From contig CM030333.1 in assembly GCA_017654855.1 (NCBI GenBank), forward strand, positions 4,154,001-4,218,000: a stretch of 64,000 nucleotides of DNA, written 5' to 3'. Within the stretch, counting starts at the first letter, position 1; each line of letters starts with the position of its first letter. The translations under genes and the position numbers were made by a program. Source of the DNA: Podospora anserina. Its lineage: Eukaryota. This document shows, one piece after another, positions 1 through 64,000 of the stretch. The notes below the pieces were generated by a model that made no database searches, was not told the DNA's origin, and saw nothing but the letters and a program-made list of their open reading frames with translations.

Positions 1-1
1 C

Positions 2-460
2 ACCAAGGCCGAGTGCACTTTCGAGCAGGCCGTCACCTGGACTGATGGCACCGTCATCTTTGCCTCTGGCTCTCCCTTTTCTCAGTTCACCATCAAGCTC
101 GGCAGCGACCAGGCCATCACCTACTACCCCAACCAGGGCAACAACGTCTATGTCTTCCCTGGCATCGGCCTCGGCGCCATCCTCGCCAAGGCCACCCGTG
201 TCACCGACAACATGATCTACACCTCTGCTGCTGCCCTTGCCGGGTCCCTGAACGCCGAGGAGGTGCACAAGGGTCTGATCTACCCTCGCATTGAGCGCGT
301 GCGTGATGCCAGCGTGATTGTTGCCCGCGAGGTGATGAAGGCTGCGCGTCGGGATGGTGTGAGTGCCCTGCCCGAGGAGCAATGGCTTACCTGGGAGGAG
401 TGGGGTGACCCGGCTCTTGATAAGTATATCAAGGAGCATATTTATGACCCTGCTCTTTAA
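2..460 (+). CDS. Malic enzyme (NAD(P)-dependent), 3' part; 5' end lies outside the window
   Basis: Frame from position 2 reads TKAECTFEQAVTWTDGTVIFASGSPF...NQGNNVYVFPGIGLGA, matching malic enzyme C-terminal signatures (FASGSPF, QxNNxYxFPGIGLG); stop TAA at 458-460. Confidence 0.93.
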   Translation, partial: TKAECTFEQAVTWTDGTVIFASGSPFSQFTIKLGSDQAITYYPNQGNNVYVFPGIGLGAILAKATRVTDNMIYTSAAALAGSLNAEEVHKGLIYPRIERVRDASVIVAREVMKAARRDGVSALPEEQWLTWEEWGDPALDKYIKEHIYDPAL

Positions 461-1231
461 GTGTTTGTTTTTCGGGGAGGGGCGGGTATTGAAATTGGGA
501 GTCTATAATGACTGGATGAAGCTGGGTTGGGAGAGAGGGAGGGGGGGGGGAGTGCATTACTGGCGTTGTTTACTTTCAGGGAAGGACTTAGCTTAGCCTT
601 TTTTTTTCTTTTCTGTTTTCTTTGCTTTTGCTTGCCCCTTGGTATGAGCATTGCGGGGATTATAATGGGCTTCTTTTTTGCGGTTATCTCTTTTTCTAAT
701 GAATGATATCCCAACGAAGAGTTGAGGAGACCAAGTTTCACACACACAAGATTTGGTTTTTGGATGGACTACAATGGATGGCAGAGTGCATGGAAAACGG
801 GAGGTTTCTGAGGCAAGACAAGACAAGACAAGATTACAGTTGTTGGATGTGGCGGTGTCAAGTGAGCGTGCAAGCGCGGAATAGATAAAAAGAGGGAGGA
901 ATCCAAATACATATACTACTTGTTAGAATGAGAATGAAATGGGGGAGAGCGGTTTGTGTCGAGATTGTTGATGCTTGATAGGAGAGGTGAAGGTTGAATG
1001 AATGATTTGGTGTGCAGTTGTTGTTAGCATGTGATGTGTTGTTGCTGTTGTGTGTCTGATTGGTGAACCTATAACCATCACCGCAGTACCCCTTTATAAC
1101 ACCTGAGTGCTGTCCACCCTCTCACGTCAACATTCTCATAAATCTCTCTCTCTCACAACACCATCCCATCCCATGGTTAAACCGCCCCCAAAGTCCCCAA
1201 CCTCCCCCCAAAGTTACCTCCATAAAGCCTC

Positions 1232-2733
1232 CTAACCTCCACCCCCTTCTCCCCATTGTATCCTCCCCCCCCTCCCTCCTCGTTAAACTCATCCATTATG
1301 AAAGCATGCAGCAGTTTGATCTCGGGCATTCTTTTCAGTTCCTCCCTGACCCAGCCGTTTTCCTGCCGGGTGACTTCGCCGTCGTAGAACAGCAGGTCCT
1401 CGGAGTCGATGATCTCCGAGAGGGCAAAGGTGAGAGGAAAGAGTTTGGAGCGGTAGATGAGCCAGAGCGTCTCGAGGCCTTCGAGCCGGAAGGTGGTGTT
1501 GTTGAGGAGGGGGGAGCAGAAGGGGTTTTTGGAGACGAGGGAGTAGTGGTGGGCGGTCCAGACTTGGTGTGGGGGAGAACCTGGGGGGAAGAGGGAGGCG
1601 ATGGTGAGGGTGGAGGAGGGGGATTGGAGGCTGTGATGGGGTTAGTTAGCGGATGTCATAGAAGGGGTAGTTTAAGGGGTACATTAAGAAGAAAAAAAAA
1701 AGAAAAAAAAGCTCACTCAACAAACCTCACCGGCCCCTCCCCGGCAGGAAACAACTCCCTCCCCGGCCCCATCCCCAACCCCCACTCCCACCCCCCCATC
1801 CTCACCCTCACAACATCACACGTGACAACCACCCCGACGGTCTTCAACCGTTCCCACAAACCCCCAATCTGAAACCTCCTCACCTGCCTCTCCAACTCCG
1901 CCCGATCTTGTGGTTTTCGTATCAAGACTTGTTCGGCAAGCTGCTGTATATCCAGCGGCGGCGGCAGCTCCCCCTGTCCTACACTACCGACAATCGTAGC
2001 CGCAAAAACAGGCCCGACACTCGGCACCTTTAGCCAATCCACCCCGGGGGAAAACCAGGTATGCCCCGTCACGTACGCCTGCCCATCCATCGTCACGACC
2101 TTTGTCTTCACCAACCCCCCATGTCTCAAGCAAACAACCCTGCTCTCATGACACGTCCCCGCCAACGGCGGCGGTGGTAATAAGTTGGTAGTCACCACCG
2201 GTCCTGGCAAGGGGTTACTCCCCCCGTTCCCCCCAACCCCCTGATGCCCACCGCCCACCCGTGGTCTCCAATCCCTCCCGACCCTCCCCTCCTCTCCTTG
2301 GGTCCCCCCCTCGAAAACACCATGGTACCCCCTCACCCTACCCACCACCTGGCCCCCTCTAGGCAAATACCCGGCCCTGACCTCCAAAACACGCGGGCAA
2401 CCCCAAAGGGCAAACTCCCATACTTTCATTCTAACCTCGACCGGCAGTTTCCTAAAGTAAGAAAACTTGGGGGCTTGGGTAGAAAGCAAAAGGTGGGAGT
2501 GCACACCCCCAATCTCGCGGGTCAGCTGTCTTGAGAGGTCCCGTTTTATGACTGAGAGCTGGGACTGGAAACTGGCCTCTAGGCGGCGGTGGGAGGAATG
2601 AAGGTCGGAGGAGAGGCGGTGGACTTCTTGGGTGAAGTGGGCGAGGAGTTGTTCCCAGGTTAGGAGGGGGGGTTCGATCGTAAGAGAGGGGGGGTTGTCA
2701 TCGGAGGAGGAAGGGGGGTGGTGGTGGTGGTGG

Positions 2734-2767
<34 letters not shown>

Positions 2768-2804
2768 GATGGTGATGGTTGTGGTGGCTGTGGTGGGTGG
2801 TCAT
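1232..2804 (-). CDS. 2EXR-domain protein with a poly-His/poly-Asn N-terminus; exons 2804-1717 and 1630-1232
   Basis: FSYFRKLPVEVRMKVWEFAL...PRVLEV and PPPLAGTCHESR are 2EXR-like motifs. The intron GTGAGC(1716)...CTAAC...CACAG(1631) restores the frame into a protein-like second exon ending in TAG at 1232. Confidence 0.75.
2722..2800. repeat. Coding (AAC)n/(CAC)n trinucleotide microsatellite (poly-N/poly-H)
   Basis: About 11 GTT units flanked by GTG/GGT runs on the + strand. Confidence 0.9.
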
Positions 2805-3508
2805 TTTTAATGATACGCCGAACGCTGGTGGTGTGAGATGGATGGTTGAAATGTAGAGATATGCTGCTGGAAGAAAAGGATGGATGATGTGTTGGTAGGA
2901 TATGGTTGTGTGACAAACTCCTCCCTCGACTTCGAGACCTCCTTGTCTTATACTCCCACAAATGTCTCGCTACACAACCACCTCCCCGCCAAAACCTCCC
3001 CGGCTTCAACCCCCCTTACTCACACGAAAACTACTCACATCCGACTAGACACATGCAGACAAAAGGTGACCACTTACACGCATCTAGCCGCATCCCCCCC
3101 CCATGCTTGCACATCCTGCGTTGCACACACCCAATCAAATCTCACTCCCACCCACCCTCTTCCCAACCTTGTTTTGTCTGATTGGGACCAAAAAAAAACG
3201 CTGTCTTGCTCAAGGGTCCGTACATAAACTGTGGCTACCGACCAAAGTCAATCACTATCATACATGCATACAAACTTTGCTGGTTTTGTTTTTTTTGCCT
3301 GTTGATCTCTCCGTCTTCCTCGGAGGTACCCATAATCATGAAAAATAACTCCCCGTGAACCATGATTCCTCAATGTCCATTACCACTCCAGCCCTCCCCC
3401 CCTTAAAAAAAACAAAACAGATGCATATTCCCCTCCCTCCATAGAATAAGTCCAGACTCCACAAACATAACCCCCCCAAAACCCAACCCCTCAACTCAAC
3501 GAGAACTC

Positions 3509-6500
3509 CTACTTAGCCTCCCTCATCTTCCTATCCGCCCTCTCCACCCTCCCCCTAGCACCCGAATCCAAACTCCTCCACCACCCCCTCAAACCAGTCA
3601 TATACCCCCTATAACCCTCCCAACCCTCCACCGGCGCCCCCTTAACCTGCGGCGCCCCCTCATCAGCATCAAACACCGCCCAGCTCGACTCCTCCCCCGA
3701 CCTCAGCCCAAACCCCTTCTTGCTAATCGACTTGACCTGCAGCCTCTGCAGCAAAACCGCATCCCCCACCCTGACAACAGGCAGTGACTCCTTGTGCGGT
3801 CGGTACAGCTGCACCTCCACAACACTACCCGGCGCGATCGACGGGTCGGTAATGTGAAACGACATGACGTATTCCCTCGGTCCCTTCTTGGCGCGGACAG
3901 GCGTGGTGGGTTCAGAGGTGACAATCGCGGCGACGACGGGGTGCTCGTCCACGTGGTATTTCAGTGAGGTCAAGTTGATGCAGTCGGGGAATTCCTGGCG
4001 GAGGCGCTTGGTCAGGTCGGCCTTCAAGGCGGCGGTGCTGGTGTTGTTGTCGTCGACCAGAGGGGAAGCTGACTTGGTTTTGGACGGAGAATTCAGCGCA
4101 TCCTTTGCGAGGCCGACGCTGACATCTCCCTTGGATGGCGAGGCCAGCGCGCCTCTCGCCAATAAAACGCTGAGATCCCGGTTGGAGGGCAAGTTAAAAG
4201 ACCCCTTGGGCTCTTCCTCGGCGTCCTGGTTGCTCGACTGTAAGCTGTTCGACCGCCTCCTCGCAAGTCGCGGGCTAATTCGTGTTGGCTGCGGCTCCTG
4301 TGGCTGTGGCTGCCCTCTCTTGCTCCGTCGCGCTGCTACCGACTGCTGGGCGAGCTTGACGCTCACATCTGGCGAGGAGGATGATGACGCTGCCATTTCG
4401 GGTTGCGGTGACATGTGCTCTTGAGAGGATGGCGTCTGGACCGTGATTTCTTCCTCGGCGCTCTTACAAACAGCTCTGGTTTGCGTGGGCGGCTCGGAAA
4501 GCTCTAATTGTGCGCTCTTGCCTCTGACTGCCTTTTTCTTGTTCTTATTCCGTTTGCTTGCACGCGTCGCTGCAGCCTTCCGAACAGGCGCACTCGGGAC
4601 TGACGCGACTTCTTCCGCATCAGACTCGCCCGCGTTGAAGCTTAAATCTGGCGAGCCAGCACTGTTGTTCTTGCCTGGCTGCTCTAGAACAACACCCACG
4701 TCAGCCTGCTGGGTTTCTTGTTCCTCCTCGGCATCGTGATCCTCAGGCTCCGCTTGCACCATGCTCTGCAGAGGGGTTGGGGGCAGCTCTGTCTCCCGCA
4801 TTGCTTCCTGAAACCCTTGGGCAAATGGCGACAGTTTCTTCTGAGATGCAAAAGAGTTGGTGAGAGGAGGCGAGGCAGGGACTTCTTTTCCCATTGCTTC
4901 ATTGTTGGCTGGTGCAGTTGCACCCTCGACCGGCTCCAGAGACACCACTGCTGGCTTCTCCTCGTCGACAACAGGCACCGGGACTTCTCCCTCTGCCTCC
5001 TTAACAGGCTCCAGATGAACTTCCTCGACAGCATCCGTGTCCTCTTGCTGCTGTGTGTCCTCCAACACCTCTTCCTGTGCTTCCTCAGTCGCTTCCTGCT
5101 CCATAGCAGCATCCTCTACAAGAATCTCAGTTGTCACCTCCATGATAACAGTCTCCTCAACAACCTCCTCAACCACCTCGGTAATGATCATGCTAGACTC
5201 GACCTCTGCTCGTGGCGTCTCTGCTTCCATAGGCGACTCGAAATGCGGCGTTCCCGCATCAAGCATATCCACATCGACGTCATCGTCAACCACCGACATG
5301 GGTTCGGCCGTGCTGGCTTTTTCGTGGTCGTCTTCGACATCCATCTCGTCGTCATCGGCCTCGACTTGACTCGCAAGTGACATCTTGTCATCTGCCGACT
5401 CGGACGCCATACGCTGGTTAGCCTGCTCTTGTTCGAGTTGTTCCAGTACCATGTCGTCATAGAAATCCTCGAGTTCTCTGTCGAAGTCCCCGGGGGGCAC
5501 ATCGTCAGCCATGTCAATTTCGTCATTCTCATCTTCCGAAGGGATATAATCAGCATCGTGTTCATGCTCGGATTCATTATCAACGTCGAATTGGCCGGCC
5601 GACTCGGCAGCAGTGACATCTGGCCGCTCAAGTTCCGATTTGGCTGCGGCATCTGACTGGTCGACCTTTGGTTCAACCCCCTCAGCTTCGTTTGTAGCAG
5701 TAGCAGCCGGCTCTTCGGCCTCGGATTCCTTATCTTCCGACTCTGAAGCGGCAGCCTTCTCGGGAGAGGCGGCCACCGGTTCAGCCTCGGATGCCTTATC
5801 CTCCGACTCTGAAACAGCAGCAACCTTGGGCGGTTCAATCTCAAGTTCAGACTCGGAACCAGACACCTCATCCGTGTCTTCAGGTGCCGACATGACAAAG
5901 GAATCTTCCTTGTCGGCATGCTCATCAGCGGGTGCGCGTGCTTGCTCGTCGTGCCCATCAGCTTGGTGAACAGCAAAGTCAACCACATGGGTCTGGCCAC
6001 CAGCAACCGCAGGGGCCTCGTCTTCGGCCTCGTTGGCTGCTTCCTTGGGCTTCGAAACCTCACCCTTGAGCGCTGTAGCCTCATGCTCGTCATCCGAAGC
6101 CTCATCTCTGGCTGAAGCCCCATCCCTTGGTTGTGGCGCTTCACCTCCACGGCCCGAGGTTTCCTCTTCAGGCTCTTCATCTTCGTCGGAAGCCTCTTCC
6201 GCCGTGTGGTCTTCAGCTTCGTCTTCATCTTCATCTTCATCTCCAACAGAAGCTTCCTCCACCTTGAGGTCTCCAACTTCGTCTTCAGATGCTGATTCAT
6301 ACATCACTCCAGCCCCTCCAACCTCCGAGACCTCCTCTTCAGCATCCGGCATCTCCTCCTCAGAATCATAGACATCCTCCTCAAGCTCCCGATCCTCCTC
6401 CTCAGATCCCACCTCGTCCTCTTCAGAGTCCTTAGCTGCTTCAGATGCCTTAGCTTCCTCAGATTCCTCAACCTCCTCAGAAAGACCCGGATCAACCTGA

Positions 6501-8930
6501 TCAGAACCAATCCCCGGGCTCTTACGAGTCTCCTGCGTCGGTTCAGCAGCCGGAGGTGCCTTGGGCGCAGGCATAGGCACGTCATCATCCTCAGAGTCCG
6601 AAAGCAAGCTAATCACCATCGGCCCCTTCGGATTCGCCTGTGGCAGCACCCTCCCAGTATAAACTGGCTTAGCCGCCGGAGCCTCCTCATAATCATCATA
6701 CTCATCCCCCTCCTCCTCATCATCATACTCCTCTTCATCGTCCTCCTCCTGGTCCTCAGACAAATCATTGAATCCCTTAAACTCCGACTCATCCAACACC
6801 CCAGCATCACCATACCGATCAACAATCTCCTGATGAACCTCCTCTTCCTGCTCAGATAGACCCTCATCATCATCCGAGGGCTCAACGTAGTTTCGCTGGT
6901 CGTAATCGCCTTCTTCGATGGGCTCACCATACGCGTACTCATCTTGGACGGCATCCTGATCCTCCTCATCGTCTACACCAACGGCGTCTTCCTCAAGTGA
7001 GTCATCACCCTCTCCATAGCCACGAGCTTCCTGAGTAGCAAGTCCACCATCCGCAAACTGGCCTTGCAACCCGCCATTCCCATAGCTAGCAAACCCATCC
7101 GGCAATGCGTTAGGAGTAACATGAGCAGCGTGGAGAGCCGCATCGCCAGGAGGCATCCGGGTGCCCTCCTCCAGAGCGTCATCACCAAAGTGGCCGCCCT
7201 CGGTTTGGTTATAGCGCGGGGACTCTGTAGTAACCGTCCACTGATTGTTATCAAAGTTCTCCGCCATGGGGGGCTGTTGAATGGGCAGATCTTGAGTGTC
7301 GGCCGACGCAAAATAGTTGTTGATATGCACATCAGACGGCGCGTCATCAAGATACGAATCAGGATATGCCTCGTTCTTATCAAAGCCAGTGGCCCCATGG
7401 AAATGTTGATCGTGAGCATCCGGAGGGGGTGCGGTATGTGGAATGTGAGAAAACCCGAATCTAACTTGGTCTGCTATGCTTGAAGGTGATTGGATCCGGG
7501 CGGGCGGGCCAGTGCCAAACATGGAGAAACCAGGAGTCTTGGGGGTGCCAAAAAGTGAGCTACTAGCAAACGTATCCGTAGCAGGCTTTTGGGCGGTATC
7601 AAGTTTGGGCATGTCCGTGTTGGCATTGGCAGCCGGGGGACCGGATCGGCTTTCAGTGGGCTTTCCAGAAGCCTGGTCATGTTGGGGGGTAGCAGGGGGC
7701 AATTCTGGCATTGTGAGAGCTGGCTGCTCCTGAGCAACAGGTGACCTTTTCTCCTGCTGCGCTCGGGCAAGCCTGGGATGCTCCTCGGAAGCCGGAGACT
7801 TCTGTGCCTGCTGCGCATGAGCAAGCGCTGCTTGGCTAAGCACGTCCATGGCGCTCTCTGTACGCACTGGGGGTGTCTGCACTGGCTTTGTCCGTACCGG
7901 CTCCGTCTCCATCGGCTCCGTTTGCGCTGCCTCGACCCGTGTTGACTCGGGCTGTACTGGCTCTGTTTGCACCGGTTCAGTTTGCACCGCCTCGTCCGTG
8001 GGCTCGGTCATTTCAATATCGACTGTCTGGACTCCCTCATCCAGCATTACCTTTTGTGGCGAAAGCTGCGGGGACGTTTTCTCGGTCACATCTTCGTCCA
8101 TAGACTCCTCAGCCGGTGACTGAGGTTCAGGGCTAGGTGACTGGCTGGTATAGCGCCACGCACTGCTGTCGCGGCCAAACCGAGTTCGTTTGCGACCCTT
8201 GCCCTTGACTCCTCCGTCTTCCTCGAAAGGGTCAAACCCATCCTCGAACAGCGCACCGTACGACAGTCGCTGCCGTTTGATGAGTGCTGGGGATGCATAT
8301 TCGTTCTCGGCAACTTCGAAAAATTTGCGGATTGTAGGGACGTGTTCGGGTGGTTCTTCGGGCTCAGGTGTCGACAGTCGAGGTGCTGTCGCAAGCGGAG
8401 CCGGGGGTCGAGGCGAGGCCTCGGTCTCGAGTTCGGGATGGTCGATGTTCAAGTGTCTGAGCTGGTTTGTTTCGCCAGATTTTATCTATAGAAAGCTGTT
8501 AGATGGGTTGTGAATCGGCGAGCAAGCGTCATGACCGCACCTGCAAGACAAACTTCTCGTCGAACTGCAATTGCCATTCCACTCTGGAGCCAGGGATGCC
8601 GCCTGGCGATGTGTCCTTTGTCCATGTTACTTCCTCTAGAGAGAAGAGTAGCTCATCACCGGCTCCTAGACCACATTTTGAAAGAATCCTTGCGCTGGGA
8701 CCATGGAGCTCGATGCGAACTTGACCTCGAGCACGACGCAGTCGTACATCGGGCTCTGCCAGCAAGAAAGCAAAGGTCTCGGTGACCGAGTTGTAGGGCC
8801 AGGTAATGCCAACTTCGCCTCGCACGGTTCGCGATGGTTGATCTGGCAAATCGGGGCCAAGCTGGGCAATGGGTGTTGCGAGTTTGGTCGCCAAAAGCGC
8901 AGCGACGTTTCCGTCTTCAGCCATCTCCAT
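3509..8930 (-). CDS. About 1790-aa acidic disordered protein with an N-terminal OB-like fold and a C-terminal POT1/Cdc13 (Telo_bind)-like OB fold; exons 8930-8541 and 8485-3509
   Basis: The C-terminus VAAIVT...PVRAKKGPREYVMSFHITDPS...VQLYRPHKESLPVVRVGDAVLL resembles the POT1 OB1 pattern. The N-terminal 130 aa are beta-rich and OB-like. The intron GTGCGG(8540)...CTAAC...TATAG(8486) joins the two ORFs in frame. Confidence 0.75.
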
Positions 8931-9524
8931 GTTGGATAGGGCGCTGTGTCGATGATGTGAACGCGGTCGGGTTCAAATTACTGAGAGCGTGTCATTTCCG
9001 GGTAAGCCAGGAGGTACGGGGAGACATGTAAAGAAGTTACAATGTTTTGGCGACGGTTGATGAACAGAGGCAAGTTGTGCAGCCTCACAAAGCTGCTCCT
9101 CTTGGGTTGAGTTGCTCTTTGGGAGAGCTCCTTCAACTTTCTTGAGGTTCTGTCGCGCGAATGACGGCAGCGGGAAACCAGTGACGTTTCCATTGGTAGG
9201 TTCCAGGCTTGGAGAAGCTTTACAGTGGGTCCTGCCTGGGAGCTTGCAGCTGAGGCATGCTCCACCGCCTGAAAACGGAAGGCGGTGTCATCTTGAGAGC
9301 CTTGGCAGTTTCGGGAGCTTGGGCCAGCCTGTAATTTCGTATTCGAAGCACGTAATCGGTGTATGCAATGGTAACGACTTGATGATCAGTCAATGAATGG
9401 GTTCGACTGACAACCACCTCTCTTTTTCCCTCAAGTTTGTATACTTTGTTTTCAAGAATCTTTTGACGCCGAAGATTCCGTCTATCTATCCTATCCGACT
9501 TCTGAGCCACAGATCCTCTCCAAC

Positions 9525-10964
9525 ATGGGCTTCGAAACAGTATTAGGCCAAGCACCATTCGGTATTCACAGAATCGCAATCATCGGCGCTGGCCCATGCG
9601 GTCTTGCTGCGGCCAAGTATTTGGTGGCCCAAAAAGCCTTTGAAAAGATCGATATCTATGAGCAGCAATCAGAAGTTGGAGGCGTCTGGAAGTATAGCGC
9701 AAAGCCGGCGGAGAACCGTCGTGTGCCCCAAGTGAACCCCGAATGCCCGCCAGACCCCCCTTTGGAGCCTGGAGATGGCAATGATGATAAGGGACCAGTT
9801 TTTCCCTCGCCCATGTACAAACTACTACACACAAACATTCCACGAGGTTTAATGCCTTTTACGGACTTTCCTTTCTCAGATGATCTCCTCATCTTCCCCT
9901 CTCGCGATGACGTACAGGACTATCTGGTTCAGTACTCCCAGGACATAAGGCACCTCATCAGTTTCTCTACCGAGGTCAAAGATGTTCGTCTGAGAACAGA
10001 TGCCAAGGGAAAGGATCAGTGGGACGTGGATGTGTTATCGCTACGAACGGGCGAGCTTACGACCGCAACATATGATGCTGTTGTTGTCGCATCTGGTCAT
10101 TATTCTATCATTTATATCCCCGACATGAAGGGGATATCCGAGTTCAACAGCACACACCCCGATATAATTTCTCACTCCAAATACTACCGCACTCCCGAAC
10201 CATTCAGGAACAAAAAGGTCATCGTGGTGGGCAACGCTGCCTCGGGCTTGGATATTGCCTCGCAAATCAGCCAAGTCTCGCAACAACCATTACTCTTATC
10301 GGTGCGGACACCAACCCCAGAGGCCAACCTTGAATGGACCGGGGCCGAGGAAGTCCCAGAAATTGAAGAGTTTCTCGTGGCAGACAGAGCTGTCCGATTC
10401 AAAGAGGGCAGGGTTGAGAAGGACATTGATGCCATCGTCTTCGCAACGGGCTACCTCTACTCCTTCCCCTTTCTCACCTCACTACAACCACCGTTGGTGA
10501 CGGATGGGCGTCGAGTCAGGGGGCTCTATAAACATCTCTTTCACATTGAACACCCAACATTGGTGTTCCCAGGACTGCCTATAAAGGTGGTACCATTCCC
10601 CGTCTCACAAAGTCAAGCAGCCACCTTCTCACGGGTGTGGGCGAACCTGCTGCCCTTACCATCAGTGGATGATATGAAACGTTGGGAGGACGAGGAAGCT
10701 GAAAAGAAAGGTTCCAAGTATCACGTCTGGCCGGTGGGCGCAGATTCAGAGTACATCAACTCGGTCTATGACTGGATCACCGAAGCCGGCATTCCAGGCA
10801 AGGAGCCACCTCGATGGGACGAGGAGCAGTGCTGGCAGAGAACCATCCACATGAAGGCCAAATTAAGGTTTGAATTGGAGGGTCGCAAGGCAAAAACTCT
10901 CAAAGAGCTCGGTTTTGACTATGAGCCGGAGCAGAAAGATGACTCGGGGCCGTTGTTGCTTTGA
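9525..10964 (+). CDS. FMO1: Flavin-containing (thiol-specific) monooxygenase, FMO family
   Basis: IAIIGAGPCG (FAD), GGVWKY, VASGHY, SHSKYYR (FMO fingerprint), VVGNAASGLD (NADPH), FATGY; single 479-aa ORF. Confidence 0.92.
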   Translation: MGFETVLGQAPFGIHRIAIIGAGPCGLAAAKYLVAQKAFEKIDIYEQQSEVGGVWKYSAKPAENRRVPQVNPECPPDPPLEPGDGNDDKGPVFPSPMYKLLHTNIPRGLMPFTDFPFSDDLLIFPSRDDVQDYLVQYSQDIRHLISFSTEVKDVRLRTDAKGKDQWDVDVLSLRTGELTTATYDAVVVASGHYSIIYIPDMKGISEFNSTHPDIISHSKYYRTPEPFRNKKVIVVGNAASGLDIASQISQVSQQPLLLSVRTPTPEANLEWTGAEEVPEIEEFLVADRAVRFKEGRVEKDIDAIVFATGYLYSFPFLTSLQPPLVTDGRRVRGLYKHLFHIEHPTLVFPGLPIKVVPFPVSQSQAATFSRVWANLLPLPSVDDMKRWEDEEAEKKGSKYHVWPVGADSEYINSVYDWITEAGIPGKEPPRWDEEQCWQRTIHMKAKLRFELEGRKAKTLKELGFDYEPEQKDDSGPLLL

Positions 10965-11525
10965 GACACGGCCCCGCCCCGAATGTCTCACTCAGCACGC
11001 CCTTTCTCAAATCTAACCGGTCGCCGATTCAGTGGGACCGGGTCAGACACCGAAGTGCAACGCAAAAGCCGGATGGCGATTCAGAACACCATCAAAATAA
11101 ATATCATCACCATGATCGGTAGATAATAGCCGGAAGTTAGAAAGAGCATTTGGGGGCGGGCTCTGGCATAGATATTCCCCGCCTCTCTCATCCGACCCCT
11201 GCGACCAAACCCCACAGTGAGTTTTCCGCCGAAGCGGTAGCCCCGGAGGTGTGCCCGGCAGGGGTTACAACAGCGCGTTGGGGCGCTGGAAGAGGCGTTC
11301 CCGATCCCGAGAAAGGGACAAAGTCGCATCGCATTGCTTGATCTGATGTGGCTAATCGTGGTTTATTTGTAAGCATATTATCGATTATTGAACCAGACTT
11401 GGTTGAATCCTTCGTGCCTTCTCCAATTATCAGTCTCTGATAAGATTTCATCTTGCTCATAACCGTTCTCATCTTCTCATCTTACTGAACCGGTAGTTGT
11501 TCATCGATCTTGTTGAACTGTTGCA

Positions 11526-13398
11526 ATGGCGTCGTTGTCTTATCGTGACGATAGCCGTCAAGGTGCTGGCGGTCTAAGTGACGACGATGATAAGCCACTG
11601 CCTCTCGATTTCACCCACCACTACTCTGACACCACTAAAAGCCGGAATGCCAGTAAGATCAAGGCAATCTACAAGTTCTTCCAGATACCTGGCATTCTGA
11701 ACATTGCTGGTGGTATGTATTCTATCATGTCTCTTCTTGTAATAATCGTGATACTCAACTGCACCGCCAGGTCTCCCCAATGCCCAGTTCTTCCCCTACG
11801 ACACCTTGGAGGCACAGGCAGCCAAACCTGAGAGATGGTCTCCTTCCTCCGGGTCATCAAACCCTTCAGCACCAAACCACATCACCATCCCCCATGATGA
11901 TTCCACTCAGAAGGACCTCCTCCAAAAGATCGACCTAGCCACCGCCCTGCAGTACGGCATGGCCCAAGGCTACCCCCCCCTCCTCGGCTGGATCAGACAG
12001 TTCACCCGCGACCACCTCCACCCCGGCGTCCCCTACAAAGGTGGCCCCGAAGTAGTCCTCACCTGCGGCTCAACTGACGGGTTTGCCAAAGCCCTCAACC
12101 TCTTCGTCACCCCCTGGAGAACCACTGACCCCATCTCATCCCGTCCCGGCCTTCTCTGCGAAACCTACGTCTACACCAACATCACCAACCAAGCCACCCC
12201 CCTCGGCGTCCAAATGGTGCCCGTCAAAACCGACGAATCCGGGATGGCAGTCTCTGGCCCAGGGGGGTTAGAAGACGTCCTCGCGAACTGGGACAGCAGC
12301 AAGGGGAAACGCCCTCACTTGATGTATACCGTCACCCTAGGCCACAACCCAACCGGTATCCTCCTCTCGGTCGAGCGCAAGAAGGAAATCTACGCCATCT
12401 GCAGCAAATATGACGTGATAATCATCGAAGATGAGCCCTACTGGTACCTCCAATTCCCCGAAGCGAGCTCTCTCGAGGCCGAATCCCGTGGCCTGCCTCC
12501 CCCTCCTCGCTCCTCCCTTTCCACAGTCACCACTCCATCCTCCGGCTTCCCCTTCCTCGACTCCCTAACCCCATCCTTCACCCCCCTCGACACCGACGGC
12601 CGTGTCGTCCGCCTAGACACCTTCTCAAAAACAGTAGCCCCAGGCTGCCGTCTGGGCTGGATAACCGCCCAACCCGCCCTCATCGAGCGATTCGAACGAA
12701 TAACCGAAGCGACTACCCAACAACCCTCCGGCTTCGTCCAAGCTCTAATCTCCAAACTGTTGATCTCCCCCCCCCACCCCCCCCCACCCCATCCTTCTCC
12801 CTCTTCTCCCACCGCCCCCCTCTCCCAACCATCAGGCTGGCAACCGTCCGGCTTCGTAACCTGGCTCTCCGGCCTCCGCACCCGCTACCAGACCCGCATG
12901 GCAAGAATGTGCACCATCCTCGACTCCGGCTCCGTCCTCATCACCACCCCCCCAACCCGCTCCCACTCATGGGCCGTGGTGAAGAAAGTAAAGTTGTACG
13001 ACTTTTCGTGGCCGAGAGCGGGCATGTTCATCTGGTTGAGGATGCACTTCTTTTCACATCCTTTGTTCCCCGTTTTCAAGTCTGCCTTGTCAACCGCGTT
13101 GATGGTCTGGCTTACGGGGGGGGACTACAAGGTCTTGGTCACGACGGGGGCAATCTTCGCTGCGAATGACGAGATCAAGGAGGGGGAAGGGTGGGAGTAC
13201 TTCAGGCTTTGTTTTGCTGCCGAGGAGGAGGAGAATGTCGAGTTGGCTGCCGAGAGGTTTGTGGAGGGGGTGAAGGCGTTTTGGGAGGTGAGGGATCATG
13301 AGGTTATCAAGAAGCTGCTGGAGGAGGTGAAGAGTGACGACGAGGTGGTTGGGGAGCAAGAGGGGTTGGTGAATCTGGCTGGGTTCATGGGGTGTTAA
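11526..13398 (+). CDS. Aromatic amino acid/aminoadipate aminotransferase (PLP class I/II, ARO8-like); intron 11713-11770
   Basis: NIAGG|LPNAQFFPYDTL, ALQYGMAQGYPPL, GHNPTG, IIEDEPY, LDTFSKTVAPGCRLGW (PLP lysine intact). Confidence 0.9.
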
Positions 13399-13489
13399 AG
13401 ATACCAGGGATAGATGTTGGGGAGGCAATGTAACAATGGTATCGAATTTTTATGTAAAAGAAATACTTCCTGGTGTGATAGGACAGACT

Positions 13490-14879
13490 CTATGGTTTCT
13501 TCTCTTCCGCTTTCTTTTCTTCACCTCTGCCCCCAGTCCTATACTTGGCCGGAATTATCGGCGGCCCCAACGCCTTCCTGATCTCGTCAAACTCGGCCAC
13601 TCCATTCTTCCACTTGCCCTTCTTGACTCTGTTCTTACCCCGCACGTCATACTCACCCAAAAACTCGTCCAGCATGCTGTCAAAGTCTTGCCTGGTGGTC
13701 CCCTGGACAGTCGACATGGTGGACACGGCCGACACAGACGCCAAGTCGTCCTCGTCATAGTTATACTCCTCCTCGAGCTTCTCAAACCTTCTATCCAAGA
13801 TGTTGAGCTGCTCTGTCCGGTATATCGACGAAGAAGTCATCGAGTAGGTCGACGGGTTCGTCAACGCGCCCTTCCTCTTCTTTTGCCTCCCGCCATTGGT
13901 AGTGGTGGTCCAAATCGACGATTGAATCTCCGACGGCGTAGCCCCCCACCCAACCGCCTTCTTTTTCGGGGCCGCGGCACCAGACTTCTGATCATCCTTA
14001 AACTTCTTAAACTCTCCCATCCAGTCATCCGACGGTCCTTCTTGATCACCTTCCCTGGAAGTATCAACCAGCTCCGGCACCTGATCCTCCTCTTGACTCC
14101 GCTGCTGCTTCTTCTGCGCCGGCCCAGCCTTGACCGTACAATCCGACTCCCACCCCTCATCCTCATCCTCATCCTCCTCCCAAACATCCCTCAACTCATC
14201 CAGCTCCTCCGCATCCCCCTCCACCAGCCCCTTCAGCACATCCTCCCCCCCTTCCTCATCCACATACGCCTCATCCTCCAACGCCTCCAAAACCTCCCTC
14301 AACCTCGGGTCCATATCCGGCTGAAACCCCGCAATAGAATCAGGAACATCCTGCTGAGCCTGATACGTCAACCTCTGCAAATTCTTGCTCGGCAATATCT
14401 CCTCATCCAACAACCCCTCGCTCTTGTGCTCCAAGTCCATCTTTGCCAGCGCCTCCGACAAGTTCATCTTTTGTTTTCCCTTGGACTTTTGCAAGGAGGG
14501 CGCCTCGACAAAGACGGCCTCCCCGGCGCCGGTGCCGAGGTCGCGGAGGTGCTGCATGTAGTCGTACTCGGTGTCATCGTAGTAGACGCCGTAGTTGGCG
14601 GCCTCGCCCTCGTTGTCGCGGATCGAGGCGGCGTCGGAGCCGAGTTCCGAGGCGAGGTCGCTTAGGCCTTTGGATTTTGAATTTTTGGAGGGCGCGCTGG
14701 GGGCGAGGACCATGGAAGGGGCTGTGTCATCGTGGATGAGGGGGTCGTTCTGGGGGCGGTAGACGAGCGTGAAGTGGGTGGCTGTTTTTTTGTCGCTGTT
14801 CAGATGTGAGTATGACTTCGAGGTGAGGGGAGGTTGTTATCTGAGGGGAGTAGACTTACATCCACTTTCCTTTGCCCAT
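13490..14879 (-). CDS. LTV1: Low temperature viability protein Ltv1 (40S biogenesis); exons 14879-14860 and 14795-13490
   Basis: Spliced N-terminus [82 protein letters not shown]. Confidence 0.93.
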
Positions 14880-15574
14880 TTTTGGCTGGTTTGGTCAAGC
14901 AGTTGCGCTTGACGGACAGAGGTTGGTTTGGTTAGGGGCAAGTTCTCTACGTTCAGCTGATGGATGAGGGCAGGAAATGGAATTCTCGAATCAAGAGCCC
15001 AAAAAAGCTGTCAAGGTGGAATTTGTTATCAGAGTGCAGCACCACCACCACACCAAACCATGCACGCGGCAGAGCAAAGGAAAATTTTGGTGGGGTAGAA
15101 TACGTTTATCTTATCAAAGATTTTGCGGGAGGGGTACTTTTGAGCCAACACTTGTTCATAGAGACTATTCACTGCATCGAGCCTGAAGAGCAACACCAAG
15201 CTGGAATTGTTTGGATTAACTGCTGGAAGTGATAGAACAATGACTTTAGAGAAGAATTCATCCCTCAAAAAGTGCCCAGAGAGCTTTACGTAACCCGAAG
15301 GCGGCCAGAGACCGCCACACACAGTCATACCTAGGATAGGCACTAGGTACCCCAGCACCATCTCTGTCCGTCAGCGCAAATTTGCCCCTCCATTTATCAG
15401 CAATTCCATCAATAAACCACCACCCCGCCCAACTTTGCGACGGACGTTGTTCAACTTACATCACATCCCCCCCCAATTTCAGCACCTATAGCTACGATAT
15501 CCCGATCGTAGCGTGCTAGTAACACCATCCGAAAAAAACCACACATAGGCAACACCCGGCGGAAAACCGCAATC

Positions 15575-17578
15575 ATGGTCCTCGCCAAATCCAAAAAGTC
15601 GGTCGGTCTCGGCAACTCGCTGATGAACGACCGCTTCGGCAAGGGCAAAGGCTCCGACCGCAAGAGAGCCTCGGCCGTCACCCGTATCGACCATGCCACC
15701 GGCCAGGAATACATCACCAACGACAGGCAGGAAGCCTCCTGGGTCAAGATGCGCTCCATCACCGAGCAGGGCGCCCTCGACGAGTTCCTCGCCACCGCCG
15801 AACTGGCCGGCACCGATTTCACCGCCGAGAAGATGAGCAGCGTCAAGATCATCCACACGGACCAAAAGAACCCCTATCTCTTGTCCGCCGCCGAGGAGAG
15901 GGTCATTGTCGGGAAACAAAACCAGAACAAGGGCAAATTGACGGTTCCCAGAAGGCCAAAGTGGGATTCTACCACGACCAGGGAGCAGCTTGACAGGCTG
16001 GAAAAGGAGGCCTTTTTGGACTGGAGAAGAGGGCTGGCCGAGCTGGAGGAGACCAAGGACTTGCTCATGACACCGTTTGAGAGAAACTTGGAGGTGTGGA
16101 GGCAGCTCTGGAGAGTTATCGAGCGCTCTGATGTTGTTGTTCAGATTGTTGATGCCAGAAACCCGTTGATGTTCCGTTCTGAGGATTTGGAGAACTATGT
16201 CAAGGAGGTGGACCCCAAGAAGCACAACCTGCTGCTTATCAACAAGGCCGATATGATGACGTATAGGCAGAGAAAGATGTGGGCTGATTACCTCAAGGGT
16301 CAAAAGATTGCCTACAGGTTCTTCTCTGCTCATCTGGCCAAGGAGGCGCTCGAGGCTGTGGAGGAGGAGTCTGAGTCTGAGGAGGAGCCCACCGTTGCTT
16401 CTTCTAGCAAGAAGCCGGTTGCTGAGGTGAAGGAGGAGACTCGGGAGGAGGAGGAGGAGGAGGCTGAGGAGGCCGAGACCCAAGAAGAGCAGGAGGATGA
16501 GGATACCAGAATTCTGACGGTGGACGAGTTGGAGGATATTCTTTTGGAGCTTGAGCCGGCGAATACAGGTAAGCTACTGACCTAGATTTTGAACACCTCG
16601 ACACGAAGTTAACCATAATCATCAGACCCTGGTCACAAATTCACAGTCGGTTTGGTCGGTTACCCCAACGTCGGTAAATCGTCCACAATCAACGCTCTTG
16701 TTGGTGCCAACAAGGTGTCAGTTTCGTCCACCCCCGGTAAAACGAAGCATTTCCAGACCATTCACTTGAGTGAAAAGGTTTTATTGTGCGATTGTCCCGG
16801 TCTCGTGTTCCCCAACTTTGCCAACACCAAGGCAGAACTTGTCTGCAACGGTGTCTTGCCGATTGATCAGCTCCGCGAGTACACTGGTCCCTCCACTCTC
16901 GTGGCTACCAGAATCCCCAAGCCTTTTCTGGAGGCCATCTACGGTATCCAGATTTACACCCGCCCTCTCGAGGAAGGCGGCAATGGCATTCCTACTGGTG
17001 AGGAATTGCTCAGAGCGTATGCCCGTCACAGAGGTTTCATGACACAGGGTCTCGGTCAACCCGATGCCTCCAGAGCAGCGAGATATGTCCTCAAGGATTA
17101 TGTCGCTGGCAAGCTCCTCTACTGCAACCCGCCACCAGACAGTGTCGATGGTGCCGAGTTCAATCGCGAGCTCTACGACATTGCCCATCTGCCCGAGAAG
17201 AGAAGAGCTGCCCTGCAACAAGCACTGGACGAGATGACCATCGATGGTAGTGCAGCTGATGATGCTTCGGTTCTGACCGACTTCATCCCCCTTCCTCAGG
17301 GGCAAAAATCGCAAACACTGGACAAGGCTTTCTTCAAGAGCGGTGCGAACAACACTGGCAACTTCACCAGACCGTTCCAGTACAAGTACACGGAGCAGGG
17401 CAAGCAGGTTATGGAGGGCAAGAACTTGTCCGGGAGGAAACTGAGGGCTATGATTGCTCTCGAGAAGGGAATCGACCCGAAGGATGTGCAGATGACTACG
17501 GGGAAGAAGCATTATAAGGGGTCTATGAAGGGGAGAGGCAAGCACAGACGCAACAACGCGGATGATGATGAGCCATGA
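15575..17578 (+). CDS. LSG1: Large subunit GTPase 1 (circularly permuted GTPase, 60S maturation); intron 16569-16625
   Basis: TPFERNLEVWRQLWRVIERSD, NKAD (G4), VGYPNVGKSSTIN (G1), TPGKTKHFQT, DCPGLVFP. Confidence 0.96.
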
Positions 17579-17892
17579 ATGTTTTTTTTTCTCTGGTTGA
17601 AACTTGGGAAATGGGTTTGATATCATTAGAATCATTACTTTTGGCGTTATAAAAAGTCTCAATGGATTATTTCCGTGATGTTCACTTCGTACTTGTAGTT
17701 GCTCGTAATGTGAATAAATGCATATCCAACCCTAACCCGCCCCTCAAAATGGTCTGTGCCACGGGGCTCCAGAAAATTTCCAACTGCAACCTTGAGAGCC
17801 GTCTCAGAGCTTTTGGGCCGAGTGAGCTCCGGGCAAACCACTCCGATCAATCTCGAATTTCCGTCGCCCGCCGCCCGATCCCTTTCGAAGCC

Positions 17893-19044
17893 ATGGCGAG
17901 CGTCCGCGCCCTGTCCCGACCGACCCGGGGTGTTTCCCTGTCTCAAATATCCCGGCAGACCTGTTCCAGACGATGGGCTTCTTCAGCCGCCGCCGAGGCG
18001 CCTCTTGAGGACCTCGAGGACTCGGCTTTGGGGGCGCCGCCATTGAGGGAGGAGGAGAAGAAGACGTTTAGACCTTGGAAGAGGCAAGCAGACAGGAAGT
18101 TTGCTTTGCCAAGTGGGAGGTTTGTTTTTACCCCCCCCCTCTACATGGCAACAATATATTGACCTTTTGACACGACAGATACAACTACCACGCCCCCAAA
18201 TACGACCGCGGCCCCCTCCACCCGGTCCAACCCCTCCCCTCCTCGGAGCCCACAGCCCGCGACTTCGTCCCCGGCCCCTTCAACCTCCCCCGCCTACGAC
18301 AGACGTACCTCTCCACCGTCGCCTCCGACATCATGACGCTAACCTACAACCACATACCCCCCGGAACACCAAAGAAGGAAACACCCCAACGTCTTCGTGA
18401 ATGGGATGATTCCTCCCCCTACCACGCCAATCGCTCCCTCCGCGCCCCCCGCGGCGCGCCGGTGTTGCCGCTGCTGGAGAGGGATGTCAACTTTACGAAT
18501 ATACCCGAGATCAAGGAAATCACCCTCGCGGCGTACGTCCCTGCCGCGCTGCAGGACATGGACAATCTGCTTGTTGCCCGCGCGGCGCTGCTTGCTATTA
18601 CGGGGGTGCTGCCCGAGATGACAAAGACACGGACTAATGTCCAGCAGTGGAAGATTCGGGCGGGGGAGTTTGCGGGGTGCAAGGTTACTGTTAGGGGGAA
18701 TGAGGCGTATGAGTTTTTTGATCGGTGTGTGAACTTGGTGTTTCCGAGGATTAAGGACTGGAGGGGGATTGAGGCTACGACGGGGGACAGCTCGGGGAAT
18801 TTGGCGTGGGGGTTTACGCCCGAGGAGCTGAAGCTGTTTCCGGAGATGGAGGTCAATTTGGGGATGTATCCGCCCAAGGTGAGTACTCGGGTCTCAGTTT
18901 ATGATGAAGTGGTTGTGCTGACAAGAAAAATAGATGGTGCCTGGTTGCAGAGTGTACGTCAAGACTACGGCCACGTCGGATAGGCAGGCTAGGTTGCTGC
19001 TTCAGGCTATGGGGTTGCCGTTTTTTGGTGAAGTGAAGAATTAA
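17893..19044 (+). CDS. MRPL7: Mitochondrial ribosomal protein uL5m (MrpL7); introns 18120-18178 and 18879-18933
   Basis: Arg/Ser-rich presequence; REWDDSSPYHANR; ITGVLP; WKIRAGEFAGCKVTVRG; VFPRIKDWRG; GDSSGNLAWGF; spliced C-terminus TTATSDRQARLLLQAMGLPF. Confidence 0.9.
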
Positions 19045-19303
19045 AGGGGGCAGAGAGGGAGAGGAAGAACTTGTACAAAATACCAGTAAAAAAGTGTATA
19101 AATGTAACAACACATAGACAACCGGCAAGGTTTCTGAATCAAGAGTTTTGTTCATGTCAAGTGAGCAAAAGCCACACGCCATTGAATCTGCCCGTCTTAT
19201 CATGTCTATATTCACACGAACCCCTTCCCACCCAAAAACCCATTTTAAACCCCTCCCAAAAACGCCGTGTAATGCAAAATCATTTTTGTTGATCCCCCTT
19301 CCT

Positions 19304-19981
19304 TTAAGTCTTGTTACTCGTCCTCTTGACCCGCTCCTTCAACCCCTCCATAACCCTATCAACCCCATCCATATCCGTCGCATCCCCCACCTTTTGTTCC
19401 GCTTCATGATGACCCCCCTTGACCAGCTCCTCATGACAAACATCCAACGCAGGCTGGTAATTCCTCACCGCCGAACTCAACGCATAAACAGCCTTCCTCC
19501 TCACCCCTTCCTGTTCGTCCTCTGCCAGGATCATCTCCACCAACCTCGGCAACCCCCCCATCGCCAACAATCTCTCTTGTGACTTGATATTGTTTTGGAC
19601 AGCGGTGCCGACGCACCAGGCGGCGTACTTTCTGATTTCGGGCTCCGAGTGGGAGAGGAGGGCGAGGAGGGGGGTCCAGAGGGAGAGGTTGGAGAGGTTG
19701 TTTGCGTTGTCGAGGGACTCGATGAGCTGCTCGAAGTTGTCGAAGGCGATGAGCTTGTTTTCGAGGGTGGTGGTCGGGTCGTGGAGGACTTCCATTGCTG
19801 CTTTCATCAGGTCTGCGTCTGAGGGGCCGCCCATGAGGGCGGAGAGGATTTCGGGGTTGAGGTCGCTGCGGGGGGGCGGTTGGGAAAGGGGGGGGGAAGG
19901 GGCGGAGGGGTCGGCGGAGGGGTTGGAGACGGTGGAGTGCTCGATTCCCCATTTGAGGAGGTTGGTGAGGTTTTTATCCAT
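19304..19981 (-). CDS. FES1: Hsp70 nucleotide exchange factor Fes1
   Basis: NLLKWGIEHS, GGPSDADLMK, AFDNFEQLIESLDNANNL, AAWCVGTAVQNN, RRKAVYALSSAVRNY. Confidence 0.95.
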   Translation of the reverse strand: MDKNLTNLLKWGIEHSTVSNPSADPSAPSPPLSQPPPRSDLNPEILSALMGGPSDADLMKAAMEVLHDPTTTLENKLIAFDNFEQLIESLDNANNLSNLSLWTPLLALLSHSEPEIRKYAAWCVGTAVQNNIKSQERLLAMGGLPRLVEMILAEDEQEGVRRKAVYALSSAVRNYQPALDVCHEELVKGGHHEAEQKVGDATDMDGVDRVMEGLKERVKRTSNKT

Positions 19982-20265
19982 TTTGTTTGAGGGGGTGGTG
20001 GTGATGATGGTGGTGGTTGAAGGCTTCGAGATGTTTGATGGAGGGGTAGTTTGCGACAGACGGTTATGGAGGGGTGATCGGGTTCAGATGTGATTTTTGA
20101 CTGGCTGATATATCACCAGAACGTCTGGGAGAGAATGGGTATCTTGAAGAGTATGCGACTGGAGAAATATGGTCAAGATAAAACTCGGGAATCGCAGTCT
20201 TATGAAAAAAGTGATAGCGATATGACACCCAAAATTGAATCCCAATCTGTAATCTGCGATTGGCG

Positions 20266-20288
20266 TTCGCGAATGTTCAGGAAAATTC
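20266..20288. promoter_or_regulatory. Perfect 5-unit heat shock element upstream of FES1
   Basis: TTCgcGAAtgTTCagGAAaaTTC, about 285-307 bp upstream of the FES1 ATG. Confidence 0.85.
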
Positions 20289-22306
20289 TATCCCGAACGG
20301 GACTAGCGCGCTTGCACGTGAGTGTCTGTGAAGCTCATGATTTGTGTCCGACTGAGGCATTGGGGAGACATCACTTGATATGAATAGATTATGAAAGCCG
20401 GAGGGACTTGAACATAAGGAATATAAGCCAATTTCTGCCAAGTCTTCCAGAACAAAACCTCAAGATGAGGCTCGCTGATGATACTCCATATCGTAGACGA
20501 TACGATGCCGCTGTGATGGCTCGTGCGTTTACGTGCCCCTCCACACTTTTAGAACAAGGTGGAAAGCTGCCCCACCACTGCCCCTCATCGCCGCTCTTAA
20601 CGATTTCGCCTAAGCCAAAATGAAAAAAAGGGGAAGTTGAGGACACCATAGAGAGACAGGGGAAGGTAGCCACTTTATCATTAGGAGAATCATCTCCCAT
20701 TATCATCAACCCCCTGAACTTGCACGCAATTGCATCTCGAATCAATAATAGAGACGGATGATTACGCAATTAGCTCCTTTTGTTTCATACCTCAACCCCA
20801 ATCGGCGCTATATCGGACAACCTCAAACTTGTTATCAAAGGGGGAGGAGGCTCACCGACATATCTACATACTATGTATAATGGGGACCAACCGCAATCAA
20901 ATATCCAGCCTGGAATGATATCCCGTAGGACTTGTCCACCAACGGATTCCCCGGACCGGCCGAGATGCATTTCTCGGATTCTCCTTGGACTAGCGGTGGA
21001 GTTGCTGCTTGCAGTTGCAGCTGCCCGCCGCCGCCGCCTTGTTGGAAGTTATCAGCTATCTCACAGCGTGGACCCGGTATGGCCATATAGCCGCAACGCT
21101 TCCTGCTCGGGAACAGCCACCGGGAGAAACATAACGTTGTCCTTTTTTTTCTTCCGTTTTTTTTTTTTTTTTTCGAAGGTGGTTGTCTGGAATGCTGTTT
21201 CGAAGCTTTTGACGGTATCAAACTGCAAGGGCATACGTATACCTCCACTGCCCCATATTCTCATATTTTGAACGCAGCGCCCCGTGAAAGTCGAAAAAGG
21301 AGGTGCCTGCTTGGCGGTGGTGGTTTTGTGATGTTGGTGTTGAACGGGGTGTCTCGAGAACAAGATAATGGGGCCGAGTCGTCGTCAGCCTTTTCCCCGA
21401 CTTCATTTTTTCTTCATGATCTTGCAGTTCATCCCATCTTTCTTTCTTCATAGGTATTACTTGATGACAGTGATAGTGGCATTATTGATTGACAGGTGGA
21501 CAAGGCCACCGCCTCGGGAAAACACACCGTGCAGATACCTTGCCGCCTCCCCGCGTTGTGGCAACAGGTGCCAAGCGAAGCTGGGTCCATGAGGTCGCCG
21601 CACCGTATGGGTTGTGCCACGTACGGTATTGTGCTTACATAGCTCAACAACAGGTTGACAACTGGGAGAGCTGCGTAATTGTTGGTGAAGGTGGCTGGCT
21701 GCCTCGAGGACCTACAGAGAGAGGTACCTCTACTGTCGACGGCCAGAGAGGGACGGGATTGAGAGATGGAGAGACAAAGCGTTGGAATAGAAATAGATAG
21801 TTACAACTCCAAATATTCACAAGCTGTCAGCCCAGCCACATCAGTGACGAAGCAGACAACCAGGCCAGATTTGTTAAAGCGGCAAGTCGATCCCTTGTTT
21901 CTGCCAAATTAGGCGGTCTCGACTTGCCAGTGCCAGTTGATTTTATGTAGGCAGTCAGACAGGCAGTGGGTTGGGAAGCAGCTGTGACATCGTTGCAGGG
22001 GGGGACAGGGCCTTCCTTCGTCAGCGTGTGTGTGTGTCGCTCCACCCACCAGTCTCTCCTGGAGCGCTGGGGACTGGGGAGGGGGGGGAGGAACCAAGAC
22101 CCAAGCACTGACCTTAAATTCACCTCCCCTTTCCAACCTCGCGCCGCGGGAACCCATCTTTTTCCACTCTCCGCCTCTGCATCTGTCTCCGACAACCCAT
22201 AACCATCCATCAACCTCCTGCTCTTGACGATCCGGGAATCGCGCAAGCTGATTATTGACTTTTTCACCTTCAAACTTTTTCGTCTACAAGCAAATAATCT
22301 ATCAAA

Positions 22307-23938
<1,632 letters not shown>

Positions 23939-24400
23939 GGTATTTTCTCCTCATCTCCCCTCTTAACGGGCTGATGACTGACCGCCTCGTAGCATAGGGT
24001 GTGGCAGCTTCCCGGATCGTCGCCAGGCAGCGGTGACCTTTTGCTCTACTAGAGACCACAGCGGCGGCAGCGGCATGAGGCATTACTATGGCGTCGGGCT
24101 TGTATCTCGTGGACGAGACTCCTATTTACAAAAAGTTTGGACGCTGGTCAGGGGACGGTGGGCGTCTGTTCTCGGACGACACGGTAATTATCAGTCTCTG
24201 TGTTTCCTGGGCGGGCGGGTGCGATTGTGCGGGGGCAGCGCGTGGTACAAGTAGACCGTAAAGGTTGATGAAGCACTTTTTTTTACTTTTTTTTATTGCA
24301 CTAGCCATTGGGTGAATTTAGTTGTTTTTTTTCCGCTATCCTGTGGCTGTCTGTGTAAGAAGACGATAAAACAAGTTGATTATGGTTGGTTTGCCCTTGA

Positions 24401-25223
24401 TTATGGATTGTCTTGTTTATTTTGTATGACTGCTTGTCTGTCCACAGGTGGTTCTTTTAGATCATGACCGTTGCCGTCGACTTTTACCGTCTCCGACTTG
24501 GTGCCAGGTGTCTCTATTTCGTTGGACTCGTCGTGATATTCCTCATCCACAACCTCCCACTCGAACTCCTCCTCGTCCACTTCCTCTCCCTCTTGAACCT
24601 CTTTTGTCTCTGGCAAAGTCAACCCGGCAGCCCTGGCCTTTTCCTCAGCCAGTTTCCTGTGTTTTCTTCGGGATTTCTTTGCGGCACTGTCGGCCCTTTT
24701 CTTCGTGACGCTGCCGACGATGGCGACCCGGGACTGGGAACCGTTGTAGAGCTCGTCGAGGCGCTCGGCGAGGATGTCGCGGGCTATCTTGCGGTTTTGG
24801 GAGCGGGAGCGGGTGGCTTGGCACTTGATTACGATGTTGGTTGGGAGGTGTTTTATCTGGACGGCCGAGTTGGTTTTGTTCTGTTTTCAGTTGCGGTTTG
24901 TGTTAGTGGTGGTGCGGTTGGGTTTGGAGAGAGGGGGGTGAGTTTGGTGGGGGGGCGAGTATATAACGCACGATTTTCTGACCACCCGGGCCTGACCCCT
25001 TGAGGAAGGACTCTTCGATTTCGGATTCGGGGGGTGGTTTAGGTCTTGAGGGCATTTGTTTGCGGGATATGGTTTTTTTGTTTTGGTTGGGAGGGGTGGT
25101 GTGGAAGGGTGCGGGTATTGCTACTGCTGTTGTTGTTGTTGTTGTTGTTGGTGGTGGGAGGGGATGGTAACGGGTGAGGAGGTGGCATGGTTGGTGGCGG
25201 AGGAGGGGTCGTAGGGAAAACAT
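24401..25223 (-). CDS. Mitochondrial RF-1-domain peptidyl-tRNA hydrolase / ribosome rescue factor (GGQ; C12orf65/Pth3-like); intron 24971-24881
   Basis: EIEESFLKGSGPGGQKI|NKTNSAVQIKHLPTNIVIKCQATRSRSQNRKIAR followed by a basic tail; presequence-like N-terminus. Confidence 0.88.
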
Positions 25224-25636
25224 TGTGGCTGTAAACTGGAGGGATGGTTGAAGCTATACTCATGTCTGTAAGTGCTGGCTGTTGACGGCGTCACCAATCC
25301 ATCCCCGTGTCGCGACGCAGATAAGGAATTATGGAGTTGCCTTGTGGCTTATCGAGAATTGGCCAATCAGCCATACCCACCCAGTTAAATGGCCGATACT
25401 TCCGCCCCGACTTTGACTGACCGCCGCCGCCCGCCGCGACCCCCTGAACCGTCGCGCTTCTGGAACCTTGCCCAGTCCAGGAATTAATTCCCAAAAAGTT
25501 GCAACTTTTGCGACAACACACCACACCACACCACGCCTCACCACGCCACACCACACCACCATTCACCGTATTTCGCAAAGTTCAACAAAGAAGAATAGGA
25601 AAACAACAACAAAAAACAAACAAAAAAACCGCCAAA

Positions 25637-26059
25637 ATGACAACAATGAACAACTATCGCCCCCCCACGGCAGAGGAAAAACTCACCATGTCTCCCATCG
25701 ACAGGCTGAGCAAGTGGCTGGAGCTCAAGGTTTACCAGCTCGAGGTGACGATGAGCGTGTACATGTTTACGCCGATGGAGAAGTTTATTTTTTGTACGTC
25801 CGGACACACGCACCTCTCCCTCCCGTTGGGTGGTTTGCTAATTGAAGGAAAATGAATGTTAGACTCGATCCTGTTCCTCCTGACCAGCCTGACGCTCATC
25901 GCGACGGTCTTGTATCTCCCCCATCACATCGCCTTCATAGTGGGGAGGGCGTGGTTTTATATGCATGGGGAGGTGCCGGTGGATGCGGTAGAGAAGGTGA
26001 CGAGTTCGACGTTGGGGAAGGTTGCGGAGGTGACGGCTGGGGTTGTGAAGGAGCTCTAA
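25637..26059 (+). CDS. Small subunit of serine palmitoyltransferase-like membrane protein (SPT_ssu-like); intron 25794-25862
   Basis: KWLELKVYQLEVTMSVYMFTPMEKFIF|YSILFLLTSLTLIATVLYLPHH matches the ssSPT pattern (YQ-E...Y...P-EK, TM helix, YLP). Confidence 0.82.
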
Positions 26060-26522
26060 GCTCGTGAAGGACAGGGGCCGGGAATGGTTCAGGGACCTGC
26101 TCGAGACACAGGTTTTCGGTGGCGGTTTTTGGTATGGTGGGCCAAAAGCAGCGATCGGAGGGTCTGGTTGCTGTAGGCCTGGAGGGCTGGGTGATGATAA
26201 GTTGGGGATGGACGACTAATGCGGTTGGGATGTGACAGTAATGATTGGGAATACGGAACGGTCAATTATCGGTGGTGCTGTTGGGTGGTGTACGCAATTC
26301 ACACGACATACATAAGGGGAGAATGGTTGGATTAATTGGGCGTTTTAGGGGCAGGCATAGCAGGCGGTCATATAGTAATTTGGAAGGGGATGAACAGGTG
26401 CATACAGATAGATGCCTTGGACGGCGGTACACATAAACATATCATACCAAACAATAAACTTAACACCACGGATATCAACGTGTTCTATAGTAACACTTTA
26501 ATCATGACTTTTTCATTCACAT

Positions 26523-29065
26523 CTACCATCTAGTCTGAACCTCCACCTCATATATCCTCAACGAACCATCCTCACCCGCAATCGCCAGCTCCCTCTTCTT
26601 CTCATCTTGCTCAGCCGTCTTCGGCCTCCAAGCAAGCTGCACCACCGTCCCCGGCAACCAGAGCCCCTTATCCAACACGGCCTTCCTCACCACCTCCACC
26701 TTTCCCTCTTCAGCAACACCCAAAGTAACAACCATGACCCTCCCCGCCTCGGTCCCCACAGCCAAAACCATCTTGCCCTCTGTTGTCACCTCGGGCAGGA
26801 AATCCACCGCAGTAACCGGCTCCCCCTCCTTCATCTCCCCCCCCAGCCCAAACTCTTTGTTTTCCCCAACCCAAAACCGAACAAGCTTATCCCTCCCCGC
26901 CGTCGCAAAAACCCTTTTTTTCTCCTCAGCAGGCCCCCAGGCACAGTCAAGAATCATCCTCGAATGCCCCTTTTGCATCTGCTGCACAAGCTCATACCCC
27001 GTGCCGCTCCTCCCCCAAACAACCCACTGCCTATCCCTCCCCACGCTCAAAAGCAGCTCATCATCCCCCGAGAACCTCACCCTCGCCACGGTCAGGGAAT
27101 GAGCCTGCAGCGGCGGGCGTAGCTCAGTCCACTTGTCTGTTTCGAACAGCCTAATCACGGCGTGGTTGAGAGACGAGGCTTTGCAGGCTGAGGCGATGAT
27201 TTTCCCGTCGTGGGAGGAGCACAGACAGGAAATCTCATACCCGTGACCGTAAAGCTTTTCCACTTCTGGCCAGAGGGTGTGCCGCGAGAGGTTTTCTTCG
27301 AAGGGGGGGTGGGTGGTTGTTGCTTCGAGGGCGGCCGGGATGGTGAAGTTGCTTTGGGAGAGGCCGCCTTCTTCTTCTTCTTGGGATTCAGGTTGCCGTT
27401 CGGAGGAGGTGTTGTCAATGGCCTTGTTGGACAGACCCAACACTGGCATGTCTGCCGCGTCAGGGGCGAAGGACATGTCGATTTTGGAGTTTGTCAGGTA
27501 AGAAAGCATCTTAGCCACCGCCTTTGGCGCGGTGAACACCCTCATCAGCTTTTCGTCTGCCCCCGAGACGAAGGAGGATGTCGGACCCAAGGTGGCGGTG
27601 CAGTTGAGGTCGTAGCCGTGGATTTGCGGGCGGGACATCTCGTGCCAGGAGCCAGAGGAGGAAGAGTCGGTGCCGTTGCCTGTCCACTGGGCGTGGAGGC
27701 GGGTGGTTTGGTCGGACGAGGTGGACAAGAGGTAGGTGCCATCTTGGGACCAGGAGAGGCCCGTCACGGCGCGGGTGTGGCCCGAGATGGCGTAGGTTTG
27801 CTGCCAGGCGTCGTCGGAGGGGTTGTAATCCCATCGGCGCCAGCTGCCGGTGCGGCCGAGGGTGATGACGGTTGTTCCTGCGGGGGACCATAGGCCTGTC
27901 CAGAAGCCGCCGATGCTGCCTGTTGCTGTTGTGGCGCCCTTTTCGCGGCTGACTTCTCCCAGGCGGGCGCCCGTGATCCAGATGCCGGATTCGGGGTCGG
28001 ATTCCCAGATGGAGAGGGAGTTGTCGGCCGAGGCGGAGAGGAGGAGGAGTTTACCGTCTGCGGTTCGGGACCAGCGGGCCGTGTAGATCCAGTCTTCGTG
28101 TCCGAGCAGCAGGGCTTCGAACATGACGCAGTATTTTGTGCCGCCGGCCGAGATCTTGTGGATTTTGTTTCCTGGTGTCAGGGAGACTGACAGGTCCAGT
28201 CCGGTGGCATTGTTGAGGGCTGAGAGAGCCGTCCCTTGGTGAAGCCTCCAGAGACGAACATACTTGTCTTGACTGGCCGAGGCAAGCAGTAGATCACTCC
28301 CCGCCTCTGTCTTTTCCTTGATGAAATCCAGAGACCGCACCCAGTTTTCATGCCCTGGCAGGGTAGCCTGCAGTGTGAACTCCAAATCTGAAGCACCAGC
28401 TGTGAATATCTGAACCGCATTTGTCGTCCCCACCACAGCCAGCACAATTCCGTTTGCTTCATCATCCAGCGGGCTCAGCGCCAGAGCCAAGGGTATGAAT
28501 TTCTTGGTCGTCTTGACAGACTGGAGAAGCTTGAACGGCTCCTCGTTCGCAGCCGAATTGTGAGCCCATATTCTGAAAGTCGCATCTGCCGCCCCGGTAG
28601 CGAATATCCTCTTCGTCGGAGCCCCAGCAGGCGTCACTCCCAAAGCCGCAATGCAATTGATAGGCTCCGCATGCCCCTCCACAGCCTGCAAATACGAAGC
28701 TGTAGCATCTCGAGGGCTCACGCTCCAGGCACGAACAACCTTGTCGTCTCCTCCGCTGATCAAGATAGTCTTGTCGTCACCCTCGAGCCTGGGGAGAAAC
28801 TTGACGGCTTTGACATGGCCGGTGTGCTGGCTGAGTATGCTTGAGATACCTCTTGGGTTCTGTATACACCATCAGTTTCTTGCTCACACAACCCCTATGT
28901 TAGGGTAGGAAAGAGAAAACATACTTGAGGATTCCACAAACAAACATTCGCATTCGACCCGAAAGCCACCACCCCCTCGGCGCTCCAGTCAGAGGCGGCA
29001 GAGTACCTGTTTGCTCCCGCGGCCAGATAGCTGCTGTCTGCTCTTATCGTCTCTGTGTCGGCCAT
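26523..29065 (-). CDS. ELP2: Elongator complex subunit 2 (WD40); exons 29065-28925 and 28859-26523
   Basis: YLAAGANRYSAASDW at the N-terminus; LASASQDKYVRLW; FEALLLGHEDWIY; WHEMSRPQIHGYDL; SGADEKLMRVF; LWPEVEKLYGHGYE; HSRMILD. Confidence 0.95.
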
Positions 29066-29379
29066 TTTTTTATATAAATTTTTCGTCTCTGTCGTATAGT
29101 GAGAGGCGTGGTTTCACATGAACTGTTTCGAGAAAAGGGAAGGCAGATGTGAGAAATGGAGGACTGTGATTGGTCGAAATGTCAGGGTTGGGAAGGTTTT
29201 TTGGAGGACAGTGAGCAATAAAGTGTGGGGTAGCTTTCTTTTTGAGTGTGAAACCTTGAGAGGGAATGATTCAATTTGATATGATTCAACTTCTGAAGGG
29301 TTGATATTACAACTGGTTTTCACGGTTTTTGTTCTTCATTTTATTTCAACAACTGAGGCTACATAGCAAGATCATCAAA

Positions 29380-29870
29380 ATGGCACCAGAACCAGAGACC
29401 ATGCCCATCTCGGTGGATTTCCTGTAAGCCCCTCTCAGTCTTATTCGGTTACTGGTTTGATATCACCACCACATACCATCTCTCATCATAGAGTTGTTAA
29501 TCATTTCTCATGATACTGACATTCACACAGAGGCGGCCTAGACACCCTCTTCTCCAACAAAACATCCCACACCATCTCCCTCCCCCTCCTCAACCCCTCC
29601 GACTCCTCCCCCGCCAACGTCGGCTTCCTAATCTCATACCTCGTCAAGCACCACCTCAAGCACCCAAGGACAGAATTTTTCGTGCAAGACGATGGTCACT
29701 TGTAAGTGTTCCTGTTTTCCTTTGAACAGGCCGAGCACAACTAACAAACCAGAACACCCGGCATACTGGTCCTCATCAACGAGGCAGACTGGGAACTCGA
29801 AGGGGAGGAAGAATGCGAGCTCAAGGCAGGGGATAAAGTTGTTTTTGTCTCGACCATGCACGGTGGTTAG
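29380..29870 (+). CDS. URM1: Ubiquitin-related modifier 1 (sulfur carrier), 110 aa; exons 29380-29423, 29531-29701, 29753-29870; absent from the ORF track
   Basis: The spliced product reads [15 protein letters not shown]...[48 protein letters not shown], with the Urm1 signature and C-terminal GG; exon lengths sum to 333 nt. Confidence 0.95.
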
Positions 29871-29936
29871 ACCTCAGTTATTTTTAACCAAACACAAGAA
29901 TGATACCCATCCATCAACAAGCACATCCCTTTTCCC

Positions 29937-32435
29937 CTACGCCAGCGAGGAAAACGAATTCCCTCCCCCTCCCTCCGTCCCCCGTCTAGTCCCCATCAAA
30001 TTCTTCATGGTGTTATACATCAACCCCGGCAACCCCCCCTGCCCCACCTCCTCCCCCTCCAACCACCCCAACACTCCCGCCCTGTACTCCTGCCAGCTGA
30101 GTCTCACCCCCCCCCTCCCAGCCAGCCTCACCAAACTCTGCTGCGTCACCGGCCCAGCATGCCTTACCAACAGCCCCCCCTTTTTCATTTCCTTTTCTTC
30201 CAGCCCCCTCACAAACTTGATACTCTGCAGACAAAGCACCGGGTTGTAGCTCAGACCAAAAACAGTCTCGAGCTTTAAATCATCGTCTAAATCTCTGAGA
30301 TACGAGTCCAAAACAGGGACAAGCGATTTCGGTATGCGGCAACCCCTGGCGTTGGCGTCGGGGGAGCCAGAGTCGGATGTTGGTGCGAGGGCGAATGCAC
30401 GTCCCCTCCAGAGGTTGTTGCAGATGTCCATCAGGAAGCCGTTGAAGATGTTGATCTGGGACCATTCTTCCTGTGATGGTTTTCGTTGCTGTTGCTGCGG
30501 GGAGGTCTTCTTGGTTATGACGGTCTCCCAGGCTATTTTATAGACTGTTAGGATGGAGCAGAGGCGGGATAGGACGGTTAGGGAGGGGGAGAAGGCTAGG
30601 TTGTAGACTAGCAAGGGTGGGGGGATGGCGATTGGGATGTGGAGGAGGAGGATGGGGGAGGAGTAGATTCTGCCTGTGGCGGTGTAGAAGTCTAGGATGG
30701 CGAGGGAGGTGGAGATGGAAGGGGAGGATTGGGATAGAGTTAGGCAGAGGGGGTTGACGTGGGTGACGAGGGAGGGGATGGAGGTGACTGGTTGTGATGG
30801 GAGGGAGGAGGTGGGTCGGGAGAGGAGGCGGGTCGTCCAGTTGTTTAGGAGGAGGGTGTAAAAGGTTAGGAGGGCGAGCTGGGATTGGGGGGTGTTGTTG
30901 AGGAGCTTAGATTGGAGGAGGGTGAAGAGGGGGGATAAGTCTGAATGGGTTAGTGACAAGTTGGGTGATTAGGGATGAAGGTGAGGGCATACCGGTAAAG
31001 TCAAGCAAGGGGAGGTAGCTCAACGTCTCGAGGACTATGTCTCGTTTGTCTAACCCGTTCCATGTCTGCAGGAAGCTTTGGAAGAATTCCATCAAAACGG
31101 GAGATAATTCCTGCAGCATGTTAGCATGGAGGAGTTGTGTGGAACAATAGACACAACAAACCTTGGTACTCAAGACATAATCACGAATCACCTCTACCAT
31201 ATCGAGTAGGAATGACGGGTCTGTATCACCGCTCGCCACATCACCCACACACGCCATCAGCCAGTTGCTTATGCGCTGCGAAGCCTCCTGACTGGGCCGC
31301 AGCAACAAAAACTTCTGCAGCAAGGGGTCTGCAAGGACGGCAACCAGCTGCGAGGGCATTTCGATCTTTTCGAGACTGTTGACAAACCCCTCGGCACTGT
31401 CAAACTCCTCGAGTGTCACCGAGGTTTCGTGGGCATGTAGCGTATGAACGTTGGGAACAAGAGCTCTCGCCCCCTTCAACCGGCGTCCCAAAGCATGACT
31501 GACAGCAAAGCCGTTTCTGGTCCCGTCGTCTTCATGCCGGTCGAAATGCTGTTGCTGAATCTCGTTGAGCCGCTCCCTCCACTGGACATCTGGGTGTTTA
31601 AAAGCAGCCGCACGTCCCTTGGTGATGTCGCCCACGATAATCTCTGGGTAGTAGTTCTTGAAGACCCTGAGCAGACCAGTCAAGTTGGGGTCACCGCCAG
31701 TCTGTCGCGAAAGAGCCAGTCTAATCCATGATTATGTCAGTCCTGGTCAGTCGCAAAATACGAGGTATACGATCGCTCACTCACATGGTCTGAATCCTAA
31801 ATGGTCGCACATGCTTCCGCCTGGTGATAAGCGCCAGAAGGTGACACAGCTGCGGTCTGTGCGAGGGCAAGTGACCATGGTCAGTAAGACGAGATCCCAA
31901 ACATCATCTGAACCGAGTTTTTCGACGTACCTGATGGCAGCCGAATCGAGAAGGTTGAACAAGACGGCGTATGTCTGTGACAAGATGGTTGGGTTCTGCA
32001 ACAGGTGGTACACCATCACCAGCCATTTCAGGAACAGGCTCTGAAGGGGAAACGATGGCTTGAGGTGGCCGTGGCCCAAGGCACCGACGATTCGTAAAAG
32101 GACTTCATCGCTGACTTTTCCCAAAGGATAGAGGTTGCGGGTGATTGCCGACAGACTGGCCTGGTCAAGGTGATTGTGTTGGGTTAACAAGTCGACCAGA
32201 CGGATGAGGTCATCTGGAAGAGCGCCTCGGTCATAGAGAAGTGATGTGGTCTTTTCGACTGTGGGTTTGATGCTTGTTTGGCGTCGTTTGGCCGGGATTT
32301 TGGATGCTGCCTGCGAGTTAGTGAGCGAACAATGTAATTGCGAATTATGCATGCAATCATGAAAGACACCATACCTGTTTCCAAGTCGTCCAAAAGCTGG
32401 TCAAGCCGGTCGCCTAGTGGAGGGGACAAACTCAT
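29937..32435 (-). CDS. mis6: Inner kinetochore protein Mis6/CENP-I (Ctf3), multi-exon
   Basis: HLDQASLSAITRNLYP, FLKWLVMVY, LFNLLD...IRPQLCHLLALITRRKHVRPFRIQ, GLLRVFKNYYPEIIV, LEKIEMPSQLVAVLADPLLQKFL, FNGFLMDICNNLWRGRAF; donors at 32374, 31930 and further GT-AG introns. Confidence 0.88.
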
Positions 32436-32574
32436 GTTGGGATTTCTGACTTTTTATGCTGATAAATGCTGAATCGATGTTGTTTGGCCGTGAATTCCGT
32501 CCATTGGGCCTTCCAAAACCACTCCACCATACCCCAAAAAGGTAACCTGACCTGTGATACCTATGCTCTGGAAC

Positions 32575-32589
32575 ACGCGTCGAACGCGT
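32575..32589. promoter_or_regulatory. Tandem MCB (MluI cell-cycle box) elements upstream of mis6
   Basis: ACGCGT at 32575-32580 and 32584-32589, about 140 bp upstream of the ATG. Confidence 0.65.
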
Positions 32590-33845
32590 TTCGACAGGAA
32601 CCTTGTCCTTGGCATCTTCAAGACGTGATTGTAACCCTAACCCGCCAAACTTTAATGCCAAGCAGTCCAGGGTTGCATGTCTACATGTGTAACCTTCAAC
32701 TGCCCAATCTGGACATATTTTGCATCTTTCATTATCATATGCCTGGTTCTTGGTTCTGCTGTCGGCAAGGCCGGGTAATGAGGCAAGACTGCCCTGACGG
32801 TGACGGTCGAGATGAGGCCTGTTACACAGACTTTCCACCCGCGCAACAATCAACAATCAAGACAGCCCGTCTGACGTCTGTCTGAACGAGACACATCCCC
32901 AACCTTGCCGGCACCCCCACGTCTGCTCACTCGCCCGATCCTTCTCGACATTCATTCTCGGTGACAAGTATAGCTGTTGTCGGGCCTTCCCCACACGGCC
33001 TGCGCTTCCGCGTCTCTTTCTACCCCTTGCTCCTTGCTCCTTGGGAGGTTACCTTCACGCTTGTGCTACCCATGCTCGGCCGCCTCTCGACGATGCACTT
33101 GCCGTATCTTCAACAAGATGTGTTACCGTCGTCGAGTACGAGTACGGTCGGTCATCACGCTGTAACCAGACTTTTCTGTGTAACACCAGTCAGTCAGCAA
33201 TAGCGGCGTCTACGCTTCCGAGATCAAAAGCTCCGGCAAGGCAACACATTCAGACATGGGGCAAAGCGGCGCGGACCATCCAGGCCCCGATGCCGACAAA
33301 GAGAACCACCGGATGATCGACTGGTGAAGCCAACAACGAGCGACACCGACACCAACACCAACATCACCAACATTGAATACAACAAGTCTATGGATACGCA
33401 GGTCGGTATCAGCGCGTCATGCTTCTTGCTTGACCTCCAATATCTGCACGTCTTTCTGTACAACCCAAGCTTCTTTCAGGCGTACATCACCCACCAATTG
33501 ACCCTTCACCACCACCACCACTACCACCACCACCCACCGCACTTGTCATGCAGCCTACACCAAGCCGAAGTGCAAATATCAAACAGTAACCACAACGGCA
33601 TTAAACAGGCTGCCACTATGGTGTTACCCGGTCGCCTGTTGTGCCAGTCACCAACTACAGTACATCCAGAGGCCAATCTTACACCTGAAGCGGCACTGAA
33701 AGCCACCTAGGCCGTTTTCTGAGACCCCGCTGACAGGAGGGCTGACAGGGAACTCGATGGAATTTTTCCTCAAAAAGAGGCGCTGTTTCTGGTCTTCCCG
33801 CGTCTATCTCATCTCTTGCTTGACGAGCTTCGGGGGGTGTGGTGT

Positions 33846-33868
33846 CACACACACACACACACACACAC
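33846..33868. repeat. (CA)n microsatellite
   Basis: About 11 CA units. Confidence 0.9.
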
Positions 33869-34383
33869 CTTCACTTGTTAGGTTCCTGCAATAAATTCAA
33901 CTTACATACATAACCACACGCACCCATCTACCGTTGCCGACTCGTGGTGCCCCCAACTTTCCTCTGCCGCTCCCATTGGCCCTGTTCTTGGCTCATTCCT
34001 CTCCGCCCGAAAGGGCACCAAAAAATCCTACCAAGTTCGCTGCATTTTACCTCGGAAAGTCCTGGTTGAAGGCCATTTCACCCGGCCCTGGGATCCCCAT
34101 TACGCAACTTATACCGTACCGCTCACCACCAGCTTTCGGGCTGCAACTAATAACACTTTTCATCCCGTATCCGACTTGTCCCTAGGACGGTACGCGTGGA
34201 CTGACACGGCACGAGATCAAGAAAGTTCAAGAAAAAGGCTTGCATGGGTGGGGTTCCCGTTCAGAAATGTGTGAGGTTTTGAAACTGTTCAAAAGGTGAT
34301 GTAAGTGAGGCTCAAGACCACCCTCGCCCTCAACCCCTGACCATTGACTGACCGATGAACCCAGACACATTTATTAATTCATA

Positions 34384-36121
34384 ATGAGTCCTCCCGAACC
34401 CTCAACAACTGACCTTGACCCTACCTCTCCTGTTCCCATGGACCTCAGCAAGCACCGGGTGACTACGGTCATGCAAGATTCGCATTCCTATCTGCCACTA
34501 TCAAAACCACTCAAGGATGGCGACCTCCTGTTACTGCTCACACCTGGAATCATACCGGATCTTGGCAGTTCGAAAATGAATTCAGAGACACCACTTACCA
34601 GTGACCCGTTCGAATCCCTAGGCAAGGCATTGGCGAAGCATCATCCCTGGGTTCGGCATGTGCCCTACCTACCACGCTACGGTATCACCGGCACACATGT
34701 TGTGCACATCAGGCTAGCCACGGCGATCATTTTCGTCCTCTCAGGTCCACCTGTCCATGGTCAGCCCTCGCAAGTGGCACTCGCCGAGATCACACGAAGT
34801 ATCTGCGAGAACCGACCACATGTCATCGTGGCCTGCTGCGACGCCCGAGAGCTGGGGCCCATCGAAAAGTCGTTCCCGGCGATAGTGCAGGTACCCAGCC
34901 TCGACCCGTCCGATCTCGAAGCAGCGGCAGACGTCATATTCGGAGAGACCAAAAAGCGGCCACCATCAACCGGTCCTAACCTGCAGAATCTGGTCCTCGC
35001 CCCAAAGGCCTGGTCGGTCGAGGTATGGAACGGGCCCCGGGACATGGATGCGTCGTATGAGCTCTGGTGCCGGTGCTTCCCAGACAACTTCCACCTGAGC
35101 CGCTTCTTGTTCCAGGCGCTGTTGCGACGGGACGGGTGGGCGATGCATTACGTGGTTCGTGAGCCGGGGACCTCCCAGCTGCTCGGGTTTTGTGCGACGT
35201 ATACAACTTATGCCGGGGCTGAGGAGGAACGCCTGGTCGGGTCCGTGGCTGCCTTGCTTGTGCGCCCGGCGTACCGGAAACGAGGCATCGGGTTGAGCTT
35301 GCACAACCATGCGCTGAGGCAGCTTACAAAGACACGTGGTGTGTGCCGGTTACAGCTTGGGAGCACGTTTCCTCGGCTGTTGTATGGGCTTCCGATGGAC
35401 TCACCGGTGGAGGATTGGTTTGGGCGACGCAACTGGCCTGTCCTTACCCAGTTACCGGGCCCGGGGACTGGGCAGGAGGCGTGCGACTGGCTGCTGAAGT
35501 TTGCGGATTGGCCTATTCCAACCGTGTTGCCACCGGGGCCGGTGTTCCGCCAGTGCGAATTTCACGAGTTCGACATGGTGTTGGCGCTGGTAGGGTCGGA
35601 GTCTAGGAGGAGGGACAATGTGGGCTGGTACGACCAGTATGCCAAGCTGGCGAACTCGATGAACATCCGCGATATTGTTGTCGGACTGGACGAAGCCGGC
35701 ACGATGGTTGCCGCGGCTTTGACATATGTCAAGAACACAGGGAGTCCGGTGGCCGAGGATCTGCCTTGGACCAACATGATTGGGGATGATGTTGGCGGGG
35801 TAACGTGCGTTTGCATTGCAGGTCAGTGTTTTTCTGAGCACCACGTCGTCATGTGCTAACCGTTACGGTGCAAGATGATCTATGCAGAGATTCAGGTCGG
35901 CGGGGCGCTGTGATGGTCAGACTATTAGACAGCTGCATTCAGCTGCTTGCTGAGCAGGGGATGACACAGCTGTTTATGGACGCCGTCAAGGGTGGCGATG
36001 AGGGGTTCCCATCTATGGGTGAGTGTGACAAAGCAAAGAATTTACAACTGTCTACGGCGGCTGACCAATTGTAGGCTTCCACAAATGGGCAAGATACAGA
36101 GATGTGTGGCGGGATATCTAA
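34384..36121 (+). CDS. Tandem GNAT acetyltransferase resembling the C-terminal half of fungal GH3-GNAT (Ngs1-like) proteins; introns 35822-35874 and 36019-36074
   Basis: Acetyl-CoA motif A in LLVRPAYRKRGIGLSL; LQLGSTFPRLLYG; second GNAT half GGVTCVCIA...GFHKWARYRDVWR; N-terminal LLLLTP...FESLGKALA...RHVPY...GITGTH resembles the post-GH3 region of Ngs1-type proteins. Confidence 0.8.
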
Positions 36122-37546
36122 GGCTACTGTCACCGAAAGGCCGGCCCTTCACCAACAATGACCATGTTTACACGGAATTCCAACATGCCGACAACAGCGT
36201 GTGTGCGGCCGCCAGCTTGGTCCGGAACCATCGGCGACTGCGGGCGGGCTGGTGCTTCACCGAGCAGGGTGTGGTCACGATTATGTGGGATGAGTCCGTC
36301 CATTTTACGGCCTGTACAACCCAGCAGCCGCTCGGAGGCTTCACGTCGGATGGGGGTACACGGGTGGCAGCAATCCCATAGTGAGAACAGGAATCATTTT
36401 TTGGGCTTTTTTTTTTCCCCTGTTACTACTACTACATCAGTTGTGCATTGTGGGGGAACCAAACCCAAACCCCAACCCCAACCACCCCCAAAAAAAAAAA
36501 AAAAAGAAAGAAAAAAGAAAAGCTCTTTGCTGGCAGCAGGAAGGATCAGACGCAACCATCCGAAATGTCCCCGCCTTCCCAGTCGAAGGATTCGGAATCT
36601 TTATCCGTGCAGGCCTATCAGGATTATCGTCCGTAACACCGACTTCGAGGAAGAGAGCCCAAAAATGGCAACATTGACCAACAAGGTAGGTAGGTAGCTT
36701 TGCTGTCATCAGCTGGACAGAGAAGAGAGGATCTTCCATCCCCTGTCAGTCAGCTAGGCTCGGGTTACACGAGGGATTATGTCAACACAACACCGAGCTT
36801 ATGCCATTTCCTTGTAAGCGAGGCGGTGGTGGCAGGGACGAGGATGGATCGTGGATCCCTCCCGGCAGGCAGACATTCTGCTTAAAGGTGGGCTTTGAGG
36901 TCACTGGTGGTGGTGGTGGTGGATATAAACACTGGGCAGCATGGTCCGGATCACATAAGGATAGGGCTCGTGTCTCGCACGAGCCTGCGGCGCTATTGGT
37001 GTCTGAGGTTGGGAAAAAGATTCCCGGTGTTGCAAGACAAGTTCAAAGATGGAAAGAATACCCGACAGAACACAACACAATTTGCAGATATCAAGCACAT
37101 GTTTTTGGGGTTCGGAAGATTGTAAAAGGAAAGGTTTTCGGTGTCTCGGTTGATTACCATTATCTGCTTGTGTCTCAAACTATCCTTGCTGGGATGTAAA
37201 ACTGACAGGCTGTGTTCTTACGCTTTGGACATACTCGGAACGAGTTGTTTGTGTAACCTTTTCAAAGGATACATTACAAACCTCGTTCCTCACTTGAATT
37301 CAACGTCTCACAAACCCTTTTCCTCTCACGAATAAACGCGGGGGCGTTTATGACAGCACAAGGGGCGCCAACCTTCGAACAAACGTCACTATCTCCTTGC
37401 TGTAAGTGGGCGATGATCTCTGATCTGCTTTCCCCCTCCAACCCTGACCAGCAGAACACCACACAAAACCTGGCTCTCCCGCATGGTTGATCTTGGGGAT
37501 GACAGATTGACGCGGCGTGGCGGCACAGCTTGGACACACACCCACC

Positions 37547-37573
37547 TACATACATACATACATACATACATAC
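37547..37573. repeat. (TACA)n microsatellite
   Basis: About 6 TACA units. Confidence 0.85.
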
Positions 37574-37853
37574 ACACAGGCAAGACAGACAGGGTTTTGG
37601 TTGTGTAACCAATATGTATCTGCACGGTTTCCTTCGCAAGACCATGTCGATGAGGCTATTCCGGAACGAAATAGGATTAAGGCCGCATACCTAGACCGAC
37701 CTACCTAGTTAGTTTCTTCGAATCAGATGGCACCGATCAGGGGAGGGGGTAATTACCGGGCTGGTGACTGATCAGGATGGATGGGATGGTACCTACCTTG
37801 TGGGAAAGGGTTGTTGTTGGGAGAAAAGAACTTTGCGTGTAACGACACTGATA

Positions 37854-37942
37854 ACCTACCTACCTACCTACCTACCTACCTACCTACCTACCTACCTACC
37901 TACCTACCTACCTACCTACCTACTTACCTGCCTGCCTGCCTG
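37854..37942. repeat. (TACC)n tetranucleotide array grading into (TGCC)n
   Basis: About 17 perfect TACC units followed by a few TGCC units. Confidence 0.95.
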
Positions 37943-40900
37943 CTGTACATTGTGGTTTACTCTATCTTGTGCTCTTTTGTGACACTTAGCCAACCAAGAA
38001 GAGAGGAAAAGACAAGCGAAGGGGGGGTTGACAGGTGGTTACCTTGAGGTATGCTGTGTCACTTCTCCGTTCAAAATATCTGTCCGGTAGGTAGGCATTA
38101 CTCAACTGTGTTACCCCCTTCAGCCCCCTTCATCCGAGTTCATCCCATCATCCTCTTGACCGATCTCGGCCCGGTATAACTCTCTCATATTTTACCTATC
38201 ATCATCATGCCGAAAGGTGGCGGCTTCGGTCCGAAGGTCTTGAGCGCTCACACACTCATGTGAAAAGTCACGTTTGACGGCATACAAACAAACCAACCAT
38301 CCTACTCGTACCCAGATGTTTCCAGAAGGGGAAACTCAGTCGTAGAGGTCGTACACATACTTGCACATGGGAACAGGCAAGAGTTTGAAGGTGCGGTGGC
38401 TTTTGTGTAACTTTGCTGATCGATCCCGTCCCATACATACATCACCAGTTTTCGCTTTCGCTTAATTGTTGACCTCGCCGCCGCCACTGCTTGTGGGGCT
38501 TCCGTGAGGTGCCGAGGAGGTGTTTGAGGGCTTGTTGCGAGTCCGCAAGAATTTCGCCCTTGTGCTAAACGTCTTGGGGACCAGGAGCTTGTGTCACCGC
38601 AACAATTCTCGTTCGGGTTATGAGGCACTGTCATATTCCCCGGCTTTGTGTAACCTCTCTGGGTTGGTTGGTAACCGGGGTTGTGGCCTTGACATGTTTG
38701 TTTCTGGTTGGTTTACACGACGAGTACTTGGGTGTAAGTGGGCAAAGGATTGTCATGGGGAAAAGAGGCTCTGTTGACATTCTAGAAGAAAGGGGGCACA
38801 GAACTATGGCACCGGTCCCGCAAAAGATCGGCTGATTCTCCCCTTTCTTCGCCAACTATACAAACTTGAAGTATTGAACTCTTCGGAAGCCGTTCGGCAC
38901 TCATATCACAGCAAACTTACAAAAGATCGACCTCAGAGGGGATCAAAACGGCCTCCCGCATGCACGGCTGGGGCAAGACCGGGACCGAAATGGGTTCCAT
39001 GAATGAACGATGACGGATGGTGACATTGTGCGGCTGAATGTGAGAGATCATCATCCTCCTCTCTTCGGAACGTGCTATCTTTTCATGCGTGGGATATGTG
39101 TCTGTCCCTTCTGGCAAGAGTAATATGTGTGATACGATATAGCTCGCCCCTTTTTCCCTCACCAATGACAAATCATGCGCCTACCTGGTACAAGATACCT
39201 CCGTTGTCTCCTCTCAGTAAGTCCGTCAAGGCCATGTGTCTTAGCCAGACTAGTTTCTCGCTTCTGCATGGGTCTTGCGTTTTCCTTTTCCAAAATGCGG
39301 GATGTGATCACACTAAAGGAACCAGCAACATCCTGTTGAACAACAGACTTTGTGTTACATGAACCACGCTGATATACACATGTCAGATCCAACCTTGAAA
39401 GGTAACATGGGGGGCTACTACTCAATATATGCACATGGATTAGCCAAGCTTGATAATAATCTGTGTTGTGTCACTCATCAACCGGCAACATCGTGACTAA
39501 GGAAACTGTCCATTGAGGCAAAGATCTGTATTATTCTCGGATAAGCAGGCCAAGATGATAATGATGTATTGTGAGAACAGGTGAGAACTCAAACGGTGAG
39601 TTGTTGTTCATGCACCTACCCAGCCCGGATGTCAACATGATGAATAAGGGAAGAAAGATATCACAATGGATTTTGTTGCACCTCCTCACATGGATGGGCG
39701 AGGTCGTACGTTGTGTAACACCGCTTAAACTGTCCAGTCAGGTAGGTGTGGAGCGAGCCCTGACTGAAAAGCTTCCGAAGAATATGACAGTCTTTTGTGA
39801 CACACGATGGATGGGGTGTTCGGACATGTGACGGACGAGATTTGTGATGTGAAGGGACACAAGAAAACGCCACCTTTGGCAAGTCCAGCCACTGGAGATA
39901 TTCTGTGTAATAAACAACGAGCTCAGATGCGAAGACCAAGTTGTACAGACCGTGAACACTTGAAGGACATAGCTATGCACCATCGGACCTCGAGAACCAA
40001 CAACTCTCCTCTCTTTTACACCACCGACTTGATTAATTACACCCCAAACACTTCACCAATAAAAACCCGTCTTCCGAATCGGGATTTCAAAACCCAGGGT
40101 TACCGTCAGACAACAAATACTGATCAACAACCTCCTCCCGTCTCTCAGCCCTATCCCGATCACCAACCAGCAACACGCAACCAACATCGGATGGAACCGA
40201 ATACACCCACCCAAACCTTCCGAGTCCGAGCTGAAAATGTTATAAATGCGGGCGGGATATTAACCAACACACACACCCCGATTATTCATCTGCACAGACC
40301 AACCCAACCCTCACCGAGCCGAGCGCGGCCCCCTCCCCCCCCCACGTAATGTTTTGTTAACCAACCTCACCTCACCGAGGAGCAAATCAAGACATGAAGA
40401 TCAAAGACAGAACCAACAGGCCCGAGAAAGCAAATGCTGTGCTACCTACATAATAGAAGTGAATAATCAGCACCCCATCCCCCCTCGCATTCCAACCTTC
40501 AAAAAGTTTCTTCCTTCCCTTCGATCTCGGATCTTGAGCATAACACTGAAAGGGGTTGTTTGGTTGAATCTCCGAACGGGTCGAAAGATATGCCCCTGAA
40601 AAGACAAACAATATACACCCAATCCAGGACGACAACCTGACCTACCTGCGCAGGCAACAACTGGCCACTGCGCAAGCACACAGTGAACTCTACTGATTTG
40701 AGGGACAATTTCTCTTAAAATGCTGAGATAGTCGCGAGAGAGGGGATCACACATGTAACAATCTCAACCTCTCAAGGTAGGCAAGGTACTAAAAAAAATA
40801 GCCAAAAGACTTTCAAAAGCTTGTCAAAATAAGCCTCGAAGGAACGGTAAAATGGGCACCACCATAAAGGTTCAAAAAGCCTACCTACCACAATCTTTCA

Positions 40901-41399
40901 ACCACTCTAGATGTCTTCAGTCTCCCCACACACAAAAAACCCCTTGTGAAGATATCTTACTACCTCTTGAAAAGCCCCCACCTTTTTCTTATTGTCAAAC
41001 TCACTCATTGTGCTCAGCATATATGTGTAAAAGCAACCAAGTAAACAAAACACAAACTTTTGCCTAAACAAAAATGGTATATACACCTCCTCCTTTCCTC
41101 CCCTTCTGCCGCTAATATTCATCACAAAACCCAATCCTCTTCACAGTGCAATAAAAATCGCAATTTGAGTTACCCTCAAACTGACCCCCCTCTCCCCTAA
41201 AGAGAGCAAAAAAGCAAAAGAGACCTCCCTCCCCCCTTCCCCTCTCCCTCAACGTCCCAGTTTCGAGTACAAACCCCCTCACAACTCACCGCCACACCAT
41301 TCATTACCTCAACACCATTTTTAACAAAACTCACCCTCCCAATCCGGTCCCTTGTTTCCTATCCGGCCATGTCCCAATCCCACCCTCCCACCAAGAAAA

Positions 41400-44300
41400 T
41401 CAAGTCCACTTCGAAAAATCCACCGCATCCACCAGCGCCTCCGTATCCCCATTCCCACCCTGCCCATGGTGATGCACCCCATGATCCGTCATCATGGTAG
41501 AACTCGCCGCAGTGCTCAACATGCTCGATCGATGCGACCCATCATTCCCGCTCCCCGTCCCCGTCCCCGTCCCCGTCCCAGCCCCAGAAGTCCCCCCACT
41601 CAACCCCGTAGCAGCAGTGTTACTCGTAAAAAACGTCGCAACCGACGACCTACGCAAGCTGCTAAAGCTGTCACGAATATTCCCGCTCGCCGGTCTGCTG
41701 CCTGCGCTGTTGATGCCAGAGGGGCCCCCGCCACCGCCAATGCTATAGTCCGACAGCATACCCCCCGGCCCGACAGCGCCGGCACTTGCACCGCCGAGCC
41801 CGCTCTGCGTTCCTGACACGGGGGCGCTGCTGTTGATGAGCGGTAAGCCACCGGCAGTAGCGGTGGCAGTAGCCAAACCAGTCGACCCGGCAGAGTGCCC
41901 ATAGTGCGCACTCTTGGGACCGTGTCGCTCGCGTAGTCGATTGATCTCCTGAAGACGGTTCCTCCATGACGAAACATGCTCGCCACCTTCGCGTTGAGAC
42001 CACACAAGAGAAAACACGGATGCGTTGAGGGCTATCAGTCTGACGAAGCGAGGGAGCGCCTTCAAGCTGATAAGCTTTGGCTCGGCGACTGGGGAGATTT
42101 CTGGGAAGCCGGGCCGGTTCATGACTTGGACCTTGAAGAAGGGGGAAACGTGCTGAGCCTCTCCGTCCTGCCGCTTCTGCGCCATCTCTCTCATGGACGA
42201 AAACGTCCGCCGCGGTGCGGGGGTGATGACAATGTAGACGTAGTTGAACTGGGAGGGAAAGGTGTCGAATTTGAACGGCAAGCCAGATTCGTTCCAGACA
42301 ATGCTGACATAGTCGTTCCCAATGTGCTTCTTCTTGTGGTTGCACTGCGGGTCACGCTCCAGATTGGTGGGCATCTGTGTGGTGACATGGTAGACAATCT
42401 CGGTGACGCGGTCGCGCCAGCAGTAGGTGTACTGGCCGTCGGTGTCGTACTCGCGGTCCAAGCCTTGGGTGTTGAATGTGGCCCCCTTCAGCTTCGTCAG
42501 CACGCCCAAACCCTTGAGAAACTCGAGGTATTCTGGCGAGCCTATCGTGTTGGCGAGGATTTCGGTCTCCTTTGTCTGTCCCTCGCCAACATAAATAACA
42601 CCGACTTTGTGCCCGTCGACGGTGGAATTCCTGTCAAAAATACGGATGGCTCGGTTCACATTGTCGTCGTCCGGTAACGGAATGGGTCGAATGGCGGGAT
42701 CGTACATTTGAGGCATTGGTGCGAGCAGCTGCATCAGCAGATGGCTGGGAAAGATGGTGATACCGTGCTGGAAGCGTCCTTCCCAGGCCGATGCATCAGA
42801 TAGGTCCGCAGCTGGCTGATTAGGCATGGCGGAGAATTCGACACGGATGGCGAACGACGATGTGCCCGACGGATATCGTCGAGTAATCTCAGCCCAGCCC
42901 GTTTCTTTAGCCTGCCGAATGGTGACGATGCTGTTTCCGATGATCCAGCGCCTCTTCTGAATCTCGCCGTAGAACTCCTCGGTGAAGAGGGGATCCTGAG
43001 CCGAATCGCAAGCATCCGAAAAAGCCACACGCTGCATGAAGTCAAGTGTGACCTGTGCCTGTTCCTCGTTTGTGGCCCTGCCATCCGAATCTACAAACAG
43101 GTTCTTGGCGATCCAGTTGATATGACTCGGTCGATCGGGCAGCTTTACCGCAAGGAACCAGAAAGTAATGACATGGTACGCCAGAGCATACACGTACTGT
43201 GGCAGATCATCGTTGGCAGCTTGGTGGCCGAGCATCTCTGGGTGGTGTGCTACAACAATACTGGGCGTTGACGGCTCGCTCGAATGACTAGGGCGTGCGG
43301 CATGTTGTTTCTTGTCGCGTACTGACTGCAAGTATCTGGCGCAGATGCCGAAGATGATGCGATACTCGTCCTCTCGAAAGTTGGAATACAACGACGGCAG
43401 GCGACTGAGGCACGCCAGAAACTCAAGAATGTGTACGGCGACAAGGGGCTGTGTGATGACTTGCGACATCTTTTGCAGAATCGTCACAAGAGCTTTGCTG
43501 ACAGAGAGAGGTAGCTCGTGGCAGCACACTTGCAAAGCGTGGATGCATGTCTTTGCTGTCTTGTCCGAGATGCCATGCGTGAAAGTCCTGACCATATCGT
43601 CCTCGTCCATCTTTTGGAAGTGCTCATGATAACTGAGAATCATGGCCAGCGAGTGAAACAGACAGTTGCTCACATCACTTCGCCGCAAGCCTGACGAAAG
43701 GGGGGGCTCTTGAAAGTTGCCGGTCTTGATCATTTCGCAAAAGAACCGTCGAAGCTCGTGGATGTGAGGGATCGCGCCCCTGAAGATGGGATGATTGCTG
43801 AGTTGGGCGGGAAGGTGTGCCAGAACAAAGCTGTAAACCTCCCAGTCGCAACCGTTGTGGAAGAGGCTGATCATCGCTTCCAGCCAAGCACCCATATTCA
43901 GTACTGCCCTTCCTGTAGAGCCCAACTCGGCTCCAATAGCATCATTCTCGTCTCGGTAGGAAATAAGCAACCAGCTCGGTCTCTCAGGGAGGCTCTCAGG
44001 TAGAGCATCTGCATCGGGGACCGACCATAATCTTTGATTCTGATGGACTACGGGCCTTGGGGTATGTGTTTGCCGTGCAGGAAGCCCTTTCTCTCCTGCC
44101 TGCCCCTGGGTAAACGATATACCACGAGACGGCCGTGTTGCTGGCTCAGCCCTTGGCAGCCTAGATGGATGTGCGGCATCCTCGGCCAGCTTTCTTGCAA
44201 GTGACGCTTCCGTCCTGTAAAGCAAGCCTGCAAGGCTTTCATTCTCAACCTGCGTGGTGATATATATTTGATATTCCGCATCTGCTCGAAGTCGAAAGAG

Positions 44301-46561
44301 CATCTTCATGGCCGTCAGTCGAGCATCAACCTCACATGAATTAGAACGGGCAATGTGAACCAGGGCAGCAAAAGCCTTGGATGCTTTGGAGCCATCGGTG
44401 TTGAGTGTTCGGATGAAAATCTGAACATAACCTCTGGTGACAACGTTGGAGAGGCTCTGGTTCGCAAAGTAAACGGTCTGACCTGGAGGGAAGGAACTGG
44501 ACTTTGGCGACGCCAACAAAGCCAAGGGTGACCTGGACATTTCCTTTGCAACCACCTCCCTCAGACCTCCTATGATGTCATCAAAAAGACTGCCATCTGC
44601 AGTTTGCGAGACCTTCACGAGGAACGTAACCGTGTCCTGAAGAACCAGTGTGTTCGTTTCTTCGCTCATACCAGAGAGCAGCCGGCGCACGAGGTCGCCA
44701 AGAGCGTCCTCTTCCATGAGATCTTGTGTGAGAGAGAGAAAGTCGTAGACTTCGATGATGATTTCCAAAGCGTGCAACCGCGTCAGCGGATCCCGGTGTT
44801 GGGCCAGGAAAAAGCCATCCATGATTATGTCAAGATTCTTCTTCCACTCCACGTCTGATGGGAAGCAGCTCCTGTGATCCTTGAAGTAGGCGATGACGAG
44901 ACCCGCAGCAGAATCTGGAAGGGCCAAGTACACCTGGCTCAGGAATTGCATGCACTCATCTCGTTGCAGCAGGTCGGATGTTTGGGTGAGTAGGTTTTCG
45001 ATGCGGGTGATGAGGCGTCTCAGCTGCCCGGTAACGGGGTCCTCGGCTTCTGGTACTTGCCGCGGCGAAAGGAGTGATTCCGAATCTGGGGCAGTGAAGG
45101 GGACTGCCTGTGTCCCACACTGGGCAGCAACCTCGAAGATGGAGGACCAGTGCTCGTCTCTGACCATCGAACTGATGTTGTTGCGCGCGTCGTCGAATAA
45201 TGAGTTGATTAACTGCAGAGTATCAGCGGCTATTTTGGTGTTGCTAGACCTAGCAACATTGGCCAGGCCGTCCACCAGAAGCGCAAGGGACACAGGGGGG
45301 TACCCCTTTTCGGCCGATTTGTGAAGGAGCTTCTTCAGTACCGAAAGGGCGCCTCGAATCTCTCTGTTCAACTCCTGCTCCTTCTCCTTATCGTCTGGGG
45401 CCGCATAAGTTCGCAGAATGTCCAGCAATATCCTGACCGTGGACTGCCCATGGTGCGATCTGCAAATAATGGAGATGGTGTGCCATGACTGTTTCTGCAG
45501 GTGAGGCAACTGTTGGTGTATCGTTCCGAGGACTTTGATACAGTCTTTGAGCTTGCCGTTTGGAATGGTCCCGAACGTGACGAGCGCTTCGATCACGTTG
45601 ATGCATGCTATCAAATCATCCTCCGATGCCGTTTTTCTACAAATATTGAGCAGCTCGCTCATCAAATCCCCAACCACTGGGTCCCTGGCGAACTTGAAGT
45701 TGAATTTGATCACGTCCCTCAGAAGCACAAACAGCTGGGAGAAGTTCTTATCTTCGCCTGCTGCGGCTGATTTCCCTTTGCTAGACCCCCCATTCCCTCG
45801 CAGTGCCCTTCTACGAGCCTTTCTGACGATTTGGTATGTCTGGTGTAGCCAGGAAATAAGTAACGGGAATATGTCGTACGGGAACCCGGTGATATTGCGA
45901 CCTTTTGTAGTGAGATCTTCTAGAGCAGCGAGCTGAAGGTGAAAGTCTGCTCGGTTCGCAGGTGCTGTGAGGGTTTCAAAATACTCGCGGCGCTCCAGCT
46001 CGCTGGCAGCTGTGTACTTTGCGCACTCGGTAAGAAGCTCCCAGCCAATCTGTCGGGCGTTTTCTGGATAGTTTTCGTTGATCAGGTCTTTGCCGGCGTA
46101 CCATATGTCGAGTACCTAGCCAACGACGTCAGCAACCGGGCCCCGACGGCTTAAGGAGGCACATGGGGAACACATACAGGATTCAGTGGAAAATCCCTTA
46201 TTGCGTAACGAAGCGAAGTTGCCGCAGCTATCCTCTCATTCAGATGACCATTCCTATTCTTCAGCTTTACATATTGCTCAACCTGGTCGGGGGCAAGCCC
46301 TCGAAGGGCCGTCGGGAGTGGGCTGTCATCGGCATGTTTCGTCGACGGTGAAGGCTGTGCCTGGGCAGCGGCGATGGAACCGAGGGACTGAAGTGAAGGT
46401 GGTGGTGATTTTGTAAGCCTGCTGCCGCCGGCCAGTCCCTTAAAGACACCGGCAAGGCCTCCGGTGATCCTCTCCGGGGGCTGGTCGTCTCCGGGAGAGG
46501 GGGACATGGGTAGCTGGTCCTCCGAGGCCGAGTGGCCTAGAGACGCTAGTCGGCGCAACAT
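41400..46561 (-). CDS. TSC2: Tuberin/Tsc2 (Rheb GAP); exons 46561-46178 and 46115-41400
   Basis: Rap/Ran-GAP domain HKVGVIYVGEGQ...EILAN...YHVTTQMP...KKKHIGNDYVSIVWNE; tuberin motifs DWEVYSFVLAHLPAQL, VHILEFLACLSRLP, NFREDEYRIIFGI; intron GTATGT(46177)...CTAG(46116) is in frame. Confidence 0.93.
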
Positions 46562-48080
46562 GTCAGTATACCGGCATTCTTTGTAGCGGCAACGACGCAG
46601 AACAAGCAGGACAGATAGAAAAGATCAAAAAGCAGCAAAGACAAGAGGAACACTCGTAGTGTCTGTCGTCCGACGCCAAGACCAGAAACTCGCAAGGCAG
46701 TGGTTTAGCCCTGCAGGAAGCTTGCAGGAGCCGCATGCAGGCTCAGAAGTCCGGGGCGGGGGAGGGCGATCGAAACACGGCGGGAGCGAGAGCTGTGAAT
46801 TGTCGGGTTCCCTCAACATGACATGGCCATGGCCTGACGGGAGGGTGTGGTCAGGTCGGGGGCGGCCTAACTTAAGGGGGAAAGTCGCAAGAGATGTCGA
46901 GACATGTTCGTCTAGAAATAACCCGGAAAACTCTCGAGACAGGACAAGACAAGACATACGTTCGACTTACACGTAATGTGCTAATCGCAACAGGAAGAGG
47001 CAGGTCACAGAGACACAAGCCAGCGAGGGGAGCTGTCCCCCTCCTTGTCTATCTCTTCCCACCCTCCCTCACTTTCAATCGGGAATCGGGGCTGGTGACT
47101 GGTCCTCCACACTCTTCACGCCACCAGCTGGGGGGCACATGCGCCAACGTCCGGAAGGGTGCAGTCGGGAAGCTGTGTGATGGTGTTTCAGCTGGCGGGA
47201 TGGTCTGGCCTTTGTGATGTGTGATTACTCGCTTTCTATGATTGGAATAACGTTGGAAGATGGACTTGCGGACTGGCGGACTGGCGATCACTGGCGGACT
47301 CCTGAAAAATCAAGCTACCGGTCAGTGGTGTTCTTGGGGCAGCGATGACGGAACATGGCCCAGTGAAACCCACTGGTGGCAGCGATTGGATGGACCCCAC
47401 GATGAGCTGGGGGGGGGGTTGACGGCTGCGTGTTGACCCGCCCGAGCCAATCACACCTTCCTGGCTTGCAGGACGACCATGGAAAAAAAAATGGAAAAAA
47501 AAAGTGATATGGAAAACTGAGATTTTCTGTCAAGTTTTGCAGAGAGCACTGTGGCACTGTTGTTTGTGTCAGGGAGAGACGGTCCGGTGCTCCATGGTCA
47601 AAGAATAGATCGAGCAGGCTATAGAGAGAATGATGACTAAAAGGCTAATGGAGATAGTTTGCGTCTTATGCAAGTTCCATCACAACGAATGAGAAAGAGA
47701 CGAGGTTCGTTTGATAGAGGACGATAAGCCGTTATCATCGTCTTTCCCAGAGCTTCCTTCCCCACTATTTGGAGGGCCGACGGCAAGTACCGCACGCACC
47801 CCGCTACCTAACAAAGTCCCTGAGCCTCTGAGGTGGCCCGTGGCCTTGCGCCAGCCAAGGCTCTGATAATTTTGGATACCAGGCGGAGGCTGCCAGAAGA
47901 CCTTCTCCCCCACCATAACTCTGGCAACCGTCAACCGCTTTTTCAGGTGTTTTTGTTTTGCTTCCAAAATTGAAGCCACTGCCACATACACGTCGTCATA
48001 TTGCTTGCAACCTCCCAACACACATCTCACCCATCACAAGTAGTACAAATACCACGAGAACGACGAAGCAGCTGCCAAAC

Positions 48081-51000
48081 ATGGCGACCGACCTGGTGCA
48101 GATCGCTCAGCTGCTTAACCTGACACTGGATGCGAAGCAGCACCGCAAAGGTAGGCATCAATCACATAGCAAATTCCCGCTCCGTGACCGCTCAGACTAA
48201 CTTTTGTTTCTCTTTTCCTCCTTTTCAGCTGAGGCCGAGCTCAAGATTCTATCAGAACAGCCCAACTATTCCCTGTCCCTTCTCACACTCGTCCACGATG
48301 CCACGAAACCAACCCAGACCCGCCTCGCGGCAGCCCTTGCCTTTAAGAACTTTATCCGCCACAACTGGGTAAACGAGGATGGATCCCACAAGCTTGCTGC
48401 GAACGAGGTCGAGACCATCAAGAAGGAGATTGTCGGCATGATGATTGAAGCCCCCAGCCAAATTCAGGCCCAACTGGGCGAGGCCATCTCGACCATTGCC
48501 GATTCCGATTTCTGGGAGCGCTGGGACACCCTTACCCAAGATCTTGTTAGCCGCCTTTCTCCAACGAGTTTTAAGCAAACAAATGGCGTTTTGGAGGTTG
48601 CACACTCGATTTTCGGTCGGTGGCGCCCTCTGTTCTCGAGCAACGACCTGAACCGCGAAGTGTTGCATGTGGTTGGTGTGTTTGGCGACCCCTTTATCCA
48701 GATGCTGGGCATCGCCGACCAGCAAATTGGGGCCAACTCGGGCAACGAGGCCGAGCTCAGGGGTTGGCTTACCACGATGAGTCTCCTTGTTAAGATCTTC
48801 TACGACCTTTCGTGCCAGGACCTACCACCAGTCATCGAGTCGAACCTGCAGTCCATCACCGTGCTCCTCCACAAGTATCTCAGTTACACCAACCCAATCT
48901 TTGATGGCGAGGAGGACGATCCCACGCCACTCGAGAACCTCAAGTCAGACATCTGCGAAGTTCTTCAGCTGTACACAAACAAGTACGACGATGACTTCAA
49001 CCCATATGTCCAAAAGTTCACCCAGGATGTGTGGAACGTGCTCTCCAGCGTTGGGCCCGAGAAGAGATATGACATCCTAACTTGCCAAGCGCTTAAATTC
49101 CTTACCGCTGTGGCTTCAGTGTCTAGGCACGCACAGATTTTCAGCGACGAGGCGACACTGGGTACAATTGTTGAGAAGGTCATTATCCCAAATGTGTCTC
49201 TCAGAGAATCGGATGTTGAAATGTTCGAGGACGAGCCGATCGAATTCATCAGACATGATCTGGAGGGCTCCGATACCGACTCGAGAAGAAGGGCTTCGAC
49301 CGATTTTCTCCAGAAGCTGCTCGGAAACTTTGAGATGCTGGTGACACAAGTGGTCTTCAAGTACATCAACCATTTCCTCGAGCAAGGAAAGAGTGACTGG
49401 AAGGCCAAGGATACCGCTGTGTATCTCTTCCTCGCCATCGCTGCCAAGGGTGCCGTCACGGCATCTCACGGTGTCAAGACGGTCAACAGCCATATCAATG
49501 TGGTGGAGTTTTTCACCCAACATATTGCTGGTGACCTTGTTGGTGGGGACTCGCATCCTATTGCCAAGGTTGATGCCATCAAGTACCTCTACAACTTCCG
49601 CAGCCAGCTTGACAAGGCCCAGTGGGCCGCTGCTATGCAGCCACTCATCCAGAACCTGGGTTCAGACAACTATGTGGTCTACACTTATGCGGCCATTGCG
49701 GTCGAGAGAGTGCTTTACCTGACGGACGATTCCGGCCAGCACATTTTCCCTCGGGCTGACATCCAGCCCCATGCCAAGGAGCTCTTGGAACACCTCTTCA
49801 GTCTTGTTGAAAAGGACGCCTCGCCAGCAAAGTTACAGGAGAATGAGTTCTTGATGAGGTGCATCATGCGCGTTCTGATCGTTCTCAAGGAGGGGGCGGC
49901 CGAGTGTGGTATCAACAATATTCTCACTCACCTGAATGGCATCACCAATATCATCAAGCAGAACCCCAGCAACCCGCGCTTTTACTACTATCACTTTGAG
50001 GCCATGGGAGCCCTTGTCAGGTAGGACTTTTTGGTTTCTTGACTGCACTGGACTGAAATCGCTAACTTGTAACAGATACTGCAGTAGTCTGCCTCAGGTC
50101 GACCTTATCAGCCGCCTGTGGGAGCCGTTTGCATTGATCCTCACCGAGGATGTGTCCGAGTTCATCCCCTTCGTCTTCCAGATCTTCTCGCTTCTTTTGG
50201 AGCTCAACCCAACCGCGCAGATTCCAGGCGATTTCAAGGCTCTTTTGGAACTTGTGCTTACCCCGACTCTATGGGACACCAGAGGCAATGCGCCCCCTCT
50301 TTCCCGGTTCCTTGCGGCCATCATCCCCAAGGCCGCCCAGGCCATTGTGCTGGAGAACAAGCTGGAAGCCGTACTCCTCATCTTCCAGCGTCTTTTGGCC
50401 AGCAAAAAGACGTCGCAGAATGCCTTTGACATCATCGACTCCGTCGTGACCACATTCCCTGCGTAAGTGCCTAACTCCAGTTCGAATGATTCAAAAAGGC
50501 TAACCTCGTTGCTATAGTGAGGTGTTGGAGCCATTCTTCACCAATGTGGTCGGCCTTGTCTTCGACAGCGTCCAGAAGCACCCTAGCGATTCGCACAAGC
50601 TCCGTGTAGCGCGTTTCTACCATCTCGTCTCGGCCAAGCCAGGGCTCGGGGCCGACTTCTTCATCAAGCACGCCGACGCCGTCCAGGCAAACGTTTTTAC
50701 TCCTTTCTACCTGCAGGTTATCCGACCCACCACTGCCTTGTTCGCCAAGCCGGTGGACCGCAAGCTGGCTGTTGTTTCTTACACCAAGACGCTGTGCGAG
50801 TCCGAGGCCTTTGCCACGCGCTACGCCAAGGGCTGGGGCTTCACCTGCACGAACCTGCTGGACCTCCTCAAGAACCCACCCAGGGTTGCTGCTGGTCTTG
50901 GTGACGAGCTCCTTGTTGAGAACGATGTGGACGACATTGGCTTCGGCATTGGTTTCACGCCTTTGAACACGTGCAAGCGCGGCCCCACGGATGCCTACCC

Positions 51001-51139
51001 CGAGATCACTGAGATTGAGAAGTGGGTCGGACAGTATGTCAAGGAGGCGAACGCGAAGACGAACGGGCAGATCACGCGGTTTGCTCAGGAGAGGCTGGCT
51101 CCTGAGGCCCAGCAGTTCTTTGCGCCTTATCTGGCTTAA
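48081..51139 (+). CDS. CSE1: Importin-alpha re-exporter Cse1 (exportin-2); introns 48151-48228, 50021-50075, 50463-50517
   Basis: IBN_N-like RLAAALAFKNFIRHNW; FEDEPIEFIRHDLEGSDTDSRRRA; VDAIKYLYNFRSQL; ENEFLMRCIMRVL; NPSNPRFYYYHFE. Confidence 0.95.
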
Positions 51140-51976
51140 GGGGGGGTCAGCATGGGGAGAAGAGGAGGCGGTGATTATGTATGTTGAGGGGAGTGTTTGG
51201 CGTTTGGGAGCAGCATTGGAGGTAAACAATTGATGGGCATATTTGTTGGTATTGCTTTGGGGGGGGGGGGTAATGTTGAGCGGAACAGAGCTCGAGACCA
51301 GACAAAAGAAGATAAAAAGGGGTGGGGAATGAATACATTTTGATGGCAATGGCAAAGCGATGGATGGAGTTTTTGATGATGGGGTGTAGAGTGATGTTTG
51401 AAGAAGTTCTATATATGATGGCTTTTTGTTAGATGGTAAACATGATATTACCAAAATACCGCTTCTTCCACGCCACCCTTGATTCTCAGGCAACAAAGGT
51501 CTTGATTTTCACTTTCGACAGATGTCGTTTGGTAGGACTCGTTCTTTTCGTCCCGTCGCTTGCTTGTCCTAATCACCGAGCTACGGTCGACTCAGCGGCA
51601 CAGCTGTAGCCTATCAACACCCGATCTGCAAAAAGATGTGTTTCAAGGACTTCTTTCAAACGTCCACTAATCTGCCACTAATAGTTAGCAGCATTTGGCC
51701 CCCAGCGCCCCCGCAGCGGGCATCCTTCTTCAATCTCCATTTTCCAGCCCTGTGGTTTGAACTGCTGGGACCCCTGTTTGCGTCGACAGCTCAACGGCGG
51801 CTGGTGCTGCGCCCTCCCCGGGGAAACATCTTTCTCTCACCTAGCACCACTACCCCTCCTTTTTTTTCTTTCTTTATTTTAACCTTCTTTGTTTCTCTCC
51901 CTCTCGAACCTGACTACGGTTCAAGGTCTGTATACTCACCACGCGATTGATTGATTGATCCTCGGTGCGCGCAACA

Positions 51977-54110
51977 ATGGGCTTCTTCTCGCGCATAAAA
52001 AAGAACAAGTCGCTTGATGGTGGTGGTGGTGGGGCGGCGCATTACGATCCTAGGTTCAGCAATGACCAAACGACAACACCACGATCCAACAGTTATGACC
52101 CGAGAGACTACCAACTATCCGGCTCTGGGTTCAGGGCCATGGTGACGGGCAATTCCCCTAGATTGATTGCCCAACTGCCCGAGGGGGTGCTACGGCGTAT
52201 CTTCGGACTGGTGTGCCCCCATGCCAGGGACGAGAGCTACGAGACGTTTGAGGGGAGCGCAATGATGATTGTTGGGGGGGAAGAGGAGAGGTGCATGCTT
52301 TGTGACATGAGGGATTTGGCGCATTGCGTTGGGGTGTGTAGACGGTGGAGGGGGGAGGGGGTCAAGGTTTTGTATGTGTCTCCCTTCATTGCACCACAGG
52401 ACAATGCTGATATTCTGGTTGGCGGGGGGGTTGAAAAGGTATCATAGTATACGACTCGATCCGGTGCATTACTGCCCTCTGGAACCGATACTTTCTGATC
52501 GAAGAAAACGCCGCTCTTTTTTTGACAGGAATGGCTCGCCGGAGGATCCGTGTTTGATGAGGCTGAAGCTGCTGTGTCGGACGTTGAGGGAGGACCCGGT
52601 TAGGAGGGGGGCGTTGGTGAGATATCTCAAGATGCCGTACATGCTTAGGGAAGCGGCGCAGGCGGATTTGGCGAGGACGATTGCGGTTACGCCGGGGTTG
52701 AGATATGTTGATTTACCAGAGGGCTTGTTTACCGACGAGCCGGGGTTTGTGACGTTGCGGCTGGAGGTCCAGGCGAGGTGTTTGGAGTTGAGGAAGATGA
52801 GCTACATGCGCGGGAGCGAGAACTCTTTGCAGGCGCTGGCGACGGGGAGGGTGTGGACGAGGCTGGAGGTGTTGGAGCTGAATAGGATGGGGATGGACGG
52901 GGGGATGTTGAGGTTGGTGTTGGGTGGGTTGGGGGGGTTGAAGGCGCTGAAGATGTCGGAGATGGATGTCGGGGATGAGGTTTTTTCGAGTGGGTGGGAG
53001 GAGCAGCTGCCTCCTTTTCCGGGGACGATCGAGGAATTGGTTTTGACCGACTGCAAGAATATCACTGGGGATGGCCTGAGGTCGTGGCTATCCACCTCCC
53101 CTGAATCACGAGAGCGGCTCCGGGTGCTGACCCTTAACAACACTGGTGTCCGCGTTTGGGGGCTACACTCGATCATATCCCTCGCTCGCGGATTGAAACA
53201 CCTCTCCATCGTCGAAAGGGTCACCGTCGCCATGCCTTCCTCTCCAGACCTCCAACCCCTCAGGAGCACCACCCTCGAAACCCTCCGCTACGAAATCACC
53301 TCCGCGACCCCAACCAAGAAATACGGCTCCCCACCACACAACTCCTCAAGCATAACCTCATCCTATTACACCTACCTGGCCACCTCCCTCCTATCAGGCG
53401 TCCTGCCACAACTCCGCTCCGCCTACGTAAGGGACACCACCTTCCCCGACCTCCTCCTCGGCCTACCGCCTCTCCCTTTACCCTCCTTTAGTTCCTCCCC
53501 CGCCCGACCAGGCAGCTCCTCCTCCATAACACCCTTTTCGTCATCCCCATCAAGACCCGCCAATTTCGGTGGTCTCCCCCCCTTACAACCCGGCTCCTCA
53601 CTACCCAACTCCAACCCCTTCACCCCCGGCCACCGCCCGCAAGGCAGCCTGTCCAGCCTCTCCCCCTTTGGTCAGAACCAACAACAAACCAATCGCTTCA
53701 GCAGCAACAACCCCTTCACCAGCCTCACCACCGCCCACAACGCCTTCCTCAACCTCCCCGCAAAGCTGGAAGTTTTTACAAAATCCGAAGAGGACGACGC
53801 GCTAAACTGGAATTTTGTCCGCATCGGCGGCGGCGGTGGCGGCGGTGGGAGACAAAACAAGGGGGAGAGACCACTAAGCAGTTACGGCTTGGGTGCTGAT
53901 ATCTTGGGTGACGCAGGCGGTTGGAGCTCTGGTGCCGGGGCAAGGAGGAGCGTGCTTGTTGGTGGGAGGGGGGAGGGAGGCGGCTTTTTGGCTGTTCCCA
54001 CTGATGTGCCGAGGGGGAGACAAGAGGAGGAACAGCAACAAGAAGAGTGGCCTAGGCCGAGGACGCGGGACGGGGAGGGGAGGAGGGAGAGGTTGGATTT
54101 GTGGAGGTGA
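51977..54110 (+). CDS. F-box / leucine-rich-repeat (RNI-like) protein; intron 52372-52438
   Basis: LIAQLPEGVLRRIFGLVCPH...CMLCDMRDLAHCVGVCRRWR (F-box-like) followed by LxxLxL repeats (LEVLEL, LKALKM, IEELVLTDC, LRVLTL, LKHLSI). Confidence 0.8.
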
Positions 54111-54777
54111 TATATACACGATACAATGGCGTGGCTGGGACAATGAAAGGGTTGATAATGGGATACATGAATGGCATATGACGACGGTGGGTTGGGTTGG
54201 GATGGGGTATATACATCTTTTTTTCTTTGGGAGCGATTTTTTTTTTTTGACGAGCGTGGGCAAAAAAGGAATTTGCGTGTACTATACCCCTTTTTTTTTT
54301 TTTCTTTCTTTTTACTGGCAGGAACCTGTCTACCTAGGCAGAAAAGCATAACCGCATTTCAACTTTCACATTTCAAGAATACAAATATCATCTCATGTTC
54401 TGAATAACGTTAGACTGCCTTGGCCGCTTTAACGTGACCTACATCCTCACACAACACAACATCAACCTCACAGCCTGTTGAGACACCATAAACAAAAATC
54501 TCATCAATCATAGTACATTACACCCCAAATACATCCCGGCACTTTCAATATGCATGTCGCATACAATCTACACAATGTGCTTAACTAGGTACATACAATA
54601 ATTTCAAAAAAGCCTCCCCCCTCCCATCCATTCCATCCATGAGCCATTTCCCTTCTCGTACACCCACCCAACACCAATTTTTTTCAGAAACTCATTTTTC
54701 GTCCCATGAATATGCTAGACTCAATGCTTGCTAATTATACTAACCGAGCACGCTCAAAGAAAAAGACCGGCTCTTGC

Positions 54778-57146
54778 TTAGTTGCCGTTGACGTGAGGGG
54801 GCGTCGCCGCTCCGCTGGGTTGCTTGGTTCGAAGGGTGAGAGGGAACGGGTACTCATCGGGGTCCTCTTCCTCACTGTCGTATCAAGGTCAGCAAAGGTT
54901 TCAAAGCAAAAAATGCAGTAGACCAAAGTAAAACTTACGGAAGCTTCCACGCGACGTAGTCCTCAGTGCTGAGTCCCTCCCGACCCTCCTGGAGACTGGC
55001 AAAGTCGCCAGGAGTCATCATGCCGGTCCTGTCCCTGGGCGAGCCAGGCACCGAGAATGGCCGCGAGATCTTTTGCTCGGGGCCAGGAATGTAGTCCTCC
55101 TCCTCGTCACCATTGAACGAGGTTGGGTAGGCCCGTCTGAGGGCGAGCTGGCGAGCCTTGACATATTCCATGCCCATACGCTTCCAGTCAAGGAGGTCGC
55201 TCAGACGCTCCGTCCGGTTGCGCTGGTTGATGCGCTGGCGACGGCTCTTTTGTGTAAAGTCAAACATGCTCGAGGTAAGCTGGTTGACCGAGTCGTCCAC
55301 ACCCTTGTTACGGCGGTCGACGATGTAGATACCATAATCGCTCGAATTCTCAATCAACTCCTCCATGTAGCAGCCAAAACCGGAAAGGTTGGTTGTTATG
55401 CTGGGCACACCCATCACGGTGCATTCGGCTGGCGTGTAGCCCCATGGCTCGTAGTACGACGCAAAGACACCCAAGTGTGTGCCACGCACAAAGTCGTCGT
55501 AGTCAAGCGGGAGCACCGGGTTCGCAGAGTTCAGGAACTCTGGGTGGAAGATGATCTTGACGCGGTCCGATGGGTGGTTGAAGAGCTGTACCCGACGGAT
55601 CTGGTTCAGAATAGGATCCTCGCTGTCGTTGATCATGTTGTGCGTGACAATAGGGGGAAGTCCGTGCCTCTTCATGGCAAAGAGACGGCGACGAAGCAAG
55701 ACACGGTCCTGGCTGGTGAGGATCTCCTTGTCATCAGGCATCGGCTCTCCGTCGTGCCATTTGAGGGAGCGTTCGAAAATGCGTCTGCCAATGTTGCGCT
55801 CAATCGTGTCCACGGTGTCTCTGAGCGACTTGATAACGGCCTGGCCCTTGAGGGCCTCCACAGTCAGCGAGGTGGTCTGGGCGGGCATGATGATAAAGGC
55901 AACGACGGTGGTCTTGCTGCCAGAGCTCTTGAGGCGGTGGTTCAGACGAGCGAGGGACTCGATGAACATGTCTACACCCTTATTCCGGAACTCGTAGCGA
56001 CCAGCCGTGAAGAAGTAGAGAGTGTTTTCAGGATCGAAATCGTAGTGACCATAGAAGTGACCGCGGACAAAGTCGTGGATCTTCTCCTTGGACTGTTGGT
56101 GAAGGTTCTGGAACTCATGCATGGCGGAGAACTTGGTGACGTTGAGACCATTGGGCAGCACTCCGTCGGGCTTGCGCTTCAAGAGATGCTCGCTCTCGTA
56201 CGCGGTAATGTGCGAGACGGTGGTGAAGACATCACAGGAGTGAGCCGACGCCCGCTCGATGCAGTACCGATGGTAGATACCGCGCTTGCCAGCCTCGGCG
56301 TCGACGTCAAAGTATTGCAGGTTGTTGTAGAAATCGACCGAGCCGGCGCAGAGGTACCGACCGAGAAGCGTAGCGTGGGTGGTGAAGATGGTGGTAACAT
56401 CAATACGGCGCCTCTTGCACAGAGGAAGGGCGACACCGGCGAGCCACTCGTGGAAGTGGGCAATGACAGCCTTCTTCTTTTCGTGGCACACAAACTAGAA
56501 CATGGTGTCAGTGAAACCGTTGCTTTGGGCGGGTTGTAAGACCCGGAACAATACCTCTCCAAGGAACCATGCGACAAGGTAACCAAACACAACAGCCTCG
56601 TTTGTTTCCTCGTCATTATCAGGGGAGGGGATAGAGGCCACGTTCCACAGATCCGTCTTCCACTCGTTCAGATAATGATATGCGGTTTTCGTGTCAAAGA
56701 GAAGGACTCTTGGCGCACCCTCGATCAGCCAGCGACCATACAGAATACCAATGCCACGATCCCTCATGGACTGAATCGTCGCAGCAAGCTCGGGGTTGGT
56801 GGGTTCGATCGCCTCGACCTCGACGGCCGCCTGAAGGGGGGTGTTAACTGCATGGTCACGGTCCCCAATGGGGGCTAATGCAGGGCAGGAGAAACTCACA
56901 GACTGGTGATTAAGGGGTCCGATGAGCGTGTAACGGTCGCCATATTCAGCAGTTGTTACTGGAGCCTTGGACTTGATCACAGAGTAGATACCACCAACTG
57001 TGCAACGAACACCCCGGTCAGCGAAGGTTCGAGAGTGTTATTGCTTGAGAGCACATATCCAACATACCACGATGCGCCACTTCTGTCGCAATCTCGAAGA
57101 GGAGGTGGTTCCTGACCTCGCGAGGTTCGCGTCCGTCGTCTGCCAT
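54778..57146 (-). CDS. gsy1: Glycogen synthase; exons 57146-57068, 56997-56900, 56830-56555, 56494-54939, 54874-54778
   Basis: [64 protein letters not shown], and regulatory RPFSVPGSP phosphosites. Confidence 0.97.
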
Positions 57147-59772
57147 TTCGGAAATCTGAGAGGTGTCGTTTGGCTTCGAAAGTAACTTTGGCGGTTTCAA
57201 GTCAGCACAAGGCAAAGAGCTGAGAGGTTCGTTGATGGATGATGCAATGGTCGAAGAAATAGGTCAGACCCAAGATGCGGGGGAGGGGAAACGGGTTGCA
57301 GATGCGGTTCGGCCGGTGGATTATTGGGCCCAACAAAATCAAGGAAAAAACCGAAATAACGAATAACGGGTATTTGAGGAAGAAATATAGTTCGAAAACC
57401 CACCCCGGAAATGTATGCTAATAAAAAATGTTCTCGCGAGACCCAAGGGAGAGGTTGGGGTCAGCTCAGCTCAGGGCGGCCGGGCACAGAAGTTGTCTTA
57501 TAGGGGAACCGCAAGCAACAAGAAATGTGACGTCGGATCCGAATGTCGCGAAACGCAGGAATCGAAGCGCGGCTGGGCAACGGCAAAGCACGTTGGAATC
57601 TCCCGAAATTGGAAAGAAGTCGAGAATAGGATCACGGGGAGACGGGAAGGGGGAGGCGTCTGCCGCAGAATGGCGCTGGGCTTGGTGGGCTGGCAAGGCT
57701 GGGGCTGTTGGTTGGACAATGGCAACTGGATGACACAGGGCACAAGCAGTGTCTTGTTGTTGAGTGAGAGGGGCGGGGAAGCTTGTATCAAGTAGCTTGG
57801 GGTTTGAGTTGGTTTATAGTGCCCTGGTGGTGCTCCGGGCTGTTAGGAAAGGCACCGAGGGGGATGGAGGTGAAAGACGGCGGCGCTTGGGTTCTTGCAG
57901 GGACCGGGGAGCTTCTCGCAGCTACTGCAGTCTGATGCACTTGGTGCCCGTACCAGCCCAAGAGAACCTCTTCTGCAGCAGCTCACGCAGCTCTTCCAGG
58001 ATGCCAATGGGGTGATGCGTGGATGCCCTGCAGCGATGGAACATCAGGTGGGGACCTTTGGGAGCTGCTTCGCTGCCTTACTGGACTGCTGCGGGTGCAT
58101 CGAGATGGATCGCAGACCTTCTGGCGTCGAACAAGCCGGTAATATGCAGTTTTGCCGACCAACCCCCTCGCTTCTCGACCATCAACGTTAGGTCCTTCGT
58201 TGGGTTTTTTTTTTTGAGAGACTGAGAGCTTTTCCCAACACAAGGGATCCAACGTTTGCTGGTCTGTTAGAGATAACGCCATGATTCATCGATTCCACCC
58301 GTCTCGCACTCCCCTTCAGCTGCCCCTCCCCCGATGCGAGTCTTCAATCTTCCATCCAAGCCCAAACACCACACCACCACCGGGCAGCCCTACTGCGTAC
58401 CTATCCATCGCCCGCTTATTGGCACAGGAACTCTGCTAACCGCCACCGTTGCCAAGCCAGTCCGCTCGGGGATAAAATCATGAAATGTTTGTCTTTACAA
58501 TTGTCTATCACTTCTGTCTGGTAGAGACATGGATAGCAGCTGGAGGAGCTCTATCTCTTGCGTCATTCCGTTGATCGCGGACCCCCGGCCGGGCTTAGTC
58601 ATCATGACGACGGCGGGCCCTTGATCTGTGTTGCGCACTGGGCATCAGCACGTCAAGGTTCCACACGAAACTGGGGCTCGATGAAACGGCATGTCATTGC
58701 CCTGGCCTCCTATTCGCTGGCCTTTTGACTATCAACGAACATCAACGACATATATTCTCCCTTCAACCCGAGCGACACATCTCGACGCGAACACCTCTTC
58801 CCACTCAGGCATCTATGCCTGAACATCGCAAATTATGTTAGGCATCCAGTCACTCAATGCCAATGGCCCAAGTCCGTTCCAGGCTACGAGACGGCATGTG
58901 AATGGTTTGCTAGAAATCCCTCAATGCGGGCACTCATCAATTCCCAACACCTTGATATCGGGCCATGCCGTTATGGCGAGCAACGATAAGATGAATCCTA
59001 TCCAGAAGACTGCCTCTTGTGTCTGATGAAGAGGCGCGGCAAAAGTTGGGTCTGTTGGCGTCTACACACTGAGCCTCACGGGACTTCTAAAAATAGAACA
59101 TCAAGGGAGTTTCAGATGACTTCCAACCACAAAGACTTGGTGAACAAGATCTTTGTGTGCTCGGCTCCTAACTCGGTAACCGTGTTGTCTTCTTCTGACA
59201 ATGCACTGCTCGTCATGTCATGAAACTGGTCATGATGGTTACGGCAATATACGCAGTCAGAGCTGTGTGGTGGTAAAACTTGCTTTGCTATGGGCTTCAA
59301 CTCGGGCACATTTATTTGACAATGATGGCGATGTCCGATTATTTTCGACATGAGATCTGCTGTGTCTCACAGTCATACCCATGTACCAATCGAGAGACTA
59401 CTGTCATGAAGGAAAAGTCTATTTTCACCTCGACACAACGTCGAAGCGTGGAGGACCAGCTTCCAAGAGGAACATGGCATTGTGTCCGTGGAAGACAAAG
59501 AGGTATACTCGGAAACTGGCATGTCCGTATCTGCGCCCTCTTTCAACTCGAACAAATGGAACAAAGACATCGTCTGAGTCACAACGTATATAAACTTCCG
59601 CCCGCCCCTGGGAAGTAAGTAATCTGGTCTGCCATTCAATCTTCCATTCATCAAACTTCAACAACTTTCATTCATTTCATTACCAGCGTCACTTTTTGAG
59701 TTTATAACAGAGCCAGGTTCTTCCAAGTATCTCAGGTAAGTCTCTCTGATAGAGCCGCGTCTACTAATCACC

Positions 59773-60735
59773 ATGGGGAAGAACCGCAACAGAAACAAGA
59801 ACGGTGGAGGTGGCAACAACCAGGGGGGTAACAATCCTCACCAAGGTAACAACTCTCACCAAGGCAACAGCTCCCACCATGGCAGCAACTCTCACCAAGG
59901 TAACAACTCCAACCGCGGCAACAACCACCACAACGTTAATAATAATAATCACAACAACAAGCAGAACAGCGGGCGTAATGGCAAGTGGAACAACAAGTGG
60001 AACAGGAACCACGGCAATAACCAGAATGGCAAGGGCAATAACAACCAGAACGGTAACAACAGTAACACCGGGAGCCAGAATGGCAACAGGAATAACAACA
60101 ATAACCAAAATGGAAACTGGAATAACAGCAACAACCAGACCGGGCACTGGAAGAAACGGCGTCAGCAATACTGGCAGCTCATTGCCGGAGCAGAGCACGT
60201 GGGTCAAAGCCAAGTTCTCAGCATGTTCCTGTGCCATAGCATCCGGATAGGTCTGCTAGCACAAAGCTACGCAACCGTGTGTCACGCAACCGGAGGCTAC
60301 AAGTCCACAGACGAGTTTATCACCAAGCACAGAGCCCAAATCCACGACTGCGAGTTGTTTTGCGTCCAAGGCCGGTTCCAGGACCCGTCCATCACACCAC
60401 ATTCCCTCGCCGACAAGATCGAACAGTTCCTGGAGCAGCACGCGGCATTCATTTACGAGCAATGGATCCTGCACGACCACCTAACCCACTATCCTGGCTT
60501 CAGAATGGAGGACTTTCTCGCTTATATCCGGGGCTTCTCTACCCACTCCTGGGAGCCTGTCATCAACGCGGAGGGTGCGCAGGGGAATGACACTGATGAG
60601 GATGTTGTCATGGTTGACGACGGGAGCAGTCATACGATTTACCTCGCCCAGCTTTGCAAATTTGCGCCGCTGCCTTACCTCACTGTTAGGTTTGGTCTTG
60701 TTGACCCGGATGTACCGGGGCATAGTTTTATGTAG
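59773..60735 (+). CDS. Hypothetical protein with an approximately 125-aa Asn/Gly/His/Gln-rich prion-like N-terminus and an unrecognised globular C-terminal domain
   Basis: 320-aa ORF, ATG in CACCATGG context, TATA-like TATATAAA near 59587, C-ending codon bias typical of the neighbouring genes. Confidence 0.75.
   Translation: MGKNRNRNKNGGGGNNQGGNNPHQGNNSHQGNSSHHGSNSHQGNNSNRGNNHHNVNNNNHNNKQNSGRNGKWNNKWNRNHGNNQNGKGNNNQNGNNSNTGSQNGNRNNNNNQNGNWNNSNNQTGHWKKRRQQYWQLIAGAEHVGQSQVLSMFLCHSIRIGLLAQSYATVCHATGGYKSTDEFITKHRAQIHDCELFCVQGRFQDPSITPHSLADKIEQFLEQHAAFIYEQWILHDHLTHYPGFRMEDFLAYIRGFSTHSWEPVINAEGAQGNDTDEDVVMVDDGSSHTIYLAQLCKFAPLPYLTVRFGLVDPDVPGHSFM
59821..59928 (+). repeat. 18-bp coding tandem repeat (about 6 units, consensus CACCAAGGYAACAACTCY = HQGNNS)
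   Basis: Near-identical units start at 59839, 59857, 59875 and 59893, with degenerate units at 59821 and 59911. Confidence 0.85.
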
Positions 60736-63361
60736 GTTCTCGTCGTTTGGTTTTGTAAGGTGTGTATTTGTAGGAGGAGGTGGTATAACGAAAAGCGCAT
60801 AAACAAAAGCATAGACGGAGCGAGGCTGGATCCTCTGCTCAATAGGGGCACTCGGTATAGAGAGTGCGACCCAACACAGCTAATTCTGATACTTAATCAT
60901 TTGGAACGAAGTAAAACATCAAGACCCCATTCATTTATTTGACTTTGAAAATGTGATGTCCATGCCCGTTGATCAATTCTCGATACCTTACTGTACCCAA
61001 ATATTGAGGATGAAGAAGGGCGCATCCCACGCTTGGCTGGAGCCATCTTATTCAATGACCTTACAAAGGAACCACAGTTCTCCAGAACTGAAGCCCAAGT
61101 GAAATCTTAGCATTGTCTTTGGTGATGTGCAGCTCCGGGTATAGGGTTAGGGTTACTGCCATGTCAGCTGGAAGGGGGGTCACGGGGTTTAGTTACGTGG
61201 ACCGTGCGCTGCAACGGCCTAACTTGGCTGGCGCGCTGGCCAGAGCTGAACTTCCACAAACAATTCCACTCCCCAAAGCACTTCATTCTCCGACCACCAA
61301 CCGCGACGACTCTCAACGCGGATTCAAGCACACTACGCCTTCTTCTATCGAAGCCTTTTTGCATCTCGAAATACTCTGTCCTATCCGTACGCGTATCTAT
61401 CATGACGGCGAGATCGGAACCATGGAGAGCCCGCAATTCAAGCTCGGTGCGGGGCTTTGTTCTTCCAGCCGGCAGCTTGGACATCATCAATACCTAACTT
61501 GCCAGCACTACGGATTCGACATAGCGGGCGGGACAGACACCGATTCACTTGCCTCATGGTGAAACATGGCTGGGAAAGAATGATAATGGCCGACATTTGA
61601 TACTCCGATTTGATTCAACTCTGTTTAAGCGCTTATCATGTCGGATTCCGCTCGACCCTACCCTCCATCCCCCACCCAGTCTGCGACCTCCGACCAGCAG
61701 CTTCTGCATCATTACACAACACACCAGCAAGCCAGCGCCCTTCCTGGATCCTCGCCTTGCCGTAGGCCGAGCAGCTACACCATTTTCGTCCAAGGTGGTT
61801 GTATGTGACAATCGAAGCAGGGGGATGACCTGGCCACAAATTGAAGTGGGCTGGATGACGCCAAAAGTGACCTACAATCACTGCTTTGGTCCCCACGGTT
61901 GATACACTTCATGGCCAACAGTATTTGTGGCTGCTTGCACCGCGTCCTTTTTACAGCACATGAACTACCTACAACACCACGCCACTCCAACGACCTTCTG
62001 GGAAGAGCTGGAATATCTGCTTGACAATTGCCCCACGGTCTTGCGAGTATTTGCAGTTTGCCTCGTGGTCCAATCCACGTCAGCCATCCCAAGGGTTTTC
62101 TGTTTTTATCCAGGCATTGTGCCAGGCACATGAGGCTCTCTTGGTTGTACTCCGGTATGATCAGGAGGATGTCGTCTCGAAACTGCCGGGGCGCGATGCC
62201 ATGACACCCCGACTTTTCTGATGATCAACTTTTGCATTCCTTCCGCAGATGTTGCTGCCGTACGTTTGGCGTATGGCACAACACCGTCTTGCAAAAGCTA
62301 CGCCAGGAACAGAGTCCCATACACTAACAGCTTCAGAGAAGCCCAGAATTAGCCCATCACGATGGCGGAGGTCAAGGGGGGAAAACCGACTTGTGTGGGA
62401 GCACGGTGGAAATCGTAAAGCAAATCTATCTTGCCGTATATAGTTTACGTGGTGTTGCAGCTTGATGAACAAGTGTTAGCAACAGCCTCAGCATTTAGAT
62501 GCTGCCTGGGGCTGTTTTTCAAGCTGGGGCCAGGGTCGGTGGGCAGGGATGACAGGTTCTGAGTGGGCTCAAGAAGAGCCTCGATGCCTTCTTTGTAAAT
62601 GCCCATTCTGGTGGTGCTGAACACAACGCTTGACAGGAAGAGCTCGCCTGGTCTGGCGATGATCCTCTTCGAAGGCAAGAGGAGTCGCAGGGAGTATTTG
62701 GGGTCCAACTCCTGGTGTCTGGGAGGACGGGCCCGATGACACGGACAGCGATCTGATCTCTCAGTTTTGGAGAACTTCCACGATGGTGTAGGAGGTCCAT
62801 GGCGAGAGCTGCCCCTCACCTCAACCTCGAACGCAACCGCACAAGTCCTTGGGCATTTCAATTCAACACCGAACAGGAGCTCGAGGTTGTTGCAATTTCT
62901 AACGCATCGCCATTCAGCCACCACCCAGGTCGATCCTAGCCAAAACTAACAGCAATTTGCAAAAAAAGGCACCCTGCATCTTATCAGCTGCAGGCTCTCG
63001 GCAGATGCGGGCTTGCTTCCAGGTTATCAGCATCTGAGGTTGTTCTGCCAGAGTCGCCGAGTTTGGGCAAGGCGAGGCTGTGGTTTCTTTGATGGGATTG
63101 GCTGGGAGCGCACACAGCCAGGCAGAGGACGGACGGGACAGACGTTTTTCAGATTCCCACGCTGGATTTGCAATTGCTCTCTCTGCTCTCCCAGGTCGCT
63201 GTCGGTGCTGCGTCTACAGCGGACCTGTAGGCGCTGGCTGGGCTGACAGCTCCGGCCCACAGCGACAACCCCTGTCTCTCGGCTATGGAAAGGCCGCCTT
63301 GACCAACTGAAGTCACCCCAACTAACCCAAAGTCAAATATTGAATCCCGTCTCGTGCTGCG

Positions 63362-64000
63362 ATGGACCACCAGCACCAGCACCAGCACAAGCACCAGCAG
63401 TCCTCAGCACAGCGTCGGCGTCGAAACTTTGGTCCACCGCCCAATGGCAGCCACCGTCCTCTCGAACGCCAACAAATCCACCCTCGGGTTGAGCATGATC
63501 TCGGCATGACTACTTCACGCAGACCGTCCGAACCCGCCGCCGCCGCTGCCGTGAATCGGTCCTCTGCACCTGCTCGCGAACGAGATAGAGAAAGAGAGCG
63601 AGACAGGAAACAGCAACACCAGCAACACCAGCACCAGCACCGCCATCCTCCCTCACCATTGCCGAATCCGAACCTTCCACCACCACCACCGCCGCCGCCA
63701 CCTCCCCCTCCCCGAGGCCGTTCCCCGCAGTCATCAAAGTCTGAATATCCCCATCGCCGTCGCGACCGGAGCCGCAGCACCGATTACCGCCCCAGTCGTT
63801 CCTCTCGCCCATCTCAGCGTTCGCCCCATAGCCGTCGAGACCGTTCCCGCGAGCGTGACCGTGATCGTGGCCGTGACCGCGAACCAGCCCGCTCCCGCGA
63901 TCGCCATCCACCGGCGGACCGCCACCGTTCACGGGAAAGGTCTTCCAGGTCTAGGAAAGACGCTCGCGATCGTCAGGGTTCTCGCTCTCGCCGGCGTGCA
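63362..64000 (+). CDS. 5' part of an Arg/Ser/Asp-rich (RS/RD-repeat), Pro-rich nuclear protein, truncated by the window end; possibly a CTD kinase (Ctk1/CDK12-like) or splicing factor
   Basis: Open frame from ATG 63362 to the end: MDHQHQHQHKHQQ...RERDRERERDR...PPPPPPPP...RRRDRSRS...RDRSRERDRDRGRDR; no catalytic domain is visible. Confidence 0.7.
   Translation, partial: MDHQHQHQHKHQQSSAQRRRRNFGPPPNGSHRPLERQQIHPRVEHDLGMTTSRRPSEPAAAAAVNRSSAPARERDRERERDRKQQHQQHQHQHRHPPSPLPNPNLPPPPPPPPPPPPRGRSPQSSKSEYPHRRRDRSRSTDYRPSRSSRPSQRSPHSRRDRSRERDRDRGRDREPARSRDRHPPADRHRSRERSSRSRKDARDRQGSRSRRRA

What the first reader, a model, noticed from the sequence alone, without database searches (positions are those of the whole stretch)
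26523..29870. ELP2 and URM1 form a head-to-head pair: both arms of tRNA wobble-U34 modification on one 314-bp promoter
Seen: the ELP2 ATG (29065, minus) and a three-exon URM1 (ATG 29380, plus; missed by the ORF track) are separated by only 314 bp. Established: Elongator starts the cm5/mcm5 side chain and Urm1 donates sulfur for s2 of the same mcm5s2U34 nucleoside in tRNA-Lys/Gln/Glu. Inference: a shared bidirectional promoter could co-regulate the two branches, making a minimal tRNA-modification cluster. I do not know whether this linkage has been described.
Basis: partly seen in the sequence, partly recalled or inferred. Interest (0 to 1): 0.7.

Follow-up and report, generated by a model that had tools for sequence, protein, structure and literature searches.

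The report
Conserved ELP2-URM1 head-to-head gene pair
Two genes that make the two halves of one tRNA wobble-base modification sit back to back on a 314-base shared control region in Podospora, and the same pairing is kept in many other filamentous ascomycetes, which hints, without proving it, that the two pathways are switched on together.

Summary
ELP2 (minus strand, 2 exons, ATG 29065) and URM1 (plus strand, 3 exons, ATG 29380) lie head to head, 314 bp apart. All three introns are confirmed by spliced RNA contigs from 4 studies. Both models are identical to public Podospora anserina proteins PODANS_2_11230 and PODANS_2_11240, so neither gene is new.

The new result is conservation. ELP2 and URM1 carry consecutive locus tags or accessions in 24 named Sordariomycete species. 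In 80 metagenome URM1 loci (55 clusters), 29 clusters have ELP2 head to head with URM1. Estimated spacing is 144-383 bp, median about 188. These include Pleosporales-like and Eurotiales-like lineages. Flanking genes are not conserved.

The pair is absent in 14 clusters, among them Basidiomycota-like and Chaetothyriales-like loci, and in the named Orbiliomycete Dactylellina.

Co-regulation remains untested. No promoter motif is shared across classes, though a CCAAT box recurs in the three Sordariomycete sequences. None of five literature searches for the linkage found a description of it.

Verdict: a real, old, pathway-coherent divergent gene pair, and a new member of a known kind. Interest is moderate.

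The parts
26523..28859 (-). ELP2 exon 2, stop codon included; encodes residues 48-825 and both WD40 propellers
   Evidence: open frame and model. (WD40 families). (yeast Elp2 5m2n, E = 1.1e-147). (model identical to P0248, PODANS_2_11230).
28860..28924 (-). ELP2 intron, 65 nt, GTATGT...ACAG on the minus strand
   Evidence: Spliced contigs skip 28860-28924 in 4 of 4 runs (table 5).
28925..29065 (-). ELP2 exon 1, 47 codons, ATG at 29065
   Evidence: The N-terminus matches annotated ELP2 of Podospora relatives.
29066..29379 (.). 314-bp ATG-to-ATG divergent intergenic region, 38% G+C; holds both 5' leaders and the putative shared promoter
   Evidence: length and composition. (transcribed parts).
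29066..29148 (-). Minimum ELP2 5' leader. RNA contigs run to 29072, 29142, 29142 and 29148. Contig ends are only a weak hint of the start site.
   Evidence: table 8.
29149..29245 (.). About 100 bp not covered by any laid RNA contig; candidate core of the bidirectional promoter (inferred)
   Evidence: table 8. Lack of cover is weak evidence.
29166..29174 (-). CCAAT box (GTGATTGGT on the plus strand), about 100 bp upstream of the ELP2 ATG. TGATTGG also occurs about 90-120 bp from the ELP2 start in the two Sordariomycete-like loci L024 and L063.
   Evidence: position; a single match in the window is not itself unusual. (printed intergenic sequences of L024 and L063). Function is inferred.
29246..29379 (+). 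Minimum URM1 5' leader; RNA contigs begin at 29246, 29250 and 29274
   Evidence: table 8.
29380..29423 (+). URM1 exon 1 ([14 protein letters not shown] + 2 nt)
   Evidence: (model identical to P0121).
29424..29530 (+). URM1 intron 1, 107 nt, GT..AG
   Evidence: Spliced contigs in 3 of 4 runs.
29531..29701 (+). URM1 exon 2
   Evidence: PF09138, 30.3 bits. (100% identical to PODANS_2_11240).
29702..29752 (+). URM1 intron 2, 51 nt, GT..AG
   Evidence: Spliced contigs in 4 of 4 runs.
29753..29870 (+). URM1 exon 3 with the C-terminal ...HGG and the stop codon
   Evidence: PF09138, 59.3 bits. (Urm1 chains 6yuc_G and 7q5n_G).

Best explanation
This is an old, divergently transcribed gene pair. ELP2 encodes the WD40 scaffold subunit of Elongator, which starts the cm5/mcm5 side chain on wobble U34. 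URM1 encodes the ubiquitin-like sulfur carrier for the 2-thio group of the same mcm5s2U34 nucleoside. The two genes are read outward from one very short, A+T-rich control region.

Shown:
- both genes, their splicing and the 314-bp spacing;
- transcribed leaders that leave at most about 100 bp between them;
- retention of the head-to-head arrangement, at about 140-380 bp spacing, in Sordariomycetes and in Dothideomycete-like and Eurotiales-like lineages while the flanking genes change.

Inferred:
- The two genes share one nucleosome-free bidirectional promoter, which in Sordariomycetes includes a CCAAT box.
- Their transcription is therefore coupled.
- This coupling, which keeps the supply of the two branches of one tRNA modification in step, is why the pair has survived the gene-order scrambling typical of filamentous ascomycetes.
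For: Anatomy and identity.

Splicing and leaders. All 3 introns appear in spliced contigs from 4 studies. ELP2 contigs end at 29142-29148 and URM1 contigs start at 29246-29274.

Named genomes with consecutive tags or accessions for ELP2 and URM1, 24 species in all:
- 10 species: six Podospora species, Apiosordaria backusii, Cladorrhinum sp. PSN259, Coniochaeta sp. 2T2.1 and Lasiosphaeria hispida.
- Humicola hyalothermophila (VTK26DRAFT_8072/8071) and Fusarium nematophilum (ACJ41O_013484/83).
- 12 further Fusarium species read together. Examples are F. graminearum KAK6707845/46 and F. pseudograminearum NXS19_012477/78.

DNA-level evidence:
- A URM1-alignment scan of metagenome contigs gave 80 loci.
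- 43 of the 80 loci have ELP2 on the opposite strand directly upstream of URM1.
- After collapsing to 55 clusters, 29 clusters are positive. 14 have at least 1 kb upstream and no ELP2, 2 have 600-999 bp upstream and none, and 10 are too short to tell.
- The upstream gene is truly ELP2 in a Pleosporales-like locus (L005, E = 1.5e-184 to yeast Elp2) and in a Eurotiales-like locus (L058, E = 5.8e-164).
- Estimated ATG-ATG spacing in 28 representatives is 144-383 bp, median about 188.

Class placement by a URM1 tree:
- Positive loci sit with Penicillium, Aspergillus and Rasamsonia (SH-aLRT 81-88).
- Others sit with Pleosporales (82-97), Lepidopterella (85), Zalaria (85) and Sordariomycetes (96-98).

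Internal control:
- Of 15 positive clusters with at least 2 kb downstream of URM1, none has Podospora's downstream neighbour Mis6.
- Of 12 with at least 1.5 kb beyond the ELP2 3' end, only L024 has SPT-ssu and RF-1.

Functional link: the abstract of PMC4352028 states that Elongator and Urm1/Uba4/Ncs2/Ncs6 act on the same mcm5s2U34. It says loss of either is tolerated and contrasts this with combining both defects (abstract only).

TGATTGG lies about 90-120 bp from the ELP2 start in all 3 Sordariomycete intergenic sequences examined.
Against: Co-expression was never measured. The laid runs are contigs, which cannot rank genes.

No sequence motif is shared by the intergenic regions of different classes beyond shuffles:
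- The best exact 6-mer is in 11 of 21 sequences against a shuffle maximum of 10.
- The best 8-mer with one mismatch is in 13 of 21 against a shuffle maximum of 12.
If regulation is shared, its elements have turned over.

The pair has been lost or was never formed in several lineages without obvious harm:
- 14 of 55 clusters lack it. These include a Chaetothyriales-like locus (L054), a Fusarium-like cluster (L003/L007/L015) and four Basidiomycota-like loci.
- In Dactylellina haptotyla, URM1 H072_5014 and ELP2 H072_4186 lie on different contigs.
- Baker's yeast has them on different chromosomes (YGR200C and YIL008W, recalled).

Very short spacers are known in general to protect divergent pairs from rearrangement whatever their function (recalled: Poyatos and Hurst, yeast gene order).

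Limits of the evidence:
- The CCAAT observation is post hoc and rests on 3 related sequences.
- Class labels of metagenome loci rest on a 123-column URM1 tree with many unresolved forks.
- Consecutive accessions show adjacency, not orientation.
- The clusters are not phylogenetically independent.
- The 80 loci are the 80 most Podospora-like of 459 relatives found.
Confidence: 0.55

Rival explanations
1. Passive conservation. The pair arose by chance once in an early filamentous ascomycete. It has persisted only because a spacer of about 150-400 bp packed with two promoters and two leaders leaves almost no place for a harmless breakpoint. Any co-expression is a mechanical by-product with no selective value, and the shared pathway is a coincidence.
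For: Spacers are extremely short in all 28 measured lineages, at 144-383 bp. No cross-class motif exceeds shuffles. The pair is dispensable as a pair, being split in 14 of 55 clusters and in Dactylellina. General knowledge (recalled) holds that intergenic distance is the strongest predictor of adjacency retention in yeasts.
Against: Suppose retention has nothing to do with function. The chance that URM1's retained partner is one of the roughly 20-25 genes of its own modification pathway, out of about 10,000 genes, is then about 0.2-0.3%. This is my estimate, not a computation. It must also be discounted for the many neighbour pairs a reader could have flagged. Both flanking neighbours were lost while this junction was kept.
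Confidence: 0.35
2. Coupling beyond transcription. The linkage reflects a direct protein-level relation, for example Elp2 as a docking site or urmylation target that hands tRNA from Elongator to the thiolation machinery. On this view gene neighbourhood predicts a physical interaction.
For: Only the conserved neighbourhood itself. There is also a general precedent that Urm1-like genes are fused or linked to tRNA-modification genes in archaea. That precedent comes from earlier AI notes and was not checked here.
Against: Only ELP2, not other Elongator or thiolation genes, lies nearby. The pair is split in many fungi that make the same nucleoside.
Confidence: 0.05
3. Lineage-restricted chance adjacency with no wider meaning.
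For: Adjacency in a single genome is expected by chance for some pathway pairs.
Against: The pair is adjacent in 24 named species of three Sordariomycete orders. It is head to head in 29 of 55 metagenome clusters, including Dothideomycete-like and Eurotiales-like ones.
Confidence: 0.02

Closest known systems
Bidirectional (divergent) promoter gene pairs, defined as head-to-head genes with TSSs no more than 1 kb apart (definition seen in the abstracts of PMC2648788 and PMC2670823)
   Same: Opposite strands, head to head, 314 bp between start codons. RNA contig ends lie only about 100-130 bp apart. The spacer is A+T-rich.
   Different: Shared regulation has not been shown here. [quoted passage not shown] Geometry alone therefore does not prove coupling.
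Classical pathway-coherent divergent pairs in fungi: niiA-niaD (nitrate assimilation, Aspergillus nidulans), GAL1-GAL10 (yeast), histone H2A-H2B and H3-H4 pairs (all recalled, no call)
   Same: Two genes of one pathway or complex are read outward from one control region, and the pairing is conserved across species.
   Different: For those pairs the shared cis elements and regulators are known from experiments. Here the spacer is far shorter than niiA-niaD (about 1.2 kb, recalled). No regulator is known, and the products belong to two different enzyme systems that converge on one nucleoside.
ELP2 and URM1 of Saccharomyces cerevisiae (YGR200C and YIL008W, names recalled); Elp2 structures 5m2n and 4xfv; Urm1 structures 2pko and 2qjl
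   Same: Orthologous proteins: ELP2 at E = 1.1e-147 and URM1 exon 3 at E = 2.6e-10. They have the same roles in mcm5s2U34 synthesis (abstract of PMC4352028).
   Different: In yeast the two genes are unlinked (recalled). The linkage is a feature of filamentous ascomycetes.
Archaeal Urm1-like genes fused or adjacent to tRNA-modification genes (Ubl-Cgi121 fusions, Makarova and Koonin 2010), as reported in earlier AI notes of this scan
   Same: A Urm1-type sulfur carrier or modifier is genomically tied to a tRNA-modification component.
   Different: The domain of life, the partner (KEOPS, t6A) and the mechanism (operon or fusion, not a divergent promoter) all differ. These notes were not checked here.

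Membership tests
Elongator subunit 2 (ELP2) | Full-length similarity to characterised Elp2, best hit among solved structures | tested here: met
   5m2n_A and 4xfv_A (yeast Elp2) at E = 1.1e-147, query 1-771 against chain 47-784. Mouse and human ELP2 follow. The best non-Elp2 WD40 chain is at E = 2.6e-25; homologues are named Elongator complex protein 2.
Elongator subunit 2 (ELP2) | Two seven-bladed WD40 propellers | tested here: inconclusive
   WD40 repeats and many beta-propeller families are spread over residues 5-775 of exon 2. No structure was predicted and blades were not counted.
Elongator subunit 2 (ELP2) | Assembles into Elongator and is needed for cm5/mcm5 U34 | not testable with these tools
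   Requires biochemistry or genetics.
Urm1 (ubiquitin-related modifier 1, PF09138) | Pfam Urm1 match above the curated cut-off | tested here: met
   exon 2 scores 30.3 bits and exon 3 scores 59.3 bits against a cut-off of 21.8. Together they cover profile positions 8-96 of 96.
Urm1 (ubiquitin-related modifier 1, PF09138) | C-terminal Gly-Gly that is thiocarboxylated | tested here: met
   the protein ends ...STMHGG*. H108, G109 and G110 are invariant in 78 URM1 sequences. Thiocarboxylation itself is not testable.
Urm1 (ubiquitin-related modifier 1, PF09138) | Beta-grasp fold | not tested
   No model was built. There is sequence similarity to solved Urm1 chains.
Bidirectional-promoter gene pair | Head-to-head genes on opposite strands with transcription starts under 1 kb apart | tested here: met
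   314 bp between ATGs; the inner ends of RNA contigs are at 29142-29148 and 29246-29274. Contig ends are only hints of start sites.
Bidirectional-promoter gene pair | Shared cis element driving both directions, or co-expression | not testable with these tools
   Contigs cannot rank expression. Needs a reporter assay or an expression compendium. The CCAAT box at 29166-29174 is a candidate only.
Evolutionarily conserved gene pair (microsynteny) | Same neighbours and orientation in distant lineages while flanks differ | tested here: met
   (24 named species). (29 of 55 clusters, 43 of 80 loci). (flanks not conserved). (Dothideomycete-like and Eurotiales-like placement and ELP2 identity).
Functional gene cluster (three or more adjacent genes of one pathway) | Further tRNA-modification genes next to the pair | tested here: not met
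   the neighbours within about 7 kb are Mis6/CENP-I, GNAT, SPT small-subunit-like, an RF-1 domain gene and an actin-like gene; no tRNA and no Rfam RNA.

The most novel reading that the evidence does not exclude
The ELP2-URM1 divergent pair is a selectively maintained regulatory unit that dates to before the split of Sordariomycetes, Dothideomycetes and Eurotiomycetes. That split is several hundred million years old by recalled estimates. A single promoter of about 100-200 bp would keep the side-chain branch (Elongator) and the sulfur branch (Urm1) of mcm5s2U34 synthesis in fixed proportion. This would be a eukaryotic, operon-like solution for balancing two halves of one tRNA modification. Lineages that split the pair (Chaetothyriales-like, Orbiliomycetes, yeasts, basidiomycetes) should then show looser coupling of the two modifications.
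Probability: 0.35. Interest if true: 0.6.

Novelty: new member of a known kind. Interest (0 to 1): 0.45.

Why it matters
How cells keep the two independent branches of wobble-uridine modification in step is not settled. These branches are Elongator for mcm5 and Urm1/Uba4/Ncs2/Ncs6 for s2. In the abstract of PMC4352028, loss of either branch is tolerated and this is contrasted with combining both defects.

A promoter-sharing pair kept across classes of filamentous fungi offers a concrete, testable handle on this question. One short DNA segment could be mutated, split or swapped, and the mcm5U, s2U and mcm5s2U ratios read out.

It also adds a clean, pathway-coherent example to the debate on why divergent gene pairs are conserved, whether through selection for co-expression or through lack of safe breakpoints. 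Nature has already provided the controls, in lineages where the pair is broken.

It does not reveal a new gene, fold or mechanism.

Tried and rejected
- Whole-genome search: no genome is held for this window, so synteny in the organism's own relatives could not be scanned directly.
- Earlier findings by place, words and sequence gave nothing. The search for 'URM1' alone gave only archaeal notes.
- Literature on the linkage:
  - Nothing for urm1+elp2+'bidirectional promoter' (13), urm1+elongator+'gene order' (47), urm1+elp2+synteny (48), the two full protein names (55) or the Podospora locus tags (67).
  - urm1+elongator+'divergently transcribed' returned only an S. pombe dph3/msh3 paper (49, listing only).
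  - urm1+elp2+'filamentous fungi' returned one unrelated paper (35, listing only).
  - Supplements were not searched, and subscription journals are not in the library. 'Not described' therefore means not found in these searches.
- RNA runs: no listed holder is on record as RNA. The four runs laid nevertheless contain spliced contigs. Depth figures were not used to compare the two genes.
- Promoter motif shared by all lineages:
  - The first k-mer search picked up URM1 exon-1 coding sequence, because the slices ran to exon 2.
  - After start codons were predicted, exact k-mers and one-mismatch 8-mers barely exceeded shuffles.
  - Class-level elements were seen by eye only: TGATTGG in the Sordariomycete sequences and TCGCGCTAG..CTCGCTTAG in Dothideomycete-like loci.
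- Named ELP2 outside Sordariomycetes:
  - 150 representatives were at most 57% identical to any locus.
  - Ten were looked up and four carried names.
  - Only Dactylellina could be paired with a named URM1. That pairing gave the one named negative.
- Suspected loss of the pair in Fusarium, raised by cluster L003/L007/L015: rejected for Fusarium itself, since 13 named Fusarium species keep it. That cluster is some other lineage.
- UCH genes near URM1 in L015 and in L057/L065 are not orthologous between the two groups. This is a coincidence.
- URM1 tree: the careful search did not finish. The quick tree has 47 of 97 inner forks open and a long-branch artefact joining Podospora to an unplaced group.
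- ESM Atlas gave only 'Ascomycota' for the unplaced group's ELP2.
- Rfam and tRNA scans of the region found nothing.
- No structure or complex prediction was run, because no binding claim is made.
- Searches failed on frame or length and were corrected.
Full report
**1. What is in the window**

Reading 26000-30600 and translating all frames gives two genes.

ELP2 lies on the minus strand:
- Exon 1 is 28925-29065, with the ATG at 29065.
- A 65-nt intron spans 28860-28924 (GTATGT...ACAG).
- Exon 2 is 26523-28859. The protein is 825 aa.

URM1 lies on the plus strand:
- The exons are 29380-29423, 29531-29701 and 29753-29870.
- The introns are 107 and 51 nt.
- The protein is 110 aa and ends ...STMHGG.

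The start codons are 314 bp apart (29066-29379). This spacer has 38% G+C against 53.6% for the window.

ELP2 exon 2 matches yeast Elp2 structures at E = 1.1e-147 over nearly the whole chain. The best non-Elp2 WD40 chain is at 2.6e-25. URM1 exons 2 and 3 pass the Pfam Urm1 cut-off, and exon 3 matches solved Urm1 chains.

**2. Neither gene is new**

The spliced URM1 model is letter-identical to P0121, 'PODANS_2_11240 [Podospora anserina S mat+]'. The ELP2 model is identical to P0248, 'PODANS_2_11230'. The window is therefore P. anserina chromosome 2 or an identical strain. URM1 was missed only by an ORF list, because its exons are short.

**3. Transcripts**

No run is on record as RNA. Contigs of four runs from four studies are nevertheless spliced exactly at the three predicted introns: ELP2 in 4 of 4 runs, URM1 intron 1 in 3 of 4, and URM1 intron 2 in 4 of 4.

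ELP2 contigs extend upstream to 29072, 29142, 29142 and 29148. URM1 contigs begin at 29246, 29250 and 29274. Contig ends are only weak hints of start sites. They leave at most about 100-130 bp between the two transcribed regions.

A CCAAT box (GTGATTGGT, 29166-29174) lies in that gap.

No Rfam family or tRNA is present.

**4. Is the adjacency restricted to this lineage? No.**

*(a) Named genomes.* GenBank accessions and locus tags of ELP2 and URM1 are consecutive in 24 Sordariomycete species from Sordariales, Coniochaetales and Hypocreales:
- Ten species appear: six Podospora species, Apiosordaria backusii, Cladorrhinum sp. PSN259, Coniochaeta sp. 2T2.1 and Lasiosphaeria hispida.
- Twelve further Fusarium species come read.

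Eight more species share only the contig length for the two genes, a weaker sign. Consecutive numbers show that no annotated gene lies between the two. They do not show orientation.

*(b) DNA.* An alignment of 78 URM1 proteins was used to scan metagenome contigs. Of 492 pattern matches, 459 encoded a relative, and the 80 best were kept.
- tblastn with five Sordariomycete ELP2 proteins found ELP2 on the opposite strand directly upstream of URM1 in 43 of the 80 loci.
- The loci collapse to 55 clusters at 97% or more nucleotide identity over URM1.
- Of these, 29 are head to head with ELP2. Fourteen have at least 1 kb upstream and no ELP2 anywhere in the locus. Two have 600-999 bp upstream and none, and ten are too short to tell.
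- The negatives are genuine. Their upstream genes are a cullin (L006, L008), a cyclophilin-domain protein (L043), a mitochondrial carrier and a UCH (L015), UCH or RPL13e (L057, L065), DnaJ (L067), and RPS30 or LYR (L080).

*(c) Who are they?* Named URM1 sequences served as anchors.
- Best-hit identities and a quick URM1 tree place positive loci with Penicillium, Aspergillus and Rasamsonia (L020, L027, L058; support 81-88).
- Others fall with Pleosporales (L005, L016, L028, L040, L061; 82-97), Lepidopterella (L055, L056, L062; 85), Zalaria (L036, L075; 85) and Sordariomycetes (L024, L063; 96-98).
- Negative loci fall with Exophiala and Knufia (L054), with Basidiomycota (L067, L071, L077, L080; 95), near Fusarium (L015) and on a long branch with Trichodelitschia (L057, L065).
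- The tree has only 123 columns and SH-aLRT support, and many forks are open. These are class-level leads, not firm placements.
- An unplaced Ascomycota group with intron-less URM1 is mostly positive. L018, L025, L041, L049, L050 and L053 are positive, while L023 and L043 are negative.
- The upstream gene is truly ELP2 in L005 (E = 1.5e-184 to yeast Elp2) and in L058 (E = 5.8e-164).
- One named negative exists. In Dactylellina haptotyla (Orbiliomycetes), URM1 is H072_5014 on a contig of 88,003 bp and ELP2 is H072_4186 on a contig of 78,960 bp.
- In baker's yeast the genes are on different chromosomes (recalled).

*(d) Spacing.* Start codons were predicted heuristically: the in-frame ATG nearest the alignment start for ELP2, and an M...[IVL]x[IVL][ED]F exon-1 pattern for URM1. 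By this method the ATG-ATG distance in 28 representatives is 144-383 bp, median about 188 (with L063 corrected). Podospora's 314 bp is at the long end.

*(e) Control.* The flanks are not conserved.
- Of 15 positive clusters with at least 2 kb downstream of URM1, none carries Podospora's downstream neighbour Mis6/CENP-I.
- Of 12 with at least 1.5 kb beyond the ELP2 3' end, only the Sordariomycete-like L024 carries SPT-ssu and RF-1.
- Mis6 evolves fast, so its absence is the weaker half of this control.

**5. What it most likely is**

The geometry, the tiny A+T-rich spacer and the transcribed leaders fit a bidirectional promoter. The survival of just this junction while the neighbours change also fits.

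The two products act on the same nucleoside. Elongator makes the mcm5 side chain, and Urm1 with Uba4 and Ncs2/Ncs6 delivers the 2-thio group. Single defects are tolerated, which the abstract of PMC4352028 contrasts with combining both (abstract only; also the abstract of PMC4294674).

I therefore favour a reading with confidence 0.55. The pair is kept because one shared control region ties the expression of the two branches together.

What is shown is anatomy, splicing and conservation. What is inferred is the single nucleosome-free region, the coupling and the selection.

**6. Against this reading, and the main rival**

- Expression coupling was not measured.
- No motif is shared across classes beyond shuffles. 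Only class-level elements appear, and they were found post hoc. TGATTGG lies about 90-120 bp from the ELP2 start in Podospora, L024 and L063. A TCGCGCTAG..CTCGCTTAG element occurs in several Dothideomycete-like loci.
- The pair is broken in a third of the informative clusters.
- Very short spacers protect divergent pairs regardless of function (recalled).
- Many yeast divergent pairs are differentially regulated (abstract of PMC4551913).

The rival, passive conservation, gets 0.35. A protein-level link between Elp2 and Urm1 gets 0.05. Lineage-restricted chance is refuted, at 0.02.

**7. Comparison with what is known, and novelty**

It works like the classical pathway-coherent divergent pairs: niiA-niaD, GAL1-GAL10 and the histone pairs (all recalled). 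It meets the structural definition of a bidirectional pair. It is not a gene cluster, because the neighbours are unrelated.

Five searches of the paper library for the linkage found no description of it. A sixth search, for the Podospora locus tags, found none either. Supplements and subscription journals were not covered.

I rate it a new member of a known kind, with moderate interest (0.45). It is a neat, testable handle on how the two halves of mcm5s2U34 synthesis are balanced, and a good case for the selection-versus-constraint debate on divergent pairs. It is not a new gene, fold or mechanism.

Noticed in passing
window 29266-29304 (+) and 29114-29119 (-): The URM1 5' leader carries a 12-codon upstream ORF (ATG 29266 to TGA 29302-29304). 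RNA contigs that start at 29246 and 29250 cover it. The ELP2 leader carries a minimal ATG-TGA upstream ORF on the minus strand at 29119-29114. Conservation was not examined.
   Followed up: no
window 29870-29937: The URM1 stop codon (29868-29870) and the end of the convergent Mis6/CENP-I-like frame (29937, minus strand) are only 66 bp apart. One RNA contig (run X2) runs unbroken from 29274 to 30600 across both genes. The 3' ends probably overlap.
   Followed up: partly
window 25448-26472: A small gene downstream of ELP2 resembles the small subunit of serine palmitoyltransferase (PF11779). It lies under RNA contigs with much higher word depth (190-996) than its neighbours. Only the Sordariomycete-like locus L024 keeps it next to ELP2.
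   Followed up: partly
L006:3251-5677 and L008:1020-3326 (also L012): In one unplaced ascomycete-like lineage, the gene head to head with URM1 is a cullin instead of ELP2. The ubiquitin-like modifier there sits beside a ubiquitin-ligase scaffold.
   Followed up: partly
Coniochaeta sp. 2T2.1 proteins P0129/P0109 and P0255/P0092: This genome holds two copies of the pair. One is URM1 KAB5575716 with ELP2 KAB5575717 on a 3,963,679-bp contig. The other is a second URM1 (KAB5563215) and a second ELP2 that share a 2,864,334-bp contig. The pair seems to have been duplicated as a unit.
   Followed up: no
L016, L028, L040, L046, L055, L061 intergenic regions: An element of about 25 bp (GATTTCT.T.GCGCTAG..TCGCTTAG) recurs about 50-90 bp from the ELP2 start in Pleosporales-like and related Dothideomycete-like loci. 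It was seen by eye. Only the 8-mer CTAAGCGA was counted, in 4 of 21 sequences.
   Followed up: partly
L018, L025, L031, L041, L049, L050, L053, L060, L051, L034, L043, L072, L023: A distinct intron-less URM1 type (...EGEGACEL..VVFVSTLHGG) forms its own group. No named URM1 sits with it except Podospora, whose join is flagged as a long-branch artefact. Its ELP2 scores as Ascomycota in the Atlas. Most members keep the ELP2 pairing.
   Followed up: partly
Fusarium URM1-like proteins (for example P0229, P0236, P0238): Several Fusarium species carry a second, more divergent URM1-like protein (38-42% identity, 123-144 aa) beside the canonical one. This may be a paralogue. Its neighbours were not examined.
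   Followed up: no
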